Assembly: GCA_964373695.1 (NCBI GenBank)
Contig: CAYJVT010000012.1
Coordinates: 1-22,842 of the forward strand
Length of the DNA: 22,842 nt
DNA from: an uncultured archaeon
Lineage (GTDB): Archaea; Aenigmatarchaeota; Aenigmatarchaeia; GW2011-AR5
Reading direction: 5' to 3'
The notes under the pieces are model-generated. The model was not told the DNA's origin and did no database searches. It was given only the letters and a program-made list of their open reading frames with translations. Below are positions 1 to 22,842 of the stretch, in pieces. Positions within the stretch are counted from its first letter, which is position 1. Every line of letters starts with the position of its first letter. Both the position numbers and the translations under genes were made by a program.

Positions 1-288
1 GGGGACTTTCTACCTCAGATAAGAAACGAATTTGACAGGAAATATAAATGAAAATTATTTTCTTTCGAATCTGCAGATTCCACTGCCTTTGCTCAAAAGA
101 ATTCCTTGAATTCTTTTGGCAATTCGAGAAAGCTACGCTTTCTACAAATCAAGCAGTGGTTAAAAGTGGAATCTGAGATGCAAGGAAGAGCTGTGCTCTT
201 CCGACACAGGCAGACTTTCAGTCTGCCATGTGCTCAATGAACTTGTTGTATTTTAACAAGCCACCGTCTTCAGACGGTGGTCATTGAC
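1..288 (-). ncRNA. Putative IscB-type omegaRNA (HEARO-like) scaffold / IS200-IS605 family element end; runs off the left edge
   Basis: The minus strand begins GTCAATGA-CCACCGTC-TGAA-GACGGTGG-CTTGTT..AACAAG-TTCATTGAG. The 5' TCAATGA pairs with TCATTGA and closes two hairpins, as in omegaRNA/HEARO 5' ends. Further stems follow (CAGATTCCACT/AGTGGAATCTG, GGCAGAC/GTCTGCC, GGAAGAGC/GCTCTTCC). No effector ORF lies inside the window. Confidence 0.6.
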
Positions 289-383
289 ATTTAGGCAGCA
301 TGTCCAGGCGTTCACGCAGCTTACAGGATGCGCGAGATAAAGATACTTTCTCTATGACTGAGTAAATCCATCCTTAGGAAAGC

Positions 384-391
384 TTTAAATA
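384..391 (+). promoter_or_regulatory. TATA-box-like element upstream of the vapBC pair
   Basis: TTTAAATA ~30 nt before the ATG at 421, preceded by a purine-rich BRE-like stretch. Confidence 0.45.
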
Positions 392-420
392 TAATTAAAG
401 TATAATTATATTTGGTGATA

Positions 421-642
421 ATGATGGAAACAGTTGTAAAGCCGAGAAAATGGGGGAATTCTATAGGAATAGCGATACCGAAGGATATAGTCGAAAAAGA
501 AAAAATTACACTGAAAGACGATCTGGTGGTGGATATACGAAAGAAGCGGAATGTAGAAGAAGTGAAGAAATTCTTCGGTAAATTCAAGTTCAGCCAAAGC
601 ACGCAACAGATAAAGGATGAGATGCGCAAGGGATGGGAATGA
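421..642 (+). CDS. vapB: AbrB/MazE/SpoVT-type antitoxin (VapB)
   Basis: RKWGNSIGIAIPK AbrB motif; directly abuts a PIN gene; start could be GTG at 412. Confidence 0.9.
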   Translation: MMETVVKPRKWGNSIGIAIPKDIVEKEKITLKDDLVVDIRKKRNVEEVKKFFGKFKFSQSTQQIKDEMRKGWE

Positions 643-1005
643 ATGACTACATATTTTTATGACAGCTATGCGGTCATAGAGTATTTCAAAGGCAACCAGA
701 AATACGTCAAATATTTCGAGCAAAATGACGGGGTATTAACCCACATGAATCTTATGGAAATCCACCACCCCATTCTAAGGCAATTTTCAGAAAAAGATGC
801 TGATGATGTTGCAAAGACATTCAGCCAATTTATTTCAATACCATCACCGGAAGAAATCATTGCAGCATCGAAATTCAGGCTTCAAAATAAGAACATATCA
901 TTTGTGGATGCAATTGGATATATTTGCGCAAAAAACAATGGCATAAAATTCCTTACTGGAGACAAAGAATTTGAAAAATTTTCGAATGTGGAATTTGTGA
1001 AATAA
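643..1005 (+). CDS. vapC: PIN-domain toxin VapC
   Basis: FYDSYAVIE, SFVDA and LTGDKEF PIN motifs; 120 aa. Confidence 0.92.
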   Translation: MTTYFYDSYAVIEYFKGNQKYVKYFEQNDGVLTHMNLMEIHHPILRQFSEKDADDVAKTFSQFISIPSPEEIIAASKFRLQNKNISFVDAIGYICAKNNGIKFLTGDKEFEKFSNVEFVK

Positions 1006-1013
1006 AAAATATA

Positions 1014-1739
1014 TTATTTCTTATTCATTTCCATTCTTGGCAGCCCGTGCAGCGTTCCCATATCTGTTCCGTCAAGAAGATACGCATGAGCGCTTCGCGC
1101 CACAAGCAATTTTGCTATCGGGCCTATGAAACGCTGCTCATTCACGATGGAAGCGCCGCACAGCTCGTTGAATGCCGGCATGATAGTGAGTTCTTTGCCG
1201 TCCTTCAGCATGCCTTGAACCCACGCCGGCTCGATATATATGGCGCCCATCTCGTCCTTCAGCTTCACGTGAGGCTGGTTGTGGCCTATGATAATATGGC
1301 TTTTACGGGTTTTGACGTTCCTATGGCCGTGCGTCAGGCAATAATCGCCTATAGTGACGGATTTCCTGACAGGCACCTTCCCTATCACCGTCTCTATGGA
1401 GCCGTCGTGGTTTCCCTTCACTATGACTATGTCGCGGAACTTCACGATGGAAAGGAAGTCCGGAACTTCCTCCGCCTCCCTTGGAGTGGCGTGGGTGATT
1501 TCGTGCTTCACGTCGCCGAGTATCACCAGGCGTTTCGTCCGCGTCCTTCTTTTCAGGATGTTGACGCGCCCGGCCATCCCGGCGACCTGAGACGGCAGCG
1601 AGACGCCGTTCTCCCACATCCCCCCTGTTATGCCTATGTGAAGGTCAGTTATCACGAGCGAGGCGCCGAGCTTCATTGCCGGGTGGTTCCTCACAAAACT
1701 TGCCGAGAAGCTGCGCTTCCCGGATTTCGCGGCTTTCAT
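1014..1739 (-). CDS. Calcineurin-like metallophosphoesterase (COG1407-like)
   Basis: DLHIG, LGD, GNHD, HGH and GH motifs. Confidence 0.88.
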   Translation of the reverse strand: MKAAKSGKRSFSASFVRNHPAMKLGASLVITDLHIGITGGMWENGVSLPSQVAGMAGRVNILKRRTRTKRLVILGDVKHEITHATPREAEEVPDFLSIVKFRDIVIVKGNHDGSIETVIGKVPVRKSVTIGDYCLTHGHRNVKTRKSHIIIGHNQPHVKLKDEMGAIYIEPAWVQGMLKDGKELTIMPAFNELCGASIVNEQRFIGPIAKLLVARSAHAYLLDGTDMGTLHGLPRMEMNKK

Positions 1740-1772
1740 AATCCTTATAAGACAGGAAAATCATTATAAACC

Positions 1773-2174
1773 ATGAAAAAAGTGGCCTTGGTTGCTATTC
1801 TGATTCTGACATCTTTCGCGCTTGCCAGCGAGGTCAACGTAGGGAGCATAGATATAGTGAACGGCACGCTGGTTACGATGGACATAGGAGCGACGCCTTA
1901 CGGCGGGATAAACGGCAGCATCCGTCTTCGGTTAGGAAGCAGCGAATGGTACCCAGATTCTGTATGGCTGCTCCCTGCGGGCACCAACACCGGCGACTTC
2001 AACTACACCGGGCGCACTTACAGGCTGCCCACCAGCATGAACATGACGAACAACTGCATCTCCAGCATATACGAGTCCGAAAGTGGATACGCTTTCAAGG
2101 CGACGGTGAAGGAGCAGGGAAAGTTCTGCATACTTGCCGACTCAGGGAGCTACAGGATAACGGCTGAGTACTGA
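1773..2174 (+). CDS. Secreted hypothetical protein
   Basis: Signal peptide MKKVALVAILILTSFALA; host-like codon usage. Confidence 0.7.
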   Translation: MKKVALVAILILTSFALASEVNVGSIDIVNGTLVTMDIGATPYGGINGSIRLRLGSSEWYPDSVWLLPAGTNTGDFNYTGRTYRLPTSMNMTNNCISSIYESESGYAFKATVKEQGKFCILADSGSYRITAEY

Positions 2175-2377
2175 TGAAGAAAGTTATCATAGCCGCTTTC
2201 GTGATAACGCTTGCATTGTCGGCGGCAATAATAAGCCTGCGACCGACAGGAATGCTGGTTTCTTCCGGGAGCGGGGAAAAGGAAAGGATGACGGTCGATG
2301 TCGGAAGCGCCGAAATAGAAGCCGGGAAACTGGAATTTATGGATATCAACTTCGATTTCGCCATGAAATCTATATAA
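2174..2377 (+). CDS. Small membrane-anchored hypothetical protein
   Basis: N-terminal hydrophobic helix; start overlaps the upstream stop (TGATG). Confidence 0.6.
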   Translation: MKKVIIAAFVITLALSAAIISLRPTGMLVSSGSGEKERMTVDVGSAEIEAGKLEFMDINFDFAMKSI

Positions 2378-2412
2378 AGGGGCCGGAAAATAAATATCAT
2401 AAGGTAATCTGA

Positions 2413-2910
2413 ATGAAGAAAGGTATAACCCCCGTAATAGCGATAATACTTCTGCTTCTTATCACAATATCTATGGTAGGCTTTGCCTTCGTGTGGTTCT
2501 CCAGGGTCGCGCAGACCGCCACAGAGCAGACCGAGAAGCAGCTCCAGAGCGACCTCAGCAGGCAGGGCAAGAAGATAGCGATTGACAACCTGCAGCTTTC
2601 CACGGGCGTTCTGGAAGGCAGCGTCTCGATAAGGAACATAGGAACTTCGAACATCGCTGCAGGTGACATAAAGCTCTATGTCAACAACGCCGTGCAGGTC
2701 GGTTGCGACTCCCTGGCGCTGGCTGCAGGCGCGGTGGGCTCATGCGACATAGATGTAAACACATGCAATTCCGATTCCGGAAACACGCTCAGGGTGACGG
2801 CTCCAGGCAACCAGGACCAGGTCACCTGCGGAACAGGTCCTGGCGGAGCAGGCGGAGCAGGCGGCGGGCAGCAGCAACAGGGCGGCGGCGGGCCACCGCC
2901 ACCACCATGA
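2413..2910 (+). CDS. Archaeal type IV pilin/archaellin-like protein with a G/Q/P low-complexity tail
   Basis: Class III signal peptide MKKG|ITPVIAIILLLLITISMVGFAFVWF; Cys residues in the globular domain. Confidence 0.88.
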   Translation: MKKGITPVIAIILLLLITISMVGFAFVWFSRVAQTATEQTEKQLQSDLSRQGKKIAIDNLQLSTGVLEGSVSIRNIGTSNIAAGDIKLYVNNAVQVGCDSLALAAGAVGSCDIDVNTCNSDSGNTLRVTAPGNQDQVTCGTGPGGAGGAGGGQQQQGGGGPPPPP

Positions 2911-2920
2911 GTTGGATAAT

Positions 2921-3112
2921 ATGAAAATAATTTTAGTCGGTCTGGTGCTTTTAGTGGTATTGATAGCCGGATGTGCCGGAAACACCCGGACAGCGGAACA
3001 GAGCACGCCCGATTCCAACGTGCCGGCAGCGCCTTCAACGCCGTCCGATACCGGAGGCAGCGCGCCCTCAGCGCCGGGCGGAGCGCCCTCGGCACCCGGA
3101 ATTCCCGGATAA
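2921..3112 (+). CDS. Small Pro/Ser/Ala-rich lipoprotein
   Basis: Lipobox LIAGC; tandem APSAPG repeats. Confidence 0.75.
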   Translation: MKIILVGLVLLVVLIAGCAGNTRTAEQSTPDSNVPAAPSTPSDTGGSAPSAPGGAPSAPGIPG

Positions 3113-3156
3113 AGTTTTATAAACAGACCAAGTGAAAGATAAAGCAGAGTGAAAAA

Positions 3157-4089
3157 ATGAAAAAGCAAAAAGCGAAAAAAACTTCCCGGAACAGCAGATA
3201 TTTTCTCGAGGCCGGGCTTGTTGCCGTTCTCGTGGCGGGCGCCTTCGCATTCAGTGCTTATGATAATTTTGTCTCAACCGGCTATTCTCTTCAGAGGTTT
3301 CCCGGCATTTCCCTCACCGCTTCTTTGCCATCATGGGCGACATGGGCAGGAGTGCCTTGGAGCCTGTTCAATTCGAATGCCATTGCCAACATAAACGAGA
3401 ACGAAACGCTTATCCTGGCCGTCCCCGACCCTGCTGCTTACAACGAAGGCCTGAAGGATGTGAATTTCAACATAACGGCGCAGGGAGATTATATATGGAA
3501 GACGGGATGGCTGTATAACGGAACAAAATGGGTACCGTTCACGTTTTCCGCCAATGAAATTCTGGGCGGCAGCAGCCAATATTATTCGAGCGGATGGGTC
3601 ACTAACGCATCCATCGCAACGGTAAACAGCCAGAGCAATTCCAACCTGAGCAGGCTCAAGCCAGGAGGCTACTGGTTTGTCGCCTACACCTGCCAGTACG
3701 TCAACAGCCAGTGGAAGTGCGGATGCCGCACGGCAACCGACTGCGGAAAGTGGCAGCTGCAGAATATGATAATAAACAGTTCATCGAACCTTGCAGTCAA
3801 CACAAACCTGTTTGACGACTACCTGAACGCTCCGGAGGCAGAAAGGCCACTCCTACAGGAGCAGATTACCGGCGGGCGGACAGTTGTAGTGCCTTCCGTA
3901 TCGGCCTTGCAGGCCGACTTTAGCGGAAACAGAGTAGTGGACTACGATGATTTCTTCCAGTTCGCGGACGTCTTCGGCAAGACAGTGCTGGAAAACCCGG
4001 CATGGCAGAAATTCGATCTTGACGGCGACTTTACGGTGGACTTCGAGGATTTCTTTGCATTCGCATCCAGATTCGGCCAGACTGTCTAG
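3157..4089 (+). CDS. Membrane-anchored surface protein with a Cys motif and C-terminal dockerin/EF-hand-like duplicated repeat
   Basis: N-terminal TM helix; TCQYVNSQWKCGCRTATDC; repeats ADFSGNRVVDYDDFFQFADVFG and FDLDGDFTVDFEDFFAFASRFG. Confidence 0.8.
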   Translation: MKKQKAKKTSRNSRYFLEAGLVAVLVAGAFAFSAYDNFVSTGYSLQRFPGISLTASLPSWATWAGVPWSLFNSNAIANINENETLILAVPDPAAYNEGLKDVNFNITAQGDYIWKTGWLYNGTKWVPFTFSANEILGGSSQYYSSGWVTNASIATVNSQSNSNLSRLKPGGYWFVAYTCQYVNSQWKCGCRTATDCGKWQLQNMIINSSSNLAVNTNLFDDYLNAPEAERPLLQEQITGGRTVVVPSVSALQADFSGNRVVDYDDFFQFADVFGKTVLENPAWQKFDLDGDFTVDFEDFFAFASRFGQTV

Positions 4090-4134
4090 GAATGTTTCTA
4101 GTAATTTTATCTGACATGGAATGAAGATAATTTA

Positions 4135-4884
4135 TCATACTTTCTGCATCTGTTTCCATGCCCGGCTGACTTCTTCCTGCAAGCCTTCTGGCACATTCTT
4201 CTTCAATTTATTGAAGAAAAACTCCACGCGCTCCTCCCTGTCCGGATTTTTTGTGACAGCAAGCGCGCCGTTCGCTATCTCATAGACCGGCCACAGAAGG
4301 CATTCAGTCGCAAGCTTGGCCACCTCTATGGTGTTTGACGGCTCGTATCCCCATGACGGATTCGGTGCCAGGATTTCAATGAATGAAAATCCATTGTTTG
4401 AATACGCTTTCTTCAGCTTCGTCATGTAGTCGTTGTAGAAGGCCACTGAGGCAGTTGCTGCATAACCGCCCACGGCCGGGGCAAGCTGCCTGAAGTTAAT
4501 CATGTTGTTGTAGCACACGTAGATGACATTTTCGTCCATGGAAACCAGGGACGGAAGGTCTCTGACGGACGAGTCCCTGTCCGCGAATACGACGACCTTA
4601 GCCTTGTCTTGAAGGGCTCTTGACAGGCCCTGTGCGAATGCGGCAGGCTTCCTGGAAACGACGAAAGGGACGCCAGCGTTTCTGGCAGCCACAGTGACGG
4701 GACCGGATGCGATCACTACAATGTTGTCAACAGCCTGGATGGCCAGCTTCAGCGCGATAAGCTCCCCTGAGCCCGGAGCAAGGGATGCGCTGCCGAATAC
4801 CTCCTTGCTGAGGCTGGAAATGTTGAAGCTCTTCACCTCTTCCTCCACATTCCTATATTCAAACGGCAGTTCCTTCTCTTCCAT
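4135..4884 (-). CDS. porB: Pyruvate:ferredoxin oxidoreductase beta-subunit homolog, degenerate
   Basis: YVCYNN, YAATASVAFYNDYMTKLKKA, SFIEILAP and WPVYEI match PorB. The true start is likely ATG 4884 (GTGA RBS upstream); the longer listed ORF overlaps another gene. Confidence 0.8.
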   Translation of the reverse strand: MEEKELPFEYRNVEEEVKSFNISSLSKEVFGSASLAPGSGELIALKLAIQAVDNIVVIASGPVTVAARNAGVPFVVSRKPAAFAQGLSRALQDKAKVVVFADRDSSVRDLPSLVSMDENVIYVCYNNMINFRQLAPAVGGYAATASVAFYNDYMTKLKKAYSNNGFSFIEILAPNPSWGYEPSNTIEVAKLATECLLWPVYEIANGALAVTKNPDREERVEFFFNKLKKNVPEGLQEEVSRAWKQMQKV

Positions 4885-4889
4885 AACTA

Positions 4890-5324
4890 TCACTTCTTTT
4901 CCATGGCTTCCCTCAGGCTTTTCCTGAAGCCCTCGACCCTTGAAAGCATTTCCTCCACGCGCTTTTCCAGGAGGCCTTCCTGACCTTCCATGTAATACCA
5001 CGTCGAATACTCGAGGTATTTCCTTTCCAGGCGGGCGCGCTTCACCCCAAGCCCGCGGCGGGAGCATATGAGGAAGAGCTCGTTGTGCTTCGGGAACCTC
5101 TTCTTCACTTCCAGCACCGGCGCGGGGCCGTTTTCCTCCAGGAATTTCATGAAAGCCGACGGGTTCCCGGCCTCTGGCTTCCTCAGCCCCTTCACCCAGT
5201 GGTATGCGCATGAGTACGACACACCGAGCTTCTTTGCGATGTCGTCAACGGCCATGCCTTGGTCATGAAGCGTCAGAGCGCTCCCGTACCGTGACGAATA
5301 ATGCTCCTTGCCTTTCCTTATCAT
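4890..5324 (-). CDS. Helix-turn-helix protein
   Basis: GMAVDDIAKKLGVSYSCAYHWVKG HTH; start uncertain (5324 or 5348). Confidence 0.75.
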   Translation of the reverse strand: MIRKGKEHYSSRYGSALTLHDQGMAVDDIAKKLGVSYSCAYHWVKGLRKPEAGNPSAFMKFLEENGPAPVLEVKKRFPKHNELFLICSRRGLGVKRARLERKYLEYSTWYYMEGQEGLLEKRVEEMLSRVEGFRKSLREAMEKK

Positions 5325-5462
5325 TATGCGGGTAAATACCAGAGGCATCTGTTTATGTTTGATGGCTCAGCAGCTACCCGTTGCACTCACTGCGCTTGAC
5401 GCGCTCGTTCTGGGACAGCATCTTCATCGCCACTTCATAATTGAATGGCGACGTTATTAAGG

Positions 5463-6434
5463 TTACAGCCACAACGTTCCGGTTTCGGACTTCTTCAGCT
5501 TCGAGAAGAGCGACAAAACGTCCTTTTCCACCAGGGTCTTTCCTGACGTTTCCAACTTCAGGTCGCTCCCGATCCCGGCAAGCAAGCCGCACGAGTCTAT
5601 GAGCGCGACCTTCTTCCCTTTCAGCGCCTCCTGAACCGGCGGCATGGGGCGGACGACGCGGAGCCTGAGCATCCCGGCCTTCTCGCCTGACGCTCTCATG
5701 GAATTGACCGCGTCCCTCACCACAGATGAATCGCATCCTGCCACCACGAATGTGTATTCAGCGTCTTCCATCATATACGACTCAAGCATGCCGTATTTGC
5801 GCCTGAATTTCTCCTCCCACTTCTCGAAGGTCTTTTTCAGGACTTCTGGAGTGTTCTTCGCAGCCTTCGACTTCTGTATGTCTTTCTCCGTGTCCTCGAA
5901 TGGCATGTTGAACGATATGGGCTTTTTCACATCAATCCTTGCAGGCAGCCTGAGCCTGGGGAGCATGTTCCCGACAGCCTGCTCCGAAGGAACCTGGACG
6001 ACCTCCCTGGTTTCCCAGTTCCCGACAGCCACGATTGCAGGCAGGAGAACCTTGTTGTCCTCACATACCCTGTAAGCCTGCACCACGTTGTCCAGGATTT
6101 CCTGCGGCCTTTCAGGCGCAAATATTATCACATCAGAGTTCATTACGCTTCCTATGTCGCGGCACAACTTGCTCACTATCACCACGGGAAGCCTCATCGA
6201 CGCGGCAGACGACACCTCGTCTGCGTCCACACCTGAGACGATTGCGATGGACCTCTTTTCGGCTAGCGACGAGCCGCAAGCGGCCGTTATCCCATTGAAT
6301 GAGCTGAAAACCACCGAATTGGATATGTTCCTCATTTTTGCGGAGAAACCGGCGTCCGATGACGACGCGAGCTCCACTCCTGCAGCTTTCGCTGCGTATG
6401 CGGCGGCCTGGAACCCGTCGGCTATGTCGTTCAT
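5463..6434 (-). CDS. porA: Pyruvate:ferredoxin oxidoreductase alpha-subunit homolog, degenerate
   Basis: SMRLPVV, QEILDNVVQAYRVCED-KVLLP, FGRKYG-like FRRKYGMLE-Y-MEDAEY and LRLRVVRP match PorA; the start at 6434 overlaps the porD stop (ATGA). Confidence 0.82.
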   Translation of the reverse strand: MNDIADGFQAAAYAAKAAGVELASSSDAGFSAKMRNISNSVVFSSFNGITAACGSSLAEKRSIAIVSGVDADEVSSAASMRLPVVIVSKLCRDIGSVMNSDVIIFAPERPQEILDNVVQAYRVCEDNKVLLPAIVAVGNWETREVVQVPSEQAVGNMLPRLRLPARIDVKKPISFNMPFEDTEKDIQKSKAAKNTPEVLKKTFEKWEEKFRRKYGMLESYMMEDAEYTFVVAGCDSSVVRDAVNSMRASGEKAGMLRLRVVRPMPPVQEALKGKKVALIDSCGLLAGIGSDLKLETSGKTLVEKDVLSLFSKLKKSETGTLWL

Positions 6435-6700
6435 TCCTGTTCCTCCGCTATAGCCGTAGTCGGGCATTCCCTGAGACATATCAGGCATCCGTCGCACTTG
6501 TCATAGTTTATCGAGGGGAAGCCGTCTTTTCCCGCTTTTATGGCGTTCTCCGGACAGTAGACCACGCACCTGTACGTCTTGTCGCATCTCTTGAGGTCTA
6601 TAATCGGCTTGTGCATCCTCATGGCGGAAGGCTTTTCCGCATGCACATCGGGCAGGATTTTGGAGACGTCGTACTTGACCTCGTTTTCGTTTATCATCAT
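6431..6700 (-). CDS. porD: PFOR delta subunit (2x[4Fe-4S] ferredoxin)
   Basis: KPIIDLKRC..; second motif CDGCLICLRECP is intact; first motif has one Cys replaced by Thr (CDKTYRCVVYCP). Confidence 0.88.
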   Translation of the reverse strand: MMINENEVKYDVSKILPDVHAEKPSAMRMHKPIIDLKRCDKTYRCVVYCPENAIKAGKDGFPSINYDKCDGCLICLRECPTTAIAEEQE

Positions 6701-7167
6701 TTCACTTCCCTGTATCCGGCATCAAAGGCTGCCTGTAGGGCCTTGTCATTCCCAGACTCCTCCTCTATGGCGGACTTCATGCTCTTTATCGAAACCTTGG
6801 AAAACAGCTTCGTCAGGCCGCCCAAAACAGACATCCCGTCACTTGAGCCGACAGCGTGGGACTTTGCCTTGACGCCTTTCACCACCGCCTTGTCCTTTGA
6901 GAAAATGACGGAGCCGTCCTTGAGGCCGTCGAAAGCCTTTGCAGGCGGCTTCTCGTCAACAAGCAGCAGATAGTCGCATGGTTCAGGAGACCTTGAAGTG
7001 ATGATTTTGTCGGCTTTCACATATGCTATATTATAGCCATTAGGCTCCGGCGACCTGAATATGAAATCCACCACGTCCATACCCGAAAGAAAGCAGGCCC
7101 GGCCAAGGACGCGCCTTATCCTGTCAACCCTGTCCGCTCCTCTACCGTATATTTTAAACGTAGTCAT
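6697..7167 (-). CDS. porG: PFOR gamma-subunit homolog, divergent
   Basis: FKIYGRG N-terminus, DYLLLVD, N..ALQAAFDAGY C-terminus; operon position. Confidence 0.78.
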   Translation of the reverse strand: MTTFKIYGRGADRVDRIRRVLGRACFLSGMDVVDFIFRSPEPNGYNIAYVKADKIITSRSPEPCDYLLLVDEKPPAKAFDGLKDGSVIFSKDKAVVKGVKAKSHAVGSSDGMSVLGGLTKLFSKVSIKSMKSAIEEESGNDKALQAAFDAGYREVK

Positions 7168-7193
7168 TCGTACCTTCTCTCAACCCCGAAGAA

Positions 7194-7493
7194 TTAAACA
7201 GTGGGCTTCTCTTCTATGGCTTCCTTATCTTCCTCTATAGTGCTCGGTGTGACGTGCTTTATGAGGACGATGTCGCCTACCGACTGCACCATGGTGAAGG
7301 GCACTATAACGCCCTTCTTGTCGCCAACCATGCTGGCGAAAAAGGAGCCCCTCACGGCGTCAATAACTATTGACTTTACCCGGAATTTCTCTAGGTCTAT
7401 GCCGATATCCACGACCTTCCCGCAGTATGAGCCCTTGTTCGTAAATACATCCTTTTTCGTTACGTCAGAAAAACTCCTCATGTTCGAAGGCAT
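7194..7493 (-). CDS. PRC-barrel domain protein
   Basis: VFTNKGSYCGKVVDIGID...VIVPFTMVQSVGDIVLIK, typical archaeal PRC barrel. Confidence 0.9.
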   Translation of the reverse strand: MPSNMRSFSDVTKKDVFTNKGSYCGKVVDIGIDLEKFRVKSIVIDAVRGSFFASMVGDKKGVIVPFTMVQSVGDIVLIKHVTPSTIEEDKEAIEEKPTV

Positions 7494-7685
7494 TGTTAAT
7501 CACCAACCTCTTGTTATTATACAGTTCAAAACATTTAAAGATTATACCATTTTTTGCCTGATTTATTAAATCTTGTCATCAAAGATTATCTACAGAGAGT
7601 ATGGCTTTTAAGACATATTCTCTGAGATCAAAGCATCCATAGACTGCGGGCTAAAGCCCGCAGATAAGAATGCTTATGAACATAT

Positions 7686-7792
7686 GCTGGGATAGCCAAG
7701 CTTGGTCTACGGCGCAGACCGGGAAACCGGGCGTAAGTTTGCTAAACCTGTGAGATTAACTTCTCGCGAGGGTTCAAATCCCTCTCCCAGCG
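7686..7792 (+). tRNA. tRNA-Ser(GCT) with a 19-nt BHB intron (7718-7736) at position 29/30
   Basis: Acceptor GCTGGGA/TCCCAGC; T arm GAGGG-TTCAAAT-CCCTC; long variable arm; splicing restores CAGGT-TTGCTAA-ACCTG. Confidence 0.9.
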
Positions 7793-7859
7793 CTCATCTG
7801 CAAAGAAGCTTAGCTTCTTTGAGATCAAAGTATTCATATAATTTTTATCAGGAATACTT

Positions 7860-16480: not shown

Positions 16481-16900
16481 CTTAACAGCATACAGATATG
16501 GATGGCGGCATGCAAAATATTTTGCATTCCGGTATTGGCGGGTTAAGTTTGGCGTCTTAAAATATGCAGCTAGTCTGCAGTATGTTCTACGGAAACTTAC
16601 TCCCATTCATGTTGATCCAAGATCAATCCTGAGGTAAGCGTTTGTCCTGGAGAAAGCGGCATCGCCGCCCCGTGACAGGACTCATCCAACCTCCAGGAAA
16701 ACAATGAAGATGTAATACTCATATTACATCAGATGAAAGCGCGAGTAGGTAAAACTCTATCAGTGGTAGGGACGAACAATTAATGTGCAAACCCAAAAAT
16801 TCCGGTTGATCCCGCCGGAGACTACTGTTATCAGGATTCGATTAAGCCATGCGAGGTGACTGCCGCAAGGCAGACCGCACTGCTCAGTAACACGTAGTTA

Positions 16901-16930
16901 ACATTTTCTCTTTTTGAGAATTTGGCTAAA
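16901..16930 (+). other. 16S BHB intron, 30 nt (~E. coli 130)
   Basis: Central helix TAGT/GCTA, bulges TA^A and AA^A; restores GTTA|ACCTGCCC. Confidence 0.8.
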
Positions 16931-17067
16931 ACCTGCCCTTAGGAGGAGGATAATCCCGGGAAACTGGGCGTAATACTCCATAGGCGATAATTGCTGGAAG
17001 GCATCTTCGCTGAAAGCTTTTGCACCTAAGGATGGGACTGCGGCGGATTAGCTTGTTGTTGAGGTAA

Positions 17068-17096
17068 AGACTGAAGCGAAAGCTTCTTTCGCCGAT
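17068..17096 (+). other. 16S BHB intron, 29 nt (~E. coli 263)
   Basis: Central helix AGGT/GCCG (3 of 4 pairs); inner hairpin GAAGC-GAAA-GCTTC; restores GAGGTAA|TTGCTCAAC. Confidence 0.65.
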
Positions 17097-17159
17097 TTGC
17101 TCAACAAGGCTATAATCCGTACGGGTCGTGAGAGCGATAGCCCGGAGATGCACTCTGAG

Positions 17160-17300
17160 ATTCGCAGAGCAGTCATAACCAGCATACAAATGGTGTTGAG
17201 GCACCGATGATACAGCTCTGAACTTCCTGGAGAACTCTGTTCTCCGGGATCTTGAAGAAACCGTAGATTTCTTCAAAGATTTCTGTTCTGCGAACAGAAA
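17160..17300 (+). other. 16S BHB intron, 141 nt, non-coding (~E. coli 326)
   Basis: Central helix TCTG/CAGA; 12-bp intron stem TTCGCAGAGCAG/CTGTTCTGCGAA; restores CTGAG|ACA. Confidence 0.9.
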
Positions 17301-17441
17301 ACATGAGTGCAGGCCCTACGGGGCGCAGCAGGCGCGAAAACTTTGCAATGGGCGAAAGCCTGACAAGGGAATCCTGAGTGACATCGCATCGCGATGTCTT
17401 TTTTCGACTCTAAAGAGGTCGAAGAATAAGTGGTGGGCAAG

Positions 17442-17482
17442 GATATCTTTGAGGTAATTTAAATCCTTCAAGATGTTGCCAT
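17442..17482 (+). other. 16S BHB intron, 41 nt (~E. coli 510)
   Basis: Central helix GGCA/TGCC, bulges AG^G and AT^A. Confidence 0.88.
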
Positions 17483-17495
17483 ACGGTTGCCAGCC

Positions 17496-17526
17496 TTTTT
17501 AGACGCTGCGGTGTCTAAAACTGGAA
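17496..17526 (+). other. 16S BHB intron, 31 nt (~E. coli 523)
   Basis: Central helix CCAG/CTGG; 10-bp stem TTTTAGACGC/GTGTCTAAAA; restores CCAGCC|GCCGCGG. Confidence 0.92.
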
Positions 17527-17730
17527 GCCGCGGTAATAACCGCGCCACGAATGGTAGTCACGTTTATTTGGCCTAAAGCGTCCGTAGCTGGCTTGATAAG
17601 TCTCTGGTGAAACCCGGCAGCAAACTGTCGGAACGGCTGGAGATACTGTCAGGCTTGGGACCGGGAGAGGTCAGAGGTACTTCATGGGTAGGGGTAAAAT
17701 CCTTTAATCCGTGGGGGACCACCTGTGGCG

Positions 17731-17773
17731 GAAGCTTTTCAGAAAACCTTTCAAAATGGAAAGTTTTCCACAT
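17731..17773 (+). other. 16S BHB intron, 43 nt (~E. coli 727)
   Basis: Central helix GTGG/CCAC; restores GTGGCG|AAGGCG. Confidence 0.88.
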
Positions 17774-17827
17774 AAGGCGTTTGACTGGAACGGGTCCGAC
17801 AGTGAGGGACGAAAGCGTAGGGAGCGA

Positions 17828-18662
17828 TCGGGAAGAAGACTAAACTTTAAATGTGATAGAGTCTAAGAGGTAATATGAGGATTAGACAACTTGTCTTACT
17901 ATCAGCCTATTTGCTTACAGATGGGGGAATATCAGCAAGAAACGACAGAGATTGGACGATTTATTTCAGAAACAAAGATGAAGAAATAATAAAATCGTTT
18001 CAAGAACAATTGTTTGCTTGCTGTGGCAAGAATGGTTATATAACTAAAAGAAATGATGGAACAGATTTCGTAAGATTACATTCAAAAAAACTTGCGGAAG
18101 AAATGTTTCAACTTTCTCAATCTTATAGAACAAAGGCTTGCAACACATTTCCCGTATGTAGGCATCTGAACGGCAAAATGTCATCTTGTAAATTATTTGG
18201 TACTCTCATGATAGATGGCATTGAATACCCAAAAGCAAAAATACCTGATGATGTATTTGAATCGAAAAAACTTGCAAAAGAATTCCTTAAGATATATGCA
18301 AGCTGTGATGGTGGTATTTCGGTTGTGCCTGCTAAAAACAAAAAAAATTCTTTGTTTTTAGTCAGAAAGGTTTTGTTTTCAGTAAAGCATCCAATACTGA
18401 ATCAGCAGATTACGGATTTGCTAAAAAGCTTAGGATATTTGCCATCACAATACAAAGACCAAATAAGATTAGTTAAGAAGAAAGATATAGCTAAATTCAG
18501 CAAAGAAATAGGTTTTATAGAAGGCGCAAAAATTTCAAATGATTCGAAATTCCTTTCTAATCTTGAAAAAAATCTTATACTTAGTAAAGTTGTCGAATCT
18601 TATGATAATCCTAAAACCCTCTTAGACTTTTTACATAAAACAAGGTCTTCTTCCCGGCTCAT
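17828..18662 (+). mobile_element. 16S BHB intron, 835 nt (~E. coli 781), homing-endonuclease encoding
   Basis: Central helix GAGC/GCTC; 12-bp stem CGGGAAGAAGAC/GTCTTCTTCCCG. Confidence 0.92.
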
Positions 18663-18672
18663 TCGGGATTAG
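17875..18672 (+). CDS. Intron-encoded double-motif LAGLIDADG endonuclease
   Basis: LLSAYLLTDGG and FLKIYASCDGG; stop codon is in the downstream exon. Confidence 0.88.
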   Translation: MRIRQLVLLSAYLLTDGGISARNDRDWTIYFRNKDEEIIKSFQEQLFACCGKNGYITKRNDGTDFVRLHSKKLAEEMFQLSQSYRTKACNTFPVCRHLNGKMSSCKLFGTLMIDGIEYPKAKIPDDVFESKKLAKEFLKIYASCDGGISVVPAKNKKNSLFLVRKVLFSVKHPILNQQITDLLKSLGYLPSQYKDQIRLVKKKDIAKFSKEIGFIEGAKISNDSKFLSNLEKNLILSKVVESYDNPKTLLDFLHKTRSSSRLIRD

Positions 18673-18674
18673 AT

Positions 18675-18710
18675 ATATTCGGTATCTAATCAAATTACCG
18701 GGTACTAAAA
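18675..18710 (+). other. 16S BHB intron, 36 nt (~E. coli 793)
   Basis: Central helix TTAG/CTAA; 9-bp stem TATTCGGTA/TACCGGGTA; restores TTAGAT|ACCCCGG. Confidence 0.88.
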
Positions 18711-18811
18711 ACCCCGGTAGTCTACGCTGTAAACGATGCCCACTTGGTGTCGCCGAACCTTCGGGGTTCTGCGGTGCCGTAGCGAAGGTGTTAAGTGGGC
18801 CGCCTGGGGAG

Positions 18812-18877
18812 AAAAAGGTTGTAGTTTTAAATAAGTATACAAACAAGAATAGTTAAGGTCTGCAATCTTTTCCCAAA
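18812..18877 (+). other. 16S BHB intron, 66 nt (~E. coli 890)
   Basis: 12-bp stem AAAAGGTTGTAG/CTGCAATCTTTT; central helix GGGG/CCCA; restores GGGGAG|TACG. Confidence 0.85.
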
Positions 18878-18895
18878 TACGACCGCAAGGTTGAA

Positions 18896-19724
18896 CTATA
18901 GGTGGCTCATATGGATGAATCGGAATTGAAGGAACTCACACTAAGATTTCAAGAATCGATTAGGCAAAGCAATGCAGAAGAATTTATAAAACAAAACCCA
19001 AAATCTATTCTTGCACTGAGATTATCTTTGGGATTAAGCCAAAAAGATTTTATAAGAAAAGTAAAAAATAAAATTTCTCAGGTAGCTCTTATAAAACACG
19101 AGAAAGGAAGGAGCTCTAGAATAAATTCAGTATTGCTCAAAGAAGTTGTCAAACTAGTACCGAACTTCATTGACATAAATTTGGTGATTGAAAACCATAA
19201 AAAATTTGATTCGATGAAAAAAGGAATTCATATGACGACCGAAAGAGCAAGAAAATTAAACGAATTATGGCAGAAAAAAACCAAAAGGTCTCAACGACAA
19301 GATTGGGGAAAAAAAGGCGCACTCAAAACAAATTCAAGCCAGAGATTGACAGAACAGGAAAAAAAGGTCAAAGAAATTCTGGATAGGATGAATCTTGAAT
19401 ATAAAATACACCATCAAATAAAAACAAAAAGTGTCGATATGAACATAGATTTTGTTTTGTTCAATAAAAATAAGCCTATATGTTTTATAGAAGTAAGTGA
19501 GCGTAAGCATGATTTGCAGATTTTATGTCAGGCTTATGCTTACAGATGCAGGATTTTAAAGGAAAATTATCCCTGGTCTAGGGCAGGAATAGTAATTAAT
19601 GATGTGCCTTTTTCAGCGAAAAAAATAATAGAAAAGGAATTTGATTTTATGCTTAATACCAATTCAATTCATAATCTTAGTGAGTTCCTTCAATTCTGAA
19701 ACACATGAGTCAACTATGCAACAT
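18896..19724 (+). mobile_element. 16S BHB intron, 829 nt (~E. coli 908), encoding an HTH + PD-(D/E)xK-like protein
   Basis: Central helix GTTG/CAAC; intron stem TATAGGTGGCTCAT/ATGAGTCAACTATG (13 of 14 pairs). Confidence 0.88.
18911..19699 (+). CDS. XRE-type HTH + PD-(D/E)xK-like nuclease (putative non-LAGLIDADG homing endonuclease)
   Basis: LRLSLGLSQKDF..ISQVALIKHEKG HTH; TEQEKKVKEIL..NIDFVL..CFIEVSE nuclease-like motif; paralogous to 20527-21240. Confidence 0.72.
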   Translation: MDESELKELTLRFQESIRQSNAEEFIKQNPKSILALRLSLGLSQKDFIRKVKNKISQVALIKHEKGRSSRINSVLLKEVVKLVPNFIDINLVIENHKKFDSMKKGIHMTTERARKLNELWQKKTKRSQRQDWGKKGALKTNSSQRLTEQEKKVKEILDRMNLEYKIHHQIKTKSVDMNIDFVLFNKNKPICFIEVSERKHDLQILCQAYAYRCRILKENYPWSRAGIVINDVPFSAKKIIEKEFDFMLNTNSIHNLSEFLQF

Positions 19725-19768
19725 ACTTGAAAATCAACGGAATTGATTAGCTGGTTTTCAATCAGCTA
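19725..19768 (+). other. Second 44-nt BHB intron at the same ~908 site, in tandem with the 829-nt intron
   Basis: Central helix GTTG/CAGC forms after removal of the large intron; stem TTGAAAATC/GGTTTTCAA. Confidence 0.6.
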
Positions 19769-19779
19769 ACTTAAGAGAA

Positions 19780-20425
19780 AGAAGATAACCCGATAGCACA
19801 CTTAAATAGAGTTTTCGGCAATCAATTATACATGAAATTGCATATCTGCTCGGAGCATTGAGAGATTCGACTATAGATGCACGAAAAGGAAAAAACTATG
19901 AAATCAAAATAGCCCAGAAAGAGGCTAGATGGCTTTTCGTCATCCAAAGGATATTTCTCAAGCATTTTGGCGTAGAAGGCAAAATAACACAACATTCCGA
20001 AGGTGCCAGGATATTGAGAATTGGCGGAAAAGATATCGTGAATAAAATAATCGGAATCTCCCAAATGAAAATCCCTCAAGAAAATTGGAATACCCCCGAT
20101 GTAATAAAAAATCAGAGTAATTCGGTACAACTTGAGTACGTGAAAGGGTTTTTCGATGCTGAAGGCGGTCTTCCAAAAGATCCCGAAAATGCATCGCAAA
20201 AATACATATGCTTCGGTCAGAAAAACAAGGAATCTTTAGAATTTGTCAGAAACATCTTGATAAAAAACGGATTTAATCCGACAAACTTGACAAGATGTGG
20301 CGGAGTCTGGGAATTCCGAGTTACTAGGAAAGCAGAAATGGTAAAATTTGCTTCTAAGATAGGAAGCCTTCATGCAGACAAACAGCGAAAACTCAAAATT
20401 CTACAGCGGGTTTATTTTCCTCAAA
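19780..20425 (+). mobile_element. 16S BHB intron, 646 nt (~E. coli 919), LAGLIDADG encoding
   Basis: Stem GAAGATAACCCG/CGGGTTTATTTTC; central helix AGAG/CTCA; exon resumes at TTGGCGGGGGAGCAC; the 5' boundary is less certain. Confidence 0.7.
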
Positions 20426-20520
20426 TTGGCGGGGGAGCACTACCAGGGGTGGAAAGAATGCAAGTCGCCAAAGACTTATTTTCGAGCGAACAAATCTATA
20501 AATACTACAACCGACTATAA
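19810..20520 (+). CDS. Intron-encoded double-motif LAGLIDADG endonuclease; no in-frame ATG before motif 1; frame runs through the next exon
   Basis: IAYLLGALRDS and YVKGFFDAEG motifs; frame open from 19810. Confidence 0.75.
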   Translation, partial: SFRQSIIHEIAYLLGALRDSTIDARKGKNYEIKIAQKEARWLFVIQRIFLKHFGVEGKITQHSEGARILRIGGKDIVNKIIGISQMKIPQENWNTPDVIKNQSNSVQLEYVKGFFDAEGGLPKDPENASQKYICFGQKNKESLEFVRNILIKNGFNPTNLTRCGGVWEFRVTRKAEMVKFASKIGSLHADKQRKLKILQRVYFPQIGGGALPGVERMQVAKDLFSSEQIYKYYNRL

Positions 20521-21257
20521 GCGAATATGCCAAAAACAAAATTTAGCGACGATGAATTCCAGAAACTTTATAGAGAAGTCCAACATAAAACAAAAAATTT
20601 CTCTATAATAGAACCTGAATTAATATGGGAAAATCCCAATTACATGAAAGTTTTCAGAATGATATGCGGCAGAAGCCTTGCAGAAATGGGAAATATTTTG
20701 AACAAAACACATGCAACTATTGCCCAGTATGAGCGTGGTGCAATAAAAAACATACCCATAAAAGAAGCAGAAAAAATTTCTCATATAATAAGCGATGAAT
20801 TGCCGCAAAACAAATCACTAGAAAATGCAATAAGAAATATGCATAAATTCAGGGAACTTTCAAATGGGGGATATGTTCAGGCGTTCAAAAGAGCGGAAAA
20901 GGCAGAACTGACAAATCAAGAAAAAAAGATAAAGGAAATTCTCGAAAAGAAAAAAATAGATTTTGAGCCGCACAAAACACTGGATACATCAATAGGAAAA
21001 TTAAATTTTGATTTTTGGCTGCCTGATAACAAAATTATGATAGAATGCACTGAATCTGTATCCAAACATAAAGCAGAATCTCTAGGATTCCGTGCATTGA
21101 AGCTCAAAGATAAAATTAAATGTAAAGCAATAGCCGTTATACCATCCAATGTTTCGGATGGAATCATGAGAAGACTGTGCGATTATGATTACGTTGTTTT
21201 TTCAACGGATTTGTCAAAGCTCGAGAATATTGTCAAGTAGGGCTTCGTTCTCACCAA
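20454..21257 (+). mobile_element. 16S BHB intron, 804 nt (~E. coli 946), encoding an HTH + PD-(D/E)xK-like protein
   Basis: Central helix GGTG/CACC; stem AGAATG/CGTTCT; restores GGTGGA|GGCTGCGG. Confidence 0.9.
20527..21240 (+). CDS. XRE-type HTH + PD-(D/E)xK-like nuclease (putative non-LAGLIDADG homing endonuclease)
   Basis: FRMICGRSLAEMGNILNKTHATIAQYERG HTH; TNQEKKIKEIL..NFDFWL..IMIECTE. Confidence 0.75.
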   Translation: MPKTKFSDDEFQKLYREVQHKTKNFSIIEPELIWENPNYMKVFRMICGRSLAEMGNILNKTHATIAQYERGAIKNIPIKEAEKISHIISDELPQNKSLENAIRNMHKFRELSNGGYVQAFKRAEKAELTNQEKKIKEILEKKKIDFEPHKTLDTSIGKLNFDFWLPDNKIMIECTESVSKHKAESLGFRALKLKDKIKCKAIAVIPSNVSDGIMRRLCDYDYVVFSTDLSKLENIVK

Positions 21258-21301
21258 GGCTGCGGTTCAATTGGATTCAACGCCAGGAACCTTACCTGGG
21301 A

Positions 21302-21925
21302 AATTTAGAAGTTCGAAGTCAAGGAAGGTAAGGTTTAATATTCTGGAAGAACCATGTTCTACCATGCGAGCAAAAATAAACATCAAGAATCTATCAGAAA
21401 TAGAAAAAGGCTATTTGTGCGGATTCTACGTAGGAGATGGAAACATATTCATATATCCCAAACAATGGATATACAGAGTTCGTTTCCATACATTTGTAAA
21501 TGAAACACAAATACAACAAAAGCTTATTTTGATTCTTGGCAAAATTTGCAATAACACAAAAAGCTATAAAGCAAAAAACAACACTATTGTTATAGAAACG
21601 CATGCAAAAGACCTCATAAAATTTTTTGATGATATAGTAACAAAGAGCGGAATAAAAACGACAAATAAAACATCACGAAATTTTAATTTGGGTTTCATTG
21701 AGGGTATGGTAGACAGCGACGGATATGTCCAGAGAAATTATGCAGAAATAACAACAATGAATCCAAAACTAAAAAACAATCTGGTATCATTGTTGAAAAT
21801 GCTAAAAATTGAGCATAATTTAAGAACATTCAAATCGCATCTAAGTAAAAACACCGGTTATAGGATTGGTTTTTCACTGAATTGTAAACTTTTCTATCCC
21901 ATTAAATGGATTTCTAAATCCAGAC
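21302..21925 (+). mobile_element. 16S BHB intron, 624 nt (~E. coli 990), LAGLIDADG encoding
   Basis: Central helix CTGG/CCAG; 9-bp stem ATTTAGAAG/TTTCTAAAT; restores CTTACCTGGGA|AGACAGC. Confidence 0.92.
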
Positions 21926-21939
21926 AGACAGCAGAATGA
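21364..21939 (+). CDS. Intron-encoded double-motif LAGLIDADG endonuclease
   Basis: YLCGFYVGDG and FIEGMVDSDG motifs; stop codon is in the exon. Confidence 0.9.
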   Translation: MRAKINIKNLSEIEKGYLCGFYVGDGNIFIYPKQWIYRVRFHTFVNETQIQQKLILILGKICNNTKSYKAKNNTIVIETHAKDLIKFFDDIVTKSGIKTTNKTSRNFNLGFIEGMVDSDGYVQRNYAEITTMNPKLKNNLVSLLKMLKIEHNLRTFKSHLSKNTGYRIGFSLNCKLFYPIKWISKSRQTAE

Positions 21940-22140
21940 GGGTCACTCTGAAGGGGTTACCTGACAAGCTGAGAAGTGCTGCATGGCCGTCGTCAGTTCG
22001 TGCTGTGAAGTGTCCTGCTAAGCCAGGAAACGAACGAGACCTGCGCCTCTAGTTGCTAATCCTGTCTCCGGACAGGATGCACTCTAGCGGGACCGCTGCT
22101 GCTAAAGCAGAGGAAGGAGCAGGCTACGGCAGGTCAGTAT

Positions 22141-22769
22141 ACTTTGAAAGAAGAAGCACTTCTCCACTTTTCACTTTTCAGGTGCTCTTGGCAATATCAT
22201 ATAAGACATCAATATAGAATTTTGATATGAATCCATATTTGGCAGGTATTATCGTAGGAGATGGACATATAGAGAAAAACGGAAGAGTAGTTATTGCAAG
22301 CAGCAATAAAAACTTTATAGAAACTATAAACGACCTCATAAAATTTAAAACGTCTGTTTTCTATGACAAATCTGCAAATGTATGGAAAGTATCGTCCAAT
22401 TCAAAAGAATTCTTGGAAAAAATGGAAAATATTGATGTCAAGCGCGGAAACAAAACGACGGCAAATATGAATATAAAACTCAATAAAAATGAAATGCTCT
22501 TGTTTGTTTCCGGGTTATATGATGCCGAAGGGCACTTTGAAATCAATGAAAGATACTACAAAATTAGGATAAAAATGAAGAATGAATCAATAATGGAATT
22601 GGTGTATAATTTCCTTATTGACAACGGATACGAACCTAGAATTTGTAGAAAAGACGGGTGCATTGTTGTTGATATAAACAAACAGCAAAATGTGACAAAA
22701 TTCGTTTCGAATTTCATGTTAATGCATCCAAAGTGGAGAAGGCTTGAAAACCTTCTTTCAGGGGCTGAG
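22141..22769 (+). mobile_element. 16S BHB intron, 629 nt (~E. coli 1205), LAGLIDADG encoding
   Basis: Central helix CAGT/GCTG; 12-bp stem CTTTGAAAGAAG/CTTCTTTCAGGG; restores CAGTAT|GGCCTAAAT. Confidence 0.92.
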
Positions 22770-22838
22770 GGCCTAAATTTCCAGGGCTACACGCGGCCTA
22801 CAATGCGTAGGACAATGGGATGCAACACCGTAAGGTGA
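22227..22838 (+). CDS. Intron-encoded double-motif LAGLIDADG endonuclease; frame reads on into the exon
   Basis: YLAGIIVGDG and FVSGLYDAEG motifs. Confidence 0.9.
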   Translation: MNPYLAGIIVGDGHIEKNGRVVIASSNKNFIETINDLIKFKTSVFYDKSANVWKVSSNSKEFLEKMENIDVKRGNKTTANMNIKLNKNEMLLFVSGLYDAEGHFEINERYYKIRIKMKNESIMELVYNFLIDNGYEPRICRKDGCIVVDINKQQNVTKFVSNFMLMHPKWRRLENLLSGAEGLNFQGYTRPTMRRTMGCNTVR

Positions 22839-22842
22839 AGCC

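What the first reader, a model, noticed from the sequence alone, without database searches (positions are those of the whole stretch)
16799..22842. Extremely fragmented 16S gene: 15 introns, ~80% intron, exons as short as 11-18 nt
Seen: ~4828 of 6044 nt are introns, before the gene even ends. Micro-exons are 17483-17495 (13 nt), 18663-18674 (12 nt), 18878-18895 (18 nt) and 19769-19779 (11 nt). Known: sites ~781, 908, 919 and 1205 are recognised hot spots in Thermoproteales 16S. Inference: sites near 130, 263, 326, 510, 523, 793, 890, 946 and 990 are not ones I recall as archaeal hot spots. Closely spaced BHBs imply ordered splicing.
Basis: partly seen in the sequence, partly recalled or inferred. 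Interest (0 to 1): 0.8.

Follow-up and report, generated by a model that had tools for sequence, protein, structure and literature searches.

The report
16S gene split by seventeen introns
The only 16S ribosomal RNA gene of this tiny DPANN (Aenigmatarchaeota) archaeon is broken 14 times in the window, and 17 times in all, by protein-spliced tRNA-type introns that make up about 80% of its length. The intron type is known, but I found no paper describing this density, most of these sites, or two of the intron-borne nuclease genes.

Summary
Introns take 4830 of 6044 nt (80%), and internal exons are as short as 11, 12, 13 and 19 nt. The contig end overlaps another contig by 55 exact bases. The gene ends there with three more insertions, giving 17 in total.

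At 13 of 14 junctions, the boundary that restores the conserved 16S sequence also forms a 4-bp helix flanked by two 3-nt bulges. This is the bulge-helix-bulge (BHB) motif cut by archaeal EndA. Chance gives about 0.3% per site. Homologous introns in relatives keep this geometry through compensatory changes.

The genome has one EndA, carrying the DPANN-type loop insertion, and RtcB. No group I or II model matches.

- **Long introns:** four carry LAGLIDADG genes and two carry an unannotated helix-turn-helix plus restriction-endonuclease-fold gene.
- **Sites:** 781, 908, 919 and 1205 are published archaeal sites; the other ten are not on the published list.
- **Relatives:** genomes of the same order carry up to 15 insertions, and a relative with 96-100% identical exons differs at 11 or more sites.

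"Ordered splicing" is not required by the structures. No RNA data could be obtained. The scan had already noted mini-BHB introns in Asgard rRNA genes and intron-rich tRNAs in this genome.

The parts
16799..22842 (+). 16S rRNA gene, K-12 positions 1 to about 1278; 15 exons and 14 insertions. It continues on contig C27:1-632 of the same assembly.
   Evidence: Rfam RF01959; spliced alignment; exact 55-nt overlap with C27
16901..16930 (+). Intron 1, 30 nt, after K-12 129; hairpin mini-intron
   Evidence: 4-bp central helix, 3-nt bulge and inner helix (2 bp, a T/T internal loop, then 5 bp); its removal restores the relatives' sequence. Seen only in this genome among the 20 compared.
17068..17100 (+). 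Insertion 2, 29-33 nt, at K-12 263 in the helix-11 hairpin loop; intron or retained expansion segment
   Evidence: Weakest motif: the central helix has 2 G-U pairs, the outer helix is 6 bp and there is no inner helix. The BHB-predicted product is 4 nt shorter than the relatives' sequence.
17160..17300 (+). Intron 3, 141 nt, after K-12 326
   Evidence: The homology boundary coincides with the BHB: 4-bp central helix and 12-bp inner helix. Same site in 5 relatives. Its inner stem is shared with introns at other rRNA sites.
17442..17482 (+). Intron 4, 41 nt, after K-12 511
   Evidence: Canonical BHB at the homology boundary: central helix 4 bp, outer helix 2 bp, inner helix 7 bp. Shared with G001 and G021.
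17483..17495 (+). Micro-exon, 13 nt (K-12 512-523); part of the 530-loop region and the 515F primer site
   Evidence: 13/13 identical to relative G013
17496..17526 (+). Intron 5, 31 nt, after K-12 523
   Evidence: 4-bp central helix and 10-bp inner helix at the homology boundary. Covariation across four genomes: 100% paired, 6 of 10 inner pairs changed on both sides.
17731..17773 (+). Intron 6, 43 nt, after K-12 727
   Evidence: BHB with central helix 4 bp, outer 3 bp, inner 3 bp at the homology boundary. Same site in 8 relatives with different inner helices.
17828..18662 (+). Intron 7, 835 nt, after K-12 781; carries a LAGLIDADG gene
   Evidence: 4-bp central helix and 13-bp inner helix. Relatives have 29-42-nt introns at 781 with the same junction geometry.
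17875..18672 (+). LAGLIDADG homing-endonuclease ORF (265 aa) of intron 7; its stop codon lies in exon 8
   Evidence: Pfam LAGLIDADG_3, 30.3 bits against a cut-off of 22.5; ORF end
18663..18674 (+). Micro-exon, 12 nt (K-12 782-793); 790-loop region
18675..18710 (+). Intron 8, 36 nt, after K-12 793
   Evidence: 4-bp central helix and 9-bp inner helix. Eight relatives carry an intron at this site with covarying inner helices. An alternative fold pairs the intron with both exons.
18813..18876 (+). Intron 9, 64 nt, after K-12 about 890
   Evidence: Central helix 4 bp, outer 2 bp, inner 11 bp. The canonical cut leaves 2 nt more than relatives have; a cut shifted by 1 nt on each side matches them.
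18877..18895 (+). Micro-exon, 19 nt (18 by homology)
18896..19768 (+). Intron 10, 873 nt, after K-12 908; carries an HTH-plus-nuclease-like gene
   Evidence: 4-bp central helix and 3-bp outer helix, with no contiguous inner helix. Relatives have 32-50-nt introns at 906-908.
18902..19699 (+). ORF (262-265 aa), a distant homologue of the intron-12 ORF; its stop codon is inside the intron
   Evidence: Collinear with the intron-12 ORF at 24% identity. Twenty unannotated homologues. One lies on a 391-kb contig and is followed by a LAGLIDADG_3 ORF.
19769..19779 (+). Micro-exon, 11 nt (K-12 909-919)
19780..20425 (+). Intron 11, 646 nt, after K-12 919; carries a LAGLIDADG gene
   Evidence: 3 of 4 central pairs, outer helix 3 bp, inner helix 8 bp. 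Relatives show the same geometry, and often the same A:A mismatch, at 919.
19810..20520 (+). LAGLIDADG ORF of intron 11. The first LAGLIDADG motif lies upstream of the first ATG/GTG/TTG (19858). The ORF runs through exon 12 into intron 12.
   Evidence: Pfam LAGLIDADG_3, 48.3 bits; sequence read directly
20454..21257 (+). Intron 12, 804 nt, after K-12 946
   Evidence: 4-bp central helix and 6-bp inner helix. Introns of 803-804 nt sit at the same site in G001 and G021.
20527..21240 (+). ORF (237 aa): N-terminal helix-turn-helix plus C-terminal restriction-endonuclease-like (PD-(D/E)XK) fold; candidate homing endonuclease
   Evidence: HTH_3 matched by 14 of 17 family members. AlphaFold2 mean pLDDT 87.8. 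Foldseek returns PD-(D/E)XK nucleases, with weak scores. D162 and K182 are invariant and E173 nearly invariant. No nuclease Pfam or NCBIfam match.
21302..21925 (+). Intron 13, 624 nt, after K-12 990; carries a LAGLIDADG gene. The whole intron is one open frame.
   Evidence: 4-bp central helix and 13-bp inner helix at the homology boundary. Pfam LAGLIDADG_3, 43.8 bits. Open frame. G001 has a 111-nt intron at 990 with the same ends.
22141..22769 (+). Intron 14, 629 nt, after K-12 1205; carries a LAGLIDADG gene (ORF 22227-22838)
   Evidence: The best BHB of the set: central helix 4 bp, outer 4 bp, inner 12 bp, at the homology boundary. Pfam LAGLIDADG_3, 50 bits.

Best explanation
This is the single, functional 16S rRNA gene of a DPANN archaeon; earlier notes of this scan place it in Aenigmatarchaeota. 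It is interrupted by archaeal bulge-helix-bulge (BHB) introns: 14 in the window (13 well supported) and 17 in the whole gene.

How it works (inferred, not shown):
- In the precursor, the last six nucleotides of each upstream exon pair with the 3' end of the intron. This forms a 4-bp helix flanked by two 3-nt bulges.
- The genome's single EndA cuts after the second nucleotide of each bulge. It is of the homotetramer type and carries the lysine-rich DPANN loop insertion.
- RtcB joins the exons and circularises the intron.
- The result is a 16S rRNA of about 1462 nt made from a gene of about 6.6 kb.

Eight insertions in the window are 30-141 nt with no ORF of 50 aa or more; apart from the doubtful one at 263 they are hairpin introns. 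Six are 624-873 nt and carry candidate homing-endonuclease genes: four LAGLIDADG and two of an unannotated helix-turn-helix plus PD-(D/E)XK-fold family. These genes probably spread and maintain the introns at the DNA level.

The load is not peculiar to this genome. Relatives of the same order carry up to 15 insertions per 16S, at about 48 site clusters, and intron content turns over quickly.
For: 1. **Junction geometry.** At 13 of 14 junctions the boundary that restores the conserved 16S sequence has a 4-bp central helix, 3-nt bulges and at least 3 flanking pairs. Nine also have an inner helix of 6 bp or more. Random placement gives 0.3% and 0.008% per site; junctions shifted by 1-12 nt give 0.7% and 0.08%. 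For six introns the boundary from homology alone coincides exactly with the motif, and for four more the shift does not change the product.
2. **Restored product.** The spliced product aligns without gaps to relatives across every junction except 263 and 890.
3. **Comparative conservation.** At shared sites (326, 511, 523, 727, 781, 793, 890, 908, 919, 946, 990) different genomes keep the same cut positions and a matching intron 3' tetranucleotide, while inner helices differ in sequence but stay paired. At site 523, 100% of cells are paired and 6 of 10 inner pairs changed on both sides; slid controls pair at 20-46%.
4. **Enzymes.** One endA gene is present: TIGR00324, 113 bits against a cut-off of 59.6. 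Its best PDB match is the M. jannaschii homotetramer 1A79. It has a 6-residue lysine-rich insertion between the catalytic Tyr and His, matching the loop of the N. equitans alpha subunit 3IEY_A. PMC5829648 links this DPANN 'L3' loop with heavily disrupted tRNA genes. RtcB is present.
5. **No ribozyme match.** No Rfam group I or II intron model matches, even at E up to 10.
6. **Independent assemblies.** Relatives have the same introns, for example 803-804 nt at 946 in G001 and G021. A homologue of the intron-10 ORF on a 391-kb contig is followed by a LAGLIDADG ORF.
7. **Single copy.** This is the only 16S in a 91%-complete genome. Exons are 54.9% G+C and introns 33.7%.
Against:
- The outer exon-exon helix that closes the 3' bulge is 0-1 bp in seven of the introns, so many motifs are relaxed rather than canonical.
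- Insertion 2 (263) has no inner helix, lies in a hairpin loop, and its BHB-predicted product is shorter than the homologous loop.
- Intron 10 has no contiguous inner helix.
- Intron 11 has 3 of 4 central pairs.
- The canonical cut of intron 9 leaves 2 extra nucleotides.
- For intron 8 the minimum-energy fold is a competing structure.
Confidence: 0.85

Rival explanations
1. The insertions are cut out at the bulges but the exons are not rejoined, so the mature small-subunit rRNA is a set of separate pieces (a fragmented rRNA).
For: Ligation has not been observed. Fragmented rRNAs exist in some bacteria, organelles and protists (general knowledge).
Against: - Pieces of 11-13 nt from the 530-loop, 790-loop and 920 regions would have to be held in the ribosome without covalent links.
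- The genome encodes RtcB.
- In Thermoproteales and Aeropyrum the same kind of rRNA intron is spliced (PMC4496867 and its cited work).
Confidence: 0.05
2. Some or all short insertions are expansion segments retained in the mature rRNA rather than introns.
For: Insertion 2 (17068-17100) lies in the helix-11 hairpin loop, folds as an extension of that helix and lacks an inner BHB helix. It is unique to this genome among the 20 compared.
Against: The other short insertions split conserved strands (511, 523, 727, 793, 890) and carry exact BHB geometry that covaries between genomes. This rival is plausible only for insertion 2, where I put it at about 0.3. The figure below is for the claim applied to most of the short insertions.
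Confidence: 0.04
3. The locus is an assembly chimera or a decaying pseudogene, and the working 16S lies elsewhere.
For: The gene lies at a contig end. The assembly has 60 contigs and is 91% complete.
Against: - No second 16S was found.
- The missing 3' end follows on C27 after an exact 55-nt overlap, and leads into a spacer tRNA and the 23S.
- Exons are 96-100% identical to G001 and 82-86% to more distant relatives, without indels.
- Independently assembled relatives have the same introns at the same sites.
Confidence: 0.03
4. The long ORF-bearing insertions are self-splicing group I introns, as described for rRNA genes of other DPANN archaea.
For: Group I introns with LAGLIDADG genes occur in DPANN rRNA genes, mostly in the 23S and at SSU 1498 (PMC6125680).
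Against: No group I covariance model matches in 16500-22842, even at E up to 10. All six long insertions have a BHB-type central helix at the exact junction, and four have inner helices of 6-13 bp. Apart from the ORFs, little sequence is left for a ribozyme core.
Confidence: 0.02

Closest known systems
BHB introns of 16S rRNA genes in Thermoproteales, Desulfurococcales and Aigarchaeota (Jay & Inskeep 2015, PMC4496867)
   Same: - Junction motif.
- Three size classes: hairpin introns under 50 nt, remnants, and 600-900-nt introns with LAGLIDADG genes.
- Shared sites 781, 908, 919 and 1205.
- Neighbouring introns separated by only 7-8 nt.
- Interruption of universal primer sites.
   Different: - That survey lists 13 loci in all. 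This one gene has 17 insertions, at least ten of them at unlisted positions, and its order uses about 48 site clusters.
- The host is a small-genome DPANN archaeon, not a thermophilic crenarchaeote.
- Two introns carry a non-LAGLIDADG nuclease-like gene.
Insertion sequences in rRNA genes of CPR bacteria (Brown et al. 2015, as cited in PMC11270868; Tsurumaki et al. 2024, PMC11270868)
   Same: - Ultra-small symbiont-type genomes whose rRNA genes carry many insertions: up to 16 of 100 bp or more per gene, and up to 5.6 kb per 16S.
- Many insertions encode LAGLIDADG endonucleases.
- They are removed from the transcript.
- They hide the organisms from amplicon surveys.
   Different: The CPR insertions are group I or II-like or unclassified. 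The insertions here have the archaeal BHB motif and would be removed by a protein enzyme. Nearly half of those here are 30-64-nt hairpins, below the 100-bp threshold of that survey.
Multiple-intron tRNA genes with relaxed BHB motifs, and EndA enzymes with specificity loops (Kaneta et al. 2018, PMC5829648)
   Same: Same enzyme and motif. DPANN lineages with a single alpha-type EndA carrying the L3 loop have heavily disrupted tRNA genes. This genome's tRNAs are reported as multiply interrupted (scan notes e1-965693 and e1-5776948).
   Different: That work concerns tRNA. Here the same logic is applied 17 times within one rRNA gene.
Group I introns in archaeal rRNA genes (Nawrocki et al. 2018, PMC6125680)
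   Same: DPANN hosts, rRNA genes, LAGLIDADG genes, and co-occurrence with BHB introns in one gene.
   Different: No group I model matches here. The sites also differ, since theirs are LSU 1923/1931/2500/2593 and SSU 1498.

Membership tests
Archaeal BHB (EndA/RtcB-spliced) introns | Exon-intron junctions fold into two 3-nt bulges separated by a 4-bp helix, with cuts after the second bulge nucleotide | tested here: met
   13 of 14 junctions have the 4-bp helix and at least 3 flanking pairs at the homology-consistent junction; intron 11 has 3 of 4 pairs. Chance is 0.3% per site. The outer helix is weak (0-1 bp) in seven, so these are relaxed forms.
Archaeal BHB (EndA/RtcB-spliced) introns | Removal at the predicted cuts restores a contiguous, conserved host RNA | tested here: met
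   The spliced 1214 nt align across 12 of 14 junctions without indels. Junction 263 comes out 4 nt short and junction 890 2 nt long.
Archaeal BHB (EndA/RtcB-spliced) introns | The motif is maintained by selection, seen as compensatory changes among homologous introns | tested here: met
   Cross-genome table for 11 shared sites. At site 523, 100% of cells are paired and 6 of 10 inner pairs changed on both sides; slid controls pair at 20-46%. That test used only four sequences.
Archaeal BHB (EndA/RtcB-spliced) introns | The host encodes the splicing endonuclease and the RtcB ligase | tested here: met
   endA at G000:C2 (194 aa; TIGR00324, 113 bits; best PDB match 1A79) and RtcB at G000:C31
Archaeal BHB (EndA/RtcB-spliced) introns | Spliced exons and circular introns observed in RNA | not testable with these tools
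Group I introns | Conserved catalytic core detectable by a covariance model | tested here: not met
   No Rfam group I match in 16500-22842 at E up to 10, nor at gathering score in the window or the 23S locus. Eight insertions are 30-141 nt, too short for a core.
LAGLIDADG homing endonucleases | LAGLIDADG domain above Pfam's cut-off | tested here: met
   Four ORFs match PF14528 at 30.3, 48.3, 43.8 and 50.0 bits against a cut-off of 22.5. DNA cleavage was not tested.
PD-(D/E)XK nucleases acting as homing endonucleases (such as I-Ssp6803I; named from general knowledge) | Restriction-endonuclease-like fold with conserved acidic and lysine residues | tested here: inconclusive
   The model has pLDDT 87.8. 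Foldseek hits are almost all PD-(D/E)XK nucleases but weak: best E 4.6e-4, and 1Y88 at TM 0.41 over 102 columns. D162 and K182 are invariant and E173 nearly invariant. No Pfam or NCBIfam nuclease family matches.
rRNA expansion segments (retained insertions) | Located at the tip of a variable helix and extending it, with no splice motif | tested here: not met
   Only insertion 2 (263, helix-11 loop) fits. The others split conserved strands and carry BHB motifs.

The most novel reading that the evidence does not exclude
In this DPANN order the ORF-less mini-introns are themselves mobile. One cassette, with a 12-13-bp inner stem of the form TTYGMAGAR...YTCTKCRAA, sits at four places:
- 16S site 326 in this genome and two relatives;
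- 16S site 531 in eight relatives;
- 16S site 908 in one relative;
- the 23S of this genome, at C27:6113-6159.

The 908 and 23S copies still carry the CAGA tetranucleotide that fits site 326 perfectly but mismatches their present site. This points to intron transposition between rRNA sites and between the two rRNA genes without a homing endonuclease, for example by reverse splicing or recombination. Such transposition could explain how a 16S gene accumulated 17 introns and why a relative with 96-100% identical exons differs at 11 or more sites. If so, this lineage would be a natural system for studying intron gain by protein-spliced introns.
Probability: 0.3. Interest if true: 0.8.

Novelty: new variant of a known kind. 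Interest (0 to 1): 0.6.

Why it matters
**Record density.** BHB introns in archaeal rRNA genes are known, but the one survey I found lists 13 loci across all archaea. Here a single gene carries 17 insertions, at least ten at unlisted positions, and the whole order shows the same habit.

**Practical consequences.**
- Intron 5 splits the 515F site and intron 4 lies just upstream of it.
- Intron 8 splits the 806R site.
- Introns 10 and 11 split the 907/926R sites.
- The insertion near 1494 splits the 1492R site.

These primer coordinates are from general knowledge. Amplicon surveys should therefore miss these organisms. Standard rRNA and tRNA finders also fragment or miss the genes: Rfam reports three pieces, and ARAGORN finds no tRNA in the window.

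**Biological questions.**
- How does a cell with about 1 Mb of DNA make ribosomes from a precursor that needs about 27 protein-catalysed splices? This includes joining 11-13-nt exons.
- How do such introns spread?

**New nuclease family.** The helix-turn-helix plus PD-(D/E)XK-fold ORFs would be a homing-endonuclease type that I did not find reported for BHB introns. Such enzymes have long, conserved rRNA targets.

Tried and rejected
- **Covariance-model test of the spliced product.** In-silico splicing followed by an SSU covariance model could not be run, because the Rfam tool reads only the window or loci. I used alignment to relatives and E. coli instead.
- **E. coli reference.** The first E. 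coli 16S fetched (strain Yu5) gave numbers 1-4 off. I replaced it with K-12 rrsB.
- **Processing stem.** I looked for a stem between the 16S flanks by duplex folding. The energy was -112 against a shuffled mean of -109, so it was uninformative.
- **Relative G002.** Its 16S is only 72% identical to this one, so its intron-free 5' part says nothing about recent loss.
- **Group I site comparison.** A literature search to check whether the new sites coincide with group I intron sites of eukaryotic SSU rDNA (516, 531, 943, 956, 989, 1199, recalled from memory) returned nothing relevant. The resemblance stays an unverified lead.
- **Genome-wide mini-BHB scan.** The scan recovered the known introns on C12 but also a few coding-region hits, so it is not specific enough to count introns blind.
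- **BHB tally in relatives.** The figure of 114 of 144 insertions used a search window wide enough that roughly a quarter to a half could arise by chance. I rely on the site-by-site table instead.

Full report
**What is there.**
Rfam finds the 5' end of an archaeal SSU rRNA at 16799 on the + strand, with further pieces at 18688-18800 and 21925-22150. The window is the whole of contig C12 of a 1.02-Mb, 60-contig, 91%-complete genome. Earlier notes of this scan place it in the DPANN phylum Aenigmatarchaeota, and intron-ORF homologues are labelled Candidatus Aenigmarchaeota.

I aligned 16700-22842 to the 16S genes of five relatives with a spliced dynamic-programming alignment. I then refined the boundaries by bulge-helix-bulge (BHB) geometry. 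The result is 15 exons and 14 insertions:

| Intron | Length (nt) | After K-12 position |
|---|---|---|
| 1 | 30 | 129 |
| 2 | 33 | 263 |
| 3 | 141 | 326 |
| 4 | 41 | 511 |
| 5 | 31 | 523 |
| 6 | 43 | 727 |
| 7 | 835 | 781 |
| 8 | 36 | 793 |
| 9 | 64 | about 890 |
| 10 | 873 | 908 |
| 11 | 646 | 919 |
| 12 | 804 | 946 |
| 13 | 624 | 990 |
| 14 | 629 | 1205 |

Positions come from alignment to E. coli K-12 rrsB. Introns total 4830 of 6044 nt. Internal exons are as short as 13, 12, 19 and 11 nt.

**The rest of the gene.**
The last 55 nt of C12 are identical to the first 55 nt of contig C27. On C27 the 16S continues to its 3' end at position 632 with three more insertions:
- 51 nt after 1317: canonical BHB, with central helix 4 bp, outer 2 bp, inner 8 bp.
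- 247 nt after 1362: relaxed motif.
- About 31 nt near 1494: weak motif.

The whole gene therefore has 17 insertions and 18 exons. It spans about 6.6 kb for a mature RNA of about 1462 nt. Downstream lie a 168-nt tRNA match and a 23S of 5995 nt with about 10-11 insertions totalling 3.1 kb.

**What the insertions are.**
The archaeal splicing endonuclease recognises two 3-nt bulges separated by a 4-bp helix. I scored that geometry with the cut after the second bulge nucleotide, as in tRNA position 37/38.
- At 13 of 14 junctions, the boundary that restores the conserved sequence has all four central pairs plus at least three flanking pairs.
- Nine junctions also have an inner helix of 6-13 bp.
- Random placement meets these criteria at 0.3% and 0.008% per site. 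Junctions shifted by 1-12 nt meet them at 0.7% and 0.08%.
- For six introns the boundary found from homology alone is exactly the BHB position. For four more the shift does not change the product.

No group I or II intron model matches, even at E up to 10. The outer exon-exon helix is only 0-1 bp in seven introns. Many motifs are therefore relaxed forms in which the 3' bulge is poorly closed.

**Comparative evidence.**
Twenty 16S loci from the same order were aligned to an intron-free consensus.
- They hold 144 insertions of 20 nt or more at about 48 site clusters.
- Individual genes carry up to 15 (G001, G007), 12 (G016) or 11 (G022).
- At the sites shared with this genome, every genome keeps the same cut positions and an intron 3' tetranucleotide complementary to the exon. 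The inner helices differ in sequence but remain paired.
- For the 30-31-nt intron at 523 in four genomes, 100% of cells are paired and six of ten inner pairs changed on both sides. Slid controls pair at 20-46%.

G001 has exons 96-100% identical to this gene, yet the intron sets differ:
- G001 lacks the introns at 129, 263, 326, 908, 919 and 1205.
- G001 has others at 161, 664, 722, 752 and 1197.
- G001 has 29-nt and 111-nt introns where this genome has 835 nt (781) and 624 nt (990).

Intron gain, loss and ORF decay are therefore fast relative to rRNA divergence.

**Enzymes.**
The genome has one endA gene of 194 aa.
- It matches TIGR00324 at 113 bits.
- Its best solved relative is the M. jannaschii homotetramer 1A79.
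- Relative to that enzyme it has a 6-residue lysine-rich insertion between the catalytic Tyr and His. This aligns without a gap to the longer loop of the N. equitans alpha subunit.

Kaneta et al. (PMC5829648) report this C-terminal 'L3' loop in alpha4-type EndAs of DPANN lineages and associate it with heavily disrupted tRNA genes. That it confers broad specificity here is inference. RtcB is present.

**Intron-borne genes.**
Four long introns (781, 919, 990, 1205) carry LAGLIDADG_3 ORFs above Pfam's cut-off.

The introns at 908 and 946 carry collinear ORFs of 262 and 237 aa that share 24% identity.
- Each has about 20 unannotated homologues.
- The N-terminus is an XRE-type helix-turn-helix, with HTH_3 matched in 14 of 17 members.
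- An AlphaFold2 model (pLDDT 87.8) gives Foldseek hits that are almost all PD-(D/E)XK nucleases: Can2, AF1548, NucS, several restriction enzymes and the I-Bth0305I catalytic domain. The scores are weak.
- D162 and K182 are invariant and E173 nearly so.
- No Pfam or NCBIfam nuclease family matches.

I read these as candidate homing endonucleases of a fold I did not find reported for BHB introns. This is supported by fold and context only. A homologue on a 391-kb contig is followed by a LAGLIDADG ORF, as in this window.

**Ordered splicing.**
For each pair of neighbouring introns, the helix-bulge cores use different nucleotides of the micro-exon. The pairs are 511/523, 781/793, 890/908 and 908/919. 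Only the outer helices of introns 10 and 11 overlap, by 2 nt (coordinates). A joint fold of 17425-17545 forms the helix-bulge cores of both introns at once. The structures therefore do not impose an order. An 11-13-nt exon cut free on both sides before ligation could still be lost, so coordination remains an open mechanistic question.

**Weak points.**
- Insertion 2 (263) lies in the helix-11 hairpin loop, lacks an inner helix, is unique to this genome, and its BHB product is 4 nt short. It may be a retained expansion segment.
- The canonical cut of intron 9 leaves two extra nucleotides. A cut shifted by one base on each side, as in relative G026, matches relatives.
- Intron 10 lacks a contiguous inner helix.

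**Comparison with what is known.**
Jay & Inskeep (PMC4496867) list 13 archaeal 16S intron loci, describe hairpin introns under 50 nt, and describe introns 7-8 nt apart. The kind of element and the micro-exon layout are therefore known, and 781, 908, 919 and 1205 are known sites.

CPR bacteria reach 16 insertions of 100 bp or more per rRNA gene, but these are of group I or II or unclassified type (PMC11270868). Group I introns occur in DPANN rRNA genes at other sites (PMC6125680).

Seven full-text searches found no description of this intron density, these sites, or the HTH-nuclease ORFs in archaeal 16S genes. The library does not cover most subscription journals.

The scan itself has noted mini-BHB introns in Asgard 16S, 23S and 5S genes, and multiply interrupted tRNAs in this genome.

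**Verdict.**
This is a real, extreme case of a known kind of intron in a new lineage. It has many new sites and a probable new intron-borne nuclease family. There are also hints that the ORF-less mini-introns move between rRNA sites.

Noticed in passing
window 22788-22842 and G000:C27:1-9031 (loci L029, L025): C12 ends with the same 55 nt that start C27. C27 carries the 16S 3' end (three more insertions), a 168-nt tRNA match in the spacer, and a 5995-nt 23S with about 10-11 insertions (3.1 kb).
   Followed up: partly
window 17160-17300; G000:C27:6113-6159; relatives' 16S sites 326, 531, 908 (loci L012, L016, L017 and others): One mini-intron family, with an inner stem TTYGMAGAR...YTCTKCRAA, occurs at several different rRNA sites and in both rRNA genes. 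The 23S copy and the 908 copy of relative G009 keep the CAGA end that fits 16S site 326 but mismatches their own site. This suggests transposition between sites.
   Followed up: partly
window 18675-18710: Intron 8 contains GGTATCTAATC, the reverse complement of the spliced exon junction GATTAGAT|ACC, and TACCGGG, which is complementary to the downstream exon. The minimum-energy fold pairs the intron with both exons instead of forming the BHB.
   Followed up: no
window 17875-18672, 19810-20520, 21302-21939, 22227-22838: None of the four LAGLIDADG ORFs has a stop codon inside its intron, whereas both HTH-nuclease ORFs do. Read around a circularised intron, stops come 5, 5 and 29 codons after the joint. 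Intron 13 (624 nt, 208 codons) is open all the way round. Another first-stage note (e1-5776912) raises this point.
   Followed up: partly
window 19810-19860: The first LAGLIDADG motif of the intron-11 ORF (IAYLLGAL) lies upstream of the first ATG/GTG/TTG of its frame. The gene either starts at a non-standard codon or has lost its start.
   Followed up: no
window 7686-7792 and 9482-9536: Two Rfam tRNA matches carry internal insertions (27 nt in the D region and 14 nt in the variable region of the first). ARAGORN finds no tRNA in the window, which fits multiply interrupted tRNA genes.
   Followed up: no
G000:C31:6291-9113 (loci L032, L033): The RtcB ligase match is split (profile positions 1-51 and 48-426) by about 1.45 kb inside one 989-aa open frame, as expected for an intein-containing RtcB.
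   Followed up: no
G000:C42:1289-1694 (loci L026, L027): A second copy of the 23S 3' end (model positions 2593-2973) lies on another contig. It may be a partial second copy or an alternative assembly path.
   Followed up: no
L022 (G002:C21): The 16S on this 'same genus' genome is only 72% identical to the window's exons, while G001 is 96-100% identical. The contig may be mis-binned.
   Followed up: no

What the first reader, a model, noticed from the sequence alone, without database searches (positions are those of the whole stretch)
21302..21925. 624-nt intron whose circle would be a stop-less, endless ORF
Seen: the intron is 624 nt (208 codons). The LAGLIDADG frame is open over its whole length, and circularising C21925 to A21302-A21303 gives CAA followed in frame by TTT AGA AGT... 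The stop exists only in the exon (21937). Known: excised archaeal introns are ligated into circles. Inference: translation of the circle would give rolling-circle LAGLIDADG concatemers or need ribosome rescue, or the enzyme is made only from precursor or linear RNA.
Basis: partly seen in the sequence, partly recalled or inferred. Interest (0 to 1): 0.8.

Follow-up and report, generated by a model that had tools for sequence, protein, structure and literature searches.

The report
Stop-less homing-endonuclease intron in archaeal 16S
A mobile intron in the 16S rRNA gene of a tiny archaeon would form an RNA circle with no stop codon, but related introns mostly lack this property, so it looks like an accident, and the enzyme is most likely made from a separate linear message that starts inside the intron.

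Summary
Window 21302-21925 is a 624-nt bulge-helix-bulge (BHB) intron at about E. coli position 990 of a heavily interrupted archaeal 16S gene. It encodes an I-DmoI-like, two-motif LAGLIDADG homing endonuclease. The stop codon (TGA, 21937) lies in the 3' exon. A circularised intron would have one frame with no stops, and its junction peptide would read SKSRQFRSSK.

The endless frame is not a conserved feature. Twelve homologous introns at the same site measure 610-645 nt and fall in all three length classes modulo 3. Only two give an endless circle: the window and one relative. Chance alone predicts about 5% per stop-less intron.

Three things are conserved: the BHB core, a protein under purifying selection, and a BRE/TATA-like box exactly 30-23 nt upstream of the ATG. 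This genome places its promoters at that distance from start codons, the signature of leaderless mRNAs. No start codon on the circle has a Shine-Dalgarno site.

My best reading is an ordinary mobile intron whose enzyme is translated from a linear, leaderless transcript. That transcript would start at an internal promoter and terminate at the exon TGA. No RNA data could test this.

Earlier notes from this scan reached the same conclusion for 23S rRNA introns in other genomes.

The parts
21257..21301 (+). 16S rRNA exon fragment upstream of the intron, ending at about E. coli position 990
   Evidence: blastn against an intron-less relative; motif spacing
21296..21299 (+). 5' strand (CTGG) of the 4-bp central BHB helix
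   Evidence: Pairs with 21920-21923. All four columns are paired in 13 of 13 homologues, with 2-3 pair types each
21300..21302 (+). 5' three-nt bulge (GAA); cut predicted after 21301
   Evidence: BHB scan; the cut position follows the established rule of cleavage after the second bulge nucleotide (my own knowledge)
21302..21925 (+). BHB intron, 624 nt
   Evidence: RNA-contig joint 21301->21926
21303..21315 (+). 5' strand of the intron stem h' (13 bp)
   Evidence: Pairs with 21907-21919; the first 6 pairs are kept in 13 of 13 homologues with compensatory changes
21326..21341 (+). Conserved AGGTAAGG + TTTAATAT block, read as a BRE/TATA-like promoter element. The TATA part, 21334-21341, lies at -30..-23 from the ATG
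   Evidence: The genome-wide upstream profile has T at -30..-27 and A at -26..-22. The PWM score of 6.7 is at the 98.6th percentile of the AT-rich intron background. The motif and its 28-31 nt spacing are kept in 6 homologues. It is also part of the intron RNA stem, so its role is inferred
21364..21939 (+). LAGLIDADG homing-endonuclease ORF, 191 aa plus stop. The last 14 nt, including the stop, are exon
   Evidence: Pfam LAGLIDADG_3 at 3e-11 and Hom_end at 1e-6; dN/dS of 0.09-0.19; AlphaFold pLDDT 86 and best PDB match I-DmoI
21421..21444 (+). First LAGLIDADG motif (GFYVGDGN)
   Evidence: Invariant columns G20, V23, D25, G26 and N27
21691..21723 (+). Second LAGLIDADG motif (GFIEGMVDSDG)
   Evidence: Invariant columns G110, E113, G114, D117, D119 and G120
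21907..21919 (+). 3' strand of the intron stem h'; also encodes the disordered C-terminal tail
   Evidence: tail residues 184-191 have low pLDDT
21920..21923 (+). 3' strand (CCAG) of the central BHB helix
21924..21926 (+). 3' three-nt bulge (ACA); cut predicted after 21925
21937..21939 (+). TGA stop of the endonuclease ORF, inside the conserved rRNA sequence GAATGA
   Evidence: the same exon stop, giving the tail QTAE*/QTAG*, is used by 7 of 12 homologous introns
21926..22140 (+). Downstream 16S exon
   Evidence: Rfam SSU_rRNA_archaea model positions 936-1162, 200 bits

Best explanation
This is an ordinary mobile archaeal rRNA intron at 16S position ~990, of the relaxed BHB type HBh'. It carries a functional, monomeric, I-DmoI-like LAGLIDADG homing endonuclease gene. 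The gene fills the intron up to the 3' splice site and borrows its stop codon from the conserved exon sequence GAATGA. The intron length is a multiple of three, and the 62-nt leader has no in-frame stop. Both look like accidents, not a device. The enzyme is most likely translated from a separate linear, leaderless mRNA. That mRNA would start at the ATG (21364), driven by a BRE/TATA-like box inside the intron at 21326-21341. It would lack the 5' half of the BHB, so it could not be spliced or circularised, and it would read into the exon and terminate at TGA 21937. The spliced-out circle, if made, has no 5' end and no Shine-Dalgarno site, so it should seldom or never be translated. Shown here: intron borders, BHB covariation, open frame, non-conservation of endlessness, selection on the protein, and position and conservation of the TATA-like box. 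Inferred: promoter activity, the transcription start site, and which RNA is translated.
For: Borders and length. BHB: ten consecutive pair columns are paired in 13 of 13 homologues, with 2-5 pair types each. Endlessness is not conserved: among 12 homologous HEG introns at this site (610-645 nt; 6 have lengths divisible by three, 2 leave remainder 1 and 4 leave remainder 2), only the window and L052 are endless. The closest relative, L049 (66% identity, 618 nt), stops 6 codons past the junction. Leader lengths are 54, 59 and 62 nt, with frame-breaking indels. The chance expectation is ~0.05. The protein is functional: dN/dS 0.09-0.19, both motifs invariant, confident I-DmoI-like fold with a disordered tail over the BHB. 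Leaderless habit of the genome: T-rich at -30..-27 and A-rich at -26..-22 upstream of 693 crude gene starts. The intron has TTTAATAT at exactly -30..-23 (98.6th percentile of intron background). ORFs starting at 17875, 20527 and 22227 in three unrelated introns have the same feature (99.1, 98.2 and 94.6 percentiles). In 6 homologues the best promoter-like site in the leader predicts a start within 2 nt of the ATG, although the spacer sequence has diverged. There is no SD: the duplex energy upstream of ATG 21364 is -0.9 kcal/mol, and the best in-frame start on the circle reaches -5.3. The exon stop is shared by 7 of 12 homologues.
Against: No RNA data exist for this organism's intron: the four RNA runs cover only exons. 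So the promoter, the start site and the circle are all untested. The conserved GGTAAGG-TTTA block also pairs with the 3' coding strand in the intron's rod-like stem, so RNA structure alone could explain its conservation. The introns are AT-rich, so TATA-like words are common there. In the five Pacearchaeota-type homologues the same box lies 51-60 nt before the annotated ATG, so they would not be leaderless. An internal promoter inside a heavily transcribed rRNA operon could suffer interference. Reviews state that archaeal intron circles are translated into I-DmoI (PMC11724312, PMC6538810).
Confidence: 0.6

Rival explanations
1. The endonuclease is translated from the unspliced pre-rRNA before the intron is removed. 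Initiation is internal at ATG 21364 and termination is at the exon TGA. There is no separate promoter.
For: The stop lies in the exon here and in 7 of 12 homologues. The pre-rRNA is surely abundant. The TATA-like block could be conserved for RNA structure alone.
Against: There is no Shine-Dalgarno site before the ATG (-0.9 kcal/mol). The ATG is internal, whereas this genome mostly uses 5'-terminal starts. The exact -30..-23 placement of the box at four separate intron ORFs would then be coincidence.
Confidence: 0.17
2. The excised intron circle is the mRNA. Ribosomes go round it without stopping and make LAGLIDADG concatemers, or stall and need rescue.
For: The circle has a 208-codon frame without stops. 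EndA and RtcB genes are present. Reviews cite the I-DmoI intron circle as translated (PMC11724312, PMC6538810). Each unit is a self-contained two-motif enzyme with a disordered tail that could act as a linker.
Against: Only 2 of 12 homologous introns are endless, and the nearest relative is not. Leader indels break the frame and the leader peptides are not conserved. No start on the circle has an SD, and a circle has no 5' end for leaderless initiation. The property is expected by chance at ~5%.
Confidence: 0.06
3. The gene is a decaying remnant that is no longer expressed, so the missing stop is irrelevant.
For: A same-genus relative has already lost the ORF, leaving a 111-nt mini-intron at the same site. 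One homologue (P0006/L053) has a diverged, apparently frameshifted C-terminus.
Against: dN/dS is 0.09-0.19 against four homologues, the frame is intact, both catalytic motifs are invariant and the fold is confident.
Confidence: 0.05

Closest known systems
I-DmoI and its BHB intron in the 23S rRNA gene of Desulfurococcus mobilis
   Same: An archaeal rRNA intron of ~620 nt with BHB ends, encoding a ~190-aa monomeric two-motif LAGLIDADG enzyme. I-DmoI chains are the best structural matches (TM 0.68-0.75, E ~2e-8).
   Different: Sequence identity is only 16-19% and there is no sequence-level PDB hit. The host gene is 16S at ~990, not 23S. Here the stop lies in the exon and the circle has no stop. 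As I recall, the I-DmoI ORF ends inside its intron; I did not check this here.
16S rRNA introns of Thermoproteales (loci 374, 548, 722, 781, 901, 908, 919, 1093, 1205, 1213, 1391; Jay & Inskeep 2015, PMC4496867)
   Same: BHB introns in 16S genes, many with LAGLIDADG genes, alongside ORF-less remnants and mini-introns.
   Different: Locus ~990 is not in that list. The host is a ~1-Mb DPANN-like genome, and relatives include a Pacearchaeota record. The gene is far more fragmented.
Infinite-ORF circular RNAs and rolling-circle translation (engineered circles in E. coli and human cells; circEGFR; review PMC11724312)
   Same: The circle length is a multiple of three and one frame has no stops.
   Different: No ribosome entry signal was found on the circle, the property is not conserved, and there is no evidence of translation.
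Homing-endonuclease genes of group I introns that overlap the downstream exon
   Same: The ORF runs across the 3' splice site and ends in conserved host sequence (my own knowledge).
   Different: The splicing chemistry differs: protein endonuclease plus RtcB, not a ribozyme. The excised intron is expected to become a circle.

Membership tests
Archaeal BHB (bulge-helix-bulge) rRNA intron | Two 3-nt bulges separated by a 4-bp helix at the exon-intron junctions | tested here: met
   CTGG/CCAG helix with GAA and ACA bulges. It is of HBh' type, with the outer exon helix only 1 bp. All pairs are kept with compensatory changes in 13 of 13 homologues.
Archaeal BHB (bulge-helix-bulge) rRNA intron | Precise insertion relative to intron-less alleles | tested here: met
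   Exon motif spacing is 711 nt against 87 nt in more than 12 relatives, and the mature junction GGGA|AGACAG matches theirs.
Archaeal BHB (bulge-helix-bulge) rRNA intron | Host encodes the splicing endonuclease and RtcB ligase | tested here: met
   PF01974 at 3e-28 on contig C2; PF01139 at 3e-146 on C31.
Archaeal BHB (bulge-helix-bulge) rRNA intron | Excision from the rRNA and circularisation of the intron in vivo | not testable with these tools
   RNA runs hold only exon words. The joint 21301->21926 is present but may come from relatives, and the intron has no cover.
Double-motif (monomeric) LAGLIDADG homing endonuclease | Two LAGLIDADG motifs with conserved acidic residues | tested here: met
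   The motifs GFYVGDGN and GFIEGMVDSDG are present, with D25, D117 and D119 invariant.
Double-motif (monomeric) LAGLIDADG homing endonuclease | Tandem alpha-beta-beta-alpha-beta-beta-alpha fold | tested here: met
   pLDDT 86 and pTM 0.86; top PDB matches are I-DmoI, PI-SceI and I-Tsp061I.
Double-motif (monomeric) LAGLIDADG homing endonuclease | Cleaves the intron-less target site | not testable with these tools
   This needs the recombinant protein and a substrate carrying the intron-less junction.
Infinite-ORF circular mRNA (rolling-circle translation) | Circle length divisible by three with a frame free of stops | tested here: met
   624 nt with 0 stops per lap in one frame.
Infinite-ORF circular mRNA (rolling-circle translation) | A start codon that ribosomes can reach on a circle (SD or equivalent) | tested here: not met
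   SD duplex energy is -0.9 kcal/mol at the ATG, and the best in-frame start reaches -5.3. Among genes in this genome the strongest tenth reach -8.5 or below.
Infinite-ORF circular mRNA (rolling-circle translation) | Property maintained among homologues | tested here: not met
   Only 2 of 12 are endless.
Leaderless archaeal mRNA from a BRE/TATA promoter | TATA box about 26 nt upstream of the start codon | tested here: met
   TTTAATAT lies at -30..-23, matching the genome-wide profile.
Leaderless archaeal mRNA from a BRE/TATA promoter | Primary transcript 5' end at or within a few nt of the ATG | not testable with these tools
   No transcriptome of this organism was found.

The most novel reading that the evidence does not exclude
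The intron circle is translated after all, giving a natural archaeal case of rolling-circle translation. The product would be a beads-on-a-string polymer of active LAGLIDADG units joined by the basic ~25-residue linker encoded across the junction and leader.
Probability: 0.05. Interest if true: 0.8.

Novelty: new member of a known kind. Interest (0 to 1): 0.3.

Why it matters
Reviews of circular-RNA translation often cite archaeal intron circles as the first translated circRNAs. An intron whose circle has no stop codon would be the sharpest natural test of that claim, because translation of the circle would leave an unmistakable product: multimers and a junction peptide. The comparative evidence here points the other way. 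The endless frame comes and goes among relatives. What is kept is a promoter-like box placed for a leaderless message that ends on an exon stop. If that holds, these endonucleases are expressed independently of splicing, and the circle is a by-product. The intron is therefore useful as a test case, but it is probably not a new mechanism.

Tried and rejected
**An alternative BHB register was rejected.** A register with cuts at 21302|21303 and 21924|21925 would give 622 nt. It scores lower (a G-U pair in the core) and contradicts the 624-nt difference from intron-less relatives.

**RNA evidence was not informative.**
- Once laid, they cover exons only.
- They say nothing about the intron RNA, its circle or a start site.

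**Searches that gave little or nothing.**
- A PDB sequence search with the protein gave no hit.
- The genome-contig scan gave only one true relative, and the other two hits were distant bacterial LAGLIDADG genes.
- Literature searches for BHB, homing endonuclease and circular gave nothing. Searches for DPANN rRNA introns gave only CPR-focused papers.
- Dalgaard et al. 1993 (PMC46730) is not held, so I could not check how I-DmoI expression was shown.
- Nomura et al. 2008 (PMC2602781) says nothing about a promoter or an exon stop.

**The conserved GGTAAGG block as a Shine-Dalgarno site.** I rejected this for the window clade, because the ATG lies 30 nt downstream. It stays possible for Pacearchaeota-type relatives, where an in-frame ATG follows 7 nt later in L036/L056.

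**Loci left out.** L040, L043-45, L053 and L057 were left out of the length tally, because no clean BHB could be placed or another insertion lies alongside.

Full report
**Context.** The window is a whole 22.8-kb contig of a 1.02-Mb, 60-contig archaeal genome. Its relatives include a record titled Candidatus Pacearchaeota. An archaeal 16S rRNA gene starts at 16799 and runs off the end of the window. Comparison with an intron-less relative splits it into many exon pieces: up to 17833, 18697-18811, 18878-18895, about 19777-19787, about 20425-20453, 21257-21301, 21926-22140, and 22770 onward. The finding concerns the intron between 21301 and 21926.

**Checking the observation.** Two exon motifs that flank the site are 87 nt apart in more than twelve intron-less relatives and 711 nt apart in the window, so the insertion is exactly 624 nt. 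The mature junction GGGA|AGACAG matches the relatives.

- a central helix of CTGG (21296-99) paired with CCAG (21920-23);
- three-nt bulges GAA and ACA;
- a 13-bp intron stem, 21303-15 paired with 21907-19;
- an outer exon helix of only 1 bp, making this a relaxed HBh' motif.

A rival register giving 622 nt scores lower and contradicts the 624-nt spacing. Metatranscriptome contigs from three runs join 21301 to 21926, which fits these borders, although they may derive from related organisms.

One frame of the circle has no stop, while the other two have 17-20 per lap. The ORF's stop is TGA at 21937-39, in the exon. The junction would read ...ISKSRQ|FRSSKSRK....

**What it is.** The ORF from ATG 21364 encodes 191 residues with two LAGLIDADG motifs (Pfam). 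Ten homologues at 38-66% identity share invariant acidic and glycine residues in both motifs. Pairwise dN/dS is 0.09-0.19, although dS is saturated.

The AlphaFold model is confident (pLDDT 86, pTM 0.86) and shows the tandem alpha-beta-beta-alpha-beta-beta-alpha fold. Only the last 8 or so residues are disordered, and they are encoded by the 3' strand of the BHB stem and the exon. The best PDB matches are I-DmoI chains (TM 0.68-0.75), followed by intein endonucleases and I-Tsp061I.

The genome encodes a splicing endonuclease and RtcB. A same-genus relative carries a 111-nt ORF-less mini-intron at the same site with the same ends. It folds as a rod with the BHB at its base. This is the usual gain-and-loss cycle of a homing element.

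**Is the endless frame a feature or an accident?** I collected homologous introns from metagenome and genome contigs and placed the BHB in each. The four central pairs and the first six stem pairs are formed in 13 of 13 sequences, with 2-5 pair types per column. The borders are therefore well supported by covariation.

- **Lengths.** They are 624, 618, 618, 613, 632, 641, 641, 633, 633, 645, 614 and 610 nt. Six are divisible by three, two leave remainder 1 and four leave remainder 2.
- **Endless circles.** Only the window and L052 give one. L049, the closest protein relative, is 618 nt but meets a stop six codons after the junction. The others stop 5-21 codons after the junction or at the last intron codon.
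- **Leaders.** Leader lengths differ by amounts that are not multiples of three (54, 59, 62 nt). The window and L052 leaders differ by frame-breaking indels, and their in-frame leader peptides are unrelated beyond the first four residues.
- **Chance.** From base composition, an open 21-codon leader combined with a length divisible by three is expected in about 5% of introns that lack their own stop.

Two in twelve is not distinguishable from this figure. The endless frame is neither selected for nor visibly selected against.

**What is conserved instead.** Seven of twelve homologues end on the same exon stop, giving the tail QTAE* or QTAG*. The most conserved block of the leader is GGTAAGG followed by a TTTAWATW word.

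To interpret it I profiled the bases upstream of 693 crude gene starts in this genome. There is a clear T-rich run at -30..-27, an A-rich run at -26..-22, and A-richness at -34..-32. This is a BRE/TATA box at the distance expected when transcription starts at the start codon, so many genes here are leaderless. The SD-like signal near -10 is only weak.

In the intron, TTTAATAT occupies exactly -30..-23 relative to ATG 21364. A matrix built from the genome's own genes scores it at the 98.6th percentile of all positions in the AT-rich intron region. The ATG starts of three unrelated intron ORFs in the same gene (17875, 20527, 22227) score at the 99.1, 98.2 and 94.6 percentiles at the same offset. 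In six homologues with short leaders, the best site in the leader predicts a start within 2 nt of the ATG, although the 20-nt spacer has diverged.

By contrast, no in-frame start codon on the circle has a usable Shine-Dalgarno site. The duplex energy is -0.9 kcal/mol at the ATG and at best -5.3 elsewhere, while the best-paired tenth of genes in this genome reach -8.5 kcal/mol or lower.

**Most likely mechanism.** RNA polymerase initiates at the internal promoter and makes a leaderless mRNA beginning at AUG 21364. This RNA lacks the 5' strands of the BHB (21296-21315). The splicing endonuclease therefore cannot cut it and RtcB cannot circularise it. Ribosomes read through the 3' splice site and stop at the exon UGA, giving a 191-residue enzyme with a short disordered tail.

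The pre-rRNA is spliced separately. Its intron circle is a by-product that has neither a 5' end nor an SD and should seldom be translated. The promoter activity, the start site and the fate of the circle are inferences. No RNA data for this organism were available.

The main caveat is that the conserved block also pairs with the 3' coding strand in the intron rod. Its conservation could therefore be structural. Also, five Pacearchaeota-type homologues have the box 51-60 nt before their ATG.

**Comparison with what is known.** The element meets the tested criteria for an archaeal BHB rRNA intron and for a two-motif LAGLIDADG homing endonuclease. I-DmoI and its intron are the closest described system. 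Position ~990 is not among the 16S intron loci listed for Thermoproteales (PMC4496867).

Reviews state that the I-DmoI intron circle is translated (PMC11724312; PMC6538810). I could not read the primary paper. The element meets the formal definition of an infinite-ORF circle but fails the tests of ribosome access and conservation.

After forming this reading (note), I found that the scan had earlier reached the same conclusion for 23S introns in other genomes (e1-5473475, e1-3164250). It had also noted another endless 16S intron (e1-4585658).

**Verdict.** The element is an ordinary kind of thing, a new member of the archaeal homing-intron family. The endless circle is most likely incidental. 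It remains a convenient natural test of whether archaeal intron circles are ever translated.

Noticed in passing
window 17834-22842; ATGs at 17875, 20527, 21364, 22227: All four ATG-initiated intron ORFs in this 16S gene have a TATA-like word at -30..-23, the position of the genome-wide promoter signal. This suggests intron genes here are generally expressed as leaderless messages from internal promoters.
   Followed up: partly
L018:4577-4687 (same-genus genome G001): A 111-nt ORF-less mini-intron sits at the same 16S site with nearly identical ends. It is a recent deletion of the endonuclease gene and folds as a rod with the BHB at its base (-36 kcal/mol, z = -3.1).
   Followed up: partly
window 19858-20520 and 22227-22838: Two other LAGLIDADG ORFs also lack a stop inside their introns. 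One reads through the micro-exon at ~20425-20453 into the next intron. The other reads 66 nt into the exon at 22770. Their introns are ~637 and 629 nt, not multiples of three.
   Followed up: partly
G000 contig C31:6291-9113 (L059, L060): The RtcB ligase gene is one 989-aa open frame. The Pfam match is split into positions 1-51 and 48-426, about 1.45 kb apart. This is probably an intein inside the enzyme that ligates the introns.
   Followed up: no
whole genome G000: The base profile upstream of 693 crude gene starts shows a TATA box at -30..-22 and only a weak SD-like signal, so translation is predominantly leaderless. Genome GC is 48.6%, while the rRNA introns are ~30-35% GC.
   Followed up: partly
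L013, L015/L025, L028, L042, L043-45: Related genomes carry a different insertion about 10 nt upstream of this site, after ...AACGCCAGGAAA. Added lengths between the flanking exon motifs are 592, 599 and 133 nt in L013, L015/L025 and L028. In L042 and L043 it lies next to the ~990 intron.
   Followed up: no
window 18812-18877, 20454-21256, 22141-22769: RNA-contig joints skipping 66, 804 and 629 nt corroborate the borders of three other introns in the gene.
   Followed up: no
L036/L056, L055, L032, L037, L038: Pacearchaeota-type homologues have longer leaders of 80-89 nt. In L036/L056 an in-frame ATG lies 7 nt after GGTAAGG, giving the 202-aa form P0009. There the same block could act as a Shine-Dalgarno site instead of a promoter.
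   Followed up: partly
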